Below are positions 1-64,000 of a DNA stretch of 64,000 nucleotides, piece by piece. The notes beneath the pieces are model-generated. The model was not told the DNA's origin. It did no database searches and saw only the letters and a list, made by a program, of their open reading frames with translations. Origin of the DNA: Candidatus Marinacidobacterium sp. (GTDB lineage: Bacteria; Acidobacteriota; Vicinamibacteria; Marinacidobacterales; Marinacidobacteraceae); NCBI GenBank assembly GCA_965220965.1, contig OZ244852.1:824621-888620 (forward strand), in the 5' to 3' direction. Numbering within the stretch: position 1 is the first letter of the stretch; the number at the start of each line of letters is the position of its first letter. Both the position numbers and the translations under genes were made by a program.

Positions 1-1
1 G

Positions 2-2404
2 CGCGACTTCGTGTCGGGCGATCCGGGCGTGGACCCGAACCGGCCCCTGCGCCTTCGCCTCGGGGAGGCGGTCCCGACGCTCTCTCCCGTCGAATGGACC
101 TTCGATTACACCCAGCCCTACAACGCCGGACTCAAGGCCAAGGCGGCCCTCCACGCATTGAACCTCGGCGACCCATCCGCCGCGCTCGGGGACATCCACG
201 TTGTGGGCATCGACATGGAGTCCGAGGACTCGCGGGCCGTGACGAACCATCTCGCCTGGATGGCGTCGGACCTCCAGCGCCCGGCGCTTCACGCGGCGGA
301 CCGCGCCGGTTTGCGGGCCGCGGTGGCCGCCGTCCTCGGCGAGGTCACGTTGCCCCGGGGATGGGTGAAGCTGGCCGAACCGCGACTCGCGACGGTGAAG
401 GAGCTGGTGGCGCTCACGCCGGGCCCTGGCTCCGGAGAGACCCCGGTGGCGGAGGGCTCGAACGGTCTGGTCGCCGATCCTGCGGATCCGGAGAGCCTCG
501 CCGAGACGCTCGCGCTGCGGGCGGCGCACCGCGACAACGTGTTCCTGAGCGCGAGCGCGGACCTGGGCGCGCTGGAGGGCCGACTCGCCGCCCTGCCTGT
601 CCCGGAGCGGGGCGGGGTGGTGGATGGCGCGGCGCTCTGGGATGCGGGCGCGCTCCTCGAGGCGCGGGATCCGGACGATCGGCAGATCTGGTTCCACCGG
701 CCGGGGGAAACGCTCCTCCGCCCGTTCACCGTGGACCGGGTCACGCCGACTGACCTCGGCGTGGACATCGGTTATCTCTCCGAACTGGACGGCGTCGGCG
801 CCCGTTCCGCCGCCGACGCCGCCGAGATCGTGGTCCGGCTGATTCGGGGTGAAGAGCTGGCGCTCCACCCCGACTCCGGGTCGATCTATCGCCCCGACGG
901 CGCCCTCCACTTCGTGGGCGGCGCCGGGACCCCCAAGCTCCGGGAGAGCCTGGCCTCGCCGGCCGTGGTGACGTCGCCGCCGAACCGTCCGGAGCGGGGG
1001 GCCGCCTACCAGCGGTTCTTCAGCGACCGGGTGAACCGGCGGACGATGGTCTACCTGCCCACCAGCGGCGGGATGCTCCACGCGTTCTCCGCCGGGACCG
1101 GCGACGAGGTCTTCGCCTTCGTTCCCGCCGATGTCCTGGGGCCGGCGACGGGGGAAGGGGCGCCGGGCGGGCCGTTCCTGCGGGACCTGGCGGTCGTCGG
1201 CGTTCGGGGCGCGCCGGCGCTGCGCCGCGGTCTGGTGAGCCGCTACTCGCTCGCCGGTTCGCCGGTCGCTCGCGACATCCGGGTTCCTGGCGCCGAGCCG
1301 TGGCGCACCGTCCTCGCGTTCGGTCGCTCCCTCGGGGGCCGCGTCGTGACGACGCTCGATGTCACGGCGGTCGGAGGGACGTGGAGCGGAACGCCCGAGC
1401 CGCCGTCGAGGTGGCCGGTCGAGGCGCGCCGGCCCCGCCTGCTCTGGAACCGCGGCGGCTCCGGAGCTCCGGACAGCGGCCTCCCCGGTCTGGGAGAGAC
1501 GCCGGAGCCGGTGTTCGCCGAAGTCCCGGCGCGGGATGGCGGCGAATGGGTCGTGTTCCAGAGCGGTGGAAGCGGGGTGAGCGATGTGGCTCTGTTCGTT
1601 CTGGCCGCGGAGGATGGGCGGCTGCGCCAGCGGTTGCCGCTGGCGTCGGCGCCGGGCGCCCCGATCTCGCCGAACGAAGCCCCGACCGCCGCGGTCGTCT
1701 GGCGGCCCGGTTGGGCGACCCCCGGCGCCTCGAACCTTGTCAGCGCGGCGTACGTCGCCGACCTCCACGGACAGATCCACCGGCTGGACACCGCCGCGTC
1801 GGGCGGATGGGCGCTCCGCGTGGCGCATCGACTGGGCGCGGACCACCCCGTCCAGACCCGGCCGGTCGCGTTTCCGTTTCCGGGGCGCGTCGAGCCGCAT
1901 CTCCTCGTCGTGACGGGGGGGGACCGGCGGCTCCGGAACGGCCCCTCGGACCTCGTCCTCCTCCGGGATCTGGGGACGCACTTCGACGAGGTCTGGCGAC
2001 GGGCGCTCCCCGAAGGCGAGGCGCCCCAGGGGCGTCCGGTGGTCCAGGTCAGCTCTTCCGGGGTCGCGGTCGTGCTCCCGACGATTGCGGCGCAGCCTCC
2101 CGACGACCTTGGCTGCAGCGCGACGCGCACGAACGAGGGGGTCTCGCGGCTGCGGGCGTTCAACGGAATGACCGGCGCCCCGCTGAACGGCCTGCTCGGG
2201 CAGGGGCTGTCCGTCCTGGGATTCGGGGCCGGGCGTCTCCGCGGCGTGTCCATGTCCGGCTCCGGGAACATGGCCTACAGCGTGACGCAGGCGGGGGGCG
2301 ACCTGATCGACACGGTGATCGGGGACTTCCGTTTCCGGGTGCGGGACAGCGCCCTCGAGCCGGTCACCCTCTTCGTCGAGAGCTTCCGGCGCTCGCCCTT
2401 CTGA
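2..2404 (+). CDS. PilY1-like type IV pilus tip-associated protein (beta-propeller); 5' end probably outside the window
   Basis: The frame is open from nt 2 with no stop before the GTG at 11. Motif MVYLPTSGGMLHAFSAGTGDEVFAFVPADVLG matches the conserved PilY1/PilC propeller signature (G-MLHAF-x-TG-E-x-AF-P). A prepilin-type gene follows directly. Confidence 0.55.
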   Translation, partial: RDFVSGDPGVDPNRPLRLRLGEAVPTLSPVEWTFDYTQPYNAGLKAKAALHALNLGDPSAALGDIHVVGIDMESEDSRAVTNHLAWMASDLQRPALHAADRAGLRAAVAAVLGEVTLPRGWVKLAEPRLATVKELVALTPGPGSGETPVAEGSNGLVADPADPESLAETLALRAAHRDNVFLSASADLGALEGRLAALPVPERGGVVDGAALWDAGALLEARDPDDRQIWFHRPGETLLRPFTVDRVTPTDLGVDIGYLSELDGVGARSAADAAEIVVRLIRGEELALHPDSGSIYRPDGALHFVGGAGTPKLRESLASPAVVTSPPNRPERGAAYQRFFSDRVNRRTMVYLPTSGGMLHAFSAGTGDEVFAFVPADVLGPATGEGAPGGPFLRDLAVVGVRGAPALRRGLVSRYSLAGSPVARDIRVPGAEPWRTVLAFGRSLGGRVVTTLDVTAVGGTWSGTPEPPSRWPVEARRPRLLWNRGGSGAPDSGLPGLGETPEPVFAEVPARDGGEWVVFQSGGSGVSDVALFVLAAEDGRLRQRLPLASAPGAPISPNEAPTAAVVWRPGWATPGASNLVSAAYVADLHGQIHRLDTAASGGWALRVAHRLGADHPVQTRPVAFPFPGRVEPHLLVVTGGDRRLRNGPSDLVLLRDLGTHFDEVWRRALPEGEAPQGRPVVQVSSSGVAVVLPTIAAQPPDDLGCSATRTNEGVSRLRAFNGMTGAPLNGLLGQGLSVLGFGAGRLRGVSMSGSGNMAYSVTQAGGDLIDTVIGDFRFRVRDSALEPVTLFVESFRRSPF

Positions 2405-2406
2405 CC

Positions 2407-3759
2407 GTGCCTCCGCTCCCGTTGCCGCGCCGGCGCCCGAGCACCGCGGCAGGATTCACGCTCACCGAAGCGCTGGTGGCGCTTTCGCTCTCGCTCACCC
2501 TGAGCGCCGCCTTCCTCATGCTCTTCCGGCAGGGCGGCCGGACGCTGCGGCTGGAGCCCGAGCTCGCGGTCTTGCGCCATGACGCCGGGCAGGCGCTGGA
2601 TCGGATCGCCGCCGATCTGGCCCGCGCTGGCTCCGGGATTCCTCCCGAGATCCCGGTCTTCAACGACCTGGGGCCGGCCGGGAACGGCGACGTCGACGGG
2701 CTGGATTTCCTCACTGCGCCGGCCCGCATGGCGGGCATCGGCTTCGAGCCGGTCGTCGCGTTCGACGGGACGGAGGCGACCCTGGCGCTTCCCGCATCGC
2801 GGCTGGACCCGGAGTCGCGCCCGTGGGCGGTCGTCTTCAACGACGACAAGTTCATGCCGCGCTGGGTCTTCGGGCAGGTGCTCGCCGTTGGGGGAGGAGG
2901 CGGAGGACTTCTGTCCGGCGCCGTCGCGAGCGCCCGCGACGCACTGGGGGAGGAGTCGGCCCCGGCCGGGGCGACGGTCCGCATCCGTCCGATGGAGACC
3001 GGCTGGCATCGCCGGTTTCACGCCGGGGACGGGGCGAGCTTCTCTCCGGGGCAGGGGGGTCTCGTGGGGAAATCGCTCCAGGCGCTTCTCGGCGGGTTCG
3101 TCGAGTCGGTCTTCCCCGCCGCCGCAAATCCCGCGGTCGCCGCGTTGACCTCGAAGCTCGTCGAGGCGGTGGTCAGCGGCGTCCGGGCCCGACGGGGACG
3201 GGCGGGGACCGGGGTGCGGGCCGCCTCCGCAGACGAGGAGGAAGAGGACGAAGAGGGTTACGGGATGTTCGGGCTCGGGCAGCCCGGGCTGACCCCCGTC
3301 TCCCGCATCCGCTACGAGCTCCGCGCCCCGAATGGCGACGGCGACCGGGTGCTCATGCGACAGGTGGACGCCGAGCCGCCGCAGCCGGTCGCCTTTCTCG
3401 AGGACTTCCAGGTGCGCTACTTCACCGGGGACGACGCGGGGATCGCGCGCGACGATCCTCCGGGTTTCGTCGGGGACATGCGGCGCGCCTCAACGCTCAG
3501 CGCGCACCTCGTGCGCGCGGTGGAAGTCACCGTCCGGGTCCGCTCCACCGCGGGGCGCTTCGCCGCGCTGCCGGGCGAAGGCGGCGGGGACGGCGCCCTG
3601 AGCCGGACCTACACCCGCCGGGTGGGGATCCGGGCGACCGCGGCGGGGGTCGACCGCCGGTTCTGGGAGGAGGCGATGCAGCAGAAGGCGGTGCTGGCCG
3701 ATGTGCCGCGAATTGGCCCGCTGCGATTCCTCAGCGTGATCCTGGACGCGCTGGAGTGA
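2407..3759 (+). CDS. Prepilin-type N-terminal cleavage/methylation domain protein (large minor pilin, PilW/PilX-like)
   Basis: GTG at 2407 lies 3 nt after the PilY1-like stop. The N-terminus ...AAGFTLTEALVALSLSLTLSAAFLMLF is the classic G/FTLxE prepilin motif plus a hydrophobic helix. The 819-aa ORF-track entry (1300..3759) is an out-of-frame upstream extension. Confidence 0.7.
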   Translation: MPPLPLPRRRPSTAAGFTLTEALVALSLSLTLSAAFLMLFRQGGRTLRLEPELAVLRHDAGQALDRIAADLARAGSGIPPEIPVFNDLGPAGNGDVDGLDFLTAPARMAGIGFEPVVAFDGTEATLALPASRLDPESRPWAVVFNDDKFMPRWVFGQVLAVGGGGGGLLSGAVASARDALGEESAPAGATVRIRPMETGWHRRFHAGDGASFSPGQGGLVGKSLQALLGGFVESVFPAAANPAVAALTSKLVEAVVSGVRARRGRAGTGVRAASADEEEEDEEGYGMFGLGQPGLTPVSRIRYELRAPNGDGDRVLMRQVDAEPPQPVAFLEDFQVRYFTGDDAGIARDDPPGFVGDMRRASTLSAHLVRAVEVTVRVRSTAGRFAALPGEGGGDGALSRTYTRRVGIRATAAGVDRRFWEEAMQQKAVLADVPRIGPLRFLSVILDALE

Positions 3760-3764
3760 CCGCG

Positions 3765-3786
3765 CCGCCGGCAGTCCACCCGGCGG
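3765..3786. terminator. GC-only hairpin between convergent genes (bidirectional terminator candidate)
   Basis: CCGCCGG (3765-3771) / CCGGCGG (3780-3786), 7-bp perfect stem, 8-nt loop, in the 30-nt gap between the pilin-like stop and the ubiE stop. Confidence 0.4.
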
Positions 3787-3789
3787 GAC

Positions 3790-4587
3790 TCAGCGCGCGG
3801 CCAGGCGCGCGGTGTGGACCGCGACCGCGCCGAACGACAGGAGACGCCAGGAGACCTGCGGAAAGCCGCTCGCTTCGAGGCGGCGGGCCAGTGTCCCGGG
3901 CTCCGGGAACTCGAGGACGGAGTCCCGGAGGTAGTCGTAGGCGTCGGGTCCGGGGGAGCCCAGTCGGGCCAGCACGGGCACGGCGAGCCGCATCCAGAGG
4001 CGGTGTCCCAGGCGCGCGAGGAACCCCTCGGGCTGCGAGAACTCGAGGATCACGAGCCGCCCCTCCGGCGCCAGCACCCGGCGCATTTCGGAGAAGGCGG
4101 CCGCGTGGTCCGGGAGGTTCCTGACGCCGAACCCCACGATCAGGCGGTCGAAGGCGCCCGTCCGGAACGGCAGCCGTAGCGCGTCTCCGGCGACGACCGG
4201 AAGCCGGATCCCGGCCGCATCCGCCTTCCGCGCGGCCAGCCCGAGCATGGCGGGCGTGAAGTCGCACCCGACGCGAGTGGACCCGGGCGGCATCCCGAGG
4301 GCGAGGTCGCCGGTGCCGCAGCAGAGGTCGAGGGTTCGCGCGCCGGGGGTCGGGGCGAGGTCGCGAAGCGCCGTCCGGCGCCAGCGCTGGTCCATTCCCA
4401 GGCTCAGCACCCGGTTCATCCGGTCGTAGCCGGGCGCCACCGACTCGAACATGCGCCGGATGGCGCCGGGGGTCTGTCTCCGCTCCTCGGGCGCCGGGCG
4501 TCCGCTCTCGGGAACCATCGCCGGAAGTCTCGCATTCCGGACATCGGAGCGGGCGACGGGAAATGCGACCGGCCGTAGCCGTGTCAC
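3790..4587 (-). CDS. ubiE: Demethylmenaquinone/ubiquinone C-methyltransferase (UbiE/MenG family)
   Basis: MFESVAPGYDRMNRVLSLGMDQRWRR and the SAM motif LDLCCGTGD, then VGFGVRNLPD, are typical UbiE signatures. An alternative start is the ATG at 4518 (MVPESG...). Confidence 0.85.
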   Translation of the reverse strand: MTRLRPVAFPVARSDVRNARLPAMVPESGRPAPEERRQTPGAIRRMFESVAPGYDRMNRVLSLGMDQRWRRTALRDLAPTPGARTLDLCCGTGDLALGMPPGSTRVGCDFTPAMLGLAARKADAAGIRLPVVAGDALRLPFRTGAFDRLIVGFGVRNLPDHAAAFSEMRRVLAPEGRLVILEFSQPEGFLARLGHRLWMRLAVPVLARLGSPGPDAYDYLRDSVLEFPEPGTLARRLEASGFPQVSWRLLSFGAVAVHTARLAAR

Positions 4588-4654
4588 CGCGCCGTTTCGT
4601 CCGTCGCTCCATAGAATCTACGGCGTCTTGACTCCCCTCGCCCCCTGGCCGCTC

Positions 4655-5080
4655 ATGATCGGTCCCCTCGGCATGCAGGAGCTGCTCATCATCATGGGCG
4701 TCGCCCTGATCGTCTTCGGGCCGCGGAAGCTGCCCCAGATCGGGAAGACCCTCGGGAACACGGTGCGCGAGTTCCGAAGCCAGAGCCAGCAGTTGCGGAA
4801 CACCCTCGAGCGCGAAGTCCAGATGGAGGACTTCCGCAAGGCCAGGGAAGAGGTCACCGGTCTGGGGCGCGACGTGGCGAAGGGTCTCGACCCCAACGCC
4901 GAGACGCCCAGCGGCCCGGGTTCCGCCTCCGGCGGAGCGCCTCCGAAAACGGAGCGCGCGGAAGCGTCCGCCGCGAAGGAGGGGCCGGCGAACGGCTCGG
5001 GCGCGGCCGAGTCCGCGACCGCCTCCGACGCGGAGGAAGCGCCATCGTCATCCGGCGAGCCGAAGAGCCAGAACTCGTGA
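4655..5080 (+). CDS. tatA: Twin-arginine translocase subunit TatA/TatB family
   Basis: From the ATG at 4655: MIGPLGMQELLIIMGVALIVFGPRKLPQIGKTLGNTVREFR (TM helix, FGP hinge, amphipathic helix). It lies immediately upstream of tatC. The long acidic/Ala-rich tail leaves the TatA versus TatB choice open. Confidence 0.85.
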   Translation: MIGPLGMQELLIIMGVALIVFGPRKLPQIGKTLGNTVREFRSQSQQLRNTLEREVQMEDFRKAREEVTGLGRDVAKGLDPNAETPSGPGSASGGAPPKTERAEASAAKEGPANGSGAAESATASDAEEAPSSSGEPKSQNS

Positions 5081-5111
5081 CCCCCCGAGGGAACGCTGGC
5101 CGCGTCGCGCC

Positions 5112-5909
5112 GTGAACGAACCCGGCGGCCCGGCCGCTTCTCCGAAGGAAGAGCGCGGCGAAGACCGCATGACCTTCCTGGAGCATCTGGACGAGCTCCG
5201 GAAGCGGCTCATTCGGGCGGCGCTCGCCATCCTCGTCGCGTTCGTGGCGTGCTTCTTCTTCTACGAGCAGATCTTCAACTTCCTGATGCAGCCGCTGCGG
5301 GAGGTCATCGAGCCGTACGGGGGAGAGCTGATCGCCACGACGCCGCCGGAGATCTTCATCCTCGGCCTCAAGATGAGCTTCCTGGTCGCGGTCATCGGGT
5401 CGACCCCGGCCTGGCTGGGCCAGGTCTGGGGCTTCGTCGCCCCCGGCCTCTACCGGCACGAGAAGCGCCTCGCGCTTCCGTTCGTGGTGATCGGCTCGGC
5501 GTTCTTCATCTCCGGGGCCGTCTTCTGCCACTACGTCCTGTTTCCGGCGGCGGTCTCGTTCCTCGGGACGTTCGGCGGGGGAGGCGAGGAGATCCAGATC
5601 CGCTACCGGGTCTCCGAGGTCTTCAGCTTCTATGCGCGCCTGGTGCTCGGGACGGCGGTCGTGTTCCAGATTCCGTCGCTGGCGCTGCTGCTCTCGCGAC
5701 TCGGGATCGTCACCCCCCGCTTCCTGCTGCGCTACTTCAAATACGCCGTCCTGGTGATCTTCGTGCTTGCGGCGCTGGTGACCCCGCCGGACCCGACGAC
5801 CCAGATCATCCTCGCGGGGCCGATGATCGTGCTCTACATGCTCTCGATCGGGATCGCCTGGATCGGGAACCGGATGCGCGCGAAGCCCACCGACGAAGAC
5901 CAGAGCTGA
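5112..5909 (+). CDS. tatC: Twin-arginine translocase subunit TatC
   Basis: MTFLEHLDELRKRLIRAALAILVAFVACFFF... and a multi-TM profile match TatC. The start is either the GTG at 5112 or the ATG at 5169 (MTFLEHL). Confidence 0.9.
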   Translation: MNEPGGPAASPKEERGEDRMTFLEHLDELRKRLIRAALAILVAFVACFFFYEQIFNFLMQPLREVIEPYGGELIATTPPEIFILGLKMSFLVAVIGSTPAWLGQVWGFVAPGLYRHEKRLALPFVVIGSAFFISGAVFCHYVLFPAAVSFLGTFGGGGEEIQIRYRVSEVFSFYARLVLGTAVVFQIPSLALLLSRLGIVTPRFLLRYFKYAVLVIFVLAALVTPPDPTTQIILAGPMIVLYMLSIGIAWIGNRMRAKPTDEDQS

Positions 5910-5960
5910 TGGCGCGTCCCCCTCTCCCGCAGTTGATCCGTTCGAATCGAAACCTGGCCT

Positions 5961-6135
5961 AGCAAGTTCCGATTCACGGCCCGCCGGGCCGTGCGGTGGG
6001 AGGGACGGCGTGGCTTGAAGGGGAAGGGAGGTTCGGCGACGGCGCCCCCTCCCGCAATTGGCGCCGTTCATTCGGAACTTGGCGAAGCAAGTTCCGATTG
6101 CTGGCCCGCAGGGCGCCATTCACCGCGGACTTGCT
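5961..6135. repeat. Intergenic array of the motif AGCAAGTTCCGATT (two ~30-nt direct copies plus inverted half-sites) upstream of the S41 protease gene
   Basis: 5961-5990 and 6086-6115 share 25/30 nt (first 14 identical). TCGGAACTTG (6072-6081) is the reverse complement of CAAGTTCCGA (6088-6097), giving a 10-bp stem with a 6-nt loop. A degenerate inverted copy, GGACTTGCT, lies at 6127-6135. Confidence 0.6.
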
Positions 6136-6146
6136 ACGATCTTCCC

Positions 6147-7820
6147 ATGTTGAGGTTGCGGCGCAGGGTTTTGCCGCTGGCGCTCCCGCTGGTCGTGGGA
6201 GTCGCCATCGGCGCAACGGTTCTGGGACCGCGGCCGGCGCCCGGGGTGGCGCCGGATGACGAGTTCGCGCCGCTGATCCAGCAGCACGCCAACGTGCTGC
6301 GCGCCATCGAGACGGCCTACGTCCGCGACGTTCCCTCGGAGACGCTCATCCGGGCCAGCGTCGGGGGCATGCTCCGGCGCCTCGACCCGCACTCGAACCT
6401 CTTCGTGCCCCGGAACTACCGGCAGATGCGCGAGCGCCAGCAGGGCGGCTACGTCGGGCTCGGTATCCGGGTCCAGGAGCGGAACGGCCTGCTCACGGTC
6501 GTCTCGCCCTTCGAGGGCACGCCGGCCTACCGGCTCGGCATCCGGGCGGCCGACGTGATCTCGAGGATCGAGGGGGTGGACGCGACCCAGTACACGATGG
6601 ACGAGGCGGTCAACCTGCTTCGGGGCCCGCGCGGGACGCCGGTCCGCATCACGATCACCCGGCCGGGCTACGACGCTCCGCTGGACTTCACCGTGATCCG
6701 CGACCGGATCCCGCTGAAGAGCGTGCCCTACTTCTTCGTCCTCGACGATCCCGGCGCCTCGGAGAAGACCGGCTACGTCCGGATCTCCGACTTCAACGAG
6801 AACACCGAAACCGAGCTGAACGAGGCGATCGTGGAGCTGCGCCTCGAGGGGGCCACCCGGCTGCTGGTGGATCTCCGCCACAACCCCGGCGGGCTCCTGA
6901 ACCAGGCGGTCGCCGTCTCGGGCGTGTTCCTCGAGAAGGGGGCCGAGGTTGTTTCGATTCGCGGCCGCCATTCGGAGAATGACCAGGTCTTCCAGGTCTC
7001 GGCGGCCAGCCCGCACGCCGACCTGCCGCTGATCGTGCTCGTGTCCCAGGAGAGCGCTTCGGCGTCCGAGATCGTGGCCGGCGCCGTTCAGGACCACGAC
7101 CGCGGGCTGATCCTCGGCGAGAACACCTACGGGAAGGGGCTCGTCCAGTCCGTCTTCCAGTTGCCGCACGGCTACGCGCTCGGCCTGACCTCGGCGGAGT
7201 ACTTCACCCCCAGCGGCCGCCGTCTGCAGCGGGACTACGACTCGGGCGACTTTCTGGCCTACTTCCAGGGCCGGGGAGAGCACGACTCGAACTCCGAAGC
7301 GGGGACGGTCGTTGTCACGGCGCTGGGGCGCGAGATTTCCGGGGGCGGCGGAGTCGCTCCCGACATCGAGGTCCCGTCGCCCGAGATTCCCGAGCCGCTC
7401 ATCGAGGTCGAACAGCACGGGGCGTTTTTCCGCTTCGCCACCCGCTTCGCACCGGCGGACGGGAGGGGTGCGGTCGATGGCGCCGGCGTCCGTCCGGACG
7501 AACTCCAGGCGCGCGGCGATCAGATCCGGTCGGTGGACCAGGATTTTCGCGCCGATGACGCGACGCTCGAGGAGTTCTTCCAGTTTCTCCTCGAGGAGGA
7601 GATCCCCCACGACCGCGCCGGTCTCGAGGACCACCGTGACCGCATCGCGCTCCGCATCGACTCCGAGGTACTGAGTCTCCTCTGGGGACCGGGTCCGGCG
7701 CGCAGCGCCACGCTCGACCGGGACCCCCAGATCCGGGCCGCGCTCGAGGCCATGCCGCGCGCCGCGCTCCTCCTGAACGACCCCGAGGCGTTCATGGCGG
7801 GGGCGTCCGATAACCCTTAG
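6147..7820 (+). CDS. Carboxy-terminal processing (tail-specific) peptidase, family S41, with PDZ domain
   Basis: Signal/TM N-terminus MLRLRRRVLPLALPLVVG. PDZ segment GLGIRVQERNGLLTVVSPFEGTPAYRLGIRAADVISRIEG. S41 motifs DLRHNPGGLL and SASASEIVAGAVQDHDRGLILGENTYGKG. Confidence 0.9.
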   Translation: MLRLRRRVLPLALPLVVGVAIGATVLGPRPAPGVAPDDEFAPLIQQHANVLRAIETAYVRDVPSETLIRASVGGMLRRLDPHSNLFVPRNYRQMRERQQGGYVGLGIRVQERNGLLTVVSPFEGTPAYRLGIRAADVISRIEGVDATQYTMDEAVNLLRGPRGTPVRITITRPGYDAPLDFTVIRDRIPLKSVPYFFVLDDPGASEKTGYVRISDFNENTETELNEAIVELRLEGATRLLVDLRHNPGGLLNQAVAVSGVFLEKGAEVVSIRGRHSENDQVFQVSAASPHADLPLIVLVSQESASASEIVAGAVQDHDRGLILGENTYGKGLVQSVFQLPHGYALGLTSAEYFTPSGRRLQRDYDSGDFLAYFQGRGEHDSNSEAGTVVVTALGREISGGGGVAPDIEVPSPEIPEPLIEVEQHGAFFRFATRFAPADGRGAVDGAGVRPDELQARGDQIRSVDQDFRADDATLEEFFQFLLEEEIPHDRAGLEDHRDRIALRIDSEVLSLLWGPGPARSATLDRDPQIRAALEAMPRAALLLNDPEAFMAGASDNP

Positions 7821-7830
7821 GAAACACGCG

Positions 7831-9138
7831 GTGCGCCCGGCGCGGCTCCTGGCGGCGGCGCTGGCCGCCCTTGCGCTCTCAGCCGGCCCAGCCGTGGCGT
7901 GGGCGGCCCAGTCGAGCGTCGAGGCGCTGTCCGCCCAGCTCGGCAGCAGCGACCCAAGGGTGCGCCGGGAGGCCGTCCGGGCGCTCGCGGACGATCGTTC
8001 GGAGGCCGCGGTGGCTTCGCTGGGGCAGGTCGCGTCGGACTCCGACCGGGAGGTGCGGCGGGTCGCCATCGACGCGCTGACCGCGCTCCGCCGCCCCGAC
8101 GCCGCGCCGGTCCTCGTCGGCTTTCTCGAGGACGAGGAGCGGGACCACCGCCGGAAAGTGGTGAGCGGCCTCGTCGCGATATACCGGGCCGAGGCGCCTC
8201 CCGGCTTTTCGACGCGGGCGGTGAACTGGCTCATGCGGCGCGAGGCCGAGTTCGTGCTCGACCCGCTGCGGCCGGTGGACCCGGCAATCGTGGAGGCGGT
8301 CGTCGGACGACTCGGCGACGAGGACGACGAGGTGCGTCGTCGCGCGGCCGTCGGGCTGGGCGCTCTCCGCCAGGAGTCCACCGCCGCGGCGCTGGCGCAC
8401 GCCGCCTCGAACGACCCGGAGGACCGCGTGGCCCGCGAGGCGGTCCGTTCGCTCGGAGAACTGGGGACCGACGCGGCCGGCGCCCTGCTGCTCGGCTTCG
8501 TGGAGGAGGACCGGGTGCGAGAGGAAGCGCTCGCTGCGCTCGGGCGGTTCGCCTATGCCCCCGCGATCCCGAGGCTCATCCAGATCTACGACCACGATCC
8601 GGGGAATTCCAACGGACGCGCGGCGCTCGCCGCGCTCGCCCGGGCCGGGGCGCCGTTGGCGCGCGGGACCTTCTACCACGAACTCCGGAACCGGGACGCG
8701 CGTCGGCGGGCTTCCGCCGCCGCCGGCCTGGGGCGGCTCGATGACGCCTCGCTGGCCGACGGTCTGATCCGGGACTTCCTCCGCGAGGATGACCGCCGCG
8801 TGCAGCTCGCGTTCTGCTTCGCGCTGGTCCGGCTCGGCGAGACTCCGTTCATCGACCGCCTCGTGCTGTCGCTGGCCGACTCCGACAGGGCCCCGGAGGC
8901 GCGCGACTACCTGCTCGAGCTGGGGCCCGGCGTCATCAACCAGCTCGCCGCTTACCTCGACGATCCCGATCCCGAGCTTCGCCTGGCGCTCATTGCGGTG
9001 CTGGAGCGCCTCGGAGATCCCGCGGCGGTCGCCGCGCTCTCCGGAGCGGCCGAGAGCGCGGATGACCGGACGGCGTCCCGCGCGCGCCTGGCGATCCGTC
9101 GTCTGCAGGCGTCCCCGACTCCTGACGTCGGCTCGTAG
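7831..9138 (+). CDS. Secreted HEAT-repeat (PBS-lyase HEAT-like) protein
   Basis: Signal peptide MRPARLLAAALAALALSAGPAVAWA, followed by many repeats of the D-x-x-VRR-x-A-x-x-AL-G type (DPRVRREAVRAL, DREVRRVAIDAL, DDEVRRRAAVGLGAL, DPELRLALIAVLERLGD). Confidence 0.7.
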   Translation: MRPARLLAAALAALALSAGPAVAWAAQSSVEALSAQLGSSDPRVRREAVRALADDRSEAAVASLGQVASDSDREVRRVAIDALTALRRPDAAPVLVGFLEDEERDHRRKVVSGLVAIYRAEAPPGFSTRAVNWLMRREAEFVLDPLRPVDPAIVEAVVGRLGDEDDEVRRRAAVGLGALRQESTAAALAHAASNDPEDRVAREAVRSLGELGTDAAGALLLGFVEEDRVREEALAALGRFAYAPAIPRLIQIYDHDPGNSNGRAALAALARAGAPLARGTFYHELRNRDARRRASAAAGLGRLDDASLADGLIRDFLREDDRRVQLAFCFALVRLGETPFIDRLVLSLADSDRAPEARDYLLELGPGVINQLAAYLDDPDPELRLALIAVLERLGDPAAVAALSGAAESADDRTASRARLAIRRLQASPTPDVGS

Positions 9139-9249
9139 AGAGGCTCCGCCGGGGTAGGGGACCCGCCTCGGCAACAGCTTCCCGGGACCGGAAGGGCGGC
9201 AGGGCGTCCGGTACTCTCCGCCGCCGACCCGGCCCCCGGCGGAGCAACG

Positions 9250-10590
9250 ATGATCCAGCGTCTCGACCAGTACTTCCAGATCAGCGCCCGGGGCGGCGCC
9301 TTCGGGCGCGAGGTCCTCGGCGGCGTCACGACCTTCGTGACGCTCTCCTACATCGTCCTGGTGAACCCGATCGTCCTGGGGACCACCGGGATGGATCCGG
9401 GCGCGGTGCTGGTGGCGACGGCGCTGGCGGCCGGGCTCGCCACCGCCGCCGCCGGGATCTTCGCCCGGCTCCCGGTCGCGCTGGCGCCCGGGATGGGGCT
9501 CAACTTCTTCTTCGCGTTCACGCTCTGCGCGCCGGTCGCCGCCGGCGGCTACGGCCTCACCTGGCAGCAGGCGCTGGCGGCGAGTTTCCTCGCCGGCGTG
9601 CTGTTCCTGGGCGCGACCGTGTTCCACCTGCGCTCGCGGCTGATCCGGACCGTGCCGGCGCCGCTGCGAAGCGCCATCGTGGCGGGGATCGGGCTCATGA
9701 TCGCCGTCATCGGCCTGCGCTGGGCCGGCATCCTGGTCGCGACCCCGGGTTCCTATATCGGGCTTGGCGACCTTTCGGCGCCGCCGGTGGTCGCCGCCCT
9801 GGTGGGGCTGGGAGTGGGCGCCATCGCGGTCGTGCGAAAGATCCCGGGGGCGCTGATCCTCGGGGCGGGAGCCTCGGCGGCGGTCGCGGCGGGGCTCGGG
9901 CTGACCACGTTCACCGGGGTCGTCTCCGCGCCGGCGTCGCTCGCGCCGACGTTCCTGGCGCTCGACCTCGGGGGTCTGTTCGCCGCTCCCACCTGGGTTA
10001 CGGCGATCATCATCCTCCTCCTCGTGGACATGTTCGACACCGTCGGGACCCTGGTGGGCGTCGGGACGCGGGCCGGCCTGATGCGCGACGGCAGGATGGA
10101 GGGCGCCGAGGCGGCCTTCGCGGCCGACGCCGGCGGGACGGTCGCCGGGAGCCTCCTGGGGACCTCCACGGTCACGACCTACATCGAGAGCGTCGCCGGC
10201 ATCGCGGCGGGGGGCCGCACCGGGTTCGCCGCGCTCGTGACCGGCGCGCTGCTGCTGCTGTGCGTGTTCCTGAACCCGTTGCTCTCGCTGGTGGGCGGGA
10301 CGCCGCTCGGGGACGAGACGATCTACCCGGTGGTGGCGCCGGTGCTCATCCTGGTCGGGGTCTTCATGATGCCGCAGATCCGCGACATCGCCTGGGACCG
10401 GCCGCTCGTCGCCATCCCGGCGTTCGTGACGGTCGCGGGCATGCCGCTCACCACGAGCATCACGACCGGGGTCAGCGCCGGCTTCATCGCCTGGTCGGCG
10501 CTCCACGTCGCGGCCGGCAAGGGGAAGCAGGTCTCCCTCGCCGTCCACGCGCTCGCGGTGGTCTTCCTCGTCCTGATGCTTCTCGAGTGA
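9250..10590 (+). CDS. NCS2/AzgA-family purine (adenine/guanine/hypoxanthine) permease
   Basis: The N-terminus LDQYFQISARGGAFGREVLGGVTTFVTLSYIVLVNPIVL parallels E. coli AdeP/GhxP-type permeases (FKL-x-x-x-T-x-x-EV-x-AG-x-TTF-x-TM-x-YI-x-x-VNP). The rest is polytopic membrane protein. Confidence 0.85.
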   Translation: MIQRLDQYFQISARGGAFGREVLGGVTTFVTLSYIVLVNPIVLGTTGMDPGAVLVATALAAGLATAAAGIFARLPVALAPGMGLNFFFAFTLCAPVAAGGYGLTWQQALAASFLAGVLFLGATVFHLRSRLIRTVPAPLRSAIVAGIGLMIAVIGLRWAGILVATPGSYIGLGDLSAPPVVAALVGLGVGAIAVVRKIPGALILGAGASAAVAAGLGLTTFTGVVSAPASLAPTFLALDLGGLFAAPTWVTAIIILLLVDMFDTVGTLVGVGTRAGLMRDGRMEGAEAAFAADAGGTVAGSLLGTSTVTTYIESVAGIAAGGRTGFAALVTGALLLLCVFLNPLLSLVGGTPLGDETIYPVVAPVLILVGVFMMPQIRDIAWDRPLVAIPAFVTVAGMPLTTSITTGVSAGFIAWSALHVAAGKGKQVSLAVHALAVVFLVLMLLE

Positions 10591-10596
10591 AGCGCT

Positions 10597-10652
10597 GCGG
10601 GGCGGTCGCGGCGTCTCGCATTGCCGCCGCGAACGGGATTTGAACCGCCCCG
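10597..10652 (+). terminator. Compound (nested) hairpin after the permease gene
   Basis: Outer arms GCGGGGCGGT (10597-10606) / ACCGCCCCG (10644-10652). Inner arms CGCGGCG (10607-10613) / CGCCGCG (10625-10631). Begins 7 nt after the permease stop. Confidence 0.35.
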
Positions 10653-12082
10653 GAAACCGTGAGACGATCCCCGAAGTGACTATCCAGGAATCCCGATCCG
10701 TCCTTCGCGTCTCCGGCTCCCCCCTTGTCGCCGGACTTGTCGCCGCCGTCCTGGTGGCGGGGACCGCCGCGGCGGAGCGCCCCTCGCGCGACCAGGTGTG
10801 GTCCGAGGTTCGGAGCGACGGAAAGTCGCTGGTCATCGGCCGTTTCGTCGGAAAGTTCGAGAGTCCCGACTTTCGTTCCCGCCGTCTCGTCGTCCGGAAC
10901 CGCGACACCGGGAAGGAGGAGCGGCTCGCGATCGACGACGGCCTGGGCCTGATCCACGAGCTCGTCGAGCCCGGGGTCTACGAAGTCCGCGCCATCGAGG
11001 CGGTCTACTTCCCGAACGTCCGCCCGATGAACCCCCGGCGGTTCCGCCCGATCCGGCAGCGCTTCGCGGTCGCTCCCCGCGCGCACGAGACGGCGGAGAC
11101 GCTCATCGCCGTGCCCCAGGACCGGCCGGTCTACATCGGCACCATCCGGGCGGCGGCGGAGCGCCAGGGCATGGTCTACGAAGGGCAGAAGCTCCGCGTT
11201 CTGGACGACTTCGACGCCGCCATGGACCGGCTCTCGGTGACCTTCCCGGCGCTCGCCGCCAGCCTTTCGGAGGCGTCGGTGACCCCGCAGCGGCACTTCA
11301 TGCTCCGGCCCACCCGCCCGGACCCGCCGCTCGAGATGGTCGTCGGCATGGAGGACCCGATTCGGCAGGCCCGCCAGTACATCGAGGACGGCAAGTTCGC
11401 CCAGGCGATCAACTGGCTCTCGACCTTCATGCCGGTCTCCGACCGCCATCGCAACGAGGTCCGGCTGCTCGTCGGGGAAGCGCACCTCGGGAGCCGCGAC
11501 CTCGACCTCGCCATCGAGGAACTGGGCGAGGTGCTCCTGCAGAACCCCGCGAATCTCCGCGCCCTCCGGCTACTGGCGCGGGCCCATTCGCTGAACGGGA
11601 ACCTGCTGGACGCCGAGAGCCTCTACCGCGCGCTGCTCGACCTGCGGCCGCGCGACGCGGAGGCGCACCTCCAGTTGGGATTCCTGCATGCCCTCCGGGA
11701 GGAGGCCGCAGAGTCCGAGGCCTCGTTCGAGATCGCCTTCGAGACCGACTTCGACTACCTGATGCATGACCTCGCGCCCTTCCTGGTCGCGGTCCGGAGC
11801 AACGCCGCGGCGGAGGCCGAGTACGTCCCCGCGACTCTCAGGAGCACCGAGGTTCCGCTGCGGGGCGGTGGGGGGTCGCGCCGCTCGTCCGAGCGGGACG
11901 GCGTGATGCTGCTCATCGATCACACCGGGGACGTCAAGTCGGCCCACTTCAACCCGGAGAGCTCGAGCCGCCTCCACCAGACGATGATGTCGCTGCTCCG
12001 CGGACGGTTCCGCCCGGCCACGCTGAACGGGATCGCCATCCCGTCCATCATGGCGTTCGGGAGCTTCACCGCGGACCCCTGA
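10640..12082 (+). CDS. TPR-repeat protein with signal/TM N-terminus and TonB-C-like tail
   Basis: High-GC3 frame. Hydrophobic PLVAGLVAAVLVAGTAAA near the N-terminus. TPR-like helices (LRALRLLARAHSLNGNLLDAESLYRALLDLRPRDAEAHLQLGFLH). The ORF-track TTG start at 10640 lies inside a hairpin, so the in-frame GTG at 10676 is a likelier start. Confidence 0.6.
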   Translation: MNRPGNRETIPEVTIQESRSVLRVSGSPLVAGLVAAVLVAGTAAAERPSRDQVWSEVRSDGKSLVIGRFVGKFESPDFRSRRLVVRNRDTGKEERLAIDDGLGLIHELVEPGVYEVRAIEAVYFPNVRPMNPRRFRPIRQRFAVAPRAHETAETLIAVPQDRPVYIGTIRAAAERQGMVYEGQKLRVLDDFDAAMDRLSVTFPALAASLSEASVTPQRHFMLRPTRPDPPLEMVVGMEDPIRQARQYIEDGKFAQAINWLSTFMPVSDRHRNEVRLLVGEAHLGSRDLDLAIEELGEVLLQNPANLRALRLLARAHSLNGNLLDAESLYRALLDLRPRDAEAHLQLGFLHALREEAAESEASFEIAFETDFDYLMHDLAPFLVAVRSNAAAEAEYVPATLRSTEVPLRGGGGSRRSSERDGVMLLIDHTGDVKSAHFNPESSSRLHQTMMSLLRGRFRPATLNGIAIPSIMAFGSFTADP

Positions 12083-12118
12083 GGATCGCCGCCCTCTCGA
12101 GGCGCAACGCGAAGAACG

Positions 12119-12147
12119 GTCCCGTCCCGCGCGATGCGGGACGGGAC
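12119..12147. terminator. Perfect 12-bp hairpin between convergent genes (bidirectional terminator candidate)
   Basis: GTCCCGTCCCGC (12119-12130), loop GCGAT, GCGGGACGGGAC (12136-12147). It sits between the TPR-protein stop (12082) and the tlpA-like stop (12149). Confidence 0.6.
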
Positions 12148-12148
12148 G

Positions 12149-12907
12149 TCAGCGGCTGTCCAGCAGCCGGTCCACCTCGGCCTCCAGCACCGAGAACGGC
12201 TGGTCGGTGCTGGGCGCCGGATGGAGGAGGCCTTCGCGGTCGATCAGGAAGTTCGCCGGGTAGCGGGCCGTCTGGGTGAAGATGTCGGGCACGAAGCCGT
12301 CCTCCAGCGCCTCGGGGAGGAGGAGGGGGTAGTCCACCTGGACCATGTCGCGGCGGAACGTCTGCTGGACCTCCTCGTCCTCGGTGGAGATGCCGAACAC
12401 CTGGAAGCCCTGATCGGCGCGTTCCTTCGCCAGCCGGTCCAGTTCGGGCATTTCGGCGCGGCAGGGTGGACACCAGGTGGCCCAGATGTTCACCAGTACG
12501 ACCGAGCCGGCGTGGTCGGAGAGCCGGTGACGGTTTCCGTCGAGGTCGGCGGCGAGGAAGTCCGGGGCCGGGACCCCGGCGAGCGCCAGGTTCGCGGCCT
12601 GCCGGGCGCGGCGAACCGCGCCGCCGATCGGGGCCGCGACCAGACCGAGCGAGAGCAGCGCCACCGTGGCGCCGACCCAGCCGGCGCCGGTCATGGCGCC
12701 CGCCCGTCGGGCCTGGAGCGCGCGGCGCAGCGCGAAGACCGGGGGCAGGATCATGACCAGGGCGACGGCGGCGAGCCGGAAGAGGTAGTCCGAGTCCGGG
12801 TCCGGGCTGAGGCGGGTCAGAACCAGGTAGGTTCCGGCGCCGAGGACGGCGGCGACAAAGGGCGAGGCCAGGCCCGACCAGAGCGGAGAGGGCGCGGTTT
12901 TCGTCAT
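12149..12907 (-). CDS. TlpA-like thiol:disulfide oxidoreductase (membrane-anchored thioredoxin fold)
   Basis: Starts at the ATG at 12907 (MTKTAPSPLW...). Several TM helices, then LVNIWATWCPPCRAEMPEL with a WCxxC redox motif. The upstream part of the 753-aa ORF-track entry overlaps the next genes and is rejected. Confidence 0.8.
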   Translation of the reverse strand: MTKTAPSPLWSGLASPFVAAVLGAGTYLVLTRLSPDPDSDYLFRLAAVALVMILPPVFALRRALQARRAGAMTGAGWVGATVALLSLGLVAAPIGGAVRRARQAANLALAGVPAPDFLAADLDGNRHRLSDHAGSVVLVNIWATWCPPCRAEMPELDRLAKERADQGFQVFGISTEDEEVQQTFRRDMVQVDYPLLLPEALEDGFVPDIFTQTARYPANFLIDREGLLHPAPSTDQPFSVLEAEVDRLLDSR

Positions 12908-13917
12908 GGGGAAGCCTCCACGAGGTCCGCGGCCGCGTAGCGGGCGCGGATGCCAGGGACGAGATAGCGGGAGAAGAGGGTCTCCCGGTCGTGCTCCGGG
13001 GCCCAGCCGAAGTCGCGGCGGGCGGCGCTGTCGTCGACCGCCCCGGGCCAGCTCGCGACGATCCGGTCCCGCGCCTCGTCGACCGAGGAGCGCACCACGA
13101 CTCCGGGAAAGTCGCGGCGGACGCGGGCGATGACCTCGTCCGCCGAGAAACTGGGGCCGCCGATGTTGTACGCGTGGCGCCGAAGATCGGCCTTGTCGGC
13201 GTCGGCGAGCTGGAGAAAGCCCCGCACCGCGTCCGGCATGGAGCAGAACGGCAGCCGGGCGTCCGCCCGCACGAAGAAGGCGTAGGGCTCCCCCCGGGCC
13301 GCGGCGTGGAGCAGTTCGGGCGCCCAGTCGCTGGTTCCGCCCTGCGGCGCGGTGTCGCAGGAGATCAGCCCCGGGAACCGGATGGCCCGGAAGTCGAGGC
13401 CGGCGCACTCGCGCTCCATCGCCGCCCCGAGCCGCTCGATGTAGAGCTTCTGGTCGCCGTAGAGCGTGATGGGATCCAGATGGTCTCCCTCGCCGATCGC
13501 GCCCGCCTCCGCCTTGGCGGCCCGGGACCCGAATCCGTAGACCGCGATGGAACTCGGGAACAGGAAGCGGACCGGCGCAGCCGGGGTCGCGTCGCGCGCG
13601 GCCATCTCGAGCAGATGGGCCGCCCCCTCCACGTTGACCCGGTGGGCCAGCGCCGGGACGGTCTCGGCGCGGGTGGAGAGGATGGCCGCGAGGTGAAACA
13701 CCGTCCGCGCCCGGTAGCGCGCGCCGAACGCCGCCCAGAGCTCCCGGTCGAGGATGTCCCCCTGGAAGTGTTCCGTCGGGAGGGCCGCGGCTGCGGCCGG
13801 CGGGGGACGCAGGTCCACCGTCACGACGGCCTCGCCCCGGGCGCGCAGCGAGGTGACCAGCGCGGTTCCGATTTCCCCGGCGGAGCCGGTGACGAGCGTG
13901 ACCGCGCGGCGGCTCAT
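12904..13917 (-). CDS. NAD-dependent epimerase/dehydratase family protein (extended SDR; possibly L-threonine 3-dehydrogenase-like)
   Basis: Rossmann motif VTGSAGEIGTALV, YGDQK (YxxxK) catalytic motif, about 337 aa. 4-nt overlaps with both neighbours. Confidence 0.75.
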   Translation of the reverse strand: MSRRAVTLVTGSAGEIGTALVTSLRARGEAVVTVDLRPPPAAAAALPTEHFQGDILDRELWAAFGARYRARTVFHLAAILSTRAETVPALAHRVNVEGAAHLLEMAARDATPAAPVRFLFPSSIAVYGFGSRAAKAEAGAIGEGDHLDPITLYGDQKLYIERLGAAMERECAGLDFRAIRFPGLISCDTAPQGGTSDWAPELLHAAARGEPYAFFVRADARLPFCSMPDAVRGFLQLADADKADLRRHAYNIGGPSFSADEVIARVRRDFPGVVVRSSVDEARDRIVASWPGAVDDSAARRDFGWAPEHDRETLFSRYLVPGIRARYAAADLVEASP

Positions 13918-14654
13918 GCGCCGCTCTCCTCCGACCCGGGTCGCCCCGCTTCGAGCGTCCGGCGCAGGAACGCTCCGAGAGCCCGGATTTCCTCCTCGCA
14001 GACCTCGTGACCCATGGCGTAGGAGCGGAAGTCCACGTTCCAGCCGTTCGCGCGGAGGGCGTCGCGGGTGGTGGTTCCACCTGCGAAGGGGACGATCTCG
14101 TCGTGGAGTCCGTGCGCCAGGAAAACCGGCGCCGCCACCGGTCCGGCGGGCGCCGCTTCTTCGGGGAACGGGAGGTAGGACGAGAGCGCGGCGAGTCCGG
14201 CGATGGCGGGCGGGGACGCGGCGTCGGGACCACGGGCGGCGGCCGCCGCGAGCGCCACCGCGCCCCCCTGCGAGAAGCCGACGAGCGCGACCCGCTCCGG
14301 GGGGATCCCACGCTCGGCCTCGGCCGCGAGAAGAGCCCGGACCCCGGAAACGACCGCTTCCAGGTGTTCCCGGTTGAGGCGCCGCGAGTCGGCGATCGAC
14401 TCGATGTCATACCAGGCGCGCATCCACATCCCGCCGTTCAGGGTGACCGGCCGGACCGGCGCCTCGGGGAACACGAAGCGGACTCCCAGTGCGGCGGGGA
14501 GGCGCAGCGCGGGCAGCACCGGGACGAAGTCCTGGCCATCGGCCCCGAGTCCATGGAGCCAGAACACGGTCGAGCGGTGGGCGCCGACCGGAGGGATCTC
14601 GACGAGATTCCACGCCGGGAGCGCGGCCGGAGCGGAAGCGGCCGTGGAGGTCAC
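13914..14654 (-). CDS. Alpha/beta hydrolase, phospholipase/carboxylesterase family
   Basis: VFWLHGLGADGQDF, nucleophile elbow GFSQGGAVAL, and later HGLHDEIVP and MGHEV (Ser-Asp-His triad arrangement of the PF02230-type esterases). Confidence 0.75.
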   Translation of the reverse strand: MTSTAASAPAALPAWNLVEIPPVGAHRSTVFWLHGLGADGQDFVPVLPALRLPAALGVRFVFPEAPVRPVTLNGGMWMRAWYDIESIADSRRLNREHLEAVVSGVRALLAAEAERGIPPERVALVGFSQGGAVALAAAAARGPDAASPPAIAGLAALSSYLPFPEEAAPAGPVAAPVFLAHGLHDEIVPFAGGTTTRDALRANGWNVDFRSYAMGHEVCEEEIRALGAFLRRTLEAGRPGSEESGA

Positions 14655-17074
14655 GCTGACTCGCTCAGGATCCGGTCGAGGACTTCGAGGTAGTGGTCGG
14701 CGTCATCGGCGCTGAAGGGCAGAGGGGGCTTGATCTTGATGACGTTCGCGTCCGCGCCGTCCGTGCTGTTCAGGATGTGCGCTCGCCGCATGCGATTCAC
14801 CAGGCGGCTGGCCGTCCCGGTCGCGGGGTCGCGCGACCCGGGGTCGCTCACCAGTTCGAAACCGAGGAAGAGGCCGCGCCCCCGGACCTGCCCGATGACA
14901 GGGTACCGCTTCGCGAGTTCTTCGAGACCGGCGATGAGCCGTCCCCCGACGCGCTCGGCGTGCTCCGCCAGCCCTTCGTCCTCGAGAACGTCGAGCAACG
15001 CGAGCCCGGCGGCGCAGGAAACCGGATTGCCGCCGAAGGTGTTGAAGTACTCCATCCCGGTCTCGAACGAGCGCGCCAGCTCGCGGGTCGTCACGACCGC
15101 CCCCAGCGGGTGTCCGTTTCCGGCGGGCTTGCCCAGGGTCACGATGTCGGGAACGAGCGGCGGGGCGGCGTCCGGCGACGCCTGGACTTCGGCGAAGGCC
15201 CACATCGCGGGACCCACCCGCCCGAACCCGGTCTGGACTTCGTCGGCCACGATGACGCCGCCGGCCTCGCGGGCCGCCTGGTAGACGGCCCGCAGATACC
15301 CCGGAGGAGGAACGACCTGGCCTCCGCACCCCGGGATCGCCTCGGTGATCACCGTCGCCGCTCCCGCCTCGCTGATGCGGCGCTGCGCGTCCTCGATGAG
15401 CGAGCCGGGGAATCCGGGGTCTTCCTCGCGGAAGCGTCCGCGGAAGCCGTCGGGCAGCGGGAGCCGGTGGAGCCAGGGCGGTCCGGGCCGGCCGCCGGGG
15501 CCGTCCAGCTTGTACGGGCTGATCTCGATGAGCGAGGTGAGGTTGCCGTGGTAGGCGCCGTCGAAGACGACGGTGTCCGGGCGCCCGATCCGGCTCCTGG
15601 CGATCCGGAGCGCGAGGTCGTTCGCCTCGCTCCCGGAGTTCGTGAGGAACACGACCTCGAGCGGGTCCGGAAACGTCGCGAGCAGGCGTTCGGCGTAGTC
15701 GGTGAGCTGGCGATAGAGGTAGCGGGTGTTCGTGTTGAGCCGGGCGGCCTGGCGGGCGATCGCCTCCGCCACCCGGGGGTGGGCGTGGCCGACATGGCAG
15801 ACGTTGTTCACCATGTCGAGGTAGGCGCGCCCATCCGCGTCGTAGAGCCGCGCCCCCTCGCCCCCCACCATGTGGATGGGCTCGTCGTAGGACACGCTGA
15901 GCGCCCCACTGAACCGCGCGCGCCGGCTGGCCAGGAGCGCCGCAGCGTCGGGCGCCGGCTCGCCCGGCTGCCGAGAGGACGTTCCGGTTCCGTTGCTGGT
16001 GTGGCCCGCCGCATCGAGGAAGCGCGCGGCGGCGTCCGCTACCGTCGATCCATCGAGTTCCGCCAGCACCCGCCAGACTCCGCTCTCGCTGACCTGCAGG
16101 TCGCTCTCGCCCTCCGCGCCGGAGCCGGGACGCCGGCGGATCGCGGCGATGCCGGCGCTGACCAGCGCCCGCAAGGCGAGCGCCGTCCGGAACGCGGCCG
16201 CCTCCTCCCGCGTCAGCGGCCGCTCCCCGGCGAACCCCGCCAGAACCGAGGCGGCGGCGGTGAGGGGGCTCGCCGCGGGACCGGCGAGATAGAGCGCCGC
16301 GGTGGCCGCCTCCACGATCCCCGGCGCCTCGAGCGCGTCCCCGAAGTCGAGCGCGGCCAGGTCTTCCGGACCGGCGTTGACCGGCGAGCCGGCGGCCAGC
16401 AGCAGGTTGTCGTCGTTCAGGTCGTTGTGGAGCGCAGCCGGGGGAAGCTCGAGGAGACGGCCCAGATCGGAGCGGATCGACTCCGCCACCCGGCGGTAGA
16501 GGCCGGCGCGCTCCGGGGAGGCGATGGCGGTCGCGCCGAGGGCGATGACCCGCCCGGCGTGGCGGGGGGCCCATGGAAGGTCCTGCGCTTCGAGCCCGGG
16601 ATGTCGGAAGCCGGCCAGCGCGCGCTGGAGCCGCCCGGCGAACCGGCCGGCCGCCTCCAGCAGGGCGTCGGTGGGCCGAGGGAAGACCGACAGCGCGACT
16701 CCGTCCTGATGGTGGAGAAGCCGGACGGCGTGGACCCGTCCGGCGAACTCCCGGTGGACGAGGCCCTCGCCGCCGGGCGCCGGCGCGAGGCGGGGCAGGC
16801 GGAGGCGGGGATCCCGCCGCCGGGCGTGCGCCGGCATCGCCGTCTGGAGATCCAGCCGGTCGGCAATTTCCGCCGCGCCCGAGATCTTGAGTACGAACCG
16901 CTCCCCGGACGCGGAGGTCAGGAGGAAGTTCCGGTCGCGCTCGCCGGAGAGAGGGGTCGCCTCCGCTTCGATGCCCCAGACCTCGCGGACGACCGCGGCC
17001 GCTCCGGCGGGATCGAGCGACGGACGTCCGGAGACCGGGTCGAGGAGCGACAGGGGGTCGGCCGGCGACGTCAT
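14651..17074 (-). CDS. Fusion protein: APH/hydroxylysine-kinase-like phosphotransferase (N) + AGXT2L-type class-III PLP enzyme (phospho-lyase/aminotransferase, C)
   Basis: The start ATG at 17074 shares 1 nt with the upstream stop. N-half: ERDRNFLLTSASGERFVLKIS and LHNDLNDDNLL (Brenner-type kinase motif). C-half: YLDMVNNVCHVGHAHPRV, LNTNTRYL, FLTNSGSEANDLALRIAR and DGAYHGNLTSLIEISPYK closely parallel human ETNPPL/PHYKPL. Confidence 0.8.
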   Translation of the reverse strand: MTSPADPLSLLDPVSGRPSLDPAGAAAVVREVWGIEAEATPLSGERDRNFLLTSASGERFVLKISGAAEIADRLDLQTAMPAHARRRDPRLRLPRLAPAPGGEGLVHREFAGRVHAVRLLHHQDGVALSVFPRPTDALLEAAGRFAGRLQRALAGFRHPGLEAQDLPWAPRHAGRVIALGATAIASPERAGLYRRVAESIRSDLGRLLELPPAALHNDLNDDNLLLAAGSPVNAGPEDLAALDFGDALEAPGIVEAATAALYLAGPAASPLTAAASVLAGFAGERPLTREEAAAFRTALALRALVSAGIAAIRRRPGSGAEGESDLQVSESGVWRVLAELDGSTVADAAARFLDAAGHTSNGTGTSSRQPGEPAPDAAALLASRRARFSGALSVSYDEPIHMVGGEGARLYDADGRAYLDMVNNVCHVGHAHPRVAEAIARQAARLNTNTRYLYRQLTDYAERLLATFPDPLEVVFLTNSGSEANDLALRIARSRIGRPDTVVFDGAYHGNLTSLIEISPYKLDGPGGRPGPPWLHRLPLPDGFRGRFREEDPGFPGSLIEDAQRRISEAGAATVITEAIPGCGGQVVPPPGYLRAVYQAAREAGGVIVADEVQTGFGRVGPAMWAFAEVQASPDAAPPLVPDIVTLGKPAGNGHPLGAVVTTRELARSFETGMEYFNTFGGNPVSCAAGLALLDVLEDEGLAEHAERVGGRLIAGLEELAKRYPVIGQVRGRGLFLGFELVSDPGSRDPATGTASRLVNRMRRAHILNSTDGADANVIKIKPPLPFSADDADHYLEVLDRILSESA

Positions 17075-18450
17075 CAGCGGAGTACGCGCCGCAGCACCGA
17101 GAGCTTGCCGCCGTACGGCGGGTAGCGGAGCGGGACGTCCAGCCACCTCGAGGCGGAGAACCAGGCGCGCTGCTGCGAGAGCCGGTCGAAGCCGTGAACC
17201 CCGTGGTAAGCGCCGAAGCCGCTCCGGCCCACGCCCCCGAAGGGAAGCGCGGGGTTGGCGCAGTGGACGACCGCGTCGTTCACCAGCACCGCCCCCGAGC
17301 GCACCGCCGCCGCCGCGGCCCGGACGACCCGCCGGCGGCGGGAGAAGACGTGGAGGACCAGCGGATCGGGATGCCGGGCGAGTTCGGCGAGCGCGTCGTC
17401 CAGCTTCCGGTACGGCAGCAGCGGCAGGATGGGTCCGAAGAGCTCCTCGCTGGCGGCCGGATGCCCCTCCGGCCAGGGGCCCGTCACGGTGGGGGCGAAG
17501 CGGAGCGTTTCCCGGTCCCGCTCTCCCCCGCGGAGCAGCGGCAGGCCGTCCAGCATGCCGGTCAGCCGGTCGAAGTGGGCGCGGTGGACGATCCGGCCGA
17601 AGTCGGGACTGCTGGCGGGGTCCTCCCCGTAGAACCCGTCGAGTGCGCGGAACAGTTCGCTCCGGAAGCGGTCGTATTGGCTCGCCGGGACGAGGACGAA
17701 GTCGGGCGCTACGCAGGTCTGCCCCGCGTTCAGGAATTTCCCCCACGCCAACCGGCGGGCGGCCAGGCGGATATTGGCCTTCTCATCGATCAGGGCCGGA
17801 CATTTTCCTCCCAATTCGAGCGTAACCGGGGTCAAAGTCCGTCCGGCGGCCTCGGCGACGCGCGCTCCCGCGGCGCGGCTCCCGGTGAAGACGATGTGGT
17901 CGAAGGAACCGGAGGAGGCGAGCGCGGCCCCGGTCCGGGCGTCCCCGGAAACGACCTCGATGTGCCCCTCGGCCAGGACTCCCGGAACCCGCGCCGCGAG
18001 CAGCCCCGCGGTCGCCGGGGCGTGTTCCGAGGGCTTCAGCACCACCGTGTTGCCCGCCGCGATCGCCGCGACCGCCGGCCCAAGGCTCAACTGCAGGGGG
18101 TAGTTCCAGGGGGCGATCACCAGGACGACCCCCAGGGGCTCGGAGGTGATCCGGCTGCGCGCCGGCATCGTGGCCAGCGCGGTGGAGACCCGCTGCGGGC
18201 GCATCCAGCGGCGCAGGTTTCGGCGGGCCTGGCGGGCCTCCTGGACGACGAGACCGGTCTGCGCCGCCCACGCCTCGAACGGCGGACACCCGAGATCCTC
18301 CGCCAGCGCCCCCTCCCACGCCGCGCGGTCCTCCACCAGGAGGCGCTCGAGCGCCCGGAGCGCGCCGCGACGGAACGCGATCTCCCGCGGAGCGCCCGAA
18401 GACGCGAGACTCCGGGCCCGCTCGACGGCTCGCGTCAGCCCCTCGTCCAC
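17074..18450 (-). CDS. NAD(P)-dependent aldehyde dehydrogenase (ALDH3/coniferyl-aldehyde-DH-like)
   Basis: ELGGKCP (catalytic Glu) and NAGQTCVAPDFVLV (catalytic Cys), PFGGVGRSGFG near the C-terminus, 458 aa. Confidence 0.85.
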   Translation of the reverse strand: MDEGLTRAVERARSLASSGAPREIAFRRGALRALERLLVEDRAAWEGALAEDLGCPPFEAWAAQTGLVVQEARQARRNLRRWMRPQRVSTALATMPARSRITSEPLGVVLVIAPWNYPLQLSLGPAVAAIAAGNTVVLKPSEHAPATAGLLAARVPGVLAEGHIEVVSGDARTGAALASSGSFDHIVFTGSRAAGARVAEAAGRTLTPVTLELGGKCPALIDEKANIRLAARRLAWGKFLNAGQTCVAPDFVLVPASQYDRFRSELFRALDGFYGEDPASSPDFGRIVHRAHFDRLTGMLDGLPLLRGGERDRETLRFAPTVTGPWPEGHPAASEELFGPILPLLPYRKLDDALAELARHPDPLVLHVFSRRRRVVRAAAAAVRSGAVLVNDAVVHCANPALPFGGVGRSGFGAYHGVHGFDRLSQQRAWFSASRWLDVPLRYPPYGGKLSVLRRVLR

Positions 18451-18495
18451 CTCGGCCGCGCAGTATAGGGGGCGCGGGTAGACTCGCGGGCCGCC

Positions 18496-19164
18496 GTGTC
18501 GTATCCGATTCCTGACTCAGCTCTCCCGTCGCCACGGGCCGCGCTTCCTGGCCGCGCCGAGGCGATGCCGGTTCCCGCGCGCCACTTCGTGCTGGACGCC
18601 CCGCTCACTCCGCCCTGGCCCGAGGGCGTTGCGGAGACCTTCTTCGGCATGGGGTGCTTCTGGGGCGCCGAGCGGCTGTTCTGGAAGATTCCCGGGGTCT
18701 ACACCACGGCCGTCGGCTTCGCGGGCGGCGTCACTCCGAACCCCTCCTACCGCGAGGTGTGCACCGGCGCCACCGGGCACGCCGAGATCGTGCGCGTCGT
18801 CTTTCGACCGGAGCAGGTCTCGTTCGTCGAGCTGTTGCGCACCTTCTGGGAGCAGCACGACCCGACGCAGGGGATGCGGCAGGGGAACGACATCGGGACG
18901 CAGTACCGCTCCGCCATCTATGCCGTGGGCGGGGAGCAGCTCCGGGAGGCGCGCGCCGCGCAGGGCGTCTACGCCGAGCGGCTCGGCGCCGCCGGGTTCG
19001 GCGCGATCACGACCGAGATCCGCGACGCGCCGGACTTCTTCTACGCCGAGGAATACCACCAGCAGTACCTCGCGAAGAACCCGGCCGGATACTGCGGGAT
19101 CGGGGGAACCGGGGTGTCCTGCCCGGCGCCTCCCCCGAACGGCGCGGGCGCCAACGGGGCGTGA
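18496..19164 (+). CDS. msrA: Peptide-methionine (S)-S-oxide reductase MsrA
   Basis: [11 protein letters not shown]...[54 protein letters not shown]...[17 protein letters not shown]...[24 protein letters not shown] is collinear with E. coli MsrA. Confidence 0.95.
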
Positions 19165-19577
19165 GCGCCTCGTCCGCGAGCCCCGCCGGGACGGGGGACG
19201 CTGACCCCCGCGACGAGGCTTCGGAGGCCGCCCTCAAGGCCCGGTCGCTCGGGCTCGGCGGCGTCCGGCGGCACATCTTCCTGTGCGCCGACGCCTCGAA
19301 CCCCAAGTGTTGCCCTCCGGACCTCGCCGACCGGTCCTGGCGCCACCTGAAGGCGCGCCTCGACGAGCTGGGCCTGGCCTGCGGGCCCGCCGGCGGCCCC
19401 GTCGCCCGCACCAAGGCCAATTGTCTGCGGATCTGCGCCGAGGGGCCGATCGCGGTCGTCTACCCGGAGGGCGTCTGGTACCGGGGCATGACCCCCGAGG
19501 CGCTCGACCGGGTCATCGAGAGCCACCTCGCCGGCGGCGCGCCGGTTCCCGAGCACCGCATCCCGACGCCCCGCTGA
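19161..19577 (+). CDS. Thioredoxin-like [2Fe-2S] ferredoxin family protein
   Basis: GTG at 19161 overlaps the msrA stop (GTGA). [14 protein letters not shown]...[22 protein letters not shown] shows the Cys pattern and fold signature of TRX-like ferredoxins / sucrase-ferredoxin-like proteins. Confidence 0.65.
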
Positions 19578-19593
19578 GCCCCGGGGGCCGCCG

Positions 19594-22500
19594 CTACAGG
19601 ACGCGGCGGAGGAGCGTCTCCGCCTCGGCGGGCGTGATGCCGCGCCGGGCGGCGTAGTCCTCGAGCTGGTCCCTCCCGATCCTGCCGACCGAGAAGTAGC
19701 GGGCCTCGGGGCTCGCGAAGTAGAGCCCGGCGACCGACGCGGTCGGGGTGATCGCGAAGGACTCGGTGAGACGGACGCCGATCGCCGCCTCGGCGTCGAG
19801 GGCGTCGAAGATCTCGCGCGCGATCCCGGGGTCCGGGGTCCCCGGGTAGCCGGGAGCGGGCCGGATCCCGCGGTAGCGCTCGCGGAGGAGGTCCTCGGGT
19901 TCCAGGTTTTCCTCTTCGCCGTACCCCAGCTCGCGGCGCGCCGTCTCGTGGAGCTTCTCGGCGAGCGCCTCGGCGAGCCGGTCGGCGAGCGACCGCAGGA
20001 GGAGCGCGTCGTAGTCGTCGCTGGCGCGTTCGGCGGCGGCCACCGCCGTCTCGAGGCCGAGGCCGGCGGTGACGGCGAACATGCCGACCACATCCGCCCC
20101 TCCGGCGGCCGGGGCGCCGGCGCCGCCGTCCCCGAGGAAGTCGGCGAGCGCCAGGCGGGGCCCCTTCCGGTCTTCCTGCTGGCGAAGCGTCGGGATCCGG
20201 AACCGGGGCGGGCCGGACGCCGAGCGCGGTTCCCACACCAGGATGTCGTCGCCCTCCCGCGCGGCCGGGAAGAACCCGTAGACCGCGGCGGCGCGCAGTT
20301 CGTCGCCGGTGGCGAGCGCCGCGGCCCGGGCGCGGGCGGCGGCGAGCAGCTCGCGGGCCGCCGATCCGGAGTCCGGGTGATCCAGCAACGCCGGGAAGGT
20401 TCCCCGGAACTGCCAGGCGTGGAAGAACGGGGTCCAGTCGATGTAGGGGAGCAGCTCCCGGATCGCGATCTCGCGCAGGACGCGCACCCCCAGGAACCGG
20501 GGCCGGACATCCGTGGCCCGGGGGAAGCGGGGCGCGCGCCGGCGGGCCTCGGCGAGCGACAGCAGCGGCGGCCGCCCCTCCTCGCCGCGCTCGCGCAGCC
20601 GGCTCTGGGACCGCCGCAGTTCGGCGACATAGTCCTCCCGCTCGTCGCCCAGCAGGGACCGCGCGACCCCGGACGCCAGCGAGGCGTCCCGGACGTGGAC
20701 CACCGGGCCGGAGCGGGTGGGGGCGAGGCGCAGCGCGGTGTGGCGCGCCGAGGTCGTGGCGCCGCCGATGAGGAGCGGCCGGTGGTCGCCGCGGCGCTCC
20801 ATCTCGACGGCGAACCGCTCCATCTCGGCGAGCGACGGGGTGATGAGTCCGGAGAGCCCGACGAGCGCCGCGCCCCCGGCGTTGGCGCGCTCGAGGATCC
20901 GGTCGGCGGGGACCATGACCCCGAGGTCGTCGACCTCGTAGCCGTTGCACGCCAGCACGATCCCCACGATGCTCTTCCCGATGTCGTGAACATCCCCCTT
21001 CACGGTGGCGAGGACGATCCGGTCGCGGCGATCCGCGGCCTGCTCGTCGTTCCGCATGAAGGGTTCGAGCCGGGCGACCGCCCGCTTCATGACGCGGGCG
21101 CTCTTGACCACCTGGGGCAGGAACATCCGTCCATCGCCGAACCGCTCGCCCACGACCCGCATCCCGTCCATCAGCGGTCCCTCGATCACCCCGAGGGCCG
21201 ACCCGATCCCGGCGAGCGCCTCGTCGGTGTCGGCCTCGATGAAGTCGGTGAAGCCCTGAACGACGGCGTGGGCGAGCCGCTCTTCGACCGGCAGCGCGCG
21301 CCAGGCGTCGTCCGCGCCGCGGCTGGAAGCCTGGGCGCGGGCCTCCGAGGCCACCTCGAGAAGCCGCTCCGACGCGTCCGGTCGGCGCGCCAGGACCACA
21401 TCCTCCACCCGCTCGCGCAGGTCTTCGGGGATGTCGTCGTAGGCCGGGAGGCGGCCGGCGTTCACGATCCCCATATCGAGGCCGGCGGCGATGGCGTGGT
21501 GGAGGAACACCGCGTTCATCGCCTGTCGCACGCCCTCGTTGCCGCGGAAGGCGAACGAGAGATTCGAGACCCCCCCGGAGAGCAGCGATCCGGGACAGGC
21601 CTCGCGGATCCGGGGAAGCGCGTTCAGGAACTCGAGCGCATAGCGGTCGTGCTCCGCGATCCCGGTGGCGACCGCGAGGACGTTCGGGTCGAAGGCGATG
21701 TCCCCCGGCGGAACCCCGATGCCGGTGAGGAGGCGGTAGGCGCGGGCGCAGATCGCGGTCTTGCGGTCGGCGTCGACCGCCTGGCCCTCCTCGTCGAACG
21801 CCATCACGATGAGCGCGGCGCCGTAGCGGCGCACCCGCCGCGCGGAGTCGAGGAAAGCCTCCTCCCCGTCCTTGAGCGAGAGCGAGTTCACCACGCCCTT
21901 GCCGGGAAGCTGGCGGAGCCCGGCCTCGATCACGTCGAGGTCGGAGCTGTCCACGACCACCGGCAGCCGGGCGATGTCCGGCTCCATCGCCACCAGCCGC
22001 AGGAACCGGCTCATGCAGCCGGCCGAGTCGAGGAGCGCCTCGTCCATGTTGACGTCGATGAGGTTCGCGCCCCCGGCCACCTGATCCTGCGCCACGCCGA
22101 TGGCGGCCTCGAAGCGCTCGCGCCGGATGAGCCGCGCGAACCGGCGCGAGCCGGTGACGTTCGTGCGTTCGCCGACGATGAGGAAGGCCCGCTCCGGCCG
22201 CACCAGTGGCTCGTTTCCGGCGAGGCGCAGTCCGGACCGGGCGGCGGGGACCTCGCGCGGCGCCGCGCCCCGGAGCGCCTTCCGGACGGCGTCGATGTGC
22301 TCCGGCGTCGTGCCGCAGCAGCCCCCGGTGAAGTTGAGCAGGCCCTGGCGCGCGAGGTCCCGGAGCGCCGACGCGGTGGCGACGGGGATCTCGTCGTAGC
22401 CGCCGAGTTCGTTCGGCAGTCCGGCGTTCGGGACGGCGCCCACCGGGACCGGGGCGTAGCGCGCCATGCGCTCCAGGATCGGACCCATCGCCTCCGCGCC

Positions 22501-23250
22501 GAGCGAGCAGTTCACCCCGGCCGCCGTGACGCCGGCGTGCTCGACGGACACCCAGAACGCCTCGGCGTCCTGCCCCGTCAGGTTCCGGCCTCCCTGATCC
22601 ACCGCGGTGAACGAGACCAGGAGCCCGGGGTCACCGGGGGCCTCGGACATCGCCTCGGCGCAGGCGTCGAGCGCCGCCTTGGCGTTCAGCGTGTCGAAGC
22701 AGGTCTCGACCAGCAGCAGGTCCGCCCCGCCGGCGAGGAGCCCTCGCGCCTGTTCCAGGTAGGCGGCGCGGAGTTCCTCCCAGCCGATGGCCCGGTACGC
22801 CGGATCGGCCACATCGGGCGACACGCTGAGCGTCCGGTTCGTCGGGCCCATCGAGCCCAGCACGAACACCGGCCGGTCGGGCTGGAACGCCTCGATGGCG
22901 CGACGGGCGACGCGGGCGCCGGCGCGGTTGATCTCGAACGCGAAGTCCTCGAGGCCGTAGTCGGTGAGGGAGACCGCGGTCCCGTTGAACGTGTTCGTGG
23001 TGAGCGCATCGGCGCCCGCCGCGAGGTAGTCCAGGTGGACGCGCTCCACGAGCTCCGGACCGGTGAGGCAGAGGACGTCGTGAAGCCCCGCGAGCGGTTT
23101 CGGGTGTTCCCGGAGCCGGTCGCCGCGGAAGGCGGACTCCTCCAGCCGCAGCGCCTGAAGCATCGTCCCGATCGCCCCGTCGAACACGAGGATGCGCTCG
23201 CCGAGCGCCTCCCGGAAGGCGGCCCGGCCGCCGCGCGCCGCGCCGCTCAT
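19594..23250 (-). CDS. metH: Cobalamin-dependent methionine synthase MetH
   Basis: Hcy-binding domain ([24 protein letters not shown]), pterin-binding domain, B12-binding GDVHDIGK (DxHxxG), and C-terminal reactivation domain. The most plausible start is the ATG at 23250 (MSGAARGG...). The ORF-track start at 23388 adds 46 non-conserved residues. Confidence 0.95.
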
Positions 23251-23386
23251 GCTGGCGCGCAGTCTAGGGCGGCCCCAGTCGGTCTCCGGGCCGCCCGGTA
23301 CCATCCCCGAGCCTCGCCGGATGGCCGGGCGGGCCGCTCCGGAGCCCGTCCCGCCCGGGCGGGCGTTGACAACAGGCTCCCCGCTC

Positions 23387-24625
23387 ATGCCCCTTCATCT
23401 CTGGGTCGCCGTCGCCATCGTGGGCGGCATCGCGACCGGCGTCGCGCTCGGCGAGACGGCGGCGCTCCTGCAGCCGATCGCGGACCTGTTCGTCCAGCTC
23501 CTGCGGATGCTCATCGCGCCGTTGATCTTCATCACGCTCTCGCTGGCGATCATCGGGATCCGCGGGCGCACCGCCGGGAGCATCGGTCTGCGGGTCTTCC
23601 TCTACAACCTCGCGACCCTCGGCGCGGCGCTCGTCATCGGGATCGGTTTCGCGGTCTGGATCGGGCCCGGCGTCGGCGTCGACCTGTCGGCGCTCGGAGG
23701 CGTACCGGATGACCCCGGAACCGGGGCGGCGCCCACCGGCCGATCCTTCGGCGACATCCTCGTCGGCATCGTGCCTTCGAGCATCGGTCGCGCCTTCGTG
23801 GAAGGCGATGTGCTCCAGGTCCTGTTCCTGTCGATCGTGTTCGGCTTCGCGGTGAACGCGTTGGGCGCCGAGCGGACAAAGCCGCTGGTGGCTGTCCTGC
23901 GCGCCGTGAACGACGTCCTCTACCGGGTCGTCGGGTGGGTCGTGCGGCTCGCGCCGCTGGGCGTCTTTGCGATCCTCGCCGCAGTCGTTGGCCAGTCGGG
24001 CCTCGGAGTGCTGGGCGCGCTCGGCTGGTACATGGGGGTCTGCCTCATCGCCGCGACCGTGCAGGTGGTGGGCGTTCACGGGGGCGCGGTGCGGCTCCTG
24101 GCCGGGCAACCGATCCGGAACATGCTGCGGGCGCTGCGCGAGCCGCTCCCGGTCGCGTTCGCCTCGGTCTCCACCGCCGCGGCCCTCCCGGTGTCCATGG
24201 CCTCGGTCCCGGAGGCGACCGGGATCTCCCGCCGGGTCGCGGGGTTCGCGCTCCCGTTCGGCGCGGCGGTGGGCCGCGACTCGAGCGGGATCTACCAGGT
24301 CGTCTCGGTCGTCACGATCGCGCAGCTCGTCGGGGAGCCGCTCGCCGGCGTCCAGTTCGCGGTGCTCTGGGTCACCGCGATCCTCAGCTCCTGGGCGGTG
24401 TCGGCGGTTCCCGGCGCCAGCTTCGTGAATCTCACGATCCTGCTCGGCGCGATGGGCCTACCGCTCCACCTCTCGGTCCTCGTCCTCGCGGTGGAGCGCC
24501 CGCTCGACCACCTGCGCACCTCGGGGAACCTCATCGGTCAGCTCTCGAACGCGGTCTTCACCGGGGCCACGTCCGGGGAGATCGGCCCTCCGGGCCGGAG
24601 CAGGACCGCCGCTCCGGTGACCTGA
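23387..24625 (+). CDS. Dicarboxylate/amino acid:cation symporter (DAACS/GltP-DctA family)
   Basis: From the ATG at 23387: [22 protein letters not shown]...[18 protein letters not shown], polytopic, with [18 protein letters not shown] and SAVPGASFV segments typical of the family. Confidence 0.8.
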
Positions 24626-24638
24626 CCGGGGGCTGGCG

Positions 24639-25652
24639 ATGGTTCAGCGGGCGCGTCCGGTTCTGATCGCCCTGGCGTGGCTGGGTCTGCTGGCGGCGGG
24701 GTGCGGGGGCGACCCGGCCAGCGGGCCCGCGGTTCCCGCCGGACCGGTTCCGGCGGACGCCAGCGTCCGGGGGGTCGTGACCGCCACCGTGACCGGCGGA
24801 CCGGTGGCGGGGGCCGTCTTCACCGTCGGCGGGAGCGTGGCGGGCCGGTCGGGAAGCGACGGATCGTTCGGCCTCGAGCTTGCCGATGGCGTCCACCAGG
24901 TCACGGTTGCGGCGCCGGGCTACGTCGAGCGGGTCACGCGGATCCGGTCTCCCGCCACCGACGTTGCGGTGGACGTGATCCCCGAGGCGGCGCCGTGGAC
25001 GCTCGAGTTCTATCGGGAACTGGCCCGGAACGGCGCCGGGGGCGGCGAACTCGAACCGCTCGTCCGGTGGGAGGTCGAACCGGTCTTCTACATCGACACC
25101 CGCCCGGAGCCCGCCACCAGGGAGGCGATCCCGCCGGAGACCGTCGCCTTCGTCCGCGAGGCGATCCGGGTCTCGGTGTCGCTGCTCACCGGCGGCCGGT
25201 TCACCGGGGAACAGGTCCATGTGACCAATGAGCCGCCTCCGGATCTGACCCCCGGGACGGTCGTTCTTCGCTGGGACGCCAGGGAAGTGGCCGATGTCGC
25301 CGGGACCGCAAACGCCTTCGCCTTCCACGTCGGCGGTCCGGCGAATGTCGTGGTGTTCCGGCACATCGAGCAGACCTGGGCGGTCCACCATGAAATCGGC
25401 CACGTGATGGGGCTCTATCACCCGCTCGGGGGGTACCGCCCGACGCACATGTGGTACTCGGGCAACCTCGAGCCGCCCCACTTCACCGAGTGGGATCTGT
25501 TCCACGCGCGGGTGCTCTACTCGCGCCCTCCGGGGAACGTGGATATCGACCGGGACCCTCCCGGCTTCGCGCTCGGCGGCCCGGCAGCGACGACGGGAGC
25601 GGTCGCCGCCCCGCGCGGTCCGGTGATCTGCCCGCCGTCGCCGGCGCGCTGA
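24639..25652 (+). CDS. Lipoprotein zinc metalloprotease (HExxH) with N-terminal carboxypeptidase-regulatory-like beta domain
   Basis: Lipobox LGLLAAGCGG; VRGVVTATVTGGPVAGAVFTVGG (CarboxypepD_reg-like); zinc motif HHEIGHVMGLYHP. Confidence 0.65.
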   Translation: MVQRARPVLIALAWLGLLAAGCGGDPASGPAVPAGPVPADASVRGVVTATVTGGPVAGAVFTVGGSVAGRSGSDGSFGLELADGVHQVTVAAPGYVERVTRIRSPATDVAVDVIPEAAPWTLEFYRELARNGAGGGELEPLVRWEVEPVFYIDTRPEPATREAIPPETVAFVREAIRVSVSLLTGGRFTGEQVHVTNEPPPDLTPGTVVLRWDAREVADVAGTANAFAFHVGGPANVVVFRHIEQTWAVHHEIGHVMGLYHPLGGYRPTHMWYSGNLEPPHFTEWDLFHARVLYSRPPGNVDIDRDPPGFALGGPAATTGAVAAPRGPVICPPSPAR

Positions 25653-25667
25653 CGAGAACGGACTGCG

Positions 25668-27320
25668 CTAGCCGAGCAGCAGGTTCCGGGCCCGCCGGTC
25701 GGCGCGCGGGTCCTCGAACGACGCGAGCAGCCAGTTCGCGAACCCGGGGCCGTAGCGGTTCCGGAAGACCGCCGGGCTGAGTCGGCGCTCCTGGGGGACG
25801 CCTTCGGGAAACAGACCGTTGCGGGCGCGCAGGAAGCGGGCCCGGCGCTCCTCGTCGCGCCGCTTGGCGGCGCGCACCGCCCGTTTTTCCAGTCCGTCCA
25901 GGATCGCGAGCATCTTCCCCCGGGTTCGTTGCGCCGTGGGGCCGAGGCTGTGGTCGAGCGCCTCGACGGCGGACTCGACGGCCCGAAGGCCGGCGTCGAG
26001 ATCGGCGCGGGTGGCGGCGATCGCCGCGGCGACTCCGGGGTCTTCGGTCACCCGGTTCAGCGCCGCCTCGTCCCGGGCGGCCAGTTCGTCGAAATCGATC
26101 CCGTCGCGGTCCACGACGCGAAGCTGCGAGGCGTTCATCACCGTCACCTGGTGGCGGGGCGTGACCAGCGGGCGCGGGATCCCGTGGAGCCCGTAGAGGC
26201 CGCCGATCTGGGCGTGGTAGGCGATCTCGGACGGGCCGGCGACGTAGGCGAGCGTCGGAAGCAGGAAGTCCTGGATCAGCGGGCGGAGCAGGACCGCGGC
26301 GCTGAGCCGCTCCGGCGCGGCCCGGAGCGCATCGGGCGCCAGCTCTTCGGCGCGCGCTCTCCGGCGGGCGCCCGACTCGTCGGTCACGAAGACGCCGTAT
26401 CCCTCGGGCGTCGCCTGCCCGGAGTAGCCGGCGGCCTCGATGCGGGCGGTGCTCCTCCGGATGCGTCGACGCCCGTCCTCCCCGGCGGCGGCCCGTTCGT
26501 ACACCGCCAGAGCGGACTGCTTGAAGACCGGAGCGCCGCCGTCCATCGCGACGAGCCCGGTTCCGCGGGTCAGGCGCAGGACGAATCGGGTGAAGGCCTC
26601 GCCGAGGGAGTGGCCGGGCGCATAGGCGGCGTGAAGCGCCTCCGCGACCTCGCCCGAGAAGTCGGTCGCCGGAAGCGCTTCGGTGAAGGCGGAGACGAGG
26701 TCGGGGATCGACTCGTCCAGAAGTCGGCGGGCCGCCGGGAGGCGGAGCGCCGCGTCGGCGGGCTCGTAGCGGAACACGCGGGCTTCCCCGGCGGGGTCGA
26801 GCAGCCAGGCGTCGCGCACCTCTTCGAAGTCGTGGTCGTCCGACTCGACCCAGAAGACCGGAACGACCGGGTTCCCGACGATGGCTTCGAGTTCGCGGGC
26901 GGTCGCGACCGCCGACATGGCCTTGGCCAGCGAGTAGAGCGGACCGCCGAAGAGGCCGGCCTGCTGTCCGGTGACGACCACCAGGACGCCGGGCTCGGCG
27001 ATCCGGGCGGCGGCGGCCACCGCGAGCGCGTCGCCGCCGAGGGTCTCGTTCGTGTGGACGAGCGCGGCTGCGGTGGCCTCGCGCGGATGGGGGAACGCGC
27101 TCACCGAGGCGGCCGTCCGCTCCGCCACCGCAGGATCGAACGGGTCGGGGAGCAGATCGGCGAAGGCTCCGGGGTCCGCGGCCCAGGCGGGGAAGAACCC
27201 GCGGGCGGCGCCGGGCGGAACGAGCGGCAGCGTGCGCAGGAAGCCGCTCCCGGCGGCTCCGGGGAGGCCCGCAGCGGGGGCGGCGGACTCGCGCGGCGAG
27301 GTGACGGCGCCTCCGTTCAT
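25668..27320 (-). CDS. bshC: Bacillithiol biosynthesis cysteine-adding enzyme BshC
   Basis: ATG at 27320 (MNGGAVTSP...). About 550 aa. Hallmark LVVVTGQQAGLFGGPLYSLAKAMSAV, and a C-terminal coiled region as in BshC/YllA. The upstream 199 codons of the ORF-track entry overlap lepB out of frame. Confidence 0.75.
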   Translation of the reverse strand: MNGGAVTSPRESAAPAAGLPGAAGSGFLRTLPLVPPGAARGFFPAWAADPGAFADLLPDPFDPAVAERTAASVSAFPHPREATAAALVHTNETLGGDALAVAAAARIAEPGVLVVVTGQQAGLFGGPLYSLAKAMSAVATARELEAIVGNPVVPVFWVESDDHDFEEVRDAWLLDPAGEARVFRYEPADAALRLPAARRLLDESIPDLVSAFTEALPATDFSGEVAEALHAAYAPGHSLGEAFTRFVLRLTRGTGLVAMDGGAPVFKQSALAVYERAAAGEDGRRRIRRSTARIEAAGYSGQATPEGYGVFVTDESGARRRARAEELAPDALRAAPERLSAAVLLRPLIQDFLLPTLAYVAGPSEIAYHAQIGGLYGLHGIPRPLVTPRHQVTVMNASQLRVVDRDGIDFDELAARDEAALNRVTEDPGVAAAIAATRADLDAGLRAVESAVEALDHSLGPTAQRTRGKMLAILDGLEKRAVRAAKRRDEERRARFLRARNGLFPEGVPQERRLSPAVFRNRYGPGFANWLLASFEDPRADRRARNLLLG

Positions 27321-27952
27321 CGACCGGTTCCTCCCGGCGGTTCGGGGTCCTCGCCGCACAGTTCGCGCGCCAGCGCGACCGCGGGGTCGATCCGCCCCAT
27401 GCGCTCCGGCGGGTACACCCGCCACCTCGCCTTGCCCAGGATCAGCTCCTCGGGAAGCGGCCCCCAGTGGCGGCTGTCGCTGCTGCGGACCCGGTTGTCG
27501 CCGACCACGAAGTACTCGCCCGCATCCAGGGCGATCTCGACGCTCTCCGGACGATCCGCCAGAACGGACGCGCCGCCCCCGGAAGCCCCCGGACACGGCT
27601 GGAGGTTCGCTCCGGTCGGGGCGAGCACCAGCACCTCGTCCTCGTGGAAGCGCACGGTGTCCCCCGGCAGGCCGGCCACCCGCTTCACCAGGATAGCGCC
27701 GGATCCCCCGGGATCGCGGAACACGAGGACATCGCCGCGATCCAGCGCGCCGAACCGCACGGCGATCTTGTCGACGAGAACCCGTTCGCCCGATTCGAGC
27801 GCGGGGTCCATGCTGGCCCCCTGGATCCGGAACACCTGAACTCCGTACGTCAGGACAAGCCAGGCGCAGATCCCGGACAGGGCGCCGGTCCGGGCCAGGC
27901 GGAGGGCGGACCGCCACCGGCGGCGACCGCTCCGAACCGGGGGAGGGATCAC
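27317..27952 (-). CDS. lepB: Signal peptidase I
   Basis: TM anchor, then IQGASMDPALESGERVLVDK (Ser box), VKRVAGLPGD (Lys box) and VVGDNRVRSSDSRHWGPLP (box E). Confidence 0.9.
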   Translation of the reverse strand: MIPPPVRSGRRRWRSALRLARTGALSGICAWLVLTYGVQVFRIQGASMDPALESGERVLVDKIAVRFGALDRGDVLVFRDPGGSGAILVKRVAGLPGDTVRFHEDEVLVLAPTGANLQPCPGASGGGASVLADRPESVEIALDAGEYFVVGDNRVRSSDSRHWGPLPEELILGKARWRVYPPERMGRIDPAVALARELCGEDPEPPGGTGR

Positions 27953-29877
27953 ATCCGCTCCGGGACCGGGATCCCCAGAAGCTCCAGCCCGAGTCGGTGC
28001 TGCCAGTAGAACATCGTCACGCCGTAGGCCCGGAGTTCCCGGACCTCGGGGTCGGGTTCTCCCGCCACCTGGTGGCGGTGGTAGAAGGCGTTGAACCGCT
28101 GCGCCCCCTCGTAGGCCCAGCGCGCGAGCACCTGGGGGTCCTCCTGTTCCGCCGCCCGCGCCGCCGCTGCGCCGAGGCCGGCTGCCTCGCGCAACAACAC
28201 CCAGAGGTCCCCGGCGTCCTCCGGCGGGAGCGCGTCGAGGCGGGCGTCGAGGTCCGGGAGCGGGGCGGGGAAGCGCTCCGGAACCGGGATGTCGAGCCGG
28301 GCGAGGATGTTCTTCGCGCGAACCGCGGCGTACTGGAGGTAGGGGCCGGTGGCCCCGTCGAAGCTGAGCGCCTCCTCGAGGTCGAAGACGATGCCCTGGT
28401 TCTTCGTGACGCGGACCATAAGGTACCGGAGCGCGCCGACCGCGATGTCGCGGGCCAGTTCGGTGCGCCGTCCCTCGTCGAGGTCCGGGTTCCTCGAACC
28501 GACCTCGTTCCGGGCCCGGTCGATCAGCGCGTCCAGGAAGTCGTCCGCCTTGACCCCGACGCCCTTCCTTCCGGAGACCTCGACCGCGCCGTCGTCTCCG
28601 TCGTCGAGGCCGCCGAGACCAAGCGCCTCCACCGTCGCCCGGGTCAGCGACACCATCTCGTAAGCGAGGTGGCGGGTCCGCGCCCGGTCCGCCTCGGTGG
28701 TGAGGCGGGCGACCGCTTCCTGGACGATCTGCTGGGGATAGGTCTGGCGGGTGTCGATGACGTGGTGGGCGATCGCCGCTCCCCCGAAGCGGGGCGCCGG
28801 ATCGTCACCGGTGTCCTCCGTCGTGATCCAGGCGTCGGCGGTTCCGCCTGCGGCGTCCTGGTACCCGAAGAACCGCCGGTAACGGAAGGCGCGGTCCAGG
28901 AGCCCGAGCTGCCACATGTGGTAAGCGATGTCCTTGCCGACGTAGGTGACGGTTCCGTTCGAGCGCACGATGACCTTCTCGCCGTCCTGCGCCAGATCGG
29001 TCTCCATGACCCAGCACCCGCGGTTCTTTCCGTCCTCGCGGTAGCGGACCGCGCCGGTCTCGCGCAGCCGCTCGAAGGCGTGGTCCCAGAAGGAGAGCCG
29101 CAGGATCGTCTTCTCGCAGGCGAGCAGGTCGTAGCGCACGCCGATCCGCTCCATCGTCTCGAGGTGGCGGCGCGCCACCGCCTCGGCTACGACCTCTCCG
29201 ATGGCGGACCATGGCGGCTCGCCGCGTTCCATGCCGTGGAGCGCCTCGCGCCGCAGCGCGGCGGCCTTCGGGTCGGCGGCGATCCAGCGGGAGACCTCGG
29301 TGTAGAGATCCCAGCAGAGGTAGTCGAAACGCGGCGCTTCGGTGAGTTGCCTGACCTCGGCTTCGCCTTCCTTCCGGAGCGCCTGGAACCCGAGCGCCAC
29401 GTCCGCCACCTGGACGCCGGTGTCGTCGATGTAGTTCTGGACTTCCACCCGGCGCCCCAGGTATCGCAGGATGCGGGCGAAGGAGTCCCCCAGCGCCGCG
29501 TTCCGCAGGTGGCCGATGTGCGCCGCCTTGTTCGGGTTGATGCTGGTGTGCTCGACGATGTGGACCCCGTCGTGCGGTTCCGGGTCGTTCGGCCGCTCGG
29601 CGGCGGCGAGCCACGCCGCCCGGCGCACGAAGACGTTCACGTAGCCGGGCCCGGCGACCTCGACCCGCGCCACCTCCGGGCGCGCCTCGAGCGCCCCGGC
29701 GATCAGCGGCGCGATGGCGCGCGGCGACTTCCTGAGGACCCGGGCCAGGCCGAAGGCTGCGGGGAACGCGATGTCGCCCAGCGCCGGGGAGGGCGGCGTC
29801 TCGGCCGCCACCGCAAAATCGGGCGCCCCCGCCTGCGCCGCCGCCCGCCGCACGACCTCTTCCAGAACAGACTGCAT
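27949..29877 (-). CDS. argS: Arginine--tRNA ligase
   Basis: HTSINPNKAAHIGHLRNAALGD (HIGH motif), DTGVQVADV, and an anticodon-binding C-terminal domain ending ...GIPVPERM, as in ArgS. Confidence 0.9.
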   Translation of the reverse strand: MQSVLEEVVRRAAAQAGAPDFAVAAETPPSPALGDIAFPAAFGLARVLRKSPRAIAPLIAGALEARPEVARVEVAGPGYVNVFVRRAAWLAAAERPNDPEPHDGVHIVEHTSINPNKAAHIGHLRNAALGDSFARILRYLGRRVEVQNYIDDTGVQVADVALGFQALRKEGEAEVRQLTEAPRFDYLCWDLYTEVSRWIAADPKAAALRREALHGMERGEPPWSAIGEVVAEAVARRHLETMERIGVRYDLLACEKTILRLSFWDHAFERLRETGAVRYREDGKNRGCWVMETDLAQDGEKVIVRSNGTVTYVGKDIAYHMWQLGLLDRAFRYRRFFGYQDAAGGTADAWITTEDTGDDPAPRFGGAAIAHHVIDTRQTYPQQIVQEAVARLTTEADRARTRHLAYEMVSLTRATVEALGLGGLDDGDDGAVEVSGRKGVGVKADDFLDALIDRARNEVGSRNPDLDEGRRTELARDIAVGALRYLMVRVTKNQGIVFDLEEALSFDGATGPYLQYAAVRAKNILARLDIPVPERFPAPLPDLDARLDALPPEDAGDLWVLLREAAGLGAAAARAAEQEDPQVLARWAYEGAQRFNAFYHRHQVAGEPDPEVRELRAYGVTMFYWQHRLGLELLGIPVPERM

Positions 29878-29972
29878 CGGCGGCGCGCCCGGGAGTGTAG
29901 TGGGATAACCGGGGCGGCCGACGCGGAGCGCCCCGCTCCCGATCTGTAAGCTCCCCGGACTCCGCCGGAACG

Positions 29973-31817
29973 ATGACCCGCGCCGAATTCACCGCGTTCC
30001 TGCGCGAACGCCCCCGGGTCGGCGACGGCGCGATGGGGACCGCGCTCTACAACGCGGGCGTCGGCGTCCGGCGATGCTTCGATGATCTGAACCGGTCCGA
30101 GGCGGACCGGGTTCGCGCGATCCACGCCGCCCACATCGAGGCTGGCGCCGACGTCGTCACGACGAACACCTTCGGCGCGAACCGGATCAAGCTGTCGCGG
30201 CACGGTCTCGCCTCGGATGTCCGGGCGATCAACGCCGCCGGGGTGCGGGTGGCGCGGCGGGCGGCCGGGCCCGAGATCCTGGTTCTGGGTTCTGTCGGGC
30301 CCACCGGAGTCGAGGTGCGGCTCTCCGAAGCGGAGGTCAGGGAGTCGGTCGAGGGCGCCTTCCGGGAGCAGATCGAGGCTCTCGCCGAAGCCGGCGTCGA
30401 CGCTCTGCTCATCGAGACCTTCACGAGCGTTGACGAGTGTGAACTCGCCCTGGAGACGGCGCGGGGAATCGCGCCCGACCTCGGGGTCGCGGCGCTCCTG
30501 ACGCTGACCGACCAGGCCGAGACGCCGCTCGGGATGCGCGCCGAGGTGGCGGCCCACCGGCTCGTCGCCGCCGGGGCCGACGCCGTGGGGCTGAACTGCG
30601 GGGTGGGGCCCGACAGCACGTTCACCGCGCTCCAGGCGATCAGCGGTTCGGTGAGCGTCCCGCTGATCGCGCAGCCGAACGCCGGGATCCCGGCCACGCT
30701 CGAAGGGCGGTTCCTCTACCCCTCCTCGCCGGACTACGTGGCGCACTATGCGAAGCGCTACCTGCGCCTCGGGGTCTCGCTCATCGGGGGCTGCTGCGGC
30801 ACCGGTCCCGAGCACATCGGGGCGGTCGCCGGCGTCGTCCGGGCCGCGACTGCGGGCCGTCCGGCGAAGCCGGTGGCGCCGACGCGCCCGGCGGAATCAG
30901 CGGCCGGCAAGGAGCCCGCGCCCCCGGCCGAGCGGTCCCGGCTCGCCCGGGAACTCACGGACGGGCGGTTCTGCGTCTCGGTGGAGATGGACCCGCCCCG
31001 GGGCGGCGACGCCGAGGTGTTTCGCGAGGCGGCGAGGCGACTCGCAGACGCCGGGATCCACTATGTGAACGTGGCCGACGGTCCGCGGGCGTCGGCGCGC
31101 ATGAGCGCGATCGCGTTTGCGGCGCTGCTCGAGCGCGACGGGGCGGTCGAGACGATCCTCCACTACCAGTGCCGGGACCGGAACCTGATCGGCATCCAGG
31201 CGGACCTCCTCGGCGCTCACGCGCTCGGGATCCGGAACCTGCTCGCCGTGACCGGAGATCCGCCGAAGCTCGGGGACTACCCGCACGCGACCGCCGTGTT
31301 CGACGTGGACTCCGTCGGGCTGGTCCGGATCGTGGAGGGGCTGAACCGCGGCCTCGATCTCGCCGGCAACGCGCTCCCGTCCGTGCTGCCCTTCTTCCCC
31401 GGAGTCGGAGTGAATCCGGCGGCGGCGGATCCCGAGGCGGAGATCCGCAAGTTCCACCGCAAGAAGGAGGCGGGCGCCCGGTACTGCCTGACGCAGCCGG
31501 TCTACGAACCGCGGCTTCTCGAGGACTTTCTGGATCGGATCGGCGGCCGGGACATCCCGGTGCTCGTGGGGATCCTGCCGCTCGTGAGTTCGCGGAACGC
31601 CGAGTTCCTCCACAACGAGGTTCCGGGCATGACGGTGCCCGACGCGGTCCGGCGGCGTCTGGCGGAGGCCGGAACCCGCAAGCAGGCGCGGGCCGTCGGC
31701 GTTGCGGTGGCGCGGGAGATGGTCGAGGCGGCGCGCGGGATCGCCGACGGCGCCTACATCATGCCGCCCTTCCAGCGCTTCGACCTCGCGGTCCGTTGCG
31801 TGGAGGGGCTGCTGTGA
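29973..31817 (+). CDS. Bifunctional homocysteine S-methyltransferase / 5,10-methylenetetrahydrofolate reductase (YitJ-like)
   Basis: N-half: GDGAMGTALY...NTFGANR...GLNCGVGP...GGCCGTGPEHI (Hcy/Zn-binding domain). C-half: FCVSVEMDPPRG...HYQCRDRN...LLAVTGDPP (MTHFR). Confidence 0.85.
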   Translation: MTRAEFTAFLRERPRVGDGAMGTALYNAGVGVRRCFDDLNRSEADRVRAIHAAHIEAGADVVTTNTFGANRIKLSRHGLASDVRAINAAGVRVARRAAGPEILVLGSVGPTGVEVRLSEAEVRESVEGAFREQIEALAEAGVDALLIETFTSVDECELALETARGIAPDLGVAALLTLTDQAETPLGMRAEVAAHRLVAAGADAVGLNCGVGPDSTFTALQAISGSVSVPLIAQPNAGIPATLEGRFLYPSSPDYVAHYAKRYLRLGVSLIGGCCGTGPEHIGAVAGVVRAATAGRPAKPVAPTRPAESAAGKEPAPPAERSRLARELTDGRFCVSVEMDPPRGGDAEVFREAARRLADAGIHYVNVADGPRASARMSAIAFAALLERDGAVETILHYQCRDRNLIGIQADLLGAHALGIRNLLAVTGDPPKLGDYPHATAVFDVDSVGLVRIVEGLNRGLDLAGNALPSVLPFFPGVGVNPAAADPEAEIRKFHRKKEAGARYCLTQPVYEPRLLEDFLDRIGGRDIPVLVGILPLVSSRNAEFLHNEVPGMTVPDAVRRRLAEAGTRKQARAVGVAVAREMVEAARGIADGAYIMPPFQRFDLAVRCVEGLL

Positions 31818-31861
31818 GCGGCGGCGGCCCGGAATGAAGCGAAGGTGAAAGAATCGGAGGG

Positions 31862-32881
31862 GTGAACTCCGGCCCTGTTCCCGCCCGGCGTCCCGGGCGG
31901 ACAGCCTTCTGGTGGGGAGCGGGCGTGACGTCTCTTGCCCTTGCGTTCGCCGCAACCGCCGCCGGCGGCGGCGCGCAGCAGGTCTTCCAGTTCGAGTCGG
32001 GAGTCGATCTGGTCTCCGTCCCGGTGGCGGTGATCGGCGAGGACGGCGCCTTCATCGGCGGACTCGAGGTCTCCGACTTCCGGGTGCTCGAGGACGGGGT
32101 GGAGCAGGAAATCGTGGTGTTCGGCGCCGGGCTCGACGAGTCCTGGGTGGATCTTCCCCCGGACCAGAAGGAAGAGCTCTCCCGGCGGCAGGTGATCGGG
32201 CTGCTGCTCGACGCCTCGGGCAGCATGGAGGAGGACATGTCGCTCCTCCACGAGGCCGCGATCAAGTTCCTCACGAACATCCCCCGCACCGAGCATCTGT
32301 TCGTGATCAGCTTCGACGAGAACATCCGCCTCTCCGAGTACTCCTCCGATGACCAGCGGACCATCTCGAACCGGATCTACGACATCGAGGCGGAGGGCTG
32401 GACCGCGCTCTACGACGCGGTCGCGACGTTCCTGGACCGCGTCTGGGATTACGACGGCCGCAAGACGCTCGCGGTGTTCAGCGACGGGGCGGACTCGCGC
32501 TCGACGCTGAGCTACGCCGACGCGCTGGACCTGGTGCGGCTCGGCGACGCCACGATCCACTCGATCCATTTCGGGGACCGCACGCGCCACTCCGAGGTGT
32601 TCCAGAACGCGCGGTTCCTGCGCGCGATCTCGGAGACCACCGGGGGTTCCTACGCGCTCGCCTCATCGCTCGAACAGATCGACGAGCTCTACGACCGGAT
32701 CCTCGACGAGCTCTACAGCCAGTACAGCATCGGCTACGTCTCGAACAACCTGCGCCGCGAAGGGCGCTACCGCGAGATCGAGGTCGAACTGACCCGTCCC
32801 GATCTCAGGGACGCCGAGGTCCGCGCCCGAAAGGGCTATTACGGACCACTCGATCCGCCTGAGCCGCCTGGAAGCCGATAG
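31862..32881 (+). CDS. Secreted VWA domain protein (TIGR03436 'VWFA-related Acidobacterial domain' type)
   Basis: Signal peptide, then QQVFQFESGVDLVSVPVAVIGEDGAFIGGLEVSDFRVLEDGVEQEIVVFG followed by a VWA core (LLLDASGSM ... TALYDAV ... AVFSDGADSRS). Confidence 0.75.
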   Translation: MNSGPVPARRPGRTAFWWGAGVTSLALAFAATAAGGGAQQVFQFESGVDLVSVPVAVIGEDGAFIGGLEVSDFRVLEDGVEQEIVVFGAGLDESWVDLPPDQKEELSRRQVIGLLLDASGSMEEDMSLLHEAAIKFLTNIPRTEHLFVISFDENIRLSEYSSDDQRTISNRIYDIEAEGWTALYDAVATFLDRVWDYDGRKTLAVFSDGADSRSTLSYADALDLVRLGDATIHSIHFGDRTRHSEVFQNARFLRAISETTGGSYALASSLEQIDELYDRILDELYSQYSIGYVSNNLRREGRYREIEVELTRPDLRDAEVRARKGYYGPLDPPEPPGSR

Positions 32882-32929
32882 CGATACGGCCGGAACGCCG
32901 GGGACGCTCGGCCCGGAGGAAGCGCCTCC

Positions 32930-33250
32930 TCAGCCGGCGTCGTATCCCGTGACCCAGCGGTGGTCCACGATGAAGTCGAAGCCGCTTCGCAGCGGCCTCA
33001 GGCCGAGTTCCGCCACGAAGGAGCGGGCGAACGCCGCGCCCAGCACGTCGTCGGCGCCGCCGCGCTTCCCGGCTTCCTCGACGGCCAGGTCGGTGACCTG
33101 CAGCCGCCCTTCGATCGGGCCCGGGTCAGCGTCGGGACCGCTCGCCTGGATGCGGACGGTCCAGGGGTTGTGCTTGTCGTCTTCCGACTTCTCGGCCGGT
33201 GCGGCCTCGCCGCGGTAGGTGAGGCCGCGGCCCTCGAAGCTGAATTCCAT
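32930..33250 (-). CDS. Hypothetical small protein (106 aa)
   Basis: Strong G/C bias at the third codon position in this frame only, ATG start, no recognisable motif. Confidence 0.55.
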   Translation of the reverse strand: MEFSFEGRGLTYRGEAAPAEKSEDDKHNPWTVRIQASGPDADPGPIEGRLQVTDLAVEEAGKRGGADDVLGAAFARSFVAELGLRPLRSGFDFIVDHRWVTGYDAG

Positions 33251-33281
33251 CGGTTCGGTCCTTGCGCCGTGTTCCGTTCGG

Positions 33282-34367
33282 TTACGGGAGGTCGGGGGGG
33301 CTGAAGATCTGCGCGCCGCTCTGGCACTCGAGCGTGCCGAGGAACGCCAGGATGTCGGCGATCTGAGCGTCGTCCAGGTTGCGGTCCTGCAGCTCGTCGC
33401 GGTCGATGTAGGGGTTGTCGAGGCCGCCGCTGGCCATGATCCGCACCGCCTCTTCCAGCGTCGCCACGCTGCCGTTGTGGAAGTAGGGGGCGCTCTTCGT
33501 GATGTCCCGCAGCGTGGGCGTCTTGAACGCTCCCTGGCAGGCCTCGTCCTCCGTCGTGCTGCACCGGTCGGCTTCGGTGACGACCCATCGGCCCAGATCG
33601 GGATCCTCGGCGTCCATCCCGATCCCCACGTTGTGGTAGAGCATGTCGGTGAACAGCACGCCGGAGTGGCACACCGCGCATCCGGCCTCCGCGGTGAAGA
33701 GTTCGGCGCCCCGCTGGGCCGCTTCAGGGATGGTCGACTCGCCGCGGCGCCAGCCGTCGTAGGCGGTGTCGCCGCAATAGAAGGCGTCGCGCTCGAACGA
33801 GGCGATGGCCTGCACGACGTTCTCGGGAGTGGCCGGACCGCCGAACACCGCCTCGAACTGCTCCCGGTACCCGGGGATGGCGTTCAGCGATTCGACGACC
33901 GCGTCCGCGTCGGCGCCCATGTTGCCGCCGGTCCAGGCCGCCATCGCCTGCGCCTCGAGCGAGCCGCTGCGCCCGTCCCAGTAGAACTCGGTGTGGTAGG
34001 CGATGTTCCAGAGCGTCGGGCTGGAGCGCGTGAGCACCCGGCCGAGAGCCCCTTCCGCGACCGGCAATCCGTCGGTCAGCCCGTTCTCGACGAGGTGGCA
34101 GCTATAGCAGGAGCGCGTCCCATCGGCGGAGAGCCGGGTGTCGAAGTAGAGCTGCTTGCCGAGCGCCACCTTTTCGGGCGTCTGCGGATTGTCCGGCGGG
34201 ATGACCGGCGCCGCGAAGTCGGCGGGAGGTCCGGGAACGAACGCCGTCTCCTCGGGGACATCCTCCGCGACCGGATCCTCGCCGGCCGGCGCGCAGCCGA
34301 TCACGAAGCCGCCGACGGCGAGTGCGATCCCCAGGGACAGGAGGGCAAACAGGACGAATGGACGCAT
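33282..34367 (-). CDS. Di-haem cytochrome c peroxidase (CcpA/MauG family), lipoprotein
   Basis: ATG at 34367 gives MRPFVLFALLSLGIALAVGGFVIGC (lipobox). Two haem-binding sites, CYSCH and CAVCH, with FKTPTLRDI and PYFHNGS conserved blocks. Confidence 0.85.
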   Translation of the reverse strand: MRPFVLFALLSLGIALAVGGFVIGCAPAGEDPVAEDVPEETAFVPGPPADFAAPVIPPDNPQTPEKVALGKQLYFDTRLSADGTRSCYSCHLVENGLTDGLPVAEGALGRVLTRSSPTLWNIAYHTEFYWDGRSGSLEAQAMAAWTGGNMGADADAVVESLNAIPGYREQFEAVFGGPATPENVVQAIASFERDAFYCGDTAYDGWRRGESTIPEAAQRGAELFTAEAGCAVCHSGVLFTDMLYHNVGIGMDAEDPDLGRWVVTEADRCSTTEDEACQGAFKTPTLRDITKSAPYFHNGSVATLEEAVRIMASGGLDNPYIDRDELQDRNLDDAQIADILAFLGTLECQSGAQIFSPPDLP

Positions 34368-34506
34368 GAAGTGGAACCTCCTGGGGATCCCGGGGAGACG
34401 GGACCCGGGCGCGGGAACGCGAAATGCTACCAGCCGTTCCGGCCGGTTCCGGGGCGTTCCGCCGTTGCTGGAACGGCCCCCGCCGTTCCGCGATAGGCTC
34501 TGCTTC

Positions 34507-35403
34507 GTGCGTCGCCCGGCCCGCGGAAGAGTCATCGGGGGCGGCCTGTTGCTTGTGGCGCTCGCGGCCGCGGGGGTCGCCGCCTCGGGCGCGCTTTCGC
34601 CGTTCACCGCGTGGCAGGCGCCGCCGCCGCCGGCCGCGCCCTCGGGCCTCGCCCTCCAGCCCAGCAGGCAGGAGCTTCGCGAGATGATCGCGGCGGCCAC
34701 CGGAAGAGGGCGCCGGGGGCGCGACCGGGACCCGTTCGGGGTGGGCCCGAAGGGCATCCACGACTTCTATTTCACCCGCGCCGCCTACTCGAGTTACGGA
34801 TGGCGGGGCTGGCAGGTGGACTACCCGAAGGCCGACCGGCAATTCCTGATCGGCCTCCAGCGCCTGACCAATCTGGACTCCTACGCGATGGAAAACGGGG
34901 TCCTGCTCACCGACCCCGACCTGGGCCGCTTCCCCTTCCTCTACGCGGTCGAGGTGGGCCACATGCAGATGTCCGAGCCCGAGGTTCTGGCGCTCCGCCG
35001 GTATCTGCATCAGGGCGGCTTCCTGGTGGTGGACGACTTCTGGGGAACCTACGAGTGGCTCAACTTCGCGGGTGAAATGGGCCGCGTCCTCCCGGGCCGC
35101 CCGATCGAGGACATCCCGCTCGACCACCCGCTGTTCCACTCGTTCTACCAGGTGGACGAGATCGTTCAGGTGCCCAACGTGGGGCAGGGGATCCGGGGCG
35201 GTCCGACCTGGGAGCGGGATGGCTACACCCCGGTGGTCCGGGGCATCTTCGACGACGAGCGGCGGCTCATGGTGCTCATCAACTGGAACACCGACCTCGG
35301 GGACGCCTGGGAGTGGGCCGAGGACCCGCGTTACCCGCTGACGTATTCGCTCTACGCCTACGAGATGGGAATCAACTTCATCATCTACGCCATGACCCAC
35401 TGA
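34507..35403 (+). CDS. DUF4159 domain protein (copy 1)
   Basis: Signal-like N-terminus from the GTG at 34507. WQVDYPKADRQFL...FPFLYAVEVGHMQMSEPEVLALRRYLHQGGFLVVDDFWG...INWNTDLGDAWEW...GINFIIYAMTH is collinear with the second copy at 41525..42394. Confidence 0.7.
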   Translation: MRRPARGRVIGGGLLLVALAAAGVAASGALSPFTAWQAPPPPAAPSGLALQPSRQELREMIAAATGRGRRGRDRDPFGVGPKGIHDFYFTRAAYSSYGWRGWQVDYPKADRQFLIGLQRLTNLDSYAMENGVLLTDPDLGRFPFLYAVEVGHMQMSEPEVLALRRYLHQGGFLVVDDFWGTYEWLNFAGEMGRVLPGRPIEDIPLDHPLFHSFYQVDEIVQVPNVGQGIRGGPTWERDGYTPVVRGIFDDERRLMVLINWNTDLGDAWEWAEDPRYPLTYSLYAYEMGINFIIYAMTH

Positions 35404-35452
35404 GCGCCCCCCGGCGGCGGTGCGCTCTCTCTCGTAAATCCGGTCCGGATCG

Positions 35453-37792
35453 ATGTTCTCCCGCGCGGTCGAGTGGCTCTTCGGAAGCCCCCCGGTCGCC
35501 TTCTCCCGGGGAGATCTCGACCTCCTCGTGGCGTGGCCGGCGTATTTCGCGGGCGTCGTCCTCATCGCGGCGGTCGTGTGGTTCCTCCTCGGGTATCGCG
35601 CCGCCGGCGTCCGGGTCCGGCCCGTCGAGCGCATCCTGCTGGCCGCGGCCCGGGCGGGCGCGATCGCGCTCGCCGCGCTGTGCCTGCTTCGGCCCCAGCT
35701 CGTGGTGTCGCTCACCGTGCCGCAGGAGAACCTCGTCGCGGTCCTCCTCGACGACTCGGCCAGCATGGGAATCCGCGATGTCGCGGGCGGCGAACAGGCC
35801 CGGAGCGACGCGCTGCTGGCGGCGTTCCCGGCCGACCCGGACGAGGACCCCGATGCGCTGGGACCCCGCCTCGAAGAGGAGTTCGTCACCCGCTTCTTCC
35901 GTTTCGCCGGGGACTCGGGACGGATCGACTCGCCCCGGGACCTCACGTTCTCCGGCGCGCGCACCGACCTCGCCCGCGCGCTCACCCGCGCGGTGGACGA
36001 GCTGGCATCGCTGCCGCTCGCTGGCGTCGTCCTGCTGACCGACGGGGCGCAGACGGTCGGAGGCGAGGCGGACGAGGGGCTCGAGGAGGCGCTGCTCGAC
36101 CTGCGGGGACGCGGATTGCGCGTCTACCCGGTGGCGTTCGGGGAGTCGAGCGCGGAGGCCGACCTGGAACTGGTCAGCCCGGATCTCCCGGCGCGCGTCG
36201 TCCAGGGCTCGCTCGTCGAGGTGCGGGCGCGGATCCGCGCCCGGGGACTCGCCGGCCGGACGGCGCGCTTCGAGGTGCTCGACGAAGGGCGCATCCTGAC
36301 CCAGGAGACGGTCCGCTTCGGCTCGGACGACGAAGAGACGACCGTTGTCGCGTTCGCCCCGGCGAACGACCCGGGCGCCCGGCGACTCCGGCTTCGCGTC
36401 GCCCCGTTCACCGGGGAGACCGTCGTGCGGAACAACGAGCAGCGCGCGCTCCTGCTCGTCGAGGATCGCCCGGCGCGGATCCTCTACTTCGAGGGGCAGC
36501 CCCGCTGGGAGATGAAGTTCCTGCGGCGCGCCGTCGAGGCGGATGAGGGACTCCAGGTCGCGAGCCTGCTCCGGACCGCGGAGGGCAAGTTCTACCGGCT
36601 GGGCGTCAGCGGACCCGACGAGCTCGCCGGAGGCTTCCCGGACACCCGGGAGGAGCTGTTCGAATACGACGCCATCATCCTCGGGGGCGTCGAGGCCGGG
36701 TTCTTCACCCAGGACCAGCTCAACATGCTCCGCGACTTCGTCAGCCAGCGCGGCGGCGGCCTGCTCACCCTCGGCAGCGGGCGCTCCTACGGGAGGGGCG
36801 GGTACCGGGGCACGCCGCTCGCCGAGATCCTCCCGCTGACGCTCCCCGACGCCATGGAGACCGGGTCCGGGCCGCGTCCGGAGGATCTCCGCGAACTGCA
36901 GGTCCAGCCGACCCGGGCGGGGGCCAGCCATCCGGTCGTGCGGCTCGACCCCGATCCCGGACTCAACGCCTCCCGCTACCGCGAGCTGCCCCTGCTGTCC
37001 ACGGTGAACCTGGCGATGACCGCGAAACCCGGCGCCATCACCCTGCTCGAGGGGACCGGACCCGGCGGGGAGAGCGAGCCGGTCCTGCTGTTCCAGCGCT
37101 TTGGCCGCGGCCGGGTGGCGAGTCTCACCGTCCAGGACCTCTGGCTCTGGCAGATGGACGTCTCGGTCCCGCTCGAGGACGAGACACACGAGACGCTCTG
37201 GAGGCGGCTGCTGCGCTGGCTGGCGGCCGACGCGCCCCGCCGGGTCGAGGCCTCGCTGGCGCCGGTCCGGTCGCTCCCGGGAGAGCCGGTGACGATCCGG
37301 GCGCGCGTCGAGGACGAACGGTTCCTCGCGGTGAACAACGCCGAGGTCGAGGCGTGGATCACCGCGCCCGACGGCGAGTCGCCGCCGGTCCCGCTCCTGT
37401 GGACGGGCGAGGCCGACGGCGAGTACTCCGGAGTCTTCGTCCCGGCCACCGCCGGGCTCCACCAGGTCGAGGTGCGCGCCGCCGGCGGCTTCGTCGGGGA
37501 GGGCGCGGCGCCGGGGAGCGCCGAGGCCTGGGCCGAGGTCGGGGCGGTGGATGACGAGTTCTTCGGCGCCGGGACCGACCGGGAGCTGCTTCGCCGGATC
37601 GCCGACTCGACCGGAGGCCAGATGTTCGAGGTGGACGGCGCCGAGGACCTGGTGGACCATCTGAGCATCGGCGAATCGGGCGCCACCGTCGTGGAGCGGC
37701 GCGATCTGTGGAACCAGCCCGGGGTGTTCCTCCTGCTGCTTGCGCTTCTCGCGGCGGAGTGGTGCGGTCGCTCGCTCCGCGGGATGGCCTGA
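35453..37792 (+). CDS. Membrane protein with VWA-like domain and class-I glutamine-amidotransferase-like (DUF1355-type) domain
   Basis: N-terminal TM helices. VAVLLDDSASMG (VWA DxSxS). ILYFEGQPRWEMKFLRRA...YDAIILGGVEAGFFTQDQLNMLRDFVSQRGGGLLTLG (GATase1-like fold seen in Bat-type clusters). C-terminal TM helix. Confidence 0.65.
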   Translation: MFSRAVEWLFGSPPVAFSRGDLDLLVAWPAYFAGVVLIAAVVWFLLGYRAAGVRVRPVERILLAAARAGAIALAALCLLRPQLVVSLTVPQENLVAVLLDDSASMGIRDVAGGEQARSDALLAAFPADPDEDPDALGPRLEEEFVTRFFRFAGDSGRIDSPRDLTFSGARTDLARALTRAVDELASLPLAGVVLLTDGAQTVGGEADEGLEEALLDLRGRGLRVYPVAFGESSAEADLELVSPDLPARVVQGSLVEVRARIRARGLAGRTARFEVLDEGRILTQETVRFGSDDEETTVVAFAPANDPGARRLRLRVAPFTGETVVRNNEQRALLLVEDRPARILYFEGQPRWEMKFLRRAVEADEGLQVASLLRTAEGKFYRLGVSGPDELAGGFPDTREELFEYDAIILGGVEAGFFTQDQLNMLRDFVSQRGGGLLTLGSGRSYGRGGYRGTPLAEILPLTLPDAMETGSGPRPEDLRELQVQPTRAGASHPVVRLDPDPGLNASRYRELPLLSTVNLAMTAKPGAITLLEGTGPGGESEPVLLFQRFGRGRVASLTVQDLWLWQMDVSVPLEDETHETLWRRLLRWLAADAPRRVEASLAPVRSLPGEPVTIRARVEDERFLAVNNAEVEAWITAPDGESPPVPLLWTGEADGEYSGVFVPATAGLHQVEVRAAGGFVGEGAAPGSAEAWAEVGAVDDEFFGAGTDRELLRRIADSTGGQMFEVDGAEDLVDHLSIGESGATVVERRDLWNQPGVFLLLLALLAAEWCGRSLRGMA

Positions 37793-38802
37793 TGATCGCG
37801 GCCGCGGCGCTGATCGCCGGCCTCTCGCTGGCCCCGTCCGCGGCGATGGCGAGCGACCGGGCTCTCATCGTCGTGGCCGGCGTCGGGGGCAGCCCCGAGC
37901 ACCGCGAGCGGTTCACCGGCTGGGCGGTCTCGCTGTGTGAGGCCGCGCACCTCGGCCCCCGACCGCCGCGAGTCGAGCTGCTGGTCGAGCGGCCCGACCC
38001 CGAGGCTTCGGGCGTGTGCGCCCCCACCGGGCGCAGCCGCCGCGAGGAGATCGCCGCCCGGCTCTCCGCCGCCCGCGAGGACGAGGAGCTGATGCTCGTG
38101 CTCATCGGGCACGGCAGCCGCGATCCCGGGGCGCGCTTCAACCTTCCCGGGCCCGACCTCTCGCCCGCCGATCTTGCCGGCATGCTCGACGGCTACGGCG
38201 GCGAGGTCACGGTGGCGCACCTCGGAAGCGCCTCCGGCGCGTTCCTCCCCGCGCTCTCCGGTCCGCGGCGGGTCATCCTCACCGCGACCACCGCCACCCA
38301 GGCGAACGAGACCCGGTTCCCGAAGCATTTCGTCGAGGCGCTCACCGCGCGCGACGGGGAGGACGACCTCGACGCCGACCGGAACAAGGACGGGGTGCTG
38401 ACCGCCCTCGAGGCCTTCGACTTCGCCCGCGCCGCGGTGGAGCGCGAGTACGAGGAGGCCGGCCTGCTGCGGACCGAGCACCCGCTCCTCGACGACAACG
38501 GCGATGGCGCGGGCAGCCGCGAGCCCGGAACCGATCCGGGCGCGGACGGCGTTCTCGCCTCCCGCACCGCCGTGCTCCTCCTCGAGGGGACCGCGGCGCT
38601 CGAGGCGGCGGCGGCGGAAGACAACGAGGAGTTGCGCGCGCTCCTCGAGCGGCGCGACGAGCTGGCGGCGCAGGTGGACGTGCTCCGGGCGACGCGCGAC
38701 GCGATCGACGAGGAGACCTACCTCAACGAACTGGAGGATCTGCTCCTCGAGATCGCCGCTCTCAACGAGGAGATCAGCGCCCTCCGGGAGCCGGGCTCGT
38801 GA
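37792..38802 (+). CDS. Secreted legumain/caspase-fold (peptidase C13-like) protein with C-terminal coiled coil
   Basis: ATG at 37792 shares 1 nt with the upstream stop. ALIVVAGVGG ... LMLVLIGHGS ... VAHLGSASGAFLP ... VILTATTATQ follows the C13 His-Gly / Ala-Cys block order. Ser occupies the expected Cys position. Confidence 0.5.
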   Translation: MIAAAALIAGLSLAPSAAMASDRALIVVAGVGGSPEHRERFTGWAVSLCEAAHLGPRPPRVELLVERPDPEASGVCAPTGRSRREEIAARLSAAREDEELMLVLIGHGSRDPGARFNLPGPDLSPADLAGMLDGYGGEVTVAHLGSASGAFLPALSGPRRVILTATTATQANETRFPKHFVEALTARDGEDDLDADRNKDGVLTALEAFDFARAAVEREYEEAGLLRTEHPLLDDNGDGAGSREPGTDPGADGVLASRTAVLLLEGTAALEAAAAEDNEELRALLERRDELAAQVDVLRATRDAIDEETYLNELEDLLLEIAALNEEISALREPGS

Positions 38803-41528
38803 GGCTCGGACTCTTCGCGCTCGCCGGGGCGCTCGGGTTCGGCCTGTCGGGCCCGTCGGCGGCGTCCGGCTGGCCGGAGGGACCGGAGGCGGCGGCCGCG
38901 GCCCTGCGAAGCGGGGACTGGGAGGCCGCCGAACGCGAGTACCGCGGCTTCGTGGAGGGCCCTGGCTGCGCGCGCGACGCGGCCGCTGGCGAGAGCTGCA
39001 TCGCGGCGCGCCGCGGCCTCGCCGAGACGCTGCGCCTCACCGGTCGCTACGCCGACGCCGTCGAGGTCCTCGAAGCGGAGGCGGCGTCGTCGTCGCCCGG
39101 CGTCCTGCTGGACCGGGCCCGGATCCATCTGGAGGTCGGGGAAGCGGGCGCCGCGTCCGGGCTGCTCCGGCGGCTGCTGGTGGCGCCCGGCCCCGGTTCG
39201 CTCTCCGAGACGGTCGAGGCGGCGTCGCTTCTCGGGCGCCTCGAACTGCGGCTCGGGGAGCGCGAGTCCGGGCTGGCCCGCCTCGACGGGGTGCTGGACG
39301 CCTACAACACCGCGCCGGTCGCGGCGTTCACGCCGCGCGGCCTGGTCGCGGTGGGGACCGCGGCGGCGACCCTCGGCTTCCAGAGCTCGGGCCTCTTCCG
39401 CGACGCGCTTCGCGTCTTCGACGACGCGGCGGCGCTCGATCCCGACGACCCGGCCCCCCGCATCGCCGCCGGGGAGCTTCTCCTGTCCAAGTTCAACAGC
39501 GCCGAGGCGCTCGAGAGCTTCCAGGCGGTCCTTTCCGGGAACCCCCGGCATCCGGAGGCGCTCTTCGGTGTGGCGCGGATCCCGGCGGCGATGCGCGGCC
39601 CCCAGATCCCCGGCGCCGCGCCCGACGGGGCCGGCGGCCCCCTGGAGCGGGCGCTCGAGGCGAACCCGGTCCACCCGCCGGCGCGGGCGCTCGAGATCCA
39701 CCGGCTCCTCGAGGCCGGACGCCTCGAAGAAGCCCGGGCCCGGGCGGAGGATGCGGCGGAGGCGCTGCCGAAGGCCTCCGAAGTCCTGGTCGCGCTCGGC
39801 GCGGTTCGGTTCGTCGGTGACGACCAGGACGCGCTGCGGGACATCGAGGCGCGATTCGTCGCGGCGTGGCCGGGCGACCCGGCGTTCCACATCGGGATGG
39901 CGGAGGCGGCGGAACGCCAGCGCCTCTACCGGGAGGCGGGGGAACGGGCGAGGGCGGCGCTCGCGCTGGCGCCCGCTTCGGCGGGGGCGGCGCGGCTCCT
40001 CGGGCTGAACCAGCTTCGTCTCGGCGACATCGAGGACGGCCGGCAGACCCTCGCCGCCGCCTTCGAGCGGGATCCGTTCGACGCGCTGCTCAAGAACAAC
40101 CTCGACCTGCTCGACGAGCTCGCCGGGTTCGAGGCGCTGGAGGCGCCGCCGTTCGACATCGCGCTGCCCGCCGACGAGGCGGAGCTTCTCGGCCCCTACG
40201 TCGCCGAGGTCGCCGCCGAGGCGCTCGAGACGTTCCGGGACCGCTACGGATTCGAGCCGCAGGAGACGATCCGGATCGAGATGTACGACCGGTCGGCGGA
40301 TTTCTCGGTGCGCACCGTCGGCATCCCGGGCATCGGGGCCCACGGGGTCTGTTTCGGAGTGGTGGTCGCGATGGAGTCGCCCTCGGCGCGCGAGGTGGGG
40401 AGCTACCACTGGGCATCCACGCTGTGGCACGAGCTGGCCCATGCGGTCCACATGGGCATGACCGGCAACCGGGTTCCGCGCTGGTTCACCGAGGGCCTCA
40501 GCGTCCTTGAGGAGCGTCGCCGCTTCGGCGACGGCGCTCCGTTCCTCTTCTACGCGGCGCTTCGCGACGACCGGCTGCTCGACCTGCCGCACCTCGACGA
40601 GGGCTTCATCCGTCCGACATGGCCGGGGCAGGTGGGCGTGTCCTACTTCCACGCCTCGCTGGTGCTCGAGACGATGGAGGACCTCTACGGCTTCGGGTCG
40701 ATTCTCGCGGCGCTCAAGGGCTTCCGCGAGGGGCGCGACTTTTCGGAGACGCTCCAGGAGACCGCCGGAGTGTCCGCCGAGGAGCTCGACGAGCTGGTGG
40801 ACGCGGTGATCGAGGAGCGCTACGGCGCGGCGGCCCGGAACCTCTCGCAGCCTCCGGGCCCGCGCGGCGGGGTTGGGCCGCCGGCGCCGGCGGCTCCGGC
40901 GCAAGGGGCGGTTGGCGGTCCGGACGAGCTGCTGGCGGCGGCCGACGCCGCGCCGGAGGACTTCGTGCGCCAGTTGCGCGCCGGAGCGGCGCTCGCCGAG
41001 GCCGGGCGGGACGAGGAGGCGGAGGAGCGCCTGATGCGCGCGCTGGAGATCGCCCCCGGCTACGGGGGAGCGGACGGGCCCCGGCTCTTCCTGTCGCGGA
41101 TCCACGAGCGCGCCGGGCGAACCCTCGAGGCGGAGCGGGCGCTCTCGGAACATCTGGCCCGGGCGCCGGCCGCTTACGAGGAGTGGGTCCGGCTCGCCGC
41201 CTTGCGCCGCGACGCCGGCAACCTCCGCGGGGCGGCGGCCGCGCTGACCGCCGCCGGGGGGGCGTACCCGTTCTTTCCCGAGTCCCACATCCAGCTCGCG
41301 GATCTGGCGGCCGAACTCGGTGAGACCGGTCTCGAGATCAGGGAGCGCGAGGCGGTTCTCGCCTCGGGCGCTCCCGACCGCGCCGAAGCCCTCTACCGCC
41401 TGGCGCTCGCCCACGCCCGCGCCGGGGAACCGGCGAGAGCTCGTCGCCGGGTTCTCGAGGCGCTCGAGATCGCGCCGACCTACGACCCGGCGCTGCGGCT
41501 GCTGGTGGATCTCCGGAGCGCGCGATGA
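38799..41528 (+). CDS. Secreted TPR-repeat protein with embedded MA-clan (HExxH) peptidase-like domain
   Basis: GTG at 38799 overlaps the upstream stop (GTGA). Signal peptide VRLGLFALAGALGFGLSGPSAASG. Many TPR-like helices. WHELAHAVHMGMTGNRVPRWFTEGLSVLEE (HExxH plus downstream Glu). Confidence 0.7.
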   Translation: MRLGLFALAGALGFGLSGPSAASGWPEGPEAAAAALRSGDWEAAEREYRGFVEGPGCARDAAAGESCIAARRGLAETLRLTGRYADAVEVLEAEAASSSPGVLLDRARIHLEVGEAGAASGLLRRLLVAPGPGSLSETVEAASLLGRLELRLGERESGLARLDGVLDAYNTAPVAAFTPRGLVAVGTAAATLGFQSSGLFRDALRVFDDAAALDPDDPAPRIAAGELLLSKFNSAEALESFQAVLSGNPRHPEALFGVARIPAAMRGPQIPGAAPDGAGGPLERALEANPVHPPARALEIHRLLEAGRLEEARARAEDAAEALPKASEVLVALGAVRFVGDDQDALRDIEARFVAAWPGDPAFHIGMAEAAERQRLYREAGERARAALALAPASAGAARLLGLNQLRLGDIEDGRQTLAAAFERDPFDALLKNNLDLLDELAGFEALEAPPFDIALPADEAELLGPYVAEVAAEALETFRDRYGFEPQETIRIEMYDRSADFSVRTVGIPGIGAHGVCFGVVVAMESPSAREVGSYHWASTLWHELAHAVHMGMTGNRVPRWFTEGLSVLEERRRFGDGAPFLFYAALRDDRLLDLPHLDEGFIRPTWPGQVGVSYFHASLVLETMEDLYGFGSILAALKGFREGRDFSETLQETAGVSAEELDELVDAVIEERYGAAARNLSQPPGPRGGVGPPAPAAPAQGAVGGPDELLAAADAAPEDFVRQLRAGAALAEAGRDEEAEERLMRALEIAPGYGGADGPRLFLSRIHERAGRTLEAERALSEHLARAPAAYEEWVRLAALRRDAGNLRGAAAALTAAGGAYPFFPESHIQLADLAAELGETGLEIREREAVLASGAPDRAEALYRLALAHARAGEPARARRRVLEALEIAPTYDPALRLLVDLRSAR

Positions 41529-42394
41529 GACCCCGGCTCGTCGTCGTCGCGGTGGTCGCCGCCCTGCTCGTCGGCGCCGGCGGTCTGGTCGCGGCGGGCT
41601 GGGCCACCGCCGGCTGGAGCGTGGCCGGGCTGCCCGGAATCGGGGTGGCCGGATCCGGCGCCGACGAGCTGACCGCGACCTTCCGCCCCGATCCGAACGC
41701 TGTAGAGCTGCCTCTCGACTACGAGAACCGGCGCTACGACGATGAGTTCACCTTCGCGCGCATCCGGTTCGAGCCGCCCGCCTACCGCCGGGGCCGGTTC
41801 TACTGGGGCCTCGACCTGAAGTGGAACCACGACTACCCCTGGGGCGAGGAGAACCTTGCGCTCATCCTCTCCGAGTACACGTCGATCCAGGTGAAGCAGG
41901 GCGTGGGGGATATCTGGTCCCTCAACGAGCCCGAACTCTTCCGCCGTCCCTTCGCCTACCTCTGCGAGGTGGGGTTCTGGCATCCGAGCCCGCAGGAGGC
42001 CGAGAACCTGCGGGCCTGGCTCCTCAAGGGGGGCTTCCTCGTCGTGGACGACTTCTTCGAGCCGTTCGCGCTCGGGAACTTTCTCGAGCAGATGGAGCTG
42101 GTTCTGCCCGGCTACGATGCGGTGAGGCTGGACGTGACCCATCCGGTCTTCGACTCCTTCTTCCACATCGAGACCCTCGATTTCGAGCACCCGGGGCTGC
42201 CCCACCTCGTTCCCGAGTACTACGGTTTCTTCGAGGACAACGATCCGACCCGGCGACTCATGCTGATCGCCAACTACAACCACGACATCGGCGACTACTG
42301 GGAGCACTCGGGGAGCGACTTCTGGCCGGTCGCGCTGACGAACGAGGCGTTCAAGTTCGGTGTCAACTACGTCATCTACGGGATGACGCACTGA
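41525..42394 (+). CDS. DUF4159 domain protein (copy 2)
   Basis: ATGA overlap with the upstream gene. WNHDYPWGEENL...FAYLCEVGFWHPSPQEAENLRAWLLKGGFLVVDDFF...ANYNHDIGDYWEH...GVNYVIYGMTH parallels 34507..35403. Confidence 0.7.
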   Translation: MRPRLVVVAVVAALLVGAGGLVAAGWATAGWSVAGLPGIGVAGSGADELTATFRPDPNAVELPLDYENRRYDDEFTFARIRFEPPAYRRGRFYWGLDLKWNHDYPWGEENLALILSEYTSIQVKQGVGDIWSLNEPELFRRPFAYLCEVGFWHPSPQEAENLRAWLLKGGFLVVDDFFEPFALGNFLEQMELVLPGYDAVRLDVTHPVFDSFFHIETLDFEHPGLPHLVPEYYGFFEDNDPTRRLMLIANYNHDIGDYWEHSGSDFWPVALTNEAFKFGVNYVIYGMTH

Positions 42395-42424
42395 CGGGCC
42401 CTGAGCCCGGACAAGGAGATCTCC

Positions 42425-43516
42425 TTGACTGAAGACGCAAGGGAAGCCGGCGGCGCCGCGCTCGCCGCCGCCCCCGACGAGACCGCGATCGAGGCTCCCG
42501 CCGGGGGGGCCCTCACCGTGTCCGACGCCGATATCGCCGGACAACTGCGGGACGCCACCGAGCGGATCACCGCCGAGATCGGCAAGCGGATCATCGGCCA
42601 GGAGACAGCGCTCGAGCAGGTCCTCATCAGCCTCTTCGTCGGGGGCAACAGCATCATCACCGGCGTTCCCGGCCTCGCCAAGACGCTCATCGTGCAGACG
42701 CTCTCCGAGGTGCTGTCGCTCGATTTCCGGCGCATCCAGTTCACCCCGGACCTGATGCCCTCGGACATCACCGGCACCGACATCATCCAGGAGAACCCCG
42801 AGACCGGGAAGCGGAACCTGGTCTTCGTGAAGGGCCCGGTCTTCTCGAACATCGTGCTGGCGGACGAAATCAACCGGACGCCTCCGAAGACGCAGTCGGC
42901 GCTCCTGGAGGCGATGCAGGAGCACCAGGTCACGGTGCAGGGCCGGACCTACCCGCTCCCCGAGCCCTACTTCGTCTTCGCCACGCAGAACCCCATCGAG
43001 CTCGAGGGGACCTACCCGCTCCCCGAGGCCCAGCTCGACCGTTTCCTGTTCAACATCATCATCGACTACCTGCCGGTGGAGCAGGAACGCGAGGTCGTGC
43101 GCGAGACGACCTCGGACGAGACCGCCGAGCTCCGGCAGGTCCTCTCCGGCGAGCAGATCGTCGAGTTCCAGCATCTGGTCCGCCGGGTGCCGGTGACCGA
43201 TGCGGTGCTGGCCTACGCGGTGGATCTGGCGCGGCGCACCCGGCCCGGATCGTCGGCGGCGCCGGCGTTCATCCGCGAGCAGGTGGAGTACGGCGCGAGC
43301 GTCCGGGCGGCCCAGTTCGCCATCCTCGCCGGGAAGGCGCGCGCGCTCATGCGGGGCCGTCATCACGTGGCGGTCGAGGACATCCGCGCGCTCGCCGCGC
43401 CCATCTTCCGCCACCGCATCCTGCCCAGCTTCCAGGCGCGGGCCGAGAAGATCGACTCCGAGGCGATCATCGCCCGCGTTCTCGAGGAGACGCCGCTCCC
43501 GGCGTCCCGGATGTAG
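42425..43516 (+). CDS. moxR: MoxR-family AAA+ ATPase
   Basis: TTG start preceded by AAGGAG (42411-42416). IIGQETALEQVLISLFVGGNSIITGVPGLAKTL (Walker A), VLADEINRTPPKTQSALLEAMQE (Walker B/sensor), FVFATQNPIELEGTYPLPEAQLDRF. Confidence 0.95.
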   Translation: MTEDAREAGGAALAAAPDETAIEAPAGGALTVSDADIAGQLRDATERITAEIGKRIIGQETALEQVLISLFVGGNSIITGVPGLAKTLIVQTLSEVLSLDFRRIQFTPDLMPSDITGTDIIQENPETGKRNLVFVKGPVFSNIVLADEINRTPPKTQSALLEAMQEHQVTVQGRTYPLPEPYFVFATQNPIELEGTYPLPEAQLDRFLFNIIIDYLPVEQEREVVRETTSDETAELRQVLSGEQIVEFQHLVRRVPVTDAVLAYAVDLARRTRPGSSAAPAFIREQVEYGASVRAAQFAILAGKARALMRGRHHVAVEDIRALAAPIFRHRILPSFQARAEKIDSEAIIARVLEETPLPASRM

Positions 43517-43568
43517 GAATCGGGCTTGAACTCCAGCGCTCGTCGGCGCGCGGTATCCGCGAGGAACG

Positions 43569-44522
43569 ATGGATAGCGCCCGGTTCGTGGACCCGGTCGC
43601 GCTCGCGCGGATCGGCAACCTGTCGCTGGTGGCCCGGATGGTCGTCCAGGGGTTCATCAGCGGGCTTCACCGCTCCTCGGTTCTGGGCCGCTCGATCGAC
43701 TTCGCCGAGCACCGGCCCTACATGCCGGGGGACGACATCCGCCGCCTCGACTGGCGGCTGTTCGCACGCTCCGACCGGTTCCACGTGAAGGAGTTCGAGG
43801 CGGACACCAACGCCAACTTCGTGGTGGCGCTCGACGCTTCGCGCTCGATGGACTACGGCCTCGCCGGCGCCAGAAAACTCGACTACGCCCGGATGCTGGC
43901 GGGCAGCCTGACGGCCTTCTCCCGCTCGCAGCGCGACCGGGTGGGCCTCGGGGTGTTCGACGACGACCTGCTCGAGTTCGTCCCGCCGTCGGCCCGCCAT
44001 CTGGACACCGTGCTCGAGCATCTGGCGCGCGCGGAGCCTCCCCCGGGCGCCGCCTCGGGCGGGGAGGGGTCGCGGCTCTCCCGGCCGCTCCGGAGCCTGG
44101 GGGCCGCGCTCGGCCGGCGAGGCCTGGTGGCGGTCGTCTCTGACCTCTACGAGTCGCCGGAGGACATCCTCACCGCGTTCGACGCGCTGCGGGCCACCGG
44201 CCACGACCTTATGGTCTTCCACGTCCTCGACCCCTCCGAGCTGGACCTCGATCTGAGCGGAACCCCCGGCTTCGAGGAGTCGGGCGCGCGGTTCCAGGAT
44301 CTGGAGTCCGGCGCGGTGCTCGACCTGTCCCCCTCGAAAGCGCGCGCCGCCTATCGGTCCGCGATGGAGGAGCACATCGCCGAGTTGCGCGCCGGCTTCG
44401 GCCGCGCCGGCGTGGACTACATCCTGACGGACACTTCGGTCCCGCTCGACTTCGTGCTGTTCCGCTATCTCGTCGAGCGCGAGAACCGGATCGGCGCCCG
44501 GAGAGGGGCCCAGCGGCAGTGA
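43569..44522 (+). CDS. DUF58 protein (MoxR-associated, VWA-like)
   Basis: GLHRSSVLGRSIDFAEHRPYMPGDDIRRLDWRLFARSDRFHVKEFEADTN is the DUF58 signature. It sits in the canonical position after moxR. Confidence 0.9.
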   Translation: MDSARFVDPVALARIGNLSLVARMVVQGFISGLHRSSVLGRSIDFAEHRPYMPGDDIRRLDWRLFARSDRFHVKEFEADTNANFVVALDASRSMDYGLAGARKLDYARMLAGSLTAFSRSQRDRVGLGVFDDDLLEFVPPSARHLDTVLEHLARAEPPPGAASGGEGSRLSRPLRSLGAALGRRGLVAVVSDLYESPEDILTAFDALRATGHDLMVFHVLDPSELDLDLSGTPGFEESGARFQDLESGAVLDLSPSKARAAYRSAMEEHIAELRAGFGRAGVDYILTDTSVPLDFVLFRYLVERENRIGARRGAQRQ

Positions 44523-46594
44523 GTTTCCTCGCCCCCCTCTTCCTGCTCGGCGGCCTGCTCGTCGCGCTCCCCATCGTCCTGCATCTGACGCGGCGGCGCC
44601 GCGAGCCGATCCCGTTCCCGTCGTTCCTGCTGCTCCGCGCCACGGCGGCCACCGCCCGCTGGAAGCGCCGGCGGTTCCGCCACATCCCGCTCCTGATCCT
44701 GCGCTGCCTCGCGCTCGCGCTCATCGCCGCCGCCTTCGCCCGGCCGCTGATGGAGCGGGACGAGACGGATCCGGCCAGCGCCGCGGCGCCGCTGGACCTC
44801 GCAGTGCTGCTCGACCGCTCGGCGAGCATGGCGATCCCGGGGCGCATGGACGCGGCGCGGGCGGCCGCGCTCGAGGAGCTCGGCGCGCTCGGCCGCGGAG
44901 ACCGCGCGCTCGTCGCCTCCTTCGCCGACCGGGCGGTGGGGCTCTCGGAACTCACCGAGGACATCGACGCGCTCCGCGCTGAAGTCGACCGGATCGTCCC
45001 CGGCGACGGCGCCACCCGGTTCTCGGCGGCGCTCGGCCTCGCCGGAAGACTGCTCCCCGCAACCCGCGGCCGGCGGCGGGAGGTCGTGTTGATTTCCGAC
45101 CTGCAGCGCACCGGTTTCGAGGACGGGATCCCGTCCCCGAGCCTGCCGCCGGGCGTCGGGCTTCGCGTCCGCCGGGTCGGAGGCGAGCCGCCGCGCAACC
45201 TCGGGGTTCGCGAGGTCCAGGTCGCGGCCGACGGCGGAGATCGGATCGCGGTCACCGCCTCGCTCCAGGTCGCCGGCGTCGCACCGGAGGAGACGGTCGA
45301 GGCCACGGCGGAGCTTTGGGTCGCGGGCGAGGCGGTGGACCGGCAGACGGTTTCGCTCGCCGGGGACCGCGCCGCGAGCGTGCGGTTTGCCTCGACCCCC
45401 GCGCCCACCGAGGCGCGCGAGGCCGAGGTCCGGCTGCCCGAAGATGCGTTCGCCGCGGACAACCGGTTGCGGTTCGTGATCCCGAGCGAGGCCGCGCTTC
45501 CGGTCACCGATCTCGGGGACGCGGACGCGCTCCACGTCCGTGAGGCGCTCGCGGTCGGGGTCGCTCCGGCCTTCGCGGTGTCCTCGGGACCGCTTCGGGG
45601 CGAGTCGGCGGTGGGCGCGGCGCTCGGCGGCGCCCGCGCGGCGCTCCTTCGGGATCCGGGTCGGCTGGACACCGGGGGCGCCCGCGCCGTGGCCGATTTC
45701 GTGCGCGGCGGCGGCGGAGTCGTGGCGGCGGTCGGATCCCGACGCATCCCGGATGCGGTGTGGGCGGAGCTCGAGGGGGTGTTTCCGGCGGCGGTCGGCG
45801 GCGTCGTGGACCGGGAGCCCGCCGGGCGCATCGGCGAGCTGAGCCGGCACCCGGTGTTCGCTCCGTTCACCGGGGAAGCGGCGTCTTCGCTGTCCCGCTC
45901 CGCGGTGTACCGCTACCGGGCGCTCTCCGAGCTGGCGGAAGGCGTCGAGACGCTGGCCCGCTTCGACGACGGCCGCCCGGCGCTTCTTTCGCGACGGACC
46001 GGAGAGGGGGTCGTCCTGCTGTTCGCCTCCTCGCTGGACGCCCGCTGGAACGATCTGCCGCGCCGACCGGCGTTCGTGCCGTTCCTGCACCGGATGGTGG
46101 AAGTGGCGGCCCGCCACGAGCGCCTCCCGGTGGCCTATCGGGTGGGCGACAGCGTCGAGCCGGTCCGGGCGTTCGGGTTGTCCGCGCCCGACGGCGACGC
46201 CGAGGTCCTCGTCGAGTCCCCCTCCGGCGAACGGGTCGTGATCCCGGACGCCGGCGCGCTGCGGATGGAGGAGGCCGGGTTCTTCCGCGGCCGGCGGACC
46301 GGCGCGGTGGGCGGAGCCCCGATTGCGGCGAACCCCGCTCCCGGGGAGGCCGACCTGCGGGTCTTCGACGTCGAGGAGGTTCGCCTCGGGGCGGCGGCGC
46401 GGGGGGTGGAGGCTGGTCCGGAGGGCGAGGCGGACGCCGCCGCGGACGCCGGATTCCTCCCGGGGACTCCGCTCTGGTGGGCGCTCCTCGTGGTCCTCGG
46501 CTTGCTCCTCGTGGTCGAGGTCATGACCGCGAACCGTTTCACGCCGTCGCGCGCCCGCGCCGGGCGCGATCCCGGCTCCTATACTGTGGCCTGA
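44519..46594 (+). CDS. BatA_N (TIGR02226 double-TM N-terminal) + VWA domain membrane protein
   Basis: GTGA overlap with DUF58. MSFLAPLFLLGGLLVALPIVLHLTRRRREPIPFPSFLLL is the aerotolerance-regulator N-terminal domain. LAVLLDRSASM is a VWA MIDAS motif. C-terminal TM helix. Confidence 0.8.
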   Translation: MSFLAPLFLLGGLLVALPIVLHLTRRRREPIPFPSFLLLRATAATARWKRRRFRHIPLLILRCLALALIAAAFARPLMERDETDPASAAAPLDLAVLLDRSASMAIPGRMDAARAAALEELGALGRGDRALVASFADRAVGLSELTEDIDALRAEVDRIVPGDGATRFSAALGLAGRLLPATRGRRREVVLISDLQRTGFEDGIPSPSLPPGVGLRVRRVGGEPPRNLGVREVQVAADGGDRIAVTASLQVAGVAPEETVEATAELWVAGEAVDRQTVSLAGDRAASVRFASTPAPTEAREAEVRLPEDAFAADNRLRFVIPSEAALPVTDLGDADALHVREALAVGVAPAFAVSSGPLRGESAVGAALGGARAALLRDPGRLDTGGARAVADFVRGGGGVVAAVGSRRIPDAVWAELEGVFPAAVGGVVDREPAGRIGELSRHPVFAPFTGEAASSLSRSAVYRYRALSELAEGVETLARFDDGRPALLSRRTGEGVVLLFASSLDARWNDLPRRPAFVPFLHRMVEVAARHERLPVAYRVGDSVEPVRAFGLSAPDGDAEVLVESPSGERVVIPDAGALRMEEAGFFRGRRTGAVGGAPIAANPAPGEADLRVFDVEEVRLGAAARGVEAGPEGEADAAADAGFLPGTPLWWALLVVLGLLLVVEVMTANRFTPSRARAGRDPGSYTVA

Positions 46595-46615
46595 CCGGCA
46601 AGGAGCGCCCCTTCC

Positions 46616-49600
46616 ATGGAGACCCTCGGGCTCGACCCCACTCCCCGCAGTCCTTTCGAACCGACGCCCGGGGAGCGGTATGAGGAGCTGATCCGGGTCA
46701 TCCGGCGCGTGCGCTCGCGCTGGCGCACCCGGCGGCTGCTCCTCGGCGGCGCGGCGCTCGCGGTGGCGGGGGTGGTGCTGGTCGGCGGTTCGTCGGCCAT
46801 CCTCGAGGCGGCGCGCTATGCGCCGTGGGCGGTCCGGGGGCTCGCGGCGCTGACCTGGACGCTGCTCGCCATCGCGGTCTGGCGGTTCGTTGCGAGGCCG
46901 CTCCGCTCCCGGGTGAGCGACCGGCGGGTCGCGCTCTACGTCGAGGAGCACGACCCGACGCTTCGCGAGGCGGTCATCAGCGGCGTCGAGCTGGGGAAGG
47001 AGCTCGACCACAAGGGAGGGGCGAGGCCGGGGTTCTCCCCGGAGCTGACCCGGCTGGTCGTCGAGGAGGCGATCCGGCGCTGTGAGGAGATGGACGCCGG
47101 CCGGAACATCGAGACCGGCGGCCTCCGCCGCGCCGCGGGCGCGCTCGCCACCGCGGTGGGCGTGGCCTTCGTGGCCTCCATCCTCGCGCCGTCCGACCTC
47201 TGGCGCGGGGTTTCGCTGCTGGTCGCTCCCTGGGGGGACATCGACGACCGGAACCCCTACCGGGTTCTCGTCGAGCCGGGCGATGCGGCGATCGCGCGGG
47301 GATCCGACATGTGGATCTCGGCGACCCTCGAGGGCTTCGACACCGAGAGGGTGGATCTCCACCTCCAGGCGGCGGACGGGGAAGGCTGGGAGGTCCTCGG
47401 GATGACTCCGGACCCCGAAGCGGGCGGGTTCCGCCATCTGCTGCTTGGCGTGCCGGAGGCCACCGATTACTTCGTCGACGCCGATGGCGTCCGGTCCCCG
47501 ACCTTCCGGATCGAGGTTGAGGACGCGCCCTACGTGGCGCGCATCGGGGTGCGCTACGAGTATCCGGCGCACACCGGGCTGACGCCGCGCGAGGTCGAAG
47601 AGGGCGGCGACCTGGTCGCGGTCGGGGGCACCCGGGTCACGCTCCACGTGGAGTCGACGATCCCGGCGTCCAGCGGCGTGCTGCGGCTGGATCCGGGTGA
47701 AGAAGAGCTGCCGCTCGTTCCGGTGGCGCCCGACGAAGAGGCCGCGCCGGCCGGAAGCCGTCCGGCGATGACCGCCGAACTCGTGCTGCGCGAGAGCGGC
47801 GCCTACCGGATCTCGCTCGCCGGCCCGGATGGCGCGCTCCGGACCGCCTCGCGCGACTACCGCATCGAGGTGCTGGAGGATCTCCCCCCGATCGTCCGGT
47901 TCCTGCGGCCCGGAAGGGATCTGACCTCGAGTCCGGTGGAGGAGGTCTTCACCGAGGTCGCCGCCGAGGACGACTTCGCGCTGGACCGGGTCGAGATCCG
48001 GCTCTCGGTCAACGGGGGAGAGGAGAGCGGGTTCGTGCTGGCTTCGGGCGGCGCCCGTTCCGAAGTCCAGTCGGGGCACACCATCTTCCTCGAGGAGCAC
48101 GACCTCGTTCCCGGGGATCTCGTCTCGTATTACGCGCTGGCGCGCGACGGGGCCGGCGCCGAGTCCTCGACCGACATGTATTTCGTGGCGGTGCGGCCGT
48201 TCGACCGGACCTACCGCCAGGCGGATGCGATGCCCGGCGGTGGGGGCGGCGCCGGTGGCGGGGAAGGGCTCGACGGGACGCTCACCCTGCGGCAGCGGCA
48301 GATCGTGGTGGCGACCTTCAAGGTGCTGCGCGACCGCGAGCGGATGACCGACGCGGCGGTTTCGGAGACGGTCGCCACGCTCGGGCTCGCCCAGGGCCGG
48401 CTCCGCGAGCAGGTCGGCACGCTGAACCGGCGGCTCCAGAACCGCGGCATCGGCCTCTCGCCGGAGTTCGGCGAGATCGTCCAGCACCTCGACGCCGGGC
48501 TCATCGAGATGACAGCCGCCGAGGAGTCCCTGGTCGGCGGCGACCCGGAGGCCGCGCTCCCGAGGGAACAGAAGGCCTTGACCCACCTGCAGCGCGCCGA
48601 CGCAGTGTTCCGGGATGTCCAGGTCGCCTTCAACCAGGGCGGCGGTGGAGGCGGTGGCGGCGGCGCTCCGCCCCAGGCGGAGGATCTGGCCGATCTCTTC
48701 GAGCTCGAGATGGACAAGCTCCGGAACCAGTACGAGACGGTGGAGCAGTCCCAGCGGGCTTCGTCCGACAACGAGGTGGACGAGATCCTCGAACGGCTCG
48801 CGGAGCTGGCGCGCCGTCAGGAGCAGGAGAACGAGCGGCTCCGCCGGGGCATGCAGGCGCCTCCCGGCGCGGGCGGCGGCAACGGGCAGGATCAGCTCGC
48901 CGCCGAGACCGAGGACATGGCCCGCCGGCTGGAGCGCCTCGCCCGTGAGCGGTCCCGTCCGGACCTCGCGGCCGTCTCCCGGCGCCTGCGGGAAGCGGCC
49001 TCGGAGATGCGGGCGGCGAACAGCCGGAACCCCGGCGAGGGCCTCGAGAGCGGCATGTCGGCCGCCAGTTCGCTGCGCGGCGCGCGGCGCGATCTGGACC
49101 GCGGGCGGCGGGATCGTCTCGCTCGCGACGTGGAGTCCGCCGAGGAGGAGGCCAAGCGCCTCCGGTCGGCGCAGGACCGGATCCGTTCGGCGGTGCAGGA
49201 TCTCGAGGGCGAGCGGACCCGCCAGGCCGTCGACGCGATCTCGGAGCAGAAGGAAGAGCTTGTGGAGCGCGTCCAGGATCTGGAGCGGCGCCTCGACGAG
49301 GTCAGCCGCGACTGGAGCGGCGACGAGCCCGAGGCCGCGCGCGCGGTGGGCGCCGCCGCCGACGGCATCCGCGACCGGAAACTGAAGGAGAAGATCCACT
49401 ACTCCCGGGGGGTGGCCGCCCAGCGCTCGACCGACTACGCCGACCAGTTCGAGGAGATGATCGGCCGCGACCTCGAGGCGCTCGAGGAAGATCTCGCCTC
49501 CGCGCGCCGCGCGGTCGAGGGCTCGGACCGGGCGGAGCAGGATTCGGTGCTCGAGCGCGCCGAGTCGCTGGTGCGCGGTCTGGAGGCCATGCGGAACCGG

Positions 49601-50161
49601 CTCGCCGAACGCAAGGAGCCGGGACGCGAGAGCCGGGAGGGGCAGGAGGGCTCGTCCGGGCAGCAGGGTGAGGCGCAATCCGGAGAGGGCCAATCTGGCG
49701 AGGGGCAGTTCGGGGAAGGACAGGCCGGCGAGGGGCAGCCCGGGGAAGCGGCCTCCCGGCAGGCCGATGGGCGCGGTGGAGGCGGCGGCCCCGGCGGATC
49801 CCGCAACGAAGTCCGCCAGCTCCGGAGCGAACTGGACCGCCGGGTCCGCGACGCCGAGGCGCTCCGGCGCGAGATGACCGGCATCGGCGCCTCCGGGGAG
49901 TTCGGCGCCGAGCGGCTGGATCAGGTCGCCGCCGCGCTCAGGGGACTGAACCCGGAGCGGCTCATCGGCGACCCCCGGGGCATGGAGATCCTCGAGGCCG
50001 AAGTCCTCGACACCCTGCGCGAGCTCGAGTTCGACCTGAGGCGGGCGCTCACCGGCGGCGAGGTCGCCGATGTCCTCACCGGGGACGCCGGCCGCGCCCC
50101 CGAGGCCTACCGCGAGATGGTCGAGGAGTACTTCCGCAACCTGAGCCGCAACCCGGGGTAG
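46616..50161 (+). CDS. Very large membrane-anchored coiled-coil protein (DUF4175-like) with low-complexity Gly and GEGQx repeats
   Basis: 1181 aa. Two N-terminal TM helices after RRVRSRWRTRRLLLGGAALAVAG, then VALYVEEHDPTLREAVISGVEL (as in DUF4175 proteins of MoxR/Bat clusters). Long Arg/Glu-rich helical C-half. The family name is from memory only. Confidence 0.6.
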   Translation: METLGLDPTPRSPFEPTPGERYEELIRVIRRVRSRWRTRRLLLGGAALAVAGVVLVGGSSAILEAARYAPWAVRGLAALTWTLLAIAVWRFVARPLRSRVSDRRVALYVEEHDPTLREAVISGVELGKELDHKGGARPGFSPELTRLVVEEAIRRCEEMDAGRNIETGGLRRAAGALATAVGVAFVASILAPSDLWRGVSLLVAPWGDIDDRNPYRVLVEPGDAAIARGSDMWISATLEGFDTERVDLHLQAADGEGWEVLGMTPDPEAGGFRHLLLGVPEATDYFVDADGVRSPTFRIEVEDAPYVARIGVRYEYPAHTGLTPREVEEGGDLVAVGGTRVTLHVESTIPASSGVLRLDPGEEELPLVPVAPDEEAAPAGSRPAMTAELVLRESGAYRISLAGPDGALRTASRDYRIEVLEDLPPIVRFLRPGRDLTSSPVEEVFTEVAAEDDFALDRVEIRLSVNGGEESGFVLASGGARSEVQSGHTIFLEEHDLVPGDLVSYYALARDGAGAESSTDMYFVAVRPFDRTYRQADAMPGGGGGAGGGEGLDGTLTLRQRQIVVATFKVLRDRERMTDAAVSETVATLGLAQGRLREQVGTLNRRLQNRGIGLSPEFGEIVQHLDAGLIEMTAAEESLVGGDPEAALPREQKALTHLQRADAVFRDVQVAFNQGGGGGGGGGAPPQAEDLADLFELEMDKLRNQYETVEQSQRASSDNEVDEILERLAELARRQEQENERLRRGMQAPPGAGGGNGQDQLAAETEDMARRLERLARERSRPDLAAVSRRLREAASEMRAANSRNPGEGLESGMSAASSLRGARRDLDRGRRDRLARDVESAEEEAKRLRSAQDRIRSAVQDLEGERTRQAVDAISEQKEELVERVQDLERRLDEVSRDWSGDEPEAARAVGAAADGIRDRKLKEKIHYSRGVAAQRSTDYADQFEEMIGRDLEALEEDLASARRAVEGSDRAEQDSVLERAESLVRGLEAMRNRLAERKEPGRESREGQEGSSGQQGEAQSGEGQSGEGQFGEGQAGEGQPGEAASRQADGRGGGGGPGGSRNEVRQLRSELDRRVRDAEALRREMTGIGASGEFGAERLDQVAAALRGLNPERLIGDPRGMEILEAEVLDTLRELEFDLRRALTGGEVADVLTGDAGRAPEAYREMVEEYFRNLSRNPG
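49667..49741 (+). repeat. In-frame 15-nt tandem repeat encoding (G-E-G/A-Q-x)x5
   Basis: ggtgaggcgcaatcc ggagagggccaatct ggcgaggggcagttc ggggaaggacaggcc ggcgaggggcagccc = GEAQS GEGQS GEGQF GEGQA GEGQP inside the DUF4175-like CDS. Confidence 0.8.
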
Positions 50162-50440
50162 CCGGCCTGCCCGCGGTTACAGTGCGAGTGCGGAACAAGA
50201 CGGCGACATCGAGCGGCGAGGCGGCGGGAGTCCCACAGAGCCTCCCTTGGTGACGGGTTGGAGGGCGGAGCGCGACGCCATCCAGTCGAACCAGGCTCAG
50301 CTTGCGGTGACTCGGCTCCGTTGTGAGCGACCATCGGACCTCCAGACACTGCGACGGCGTTCCTTTTGTGGTCGTGGGATGCGGGCCGCCTTGGGACACG
50401 ATCTTGACCTCGATGAGTCAGACGAAATGAACTCTCAGCC

Positions 50441-52132
50441 GTGATTCGCGGAGTGTGGAGCGACTTCGGTCGGTGGAAGGATGGTTGGGATGAAATCCAG
50501 ACAGTGGGCGGCGGTGGACAGGGGAACGGTTACCGTGCGCGTCGCCAGTCAGATGGCCGGGAGGCCTTCGTCAAGGTGATCAAGTCCAAGCGCGACGCCG
50601 AGCGTCGGAGACGCTTCTTTCGCGAGGCGACAGCCTATGACACGGTTCGCAGCAGTGGCGTTCCGCGACTGATCGAGAGCAACGCCCATCTCCACGAAGC
50701 CGCAGAGATCGAGCCGTATATCGCGACAGAGTTCATCGAGGGGCCAACGTTGAGAATCTGGCGGGACGGACGGCATGAGGTTGAACTCGCCACCGCCCTA
50801 AGATTGGTCCGGTCTCTCCTCGCGGCGATCGGCGACTGTCACCACGGCGGTGTCGTTCACCGCGACATCAAGCCAGACAACATCATCCTGAGAGGTGGGA
50901 ATCCGTCCCAGCCTGTGCTTCTGGATTTTGGCCTGAGCTTCAAGGTGACGCAGACCAGTGAGGCCGTGACCGAAGACGGGCAGGAAATCGGCAATCGTTT
51001 TCTGCGCTTGCATGAGCTCTCCGCCGGTAGTCAACTTAAGCAGGATCCCCGGTCGGACTTGTCGTTTGCTGGTGGAATCCTGTTCTACTCCCTGACGGGC
51101 AGGAATCCCGACATCCCAGAGGATGCGGAGGGTCGTCTCCCTCACCAACGGAGGGATGTGCGTTCGCAGCTTCGACACATCGCCGGTGAGCGGTTGGAGC
51201 GGTTGCTGTCCATATTCGACAGCGCCTTCGCACCAAGAATCCACGACCGGTTCGTGAACGTCGAGGCAATGGTTGCAAGTCTGGAGAACCTCACGGAATC
51301 GCGGCGTGTTGTGGTGGGCACGTTGGATCATGATCGAGACGCCATCCGTGAGGCGTTGAACACTGCGTCGGCACAGCGGTCATCAGAGAGTCTTGACAGA
51401 CTCACGCACGCTCTCGAAGAGCTGCATCGAGTTGACGATGAAGCAGCGACGTGGTTGGACTGTCCTCTAACTCTGACACGAGGCGGACGGCACGTAGATG
51501 CCGACTTGGGAAGAAACACTGTGTCCTGGCGTAAGCGAGGAATGACCGACGATGTGTTACGAGTACAGCAGGAGGTCCGGGAGGTAGGCGGTGAACTCGT
51601 CATCAAGCTGTCGGGCGAAGCGGTCTGGCGGACGGCGGTGAACGCACCGACGTATGGAGAGTGCTTTGCCGAGAGAATTCGGAGATGGCTGGTCGGGAGA
51701 CTCCGCGAGGCTATCGCGAATCCGGAGGCGCTGCCGCCCGAGGCCAGCTATTTCCAGGAAGAGCCGCCGCTCGGGTCGCTAACGGAAGCGCAGGAGCGAG
51801 CGCGCCGAGAGGACCGCCACGTTCTGGCGTTCGTGTATGACCCGGCGCAGAAGGAGCGCGGCGAACGCGGCAAATTGGAGTGGTGTCTGAGCAACTTCCT
51901 TGAGAACCGCAGGACGCGCGAAACGCTCCGCGCAGCGTTTGTTCTAGCGCTCGTGCCACTGTCTCAAGTAAGTGCGGTCACAGACGAGCTCAGTGGCGAG
52001 TCGATGGAGACTTCACGCTGGGTCGTCTTTGATGCGGACCTCGCACCCAAGCGGCACGAAGTCATCTATGCGAACCCGCAGATGGCGGAGAGTCTCGCCG
52101 GTGAGCTGTCCGACGAGTTCGGTCGCCGATAG
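50441..52132 (+). CDS. Ser/Thr protein kinase domain fused to an uncharacterised ~290-aa C-terminal region
   Basis: GTG start. G-loop GGGGQGNGY, EAFVKVIK (VAIK-like Lys), HRDIKPDNIIL (catalytic loop), DFGLSF (DFG). The C-terminal half has no motif I recognise. The gene is visibly lower in GC than its flanks. Confidence 0.8.
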   Translation: MIRGVWSDFGRWKDGWDEIQTVGGGGQGNGYRARRQSDGREAFVKVIKSKRDAERRRRFFREATAYDTVRSSGVPRLIESNAHLHEAAEIEPYIATEFIEGPTLRIWRDGRHEVELATALRLVRSLLAAIGDCHHGGVVHRDIKPDNIILRGGNPSQPVLLDFGLSFKVTQTSEAVTEDGQEIGNRFLRLHELSAGSQLKQDPRSDLSFAGGILFYSLTGRNPDIPEDAEGRLPHQRRDVRSQLRHIAGERLERLLSIFDSAFAPRIHDRFVNVEAMVASLENLTESRRVVVGTLDHDRDAIREALNTASAQRSSESLDRLTHALEELHRVDDEAATWLDCPLTLTRGGRHVDADLGRNTVSWRKRGMTDDVLRVQQEVREVGGELVIKLSGEAVWRTAVNAPTYGECFAERIRRWLVGRLREAIANPEALPPEASYFQEEPPLGSLTEAQERARREDRHVLAFVYDPAQKERGERGKLEWCLSNFLENRRTRETLRAAFVLALVPLSQVSAVTDELSGESMETSRWVVFDADLAPKRHEVIYANPQMAESLAGELSDEFGRR

Positions 52133-52349
52133 GTCGGTACCAACGGGCCTGGTCCGGCGTCTGCTCGCGATGCCGTCCGCTGCTGTTGGGGTACAGGCCT
52201 CGCTCGAACGATCCCCGACGCCGGGCGGCCCGTGCGATGCGGGGGCTCCATCTCCGTCCGACGCGCAGGCGCAAAGCGCCGCGGATGAGGCACCCGGTCA
52301 CGGGATGTCCCAGACTCGCCTCGGCGGGCTGGCGGCGTCCCGGCCCCCG

Positions 52350-52841
52350 TCAGGACGACGTGTGGTCGTGGGCGATCCGGAGGCCCTCGGGGGTCTTCTC
52401 GAAGAGGAGCGTGAAGAGGCCGGTCGGGGCGTCGGCCTCGCGCTCCAGGTTGTAGCGCCCGAACACGAACACGAACTCCGGCGACAGCACCCGGATGTCG
52501 AGGTCGGAGAAGTGGAGCTGGCCCATGGCGGCCCGGTCGGGGTAGTTGGTCTGGTAGCGCTCGAGCAGATCCGCGGTTCCCATCCGCACCGTGTTGCCCG
52601 AGACGAACCGCATCCGGGGTGAGTCGAGGTAGTCGCTGACGAAGGTCGGCAGGTCCCCCTCGTTCCAGGCCCGGGTCTGGCGTTCGAGCACCTCGCGGAC
52701 TTCGGCGGCGAGGGCGTCGCGCTCCTCGGTCGTGAGCGCGACCCGGGTCGGGGCGGCGGAGGTGGTCTCCGGCGGGGCCGCGCCCGGCCCGGCGCAGGCC
52801 AGCGAGAGCAGCAGGAGCGAGGCGGGAAGAACGTGTCGCAT
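52350..52841 (-). CDS. SnoaL-like / DUF4440 (NTF2-fold) lipoprotein
   Basis: Lipobox LLLLSLACAG. ERQTRAWNEGDLPTFVSDY ... typical NTF2-like pattern. 163 aa. Confidence 0.65.
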   Translation of the reverse strand: MRHVLPASLLLLSLACAGPGAAPPETTSAAPTRVALTTEERDALAAEVREVLERQTRAWNEGDLPTFVSDYLDSPRMRFVSGNTVRMGTADLLERYQTNYPDRAAMGQLHFSDLDIRVLSPEFVFVFGRYNLEREADAPTGLFTLLFEKTPEGLRIAHDHTSS

Positions 52842-52901
52842 CTGGAGAGACTACAGAACCCCCGCGCTACGATTCGTTCCCGGTTCGGGGAGGAGTTTGC
52901 G

Positions 52902-53999
52902 ATGGCGCTTTATGGAAATTCGGGAGGCAACGGGCCGTGGGATCGGTCCGGCGGCTCCCGCCCGGAGGTCCCGGGGCTCCAGGATCTGGAGGCCCTGATC
53001 TCCCGGTTCGGCGGGATGCGCCGGGCGATCGGATGGGGGGCCGGCGGACTCGCCGCGCTCATCCTGTTCTTCGCCTCGGTCTACCAGATCCAGCCCGACG
53101 AGGCCGGGGTCGTCACCCGGTTCGGCCGCTACGTCCGGGTGAGCGATCCGGGGCTCCACTTCATCGTCCCCTTCGTGGAGAACGTCACGAAGGTCCCGGT
53201 GGAGCGGCAGCTCAAGGAGGAGTTCGGCTTCCGCACCGCGGAGGCGGGCGTCCGCACGGTCTACGACCAGCGGAACTTCCTCGAGGAGTCGCTCATGCTG
53301 ACCGGCGACCTGAACGTCGCCGTCGTCGAGTGGATCGTCCAGTTCAAGGTGCAGGACCCCCGGGCCTACCTCTTCAACGTCCGGGACATCCAGTCCACCT
53401 TCCGCGACATGAGCGAGGCGGCGATGCGGGACGTCGTCGGCGACCACAGCGTGGATGAGGTCCTCACCGTCGGACGCGAGCGGATCGCGGCCCAGGCGAA
53501 GGACCTGCTCCAGGACATGAACGACCGCTACGAGACCGGGATCAGCGTCCAGCAGCTCGTGCTTCAGGACGTGAACCCGCCCGACCTCGTGAAGCCTTCC
53601 TTCAACGAAGTGAACGAGGCGATCCAGGAGAAGGAGCGGCTCACCAACGAGGCCCTCGCCGAATACAACCAGGCGATCCCGAGAGCCCGGGGTGACGCCC
53701 AGCGCGTCATCCAGGAGGCCGAGGGATACGCCGCCGAGCGGGTGAACCGCGCCCAGGGCGAGGCCACCCGGTTCGAGGCGATCTACGCCGAGTACCGGAA
53801 CGCGCCGAGGGTGACCCGGTCGCGGATGTACCTCGAGACGCTCTCCGAGGTCATGCCGAAGCTTGGCCAGAAGGTCATCCTCGACGAGAGCGGCGCGAAC
53901 GTGCTCCCGCTCCTGAACCTGACGAACGGACAGTCGCCGGCCCGGCCCAGCGGCTCGTCCGGCGGACCGGGGAACGACCCCGGGGAGGACCGGCGATGA
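52902..53999 (+). CDS. hflK: FtsH protease modulator HflK (SPFH/band-7)
   Basis: ATG at 52902 preceded by GGGGAGGAG. TM helix then YQIQPDEAGVVTRFGRYVRVSDPGLHFIVPF..., and a C-terminal EAEGYAAERVNRAQGEATRF. Followed by hflC with an ATGA overlap. Confidence 0.9.
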   Translation: MALYGNSGGNGPWDRSGGSRPEVPGLQDLEALISRFGGMRRAIGWGAGGLAALILFFASVYQIQPDEAGVVTRFGRYVRVSDPGLHFIVPFVENVTKVPVERQLKEEFGFRTAEAGVRTVYDQRNFLEESLMLTGDLNVAVVEWIVQFKVQDPRAYLFNVRDIQSTFRDMSEAAMRDVVGDHSVDEVLTVGRERIAAQAKDLLQDMNDRYETGISVQQLVLQDVNPPDLVKPSFNEVNEAIQEKERLTNEALAEYNQAIPRARGDAQRVIQEAEGYAAERVNRAQGEATRFEAIYAEYRNAPRVTRSRMYLETLSEVMPKLGQKVILDESGANVLPLLNLTNGQSPARPSGSSGGPGNDPGEDRR

Positions 54000-54934
54000 A
54001 GACGCGCGGCATCACCCTCGCGGGATCGGTCCTCGGACTGGTCCTCCTCTTCGCATCCACCTACACGATCCGGGAGACCGAGCAGGCGATCATCACCCAG
54101 TTCGGCGAGCCGGTCGGCGGAGCGGTGACCGACCCCGGTCTCCACTTCAAGCTCCCCTTCATCCACACGGTGACCCGCTTCGACCAGCGCTGGCTGCCGT
54201 GGGACGGGGACGCGAACCAGATCACCACCCGCGACAAGAAGTTCATCTGGGTGGACACCTACGCCCGCTGGCGGATCTCGGACCCGCTGCTCTTCTTCCA
54301 GTCGGTGCGCGACGAACGCGGCGCGCAGAGCCGTCTCGACGACATCATCGACGGGGAGACCCGGAACGCGGTCGCGACCTACGACCTGATCGAGATCGTC
54401 CGGATCACGAACCGGGACTTCGAGATCACCGAGGACCTGGTCTCGTTCGCGAGCGAGGGCGAGGAGCCGGTGGGCGAGATTGAGTTCGGCAGGAACGCCA
54501 TCACCCGCAGCATCCTCGAGAAGGCGTCCGAGGTGACGCCCAGCTTCGGGATCGAGCTGGTGGATGTGCGGATCAAGCGCGTGAACTACGTCGAGGAGGT
54601 CCGCGCCAAGGTCTACGAGCGGATGATCTCCGAGCGCCAGCGGATCGCCGAGCGGAGCCGTTCCGAAGGGCAGGGAAGGGCCGCCGAGATCCGGGGCCAG
54701 CGCGAGCGCGAGCTCAAGTCGATCGAGTCGGAGGCGTTCCGGCAGGCCGAGGAGGTCCGCGGCCGCGCCGACGCCGAGGCCTCCGCGATCTACGCCAGCG
54801 CCTACCAGCGGGACGCCGACTTCTACCGCTTCATGAAGTCGCTCGAGACCTACCGGTCGGCGCTCGATGAGGGCGTGACGCTCGTCATCGGCAGCGACAG
54901 CGAGTTCCTCGACTTCCTCCGGCGTTCCCGCTAA
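53996..54934 (+). CDS. hflC: FtsH protease modulator HflC (SPFH/band-7)
   Basis: TM helix then YTIRETEQAIITQFGEPVGGAVTDPGLHFKLPFIHTV..., RAAEIRGQRERE..., YRFMKSLETY. Confidence 0.9.
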   Translation: MKTRGITLAGSVLGLVLLFASTYTIRETEQAIITQFGEPVGGAVTDPGLHFKLPFIHTVTRFDQRWLPWDGDANQITTRDKKFIWVDTYARWRISDPLLFFQSVRDERGAQSRLDDIIDGETRNAVATYDLIEIVRITNRDFEITEDLVSFASEGEEPVGEIEFGRNAITRSILEKASEVTPSFGIELVDVRIKRVNYVEEVRAKVYERMISERQRIAERSRSEGQGRAAEIRGQRERELKSIESEAFRQAEEVRGRADAEASAIYASAYQRDADFYRFMKSLETYRSALDEGVTLVIGSDSEFLDFLRRSR

Positions 54935-54947
54935 GCGGGCCGGGGCG

Positions 54948-55787
54948 GTGAGCCGGGACGATCGGATCGTCCTGCTCACCGCTCCGGACGACCCGGAGTT
55001 CGAAGCCTGGGCCGAGGGGCTGCTCGGCCCCGCCGACCGCGCCCGCGCCGCAAGGCGGCGGCATCCGGTGGGGCGTCGCCGGACGGTGATCTCGAGGGGT
55101 CTTCTGCGCGTGCTGGCGGGGGAGCTTCTGGGGGTCGAACCTTCCGACGTCTGGACCGGGACGAGCCCGGGCGGGGCGCCCCAGGCGGGGGAGGCGGAGC
55201 CCGAAGGAGGGAGGCCCCCACGGCGCCTCGGCATCAGCATCGCCCACACCGTCTCCACCGTTGTGGTGGCGGCGAGCTTCTCGGAGCGCCGCCTGGGAGT
55301 GGATGTCGAGCTCCTCGACCGGCGCACCCGCCCCGAGGCGCTCGCCCGCCGCTACTACGCCCCGGGAGAGGCGGAAGAGCTCGAAGCGCTTCCCGCGCCG
55401 CGTCGTCCGGCGGCGTTCCTCCGCGCCTGGACGCTCAAGGAGGCGTGGGGGAAGGCGGCCGGCGTCGGGGTCCCGCGCGCCCTACCGCTCGTGGGGTTCT
55501 CGATGGGCGAGCTCGCCGGTTCGCGGGCGCTCACCGCGCGGAGGCTCCACTTCGTCGACCCGGCGGCGGCTTCGCGCGCGGGCGACGGGTGGCGGTTCTG
55601 GACGGTCGCGGCGGGGACCGCCTCCTTCGGCGTGGTGGCCGGTGAGATCTCCCGGGAGCCCACCGATGGGGAGCGGCCGTTGCCCCTTTTCGCCGGTTCC
55701 GCCATGATTGAACGGTTCGACAGCGGCTGGCCGGACCCCTCCGGCGCGCCGGTCGAAGTCTTCCGGATGGTTTCGCCTCCCCCCTGA
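54948..55787 (+). CDS. 4'-phosphopantetheinyl transferase (Sfp-type)
   Basis: ISIAHTVSTVVVAAS, GVDVELL (Mg-binding) and FLRAWTLKEAWGKAAGVG (WxxKEAxxK) motifs. Confidence 0.75.
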   Translation: MSRDDRIVLLTAPDDPEFEAWAEGLLGPADRARAARRRHPVGRRRTVISRGLLRVLAGELLGVEPSDVWTGTSPGGAPQAGEAEPEGGRPPRRLGISIAHTVSTVVVAASFSERRLGVDVELLDRRTRPEALARRYYAPGEAEELEALPAPRRPAAFLRAWTLKEAWGKAAGVGVPRALPLVGFSMGELAGSRALTARRLHFVDPAAASRAGDGWRFWTVAAGTASFGVVAGEISREPTDGERPLPLFAGSAMIERFDSGWPDPSGAPVEVFRMVSPPP

Positions 55788-55816
55788 ACTCCCGCTACCG
55801 GGAAAGGACCCACTTC

Positions 55817-58408
55817 ATGTCGCAGCTTCGCCGTTTCCGGTTCCGGGTCGCGCTCCTCGCCGTCGCTTCTCTGCTGGTCGCCGGGTTGGCCGGCGCGCAG
55901 GACGCGCCGCCGGCCATCCCGTCGATCGCGGACAAGACCTCCGGCATGACAGCGATCGACGGCTTCGTCCCGCTCCACTGGGACGAACGCACCGGGAAGA
56001 TCTACGCCGAGCTGGGTCCGATGGAGGAGGAGTTCCTCTACCAGGTCTCGGCCGGTTCGGGCCTCGGCAGCAACCCGGTCGGTCTGGACCGCGGCCAGTT
56101 GAGCATGACGGCGGTGCTCCGTCCGATGCGGATCGGGCCGCGGGTGCTCCTCATGGAGCCCAACTACCGGTTCCGCGCGATCAGCGACAACCCCGACGAG
56201 GTCCGCGCCGTCCGCGATGCGTTCGCGCCCTCGGTGCACTGGGGATTCCAGGTGGAGGCCGAGACCGGAGACCGGGTCCTGGTGGACATGACCGACTTCT
56301 TCCTGCGCGACACCCACGGCGCCATCGCCCGGCTGGCCCGCGCCCGGCAGGGGACCTACCGGCTCGACCGCGACCGCAGCGCCTTCTACCTGGAGAACAC
56401 CAAGGGCTTCCCCGACAACACCGAGGTCGAGACCCTGCTCACGTTCACTTCGGACAATCCGGGACCGCTCGTCCAGGCGACGGCCGCCAGCGGGGAAGCG
56501 GTGACGCTGCGCCAGCACCACTCGCTCGTCCGCCTTCCCGGCCCCGGCTTCGAAATGCGCATCGCCGACCCGAGGATCGGCGTGAACGGCCCGCAGTACA
56601 TGGACTACGCGACCGCGATCGACGAGCCGATGACCGTCCGGCTCACCGCCCGGCACCGCCTCGAGAAGCGCGATCCCTCGGCGGAGCGTTCCGAGGTGGT
56701 CGAGCCGATCGTCTACTACCTCGACCGGGGCGCTCCCGAGCCGATCCGGAGCGCGCTCCTCGAGGGGGCCCGCTGGTGGAACGAGGCGTTCGAGGCGGCC
56801 GGCTTCATCGACGGCTACCGGGTCGAGGTCCTTCCGGAAGGCGCCGACGCCCAGGACGTCCGCTACAACATGATCCACTGGACGCACCGGCGAACTCGCG
56901 GCTGGTCCTATGGCGGTTCGGTCCAGGACCCGCGCACCGGGGAGATCATCAAGGGGAACGTGAACCTCGGGAGCCTGCGGCTGCGGCAGGACCACCTCCT
57001 CGGGGTCGGCATGGTCGCGCCGTATGTCGGGGGCTCGGGCGCCGCGCCGGCCGGCCACGACCACGGGATGCACGGCCTTCCGCCGGACCCCGGCGGCCCG
57101 CACTCCTGCGGCCTCTCCGCGACGCCGGGATTCGGGTATCTGGCGCAGATCAGCCCGGACGCCGACCCGGTGGAGCTGGCGCTGGCCCGCGTGCGGCAGC
57201 TCTCCGCCCATGAGGTGGGCCACACGCTGGGATTCCCGCACAACTACATGTCGTCCACCTACGACGGCCGCGCCAGTGTCATGGACTATCCGGCGCCGCT
57301 GGCGACGCTGGAAGACGACGGGACGGTCTCGCTGAGCGACGCCTACGGCGTCGGCGTGGGCTCCTACGACATCCTCTCGGTCCGCTGGGCCTACGCCCAC
57401 GTCCCGCCCGCCGAGACTGCGGCCACGCTCGACCGGATCATGCAGGAAGGGCTCATGGCGGAGACCCGGTTCATGGCCCACACCGACAACTACATCGGGG
57501 CGGGCGCGCACCCGCTGGCCTCCGTCTGGGACAACGGCGGCGATCTGGTCCGCCACCTCGGCCGCGAGATCGACATCCGGCAGGCGGGTCTGGACGCCTT
57601 CGGCGAGCGCGTGATCCGGGTGGGCGAACCGATGTCACGGCTCGAGCCGGTTCTGATGCCGCTCTATCTCCACCACCGCTTCCAGATGAAGGCGGCGATG
57701 AACACCATCGGCGGGCAGGAGTACTACTACGCGGTCCGGGGCGACGGGCAACGCCCGGTGAACGCCGTCCCCGGCGACCGCCAGCGCGAAGCCCTTGACA
57801 CCGTCCTGAGGACGCTCGACACGAGCTTCCTGGCCCTTCCGAGGCGCATCGTCGAGATGATCCCCCCGCCTGCCTACCGGGAGCGGGGAACGGAGACCTT
57901 CGACGGGCACACCGGCGTCGTCTTCGACCCGCTGGCGGCGGCGGACACTTCCGCCGACTACACCGTCGAGCTGCTGCTCCACCCCGAGCGGATGGCGCGG
58001 CTGGTGAACAACCACGCGCTCGACCCGGACCAGCCCGGACTGAGCGAGGTCCTCGACCGGCTCACAGAGGCCACCTGGGGAGAGGACGAGCCGGATGACA
58101 CCTACCACCGCGCCGTCCAGGACGCCGCCGAGCGCAGCGTGCTGAACGGGATGATGCGGGAAGCGCTGAACCCGGACAACCCGGCGCGCGTTCGCGCCGT
58201 CATCGAGGACCGGCTCGTCGCCCTCGGAGAGAGCCTGGGCGAGATGGACGACCGCAGCCCGCACGAGGAGCTGGCGTGGATGGACATCGACCGCTTCCTC
58301 GACCGGGACGACAGTCTCGACCCCAACGCCCGCCGTCCGGCCCTCCCGCCGGGCTCCCCCATCGGCGGCGCCTCGGCGTCAGGGGAGCGCATCCACCCGG
58401 GCCACTGA
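55817..58408 (+). CDS. Secreted zinc-dependent metalloprotease (DUF5117/DUF4953-type)
   Basis: Signal peptide. DGFVPLHWDERTGKIYAEL N-terminal block. Zinc site SAHEVGHTLGFPHNYMSS...SVMDYP. 863 aa. Confidence 0.8.
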   Translation: MSQLRRFRFRVALLAVASLLVAGLAGAQDAPPAIPSIADKTSGMTAIDGFVPLHWDERTGKIYAELGPMEEEFLYQVSAGSGLGSNPVGLDRGQLSMTAVLRPMRIGPRVLLMEPNYRFRAISDNPDEVRAVRDAFAPSVHWGFQVEAETGDRVLVDMTDFFLRDTHGAIARLARARQGTYRLDRDRSAFYLENTKGFPDNTEVETLLTFTSDNPGPLVQATAASGEAVTLRQHHSLVRLPGPGFEMRIADPRIGVNGPQYMDYATAIDEPMTVRLTARHRLEKRDPSAERSEVVEPIVYYLDRGAPEPIRSALLEGARWWNEAFEAAGFIDGYRVEVLPEGADAQDVRYNMIHWTHRRTRGWSYGGSVQDPRTGEIIKGNVNLGSLRLRQDHLLGVGMVAPYVGGSGAAPAGHDHGMHGLPPDPGGPHSCGLSATPGFGYLAQISPDADPVELALARVRQLSAHEVGHTLGFPHNYMSSTYDGRASVMDYPAPLATLEDDGTVSLSDAYGVGVGSYDILSVRWAYAHVPPAETAATLDRIMQEGLMAETRFMAHTDNYIGAGAHPLASVWDNGGDLVRHLGREIDIRQAGLDAFGERVIRVGEPMSRLEPVLMPLYLHHRFQMKAAMNTIGGQEYYYAVRGDGQRPVNAVPGDRQREALDTVLRTLDTSFLALPRRIVEMIPPPAYRERGTETFDGHTGVVFDPLAAADTSADYTVELLLHPERMARLVNNHALDPDQPGLSEVLDRLTEATWGEDEPDDTYHRAVQDAAERSVLNGMMREALNPDNPARVRAVIEDRLVALGESLGEMDDRSPHEELAWMDIDRFLDRDDSLDPNARRPALPPGSPIGGASASGERIHPGH

Positions 58409-58422
58409 GCGGCTCACGGGAC

Positions 58423-58446
58423 CTCCCGGAGCCAAGACTCCGGGAG
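58423..58446. terminator. Perfect 9-bp hairpin between convergent genes (bidirectional terminator candidate)
   Basis: CTCCCGGAG (58423-58431), loop CCAAGA, CTCCGGGAG (58438-58446), followed by TT. It sits between the metalloprotease stop (58408) and the helicase stop (58482). Confidence 0.55.
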
Positions 58447-58481
58447 TTCCGCTCCGCGGTCAGAGGTTCAGGTCCGCCCAC

Positions 58482-61400
58482 CTATCCGCGGGATAGCGCC
58501 TGTTCGATCTCATTCAGGGCGAATTTGCGGTTCAGGTGTGGGTGCAGCCACTGATTCCGATAACTCCTGAGGCACCCATAGCAGCTCGCGTCGCAACCGC
58601 AGTCGCCGCGCACACGCGTTCGCGCAAGTTCCAGCACGAGGCGGAAACTCTCCCTGTTGGTGAGTTGGCCTACGAGTCCAGCGCCGCCAGGAACATCGTC
58701 GTAGAGAACCACTCCGTCCACGGTAAGGGTGACGTTCAGGTCGCGTTCGGGGACGGCAACGGCATCGGCAGCTCCATGGAGAAGCGCGTACCCGAGCGAA
58801 TACCGAACCCACTTCTGGCGCCCCGGCAGCTCAACCTTGACCACATCTGTGACAAGCTCGTGACCCAACGCGTAGCTGGAGAAGGTACCTCGGCAGGGAC
58901 GCCCGTCCGCTGTCTTGTGGCCGCGCGCCCGTGGGTTCGCGTCGTGTAGTCCGCAGTCCTCGCACAGCAAGAAGTTGCGCTGACCCTGACCCTCACAGAG
59001 AACCACTAACCTGCCTGGCAGAGCCTCTGCGACATCGAGCCCGAAGAGTCTCTTCTTGTGGGCCTTGCGCGCCCCAGCGGAATACCCCTGGAAGAACGGC
59101 TTCGTCGTATACTGACGGCGCGGTCGGCGCACCGGAGGGCGTGGGTCGGTCTGGAGGTCGGTAGTAAAGCCCCAACGTGGGACGAGATAGCGACCTGAGT
59201 ACTGTGCACCTTCCTCCTTCTCCGCGTCATTTGAGGATTCGAAGGCGCCCTCCTCGTTCCAGAAGTACCAGCGGACGGTGGGAGCCTGCCCCTCGACCCT
59301 CCGAATACCCACAGACTTCCACTCCAGCTTGTCGGCGACTACGCTGCTCCCAGGCGCGTATTCGGCAAGCGCGAGTGAGAGATCACGGTCGAGCTCTATG
59401 TTCTGGCCATTCTTGGTCGCTCCCGTTTGCAGCTCGACCACATCCACCGGAAATCCGTATTTTGGGATGATGGCGTGTCGCGCCAGAAACGAAATCGCCA
59501 TCTCCCGCTCCATCGCGTTCAATCGGTCCTCCAACCGATAGCGCCTCCTTCGTTCAGTGCGAGTGGCATTCAGATCCGCCAGGATCCGTTCGATCTGAAG
59601 ATACTCGGCGCACCGATCGGCGACGGCGCGGGCGAGTCTGCTCTCGCTCCCGGTAAGCCGTCGAACCCATTTCTGTCCATCGACCCCGACGCTCTCCCGC
59701 AGCGTCGCCGGAACGACGTCGTGCAGGACTCGCGGCAGCGCGTCGTCGTTGCGGCAGAACTCGCCGAAAGCATCACACACATCGGGGTGTCGCCAGTCCT
59801 CGCCAATGAAATCCTTGACTCGTCCGGCGCGAATACGATGCGCCGGCTGCCGGAAGAAGTGTGATAGGGCGACCGCGGTCATGTGCCTTTGGACGATCTG
59901 AGGATTTGTCAGGCGAAGGATCGGCGGTCGGACCCGACCAGAGATCATCTCCTGCTGATGTCGGAAGTAGTGGAGGTCATGGGAGTTGCGGCGACAGTAG
60001 GTGACGGCAAGACCTGCCTTCCCCCGCCGGCCGGCGCGGCCGACTCGTTGTGTGTAGTTGAACGGTTCGGGTGGCACGTTACGAAGAAACGTCAGGCGAA
60101 GATCACCGAGGTCGACACCGACTTCGAACGTAGTGGACGAACTGAGCAGGTGCACCCGATCCCGCTGAAAATCGCGCTGGACGCTGCGCGCTTCCTCCGG
60201 AGTCAACTGCGCTGTGTGTTCGGCCGTTCTGAAGTCTGCTGGAAGGTCCGATGCGAGGTAGAGGCGTCGGTAGTGGTTGTCCTCGTGCGTGCTCTTCACC
60301 CGACCGAGTCGTCCCGTGCAGCGAGGACGGGGACAGAGGCCGCGAAGGGCTATGGCAGTGACCCGGTCGCACCTACGACACCGCCAGAGGTCGGATGACG
60401 AGGCCGGACGGACACGGAGCCACTCGGCGCGCAGCCGGAAGCCGTTAGTCCTGCGATCGATGGACAGGAGAGCGGCGCTGGACGAGCGTCGCGACTGAGC
60501 GACGAGGTGATCCCAGACACGAACCATCACATCTTGGGCGGCGAACACGGGGTCCGTCTCACCATTGACTAGTTTGGGAAGATAGTCGCGAACAAGGCCG
60601 CCCTGCGGTGAGCCCCACTGGCGCAGATGACGGCGTCCGTGCGGACGATCTTGGCTGAAGGCGAGTTGGGGCCTCTCTGGCTTTATGACGGACCACGTGG
60701 GCAGATCCGGATCGGTGGAGGGCAGCTCCACCGCGTCGTTTCTGAGGAACTCGGCGAGCAGCAATTGCAGGAGCGCACTGGCCTCCGCCGGGTTCAACCG
60801 CCAGGGAGTCTCCTGGAACACTGGCGGGAGATTCATGCCCGGAGGCAGTGCGACATGCCAGCGGCAGAGGCCGACCCCCGCCAGCGACAGCCGCGTGTCA
60901 TCGGTCACGGCTTCACGAAGCACTGCCGCATAGGCATCTCTGTAGCGCTGTGCTCCAGTCTCCGACGGTGCGTGAACCCCCAGCTCCGACCGGACTCTCT
61001 CGAGTCTCTGCGCGAGATCGGCCACGGACAACTCGCAGTGACTCGCGCCACGCGGTGAAGCCTTCTGTCGAAGGGCGCGGAGCAACAGGTTGCGCGTGAG
61101 CAGAGTCCGGTAGGAGTCCTCCGCATACCAAGCAAAGAAAGCTGCGTCCTGTCGGCTATCCGCGAAGGCAAGGATCTTCTTCTCATCCTCGGGAAGAAAC
61201 CGGTGCATGGCCGTAGCCAGAACGGCGTTGGGGGCGTCGGCGCCGTGGACGATCGCCTGAACGGGATCGCCAACGCCACCTCGGCTGTAGCTACAGACCG
61301 CGCACCTCTTCAGTTGATCCCGGTACTCCGGTTGCTGTCGGTTCTCACTCCGTTCAACACGGATCGCCGCTCCACAGCGGCACGTCAGCTCGTCGCTCAG

Positions 61401-62738
61401 CGCACCGCAGATACGGCAGAGCAGAAGGGAACCCTCCTCGGCGGGCAGGTAGAACTCGACCCCGAACTCCTCGCGCGACGGATCCCGGCAGGCTTCCAGG
61501 AGGAACCCTCCGGTACGGCGGCCAACGTAGTAGTGCTGGCCACACTCGCGGCACAGCGCTATCTCGATATAGGCCGACTTGCCAGCCTCATCCCCGACAT
61601 GACCGCGGTTCAGCGTGACCCGGTCCTGCCCATGATGGTGATGCAGGAAAGCGCCTTCAAGCGCCCTTGCAAACACGTGGTAGCGACGTACGTGCGCACT
61701 CGTCCTGGCCCGTGTAGTGTCCTCCTGACCGAAGATCACGCACTCGGGAGCGAAGGGCTCACCGAACAGGGCACTCGCAAATCGAGCCACGGATGCCCGA
61801 GCATCGGCATCGTGTGTCGACGCGATGGTGGCGCTCGTGGCGACGCATCGAAATGACCCCGACCGGCCGCCTCGCCGCAGTCGATTCGTGAGACGGCGCA
61901 GCAGCATCGCCATCTCGATCCCCCTTGCACCGCGATACATGTGCGCCTCGTCGAGGACCAGAAACCGCCAGTGAGCGGCCCGGCCGGCATCGAACAAAGG
62001 GCTGTCATCCGGCCGGAGGAGCAGATGCTCGAGCATCGAGTAGTTGGTAAACAGAAGGTGCGGCGGCCGCGCCCGCATATCCTCGCGGAATACTGTTTCG
62101 CCGGGGAGCGCGCTCTCAGCGCGCGCGCGACCGTGCCGGCGTCGGTCTCTGATGTTCTCCGGTGTCTGCCCGATGTACTGTCCAAAGGAGAATCGGAAGT
62201 CGGAGCGGTCCGCAGCGAGGTTGCCGCAGAGCGCGCCGATCCGCTCGCGCTGGTCGTTGACCAGGGCGTTCATGGGATAGAGAACGAGGGCGCGGACGCC
62301 GGGGTCGCCCAGCGTGCCGGCCAGGTGTTCTCCGTAGAGGGAGAACAGAATGGGATAAAGGAAGCACTCGGTCTTCCCGCTGGCTGTGCCGCTCGCCACG
62401 GCGATGTTGGACTGTGCGAACGCGCTCTGTCGAATGGCCTCCTCCTGATGTGCATAGAGCGCGCCGGAGTGCAGAGCAGGTAAGAGCGCGCCTGCCCGGC
62501 CAGGAAACGCCGCCTCGGCGAGAGCGGGAGCCTCGACCCCGAGCCGAAAATACCGGCCGTATTCCGGAACAGGTTCGGTGACCAGTGTGCCCTCGGCTTC
62601 GAGCGCGGTGCGGAAGGACTCGCGTAGTTGGGGATCTCGGAAATGGAAAGATGTTGTGAGGTACCTGAGGTAGCTCGAACGCAGACGTCGGACCCACCCG
62701 GCGATCTCCGCGTCGGAATGGGGTTGGGTGACGCTCAT
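58482..62738 (-). CDS. Large SF2 DEAD/DEAH-box helicase with C-terminal DUF1998/MZB zinc-binding domain (YprA-MrfA / DrmAB / DruE-like)
   Basis: ATG at 62738. Motif I VASGTASGKT (62370-62399), motif II DEAH (61941-61952), TSATI, motif VI QRVGRAGRRG. C-terminal GDCGCDASCYGCLRSYRNQ (about 58567-58611) is the DUF1998 4-Cys cluster. Extra CxxC pairs lie between the RecA lobes. The first 126 codons of the ORF-track entry overlap the upstream gene out of frame. Confidence 0.85.
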   Translation of the reverse strand: MSVTQPHSDAEIAGWVRRLRSSYLRYLTTSFHFRDPQLRESFRTALEAEGTLVTEPVPEYGRYFRLGVEAPALAEAAFPGRAGALLPALHSGALYAHQEEAIRQSAFAQSNIAVASGTASGKTECFLYPILFSLYGEHLAGTLGDPGVRALVLYPMNALVNDQRERIGALCGNLAADRSDFRFSFGQYIGQTPENIRDRRRHGRARAESALPGETVFREDMRARPPHLLFTNYSMLEHLLLRPDDSPLFDAGRAAHWRFLVLDEAHMYRGARGIEMAMLLRRLTNRLRRGGRSGSFRCVATSATIASTHDADARASVARFASALFGEPFAPECVIFGQEDTTRARTSAHVRRYHVFARALEGAFLHHHHGQDRVTLNRGHVGDEAGKSAYIEIALCRECGQHYYVGRRTGGFLLEACRDPSREEFGVEFYLPAEEGSLLLCRICGALSDELTCRCGAAIRVERSENRQQPEYRDQLKRCAVCSYSRGGVGDPVQAIVHGADAPNAVLATAMHRFLPEDEKKILAFADSRQDAAFFAWYAEDSYRTLLTRNLLLRALRQKASPRGASHCELSVADLAQRLERVRSELGVHAPSETGAQRYRDAYAAVLREAVTDDTRLSLAGVGLCRWHVALPPGMNLPPVFQETPWRLNPAEASALLQLLLAEFLRNDAVELPSTDPDLPTWSVIKPERPQLAFSQDRPHGRRHLRQWGSPQGGLVRDYLPKLVNGETDPVFAAQDVMVRVWDHLVAQSRRSSSAALLSIDRRTNGFRLRAEWLRVRPASSSDLWRCRRCDRVTAIALRGLCPRPRCTGRLGRVKSTHEDNHYRRLYLASDLPADFRTAEHTAQLTPEEARSVQRDFQRDRVHLLSSSTTFEVGVDLGDLRLTFLRNVPPEPFNYTQRVGRAGRRGKAGLAVTYCRRNSHDLHYFRHQQEMISGRVRPPILRLTNPQIVQRHMTAVALSHFFRQPAHRIRAGRVKDFIGEDWRHPDVCDAFGEFCRNDDALPRVLHDVVPATLRESVGVDGQKWVRRLTGSESRLARAVADRCAEYLQIERILADLNATRTERRRRYRLEDRLNAMEREMAISFLARHAIIPKYGFPVDVVELQTGATKNGQNIELDRDLSLALAEYAPGSSVVADKLEWKSVGIRRVEGQAPTVRWYFWNEEGAFESSNDAEKEEGAQYSGRYLVPRWGFTTDLQTDPRPPVRRPRRQYTTKPFFQGYSAGARKAHKKRLFGLDVAEALPGRLVVLCEGQGQRNFLLCEDCGLHDANPRARGHKTADGRPCRGTFSSYALGHELVTDVVKVELPGRQKWVRYSLGYALLHGAADAVAVPERDLNVTLTVDGVVLYDDVPGGAGLVGQLTNRESFRLVLELARTRVRGDCGCDASCYGCLRSYRNQWLHPHLNRKFALNEIEQALSRG

Positions 62739-62787
62739 CGATCCGTGGCGCGGAGCATCCGATCGCAGACCCGGGTCCAGGCGTGCC

Positions 62788-64000
62788 TCATCGGGACGTG
62801 AGGGCCCGAAGGGCCGCGACGGCGGCGTTGACGACGTGGGCGCGGGACCCGATGGAACGAACGCGAATGCTTCGGATGCCTGCGGTCTCCAAGAGCGCCC
62901 GTAGACGGCCACGGGCGTGAACGCCCGAGTCGGCGCTCGCGGGCCGCAGCAGAAGGCGCGAGGAGCCATAGGCGCCAACCGTGGCGCGCGGAATGGTGTT
63001 GTGGGAGATCGGGACGACGAACAGGGCGCGTCGAGCCCGATGCTCGGCCCGGGCACATGCTCTTCGAGGTGTGCTCTCGCATGCGCGTCCGACGCCGAGT
63101 CGGCCGTTGCGATCACCCACGGCTACGAGCGCCACGAATCGTCGGTGTCGAGGCGCTACGGCCCGCCGTGAGAGCGGTCGGAGCGTGAGAAGGCGAGGGG
63201 TCAGCGCCGGTGGAGATTGGGAGGGGGACGGGTGGGAAGGAAGTTCGAGGAGGAGTGCCGGCAGAGTGTGCGAGCCAGCCCGTAGCCTGAGTTCCCCGGA
63301 CGCTGGCTCGGATTGGACAGAGAGGAGGTCGGCGAAAGAGCCCAGCGGAATCGAGACGGCCGTCTTGTGCGGAAACTGGGCAGCAAGGCCACTGTCGGCC
63401 TCGTGGCGGTAGCGTCCGGGCTGACCGTCAGCGAAGGCCGCCTCGATCGTCCGCTCCGTGGGTGGCGCCAGAACCTCCAGTGCGGCGTGTCGCCGATAGG
63501 TTCGGCGAAGCGGTCGTCGCTCCCAGCAGGAGTCACCCGCCATCCGCCACCAGAGGCGCGGCAGATCCAGGACAATCGGGAGGCTGTCGTCGCCGTCGCG
63601 CAGTTCAAGGCGCACCCGATCGGTCTTGGGGGAGTACGGCACCCGCGCCTCTCGAGTGCGAACGGCCACATCGCGCGTGCCGGTGTTGAGCTGCAGCGAC
63701 CGACCATGGCTGTCTTCGATCGTGATGTAGTCCTCGTCGCGGTCGTCTGGCAAGAGGAGTCGGAGACCCTCGAATGGCAGTCCGTTCACCAGAATCCTCT
63801 TGAGGCCTGGCCAGTAGCGGAACGTGGTCGTGTCGGCGAGATGAGTGTGGCCGCTCTGATACGTGCGAAGAAAGAACTCGCCGCGCCTGTTCCCAATGCG
63901 CACGGGTGTTGGCTGCTCTGTGAGTTCGAAGTTCTTGCCCTTCCACGGTTCGTCGGCTGGCCCCGCGTGGCGCCCGGCGGCGCGGGGGTGCTCCTCTCCG
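62788..64000 (-). CDS. Unknown protein (5' end beyond window) with C-terminal ribosomal-protein-S5-homology domain
   Basis: The frame stays open to nt 64000 (no stop upstream of the GTG at 63903). The last ~135 aa (62791..63195) align end-to-end with bacterial S5: RRFVALVAVGDRNGRLGVGRA.., NTIPRATVGAYGSSRLLLRPASADSGVHARGRLRALLETAGIRSI, IGSRAHVVNAAVAALRAL. The N-terminal >=260 aa are unrecognised. Confidence 0.75.
   Translation of the reverse strand, partial: GEEHPRAAGRHAGPADEPWKGKNFELTEQPTPVRIGNRRGEFFLRTYQSGHTHLADTTTFRYWPGLKRILVNGLPFEGLRLLLPDDRDEDYITIEDSHGRSLQLNTGTRDVAVRTREARVPYSPKTDRVRLELRDGDDSLPIVLDLPRLWWRMAGDSCWERRPLRRTYRRHAALEVLAPPTERTIEAAFADGQPGRYRHEADSGLAAQFPHKTAVSIPLGSFADLLSVQSEPASGELRLRAGSHTLPALLLELPSHPSPSQSPPALTPRLLTLRPLSRRAVAPRHRRFVALVAVGDRNGRLGVGRACESTPRRACARAEHRARRALFVVPISHNTIPRATVGAYGSSRLLLRPASADSGVHARGRLRALLETAGIRSIRVRSIGSRAHVVNAAVAALRALTSR

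Follow-up and report, generated by a model that had tools for sequence, protein, structure and literature searches.

A diverged ribosomal protein S5 head on the partner of a compact DruE helicase: a Druantia-III-like locus with exchangeable C-terminal modules

Introduction

Why would a bacterium carry a copy of ribosomal protein S5 at the end of a long protein of another kind, directly upstream of a helicase gene? The question is raised by the edge of a 64,000-nucleotide stretch of DNA from Candidatus Marinacidobacterium sp. (contig OZ244852.1, positions 824,621 to 888,620; hereafter the window). An earlier note, made from the letters alone, had read this end of the window as S5 fused to a non-ribosomal protein beside a defence-type helicase, and had offered an RNA- or ribosome-directed sensor or decoy as a possible explanation.

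Results

The S5 domain is the tail of an 849-residue protein

Read on the minus strand from position 63999, the frame contains 403 stop-free codons and ends with a TGA at 62788-62790; the ORF list places its first GTG at 63903, and the frame itself is open at the window edge. Both S5 domains were found in it, in the normal order and at nearly full length: the N-terminal, dsRBD-like domain (63010..63195, minus strand; PF00333, residues 269-330 of the 403-residue fragment, E = 1.8e-9, 37.9 bits against a gathering cut-off of 27.1) and the C-terminal domain (62797..62976, minus strand; PF03719, residues 342-401, E = 2.7e-11, 43.2 bits against a gathering cut-off of 21.5). The TIGR01021 (rpsE_bact) model spans both domains (model positions 7-141 of 156, E = 2.3e-24), at 86 bits, short of the 164 bits set for an equivalog. 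The best-matching real S5 proteins are 36-40% identical to the segment, and identity is 44% over 90 residues to annotated rpsE genes (tblastn) and approximately 32% to E. coli S5. The segment contains 28 arginines and no lysine, its net charge is +23, and the conserved GKA loop motif of S5 is absent. Judged by these profile matches, the last 135 residues of the ORF are a diverged but genuine S5 homologue.

The N-terminus and the upstream genes, which the earlier note had hoped to recover beyond the edge, were supplied by a metagenome contig (L001) that matches the window without a single mismatch over 14,001 nt. The full gene (L001:7402-9951) encodes an 849-residue protein, P0004, whose last 403 residues are identical to the window fragment; the window holds its 3' part, codons 447-849 and the stop (62788..64000, minus strand). 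From its N-terminus, the complete protein runs through a helix and an acidic disordered linker into an all-beta core, and it ends in the S5 tail (codons 715-849). We refer to the tail as the head and to the rest as the scaffold. Whereas uS5 is normally a stand-alone protein of ~160-250 residues encoded in the rplR-rpsE-rpmD-rplO-secY cluster, the window copy forms the C-terminal 135 residues of a far longer protein, outside the spc operon and in a foreign island, and ribosomal-operon neighbours are also absent on the extended contig. S5 homology along the whole segment, an identity estimated by eye at roughly one third, fusion to a long non-ribosomal protein and distinctness from the housekeeping rpsE, all proposed in the earlier note, were thus borne out.

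A compact DruE helicase lies directly downstream

Behind a 49-nt spacer (62739..62787, minus strand) and on the same strand lies a gene for a compact YprA-family helicase of 1418 residues (58482..62738, minus strand, with its ATG at 62738). Three domains were identified with Pfam, all on the minus strand: the DEAD/DEAH helicase core domain 1 with GTASGKT and DEAH motifs in the translation (61815..62453; PF00270, residues 96-308, E = 1.6e-17), a Helicase_C domain (60021..60239; PF00271, residues 834-906, E = 2.6e-10) and an MZB (DUF1998) zinc-binding domain (58569..58793; PF09369, residues 1316-1390, E = 4.8e-10). The PADLOC models DruE1 (E = 7e-144) and DruE3 (E = 4e-135) and the solved DruE structures 9tu7 (E = 3e-65) and 9wae (E = 1e-49) matched strongly, whereas the solved YprA structure 6znp matched only in the N-terminal helicase core (residues 90-310, E = 1e-18). 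On sequence grounds the window helicase is a compact DruE, and the neighbour had been correctly described as a co-oriented DUF1998 helicase 49 nt downstream of the S5-tailed ORF. A longer helicase ORF (1544 residues) can be read from a GTG at 63116, but it runs into the S5 region in a different frame and was rejected as a high-GC artefact. No nuclease domain was detected with Pfam or NCBIfam in either the helicase or the scaffold protein, which counts against a defence model. A promoter and terminator scan downstream of druE found nothing.

The low-GC patch mentioned in the earlier note is equally real. GC content is 0.61-0.68 over 58.5-64 kb, compared with 0.71 for the whole window, and GC3 is 0.72-0.74, compared with ~0.9 in neighbouring host genes. 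On L001 the pair is flanked upstream by a TonB-dependent receptor gene and a small HTH gene and downstream by a metalloprotease gene, while the neighbours in relatives include an integrase with RadC, a methylase with Vsr and toxin-antitoxin genes. The position of the scaffold-druE pair in a horizontally acquired patch is supported. A search for a phage-borne origin gave no matches in IMG/VR, and for a plasmid-borne origin the only PLSDB matches were to rpsE.

The scaffold defines a family that is paired with DruE

Of the conserved, beta-rich core of the scaffold, the window encodes the C-terminal half at 63250..63999 (minus strand), which aligns to ~28 family proteins from an exhaustive HMMER search. 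Word-index protein searches recovered far less: with the 403-residue fragment, three ordinary S5 proteins were the only matches and the full-length protein, although identical, was not among them, and the core profile returned only six members. Three motifs (GxFFLRxY, FRYWP and LPRxWWR) form invariant columns in two family alignments. The core has no match to any Pfam, NCBIfam or PADLOC model, and the family core profile gave nothing significant against PDB sequences. The predicted structure of the window fragment (mean pLDDT 39) was unusable. An AF2 model of a relative, P0157, is all-beta after the linker, but its mean pLDDT is only 52 and it can be trusted only for the beta-rich character of the core and an eL13-like tail; its Foldseek matches to multi-Ig proteins are weak (E about 1e-3, TM about 0.1). 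Since both structure models are poor, reading the core as an Ig array carries little weight.

Relatives were then sought with a hand-made two-motif DNA pattern in 185,579 species-representative genomes. The pattern gave only 83 matches, scattered over more than a dozen phyla. A DruE homologue lies directly downstream in ~68 of the 72 loci that had enough downstream sequence to be assessed, so the linkage to the DUF1998 helicase extends to related genomes. These DruE copies are 45-62% identical and start -25 to +200 nt from the scaffold gene; that is, the two genes overlap or are no more than ~200 nt apart. The same pairing was present in all four genomic contexts first looked up (4/4) and in JGI metagenome contigs, and members with other tails from metagenomes (KH-type and S6-type) are likewise followed by DruE. 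A functional link between the scaffold protein and this defence-type helicase is supported.

S5 is one of several interchangeable heads

The tails of related scaffolds matched profile models for S5, KH_5, L13e, S6, S17 and Rpb6/omega; that is, they correspond to S5, both KH domains of NusA, an eL13-like segment, S6, S17 and the omega subunit of RNA polymerase. By far the commonest is the eL13-like head, which matched eL13 in solved ribosomes with a Foldseek probability of 1.0. Five further head types (unkA to unkE) had no significant Pfam or NCBIfam assignment. Some heads reach the level of the genuine article: the S5 head of L019 scores 212 bits against the NCBIfam equivalog cut-off of 164, an S17 head 101.5 bits against 74 and an S6 head 75 bits against 42.9, and the heads of the relatives L019, L041 and L093 would be named S5 by NCBI's model. 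Most heads are strongly basic, with the S6 head neutral and the omega head acidic.

The tail is an exchangeable cassette on a conserved scaffold, and scaffolds that are close relatives can differ in it. The cores of L010 and L025 are 82% identical and bear different heads, and S5 and KH types are interleaved within one scaffold clade. S5 is not the defining feature of the family but one of at least six interchangeable heads. At least ten further S5-headed proteins, from different lineages, are all intact. Among the S5 heads, those of L019, L041 and L093 share 85-86% identity with one another, although their scaffolds are only 42-51% identical, and the GC3 of the head is higher than that of the scaffold. 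The window head is only 34% identical to the other S5 heads and has drifted as far as its scaffold.

The locus is Druantia-III-like with a new partner family

Because the helicase is specifically DruE, the locus can be placed as a two-gene system resembling Druantia III, in which the partner belongs to a new family. It shares with Druantia III the two-gene layout, with one large, co-oriented partner gene that lacks catalytic domains located directly upstream of a YprA-family DruE, and like the DruE of Druantia III-B the window copy is compact and without PLD nuclease domains. DruH, the partner in Druantia III, contains Ig-like domains and a C-terminal domain that forms an ssDNA-binding site in the E. 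coli protein, and DruE is a 3'-5' helicase acting on exposed ssDNA (bioRxiv 10.64898/2026.05.12.722862, 10.64898/2026.05.13.724758). The partner here may be a beta-sandwich array followed by a distinct C-terminal domain.

Nevertheless, the scaffold has no detectable sequence similarity to DruH. Seven family members had no PADLOC match at E <= 1, whether to the DruH3 models (STY4851/ECs_5259 family) or to any other, while the DruH of Marinobacter, used as a positive control, matched DruH3 at E = 0. The scaffold core profile aligned with Marinobacter DruH at an hhalign probability of only 1.6%. By these two comparisons a distant DruH is ruled out at the level of sequence, and the partner of a Clostridium DruE is equally unrelated to the scaffold. 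Unlike DruH, the scaffold has a long acidic disordered N-terminal region and a swappable ribosomal-protein, NusA KH or omega tail, and nothing of that kind has been reported for DruH. Druantia types I and II were also rejected, with a single partner gene flanked by host genes and no PADLOC match to DruA-D or DruM/F/G, as was the MrfA/MrfB (YprA/YprB) pair, with a helicase of 1418 rather than about 750 residues and no exonuclease gene. The earlier note knew of no described system that pairs S5 with such a helicase. That statement holds for the literature we searched on Druantia and DruE, where neither the scaffold family nor an S5-DruE pairing is described, but the system itself can be placed, with the helicase identified as DruE.

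Discussion

Taking the observed domain identities, full-length architecture, conserved gene pairing and head swapping together, we consider that the locus is probably an anti-phage operon akin to Druantia type III, made of a compact DruE and an undescribed family of head-bearing partners. DruE homology and genomic context suggest the defence role and mark the scaffold-DruE loci as what would be an undescribed, unusually modular type of bacterial defence system. In the proposed mechanism, the partner would present, beyond a short N-terminal helix, an acidic disordered linker and a putative beta-sandwich array, an exchangeable C-terminal head apparently copied from the gene-expression machinery (S5, S6, S17, an eL13-like segment, NusA KH or RNA polymerase omega). 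The window head would be an old, strongly diverged, hyper-basic S5 copy. The head may serve as the recognition end of the system. It would contact either a nucleic acid, RNA or a different one, or an assembly of RNA and protein, for instance the ribosome or a polymerase engaged in transcription; the scaffold would relay this contact to DruE, which would then unwind and clear phage DNA. Of this model, we infer both the ligand of the head and the control that it exerts over DruE. The sensor or decoy idea put forward for the S5 fusion is plausible in this setting, and the other head types make it more interesting.

eL13 is not known from bacteria, so the commonest head cannot be explained by docking at the equivalent position on the ribosome. 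The natural partner of omega is a protein, the beta' subunit, and RNA binding is not known for it; with the omega head acidic and the S6 head neutral, simple nucleic-acid binding does not cover all heads. Omega and S6 alone are poor nucleic-acid binders, which would suit heads that are baits mimicking phage-targeted host proteins, such that attack of an effector on the bait activates DruE. A comparable principle operates in plant NLR receptors that carry integrated decoy domains. Cassette swapping is typical of the sensor end in an arms race, some heads are complete copies (S5, S17 and S6 all exceed their equivalog cut-offs), and the near-identity of the L019, L041 and L093 heads on divergent scaffolds, with their higher GC3, fits a pressure to preserve host resemblance. 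Yet that identity may just mean recent capture, the commonest head has no bacterial host protein to imitate, the window head is a poor mimic of either its fellow heads or real S5, and no phage effector against S5, S6 or S17 was identified in the present analysis. We therefore regard integrated decoys as possible but doubtful. The broader formulation, an immune receptor that guards the gene-expression machinery through interchangeable subunit copies acting as integrated baits or docking heads, with the Druantia helicase as readout, is to be held just as tentatively.

A housekeeping role in DNA repair or RNA processing, with the head bringing a YprA/MrfA-type helicase to stalled polymerases or ribosomes, appears improbable. 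The helicase family does include the repair helicase MrfA/YprA (6znp), and the heads of NusA and omega type suggest RNA polymerase as the target, those of S5, S6 and S17 type the 30S subunit. However, the DruE models match far better than the solved YprA structure, an MrfB-type exonuclease partner is absent, and the genes lie within a low-GC island and, in relatives, next to integrase, toxin-antitoxin and methylase genes. A mere 83 matches, patchily spread over so many phyla with DruE copies of only 45-62% identity, are likewise hard to reconcile with housekeeping. We give almost no credence to the idea that the S5 segment is a functionless decaying rpsE fragment or an assembly chimera. The strong divergence of the window head, its lost GKA motif and its 86 bits against 164 would fit decay, but both domains remain above the Pfam thresholds, the same protein occurs on independently assembled contigs, the reading frame runs unbroken from scaffold into head, and the other S5-headed proteins are intact as well; the decaying rpsE that the earlier note named as its own refutation is excluded.

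Among known defence systems, an operon with a head-bearing partner can be compared with the CoCoNuT type IV restriction systems. These are often encoded beside Druantia III and are predicted to engage the translation apparatus via borrowed domains, namely SmpB-like OB folds, YTH-like and cold-shock domains (eLife 2024, PMC11090510). Unlike the scaffold-DruE pair they are built on a McrBC GTPase and nuclease core, and they have no fused whole ribosomal proteins and no described cassette-like exchange of heads (PMC11090510). With plant NLRs carrying integrated decoys the systems share the concept alone, a conserved immune scaffold with variable domains copied from the host; there is no homology to the scaffold protein, the effector arm is another one, and the bait role here is putative.

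We know of no recognisable domains in the DruH of known Druantia systems. At the locus described here, the DruH position is filled by a scaffold with a readable business end, copied from a ribosomal protein, from NusA or from omega, which suggests that DNA-directed defence is connected with the machinery of transcription and translation. Should the heads be baits or docking modules, they would represent a new principle of bacterial immunity. If the guard reading were true, the family would be the first prokaryotic counterpart of plant NLR integrated decoys and a new sensing logic for Druantia, in which the helicase reads out that a phage has taken over the ribosome or RNA polymerase. The exchange of heads between close relatives makes swap and deletion experiments direct. 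Fused S5, S6 and S17 copies with scores at the level of the genuine proteins may also inflate the count of duplicated single-copy markers in quality checks of genome bins.

An S5-tailed scaffold protein encoded upstream of DruE

The S5-tailed ORF lies on the minus strand (62788-63999), running for 403 stop-free codons from 63999 to a TGA at 62788-62790, and is open at the window edge. Its last 135 residues carry the S5 homology: both Pfam domains were matched above their gathering scores (Ribosomal_S5, aa 269-330, E = 1.8e-9; Ribosomal_S5_C, aa 342-401, E = 2.7e-11), and annotated rpsE genes in plasmid records were matched by tblastn at 40-44% identity over 90 aa. The alignment with bacterial S5 and the identity of roughly one third proposed by eye in an earlier note are sound. 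The NCBIfam model rpsE_bact aligned over positions 7-141 of 156 (E = 2.3e-24) with 86 bits, well under the 164 bits required for naming a protein S5. The 71% GC makes the ORF listing of the window misleading at 58482-63116 and 62788-63903. One listed ORF, closed and 371 aa long (62788-63903), begins at an internal GTG, the first of the edge-open frame; it was rejected, being really the edge-truncated scaffold ORF. Also rejected was a 1544-aa helicase ORF from 63116, a high-GC artefact which lengthens druE by 126 codons across the S5 region in another frame.

An exact-protein look-up of the window helicase retrieved a 50-kb metagenome contig (L001), which shares 14,001 nt of identical sequence with the window and reaches 8.7 kb past position 64000. 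The complete scaffold protein has 849 aa and equals P0004, a protein from our exhaustive HMMER search. It consists of an N-terminal helix that is short and either hydrophobic or amphipathic, a linker of ~225 residues rich in Pro, Ser, Asp and Glu (aa 26-250), a ~450-aa core and the S5 segment as its C-terminal head. The core carries the invariant motifs PRxIGGRR, GRFFLRxY, FRYWP and LPRxWWR and had zero matches in Pfam, NCBIfam and PADLOC. In the members compared (P0004, P0157, P0008, P0012) the linker is ~110-320 aa long, predicted to be disordered and usually net acidic, with 46 Asp+Glu against 17 Lys+Arg in P0008; unlike these, the P0140 linker is near neutral. The usually acidic linkers contrast with C-terminal heads that are mostly very basic.

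The helicase gene starts at ATG 62738 on the same minus strand, 49 nt downstream of the scaffold gene. Its product contains DEAD, Helicase_C and MZB/DUF1998 domains (Pfam), matches PADLOC DruE1 (E = 7e-144) and DruE3 (E = 4e-135) as well as the solved DruE structures 9tu7 (E = 3e-65) and 9wae (E = 1e-49), and is identified on this homology as DruE, which loads on exposed ssDNA and works as a 3'-5' helicase (bioRxiv 10.64898/2026.05.12.722862, 10.64898/2026.05.13.724758). With 1418 aa and no nuclease domain detected, it resembles the compact DruE of Druantia III-B (PMC12458937, bioRxiv 10.64898/2026.05.13.724758).

GC content over 58.5-64 kb is 0.61-0.68 compared with 0.71 for the whole window, and GC3 (third codon position) of the scaffold and helicase genes is 0.72-0.74 compared with ~0.9 in flanking host genes. 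The pair is therefore placed in a foreign island, the edge of which is the end of the helicase gene. On L001 the island lies between host genes for a TonB-dependent receptor and a DUF5117/DUF4953 metalloprotease. Upstream of the scaffold gene, at a distance of 387 nt and just past window position 64000, lies a divergent gene for a HigA-like HTH_31 protein (103 aa; L001:6703-7014). No toxin gene adjoins it; its product could regulate the scaffold-DruE operon. A second low-GC patch (50160-52350, GC 0.58-0.63) between host genes may be left over from another inserted element. It holds a long mechanical ORF (50441-52132), and the only genes called there in the L001 annotation are small and have no Pfam match (196 aa, 71 aa).

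Conservation of the scaffold-DruE pair

A DruE of ~1400 aa followed the scaffold directly in all four contexts first looked up. Of 72 loci in which the C-terminus is complete and the downstream sequence extends for at least ~800 nt, ~68 had a same-strand DruE homologue (45-62% identical to the window DruE) starting -25 to +200 nt from the scaffold stop, often overlapping it. The earlier note had made its case for the pairing depend on linkage in related genomes, and this linkage is clearly kept. DruE also follows scaffolds with S17, omega, KH and S6 heads. The four exceptions are L016, with a shortened ORF, L032, which looks like a chance pattern match (a 149-aa ORF), L057, and L078, which retains just DruE fragments. 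In another contig (L003:12135-15335) DruE is divided between two called genes (613 and 403 aa); this and the L078 fragments are possibly decaying copies or assembly frameshifts. Neighbours in relatives include integrase and RadC, cytosine methylase and Vsr, PIN, HigB and Phd toxin-antitoxin genes.

Family size and head repertoire

The HMMER search covered 1.84 billion representative proteins. Among the best 150 matches listed, ~28 share the core and the remainder are ordinary S5 proteins. Their heads include S5 (P0004, P0005, P0006, P0011, P0012, P0020, P0082), NusA-like KH (P0007, P0008, P0010), Ribosomal_L13e (P0025, P0085, P0095, P0112, P0113, P0118, P0149) and Ribosomal_S6 (P0140, E = 6.6e-25). 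Scanning DNA with a two-motif pattern derived from the core gave 86 stretches in 185,579 species-representative genomes, of which 83 were true members, so the family is rare; JGI metagenomes gave 14 further matches and IMG/VR none. Going by record titles, nearly all 83 members belong to metagenome-assembled genomes that carry names of sponge symbionts, in lineages (L005-L090) including Poribacteria, Latescibacterota, SAR202/Dehalococcoidia, Ca. Spongiihabitans, Ca. Poriferihabitaceae, Binatia, Acidobacteriota, Nitrospinales, and Alpha- and Gammaproteobacteria. Judging the habitat from the names, the system seems to have spread over more than 12 phyla within one habitat.

The head count took in 78 loci whose C-terminal tail is complete and scoreable: 74 found in the species-representative scan, and L001-L004. 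eL13-like heads, usually preceded by an extra Ig-like domain, account for 58 and S5 heads for five; one locus each has an S17 head (L044, Pfam E = 3e-28) and an RNA polymerase omega/Rpb6 head (L077, E = 1e-8, above the gathering score). For the others, which form several groups, no family was assigned; among them are a possible winged helix, a zinc ribbon and a basic coiled coil. Against NCBIfam thresholds the S5 head of L019 scored 212 bits (threshold 164), the S17 head 101.5 (74) and the S6 head 75 (42.9); the KH head spans both NusA KH domains with 97 bits, and the omega head, at 48 bits, is under its threshold of 58. By such scores, some heads are complete proteins, beyond a mere common fold. 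A moderate-confidence model of the eL13-like head matched eL13 of solved 80S and archaeal ribosomes (Foldseek probability 1.0, 30-39% identity).

Heads above the NCBIfam equivalog threshold (S5 in L019, L041 and L093/L097; S17 in L044; S6 in P0140/L109) could be mis-annotated as rpsE, rpsQ or rpsF, and quality checks of genome bins could count them as duplicated single-copy markers. The whole core is present twice in tandem in P0009 (1173 aa), L034 and P0132; L034 ends in a zinc ribbon instead of a ribosomal-type head.

Exchange of heads between scaffolds

Clustering 87 cores by identity placed all S5-only and KH types, interleaved, in one clade that includes the window's protein; the nearest core to P0005 (S5) is that of P0008 (KH), at 57%. 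In a larger clade most heads are eL13-like, and S6, S17, omega, unknown and S5 heads are scattered among them, the last in P0011, after the Ig domain. Unlike heads sit on closely similar cores: those of L010 (unknown basic head) and L025 (eL13-like) are 82% identical, and those of L026 and L083 73%. This interleaving, together with unlike heads on closely similar cores, shows that heads have been exchanged recently and repeatedly, with S5 captured at least twice.

L019, L041 and L093 have S5 heads with 85-86% mutual identity on scaffolds that are just 42-51% identical; these heads are 68-69% identical to a real S5, and their GC3 is higher than that of their scaffolds. Either these heads would be under strong constraint, or they would have been renewed from host rpsE through repeated recapture or gene conversion. 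The window's head has diverged as much as its scaffold (34% versus 33-38%), lacks the GKA loop and contains 28 Arg and no Lys (net charge +23). In a third S5 subgroup the C-terminal S5 domain alone can still be recognised.

Proposed function of the heads

Domain identities, architecture, operon and the cassette behaviour of the heads come directly from this analysis. We infer that the pair is an anti-phage system from its DruE homology, the composition of the island, its patchy spread across phyla and the genes that neighbour it. By analogy with DruH, the known DruE partner in Druantia type III, the head would be the recognition end and DruE the motor unwinding phage DNA. Our preferred reading is that the head binds RNA or an RNA-protein assembly and would thereby position or license DruE. 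Such nucleic-acid or ribonucleoprotein binding is suggested by the classic RNA/ssDNA-binding folds among the heads (S5 dsRBD-like, S17 OB, KH, S6 RRM-like), by the eL13-like head being a basic rRNA-binding segment, and by the strongly basic charge of most heads.

The main rival is an integrated decoy, in which the heads mimic components of the expression machinery. Mimicry or docking would fit several heads being whole proteins that score as real ones, near-canonical S5 heads being far better conserved than their scaffolds, and the S6 head not being basic; it would also fit omega, a ligand of the RNA polymerase beta' subunit that is not known to bind RNA. Strict mimicry of the host, however, sits poorly with the eL13-like heads, eL13 not being known from bacteria, and with the window's head, which has drifted far from S5. 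Speculatively, the acidic linker might keep the basic head covered until a competing ligand is present.

Relation to DruH and other systems

Published work describes DruH as having Ig-like domains and a C-terminal domain that binds ssDNA (bioRxiv 10.64898/2026.05.12.722862, 10.64898/2026.05.13.724758). The scaffold family takes the same position beside DruE as DruH, and was tried and rejected as DruH itself. No tested member matched PADLOC models of Druantia partner proteins, and the core profile did not match a canonical DruH from a Marinobacter plasmid (hhalign probability 1.6%), our positive control (PADLOC DruH3, E = 0). It may nevertheless share DruH's general build; P0157, modelled at low confidence, is all-beta beyond the linker and gave weak multi-Ig Foldseek matches. 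No description of the family turned up in full-text searches of the Druantia and DruE literature. The closest concept is the CoCoNuT work (PMC11090510), in which defence systems were predicted to use borrowed domains to engage components of translation. We classify the locus as Druantia-like with a new, unusually modular partner family. Other partner families, as yet undescribed, apparently exist for compact DruE helicases: on a Clostridium butyricum megaplasmid (L091:3723-6929), a 1069-aa protein with no PADLOC DruH match and no similarity to the scaffold family is encoded directly upstream of a 1559-aa DruE.
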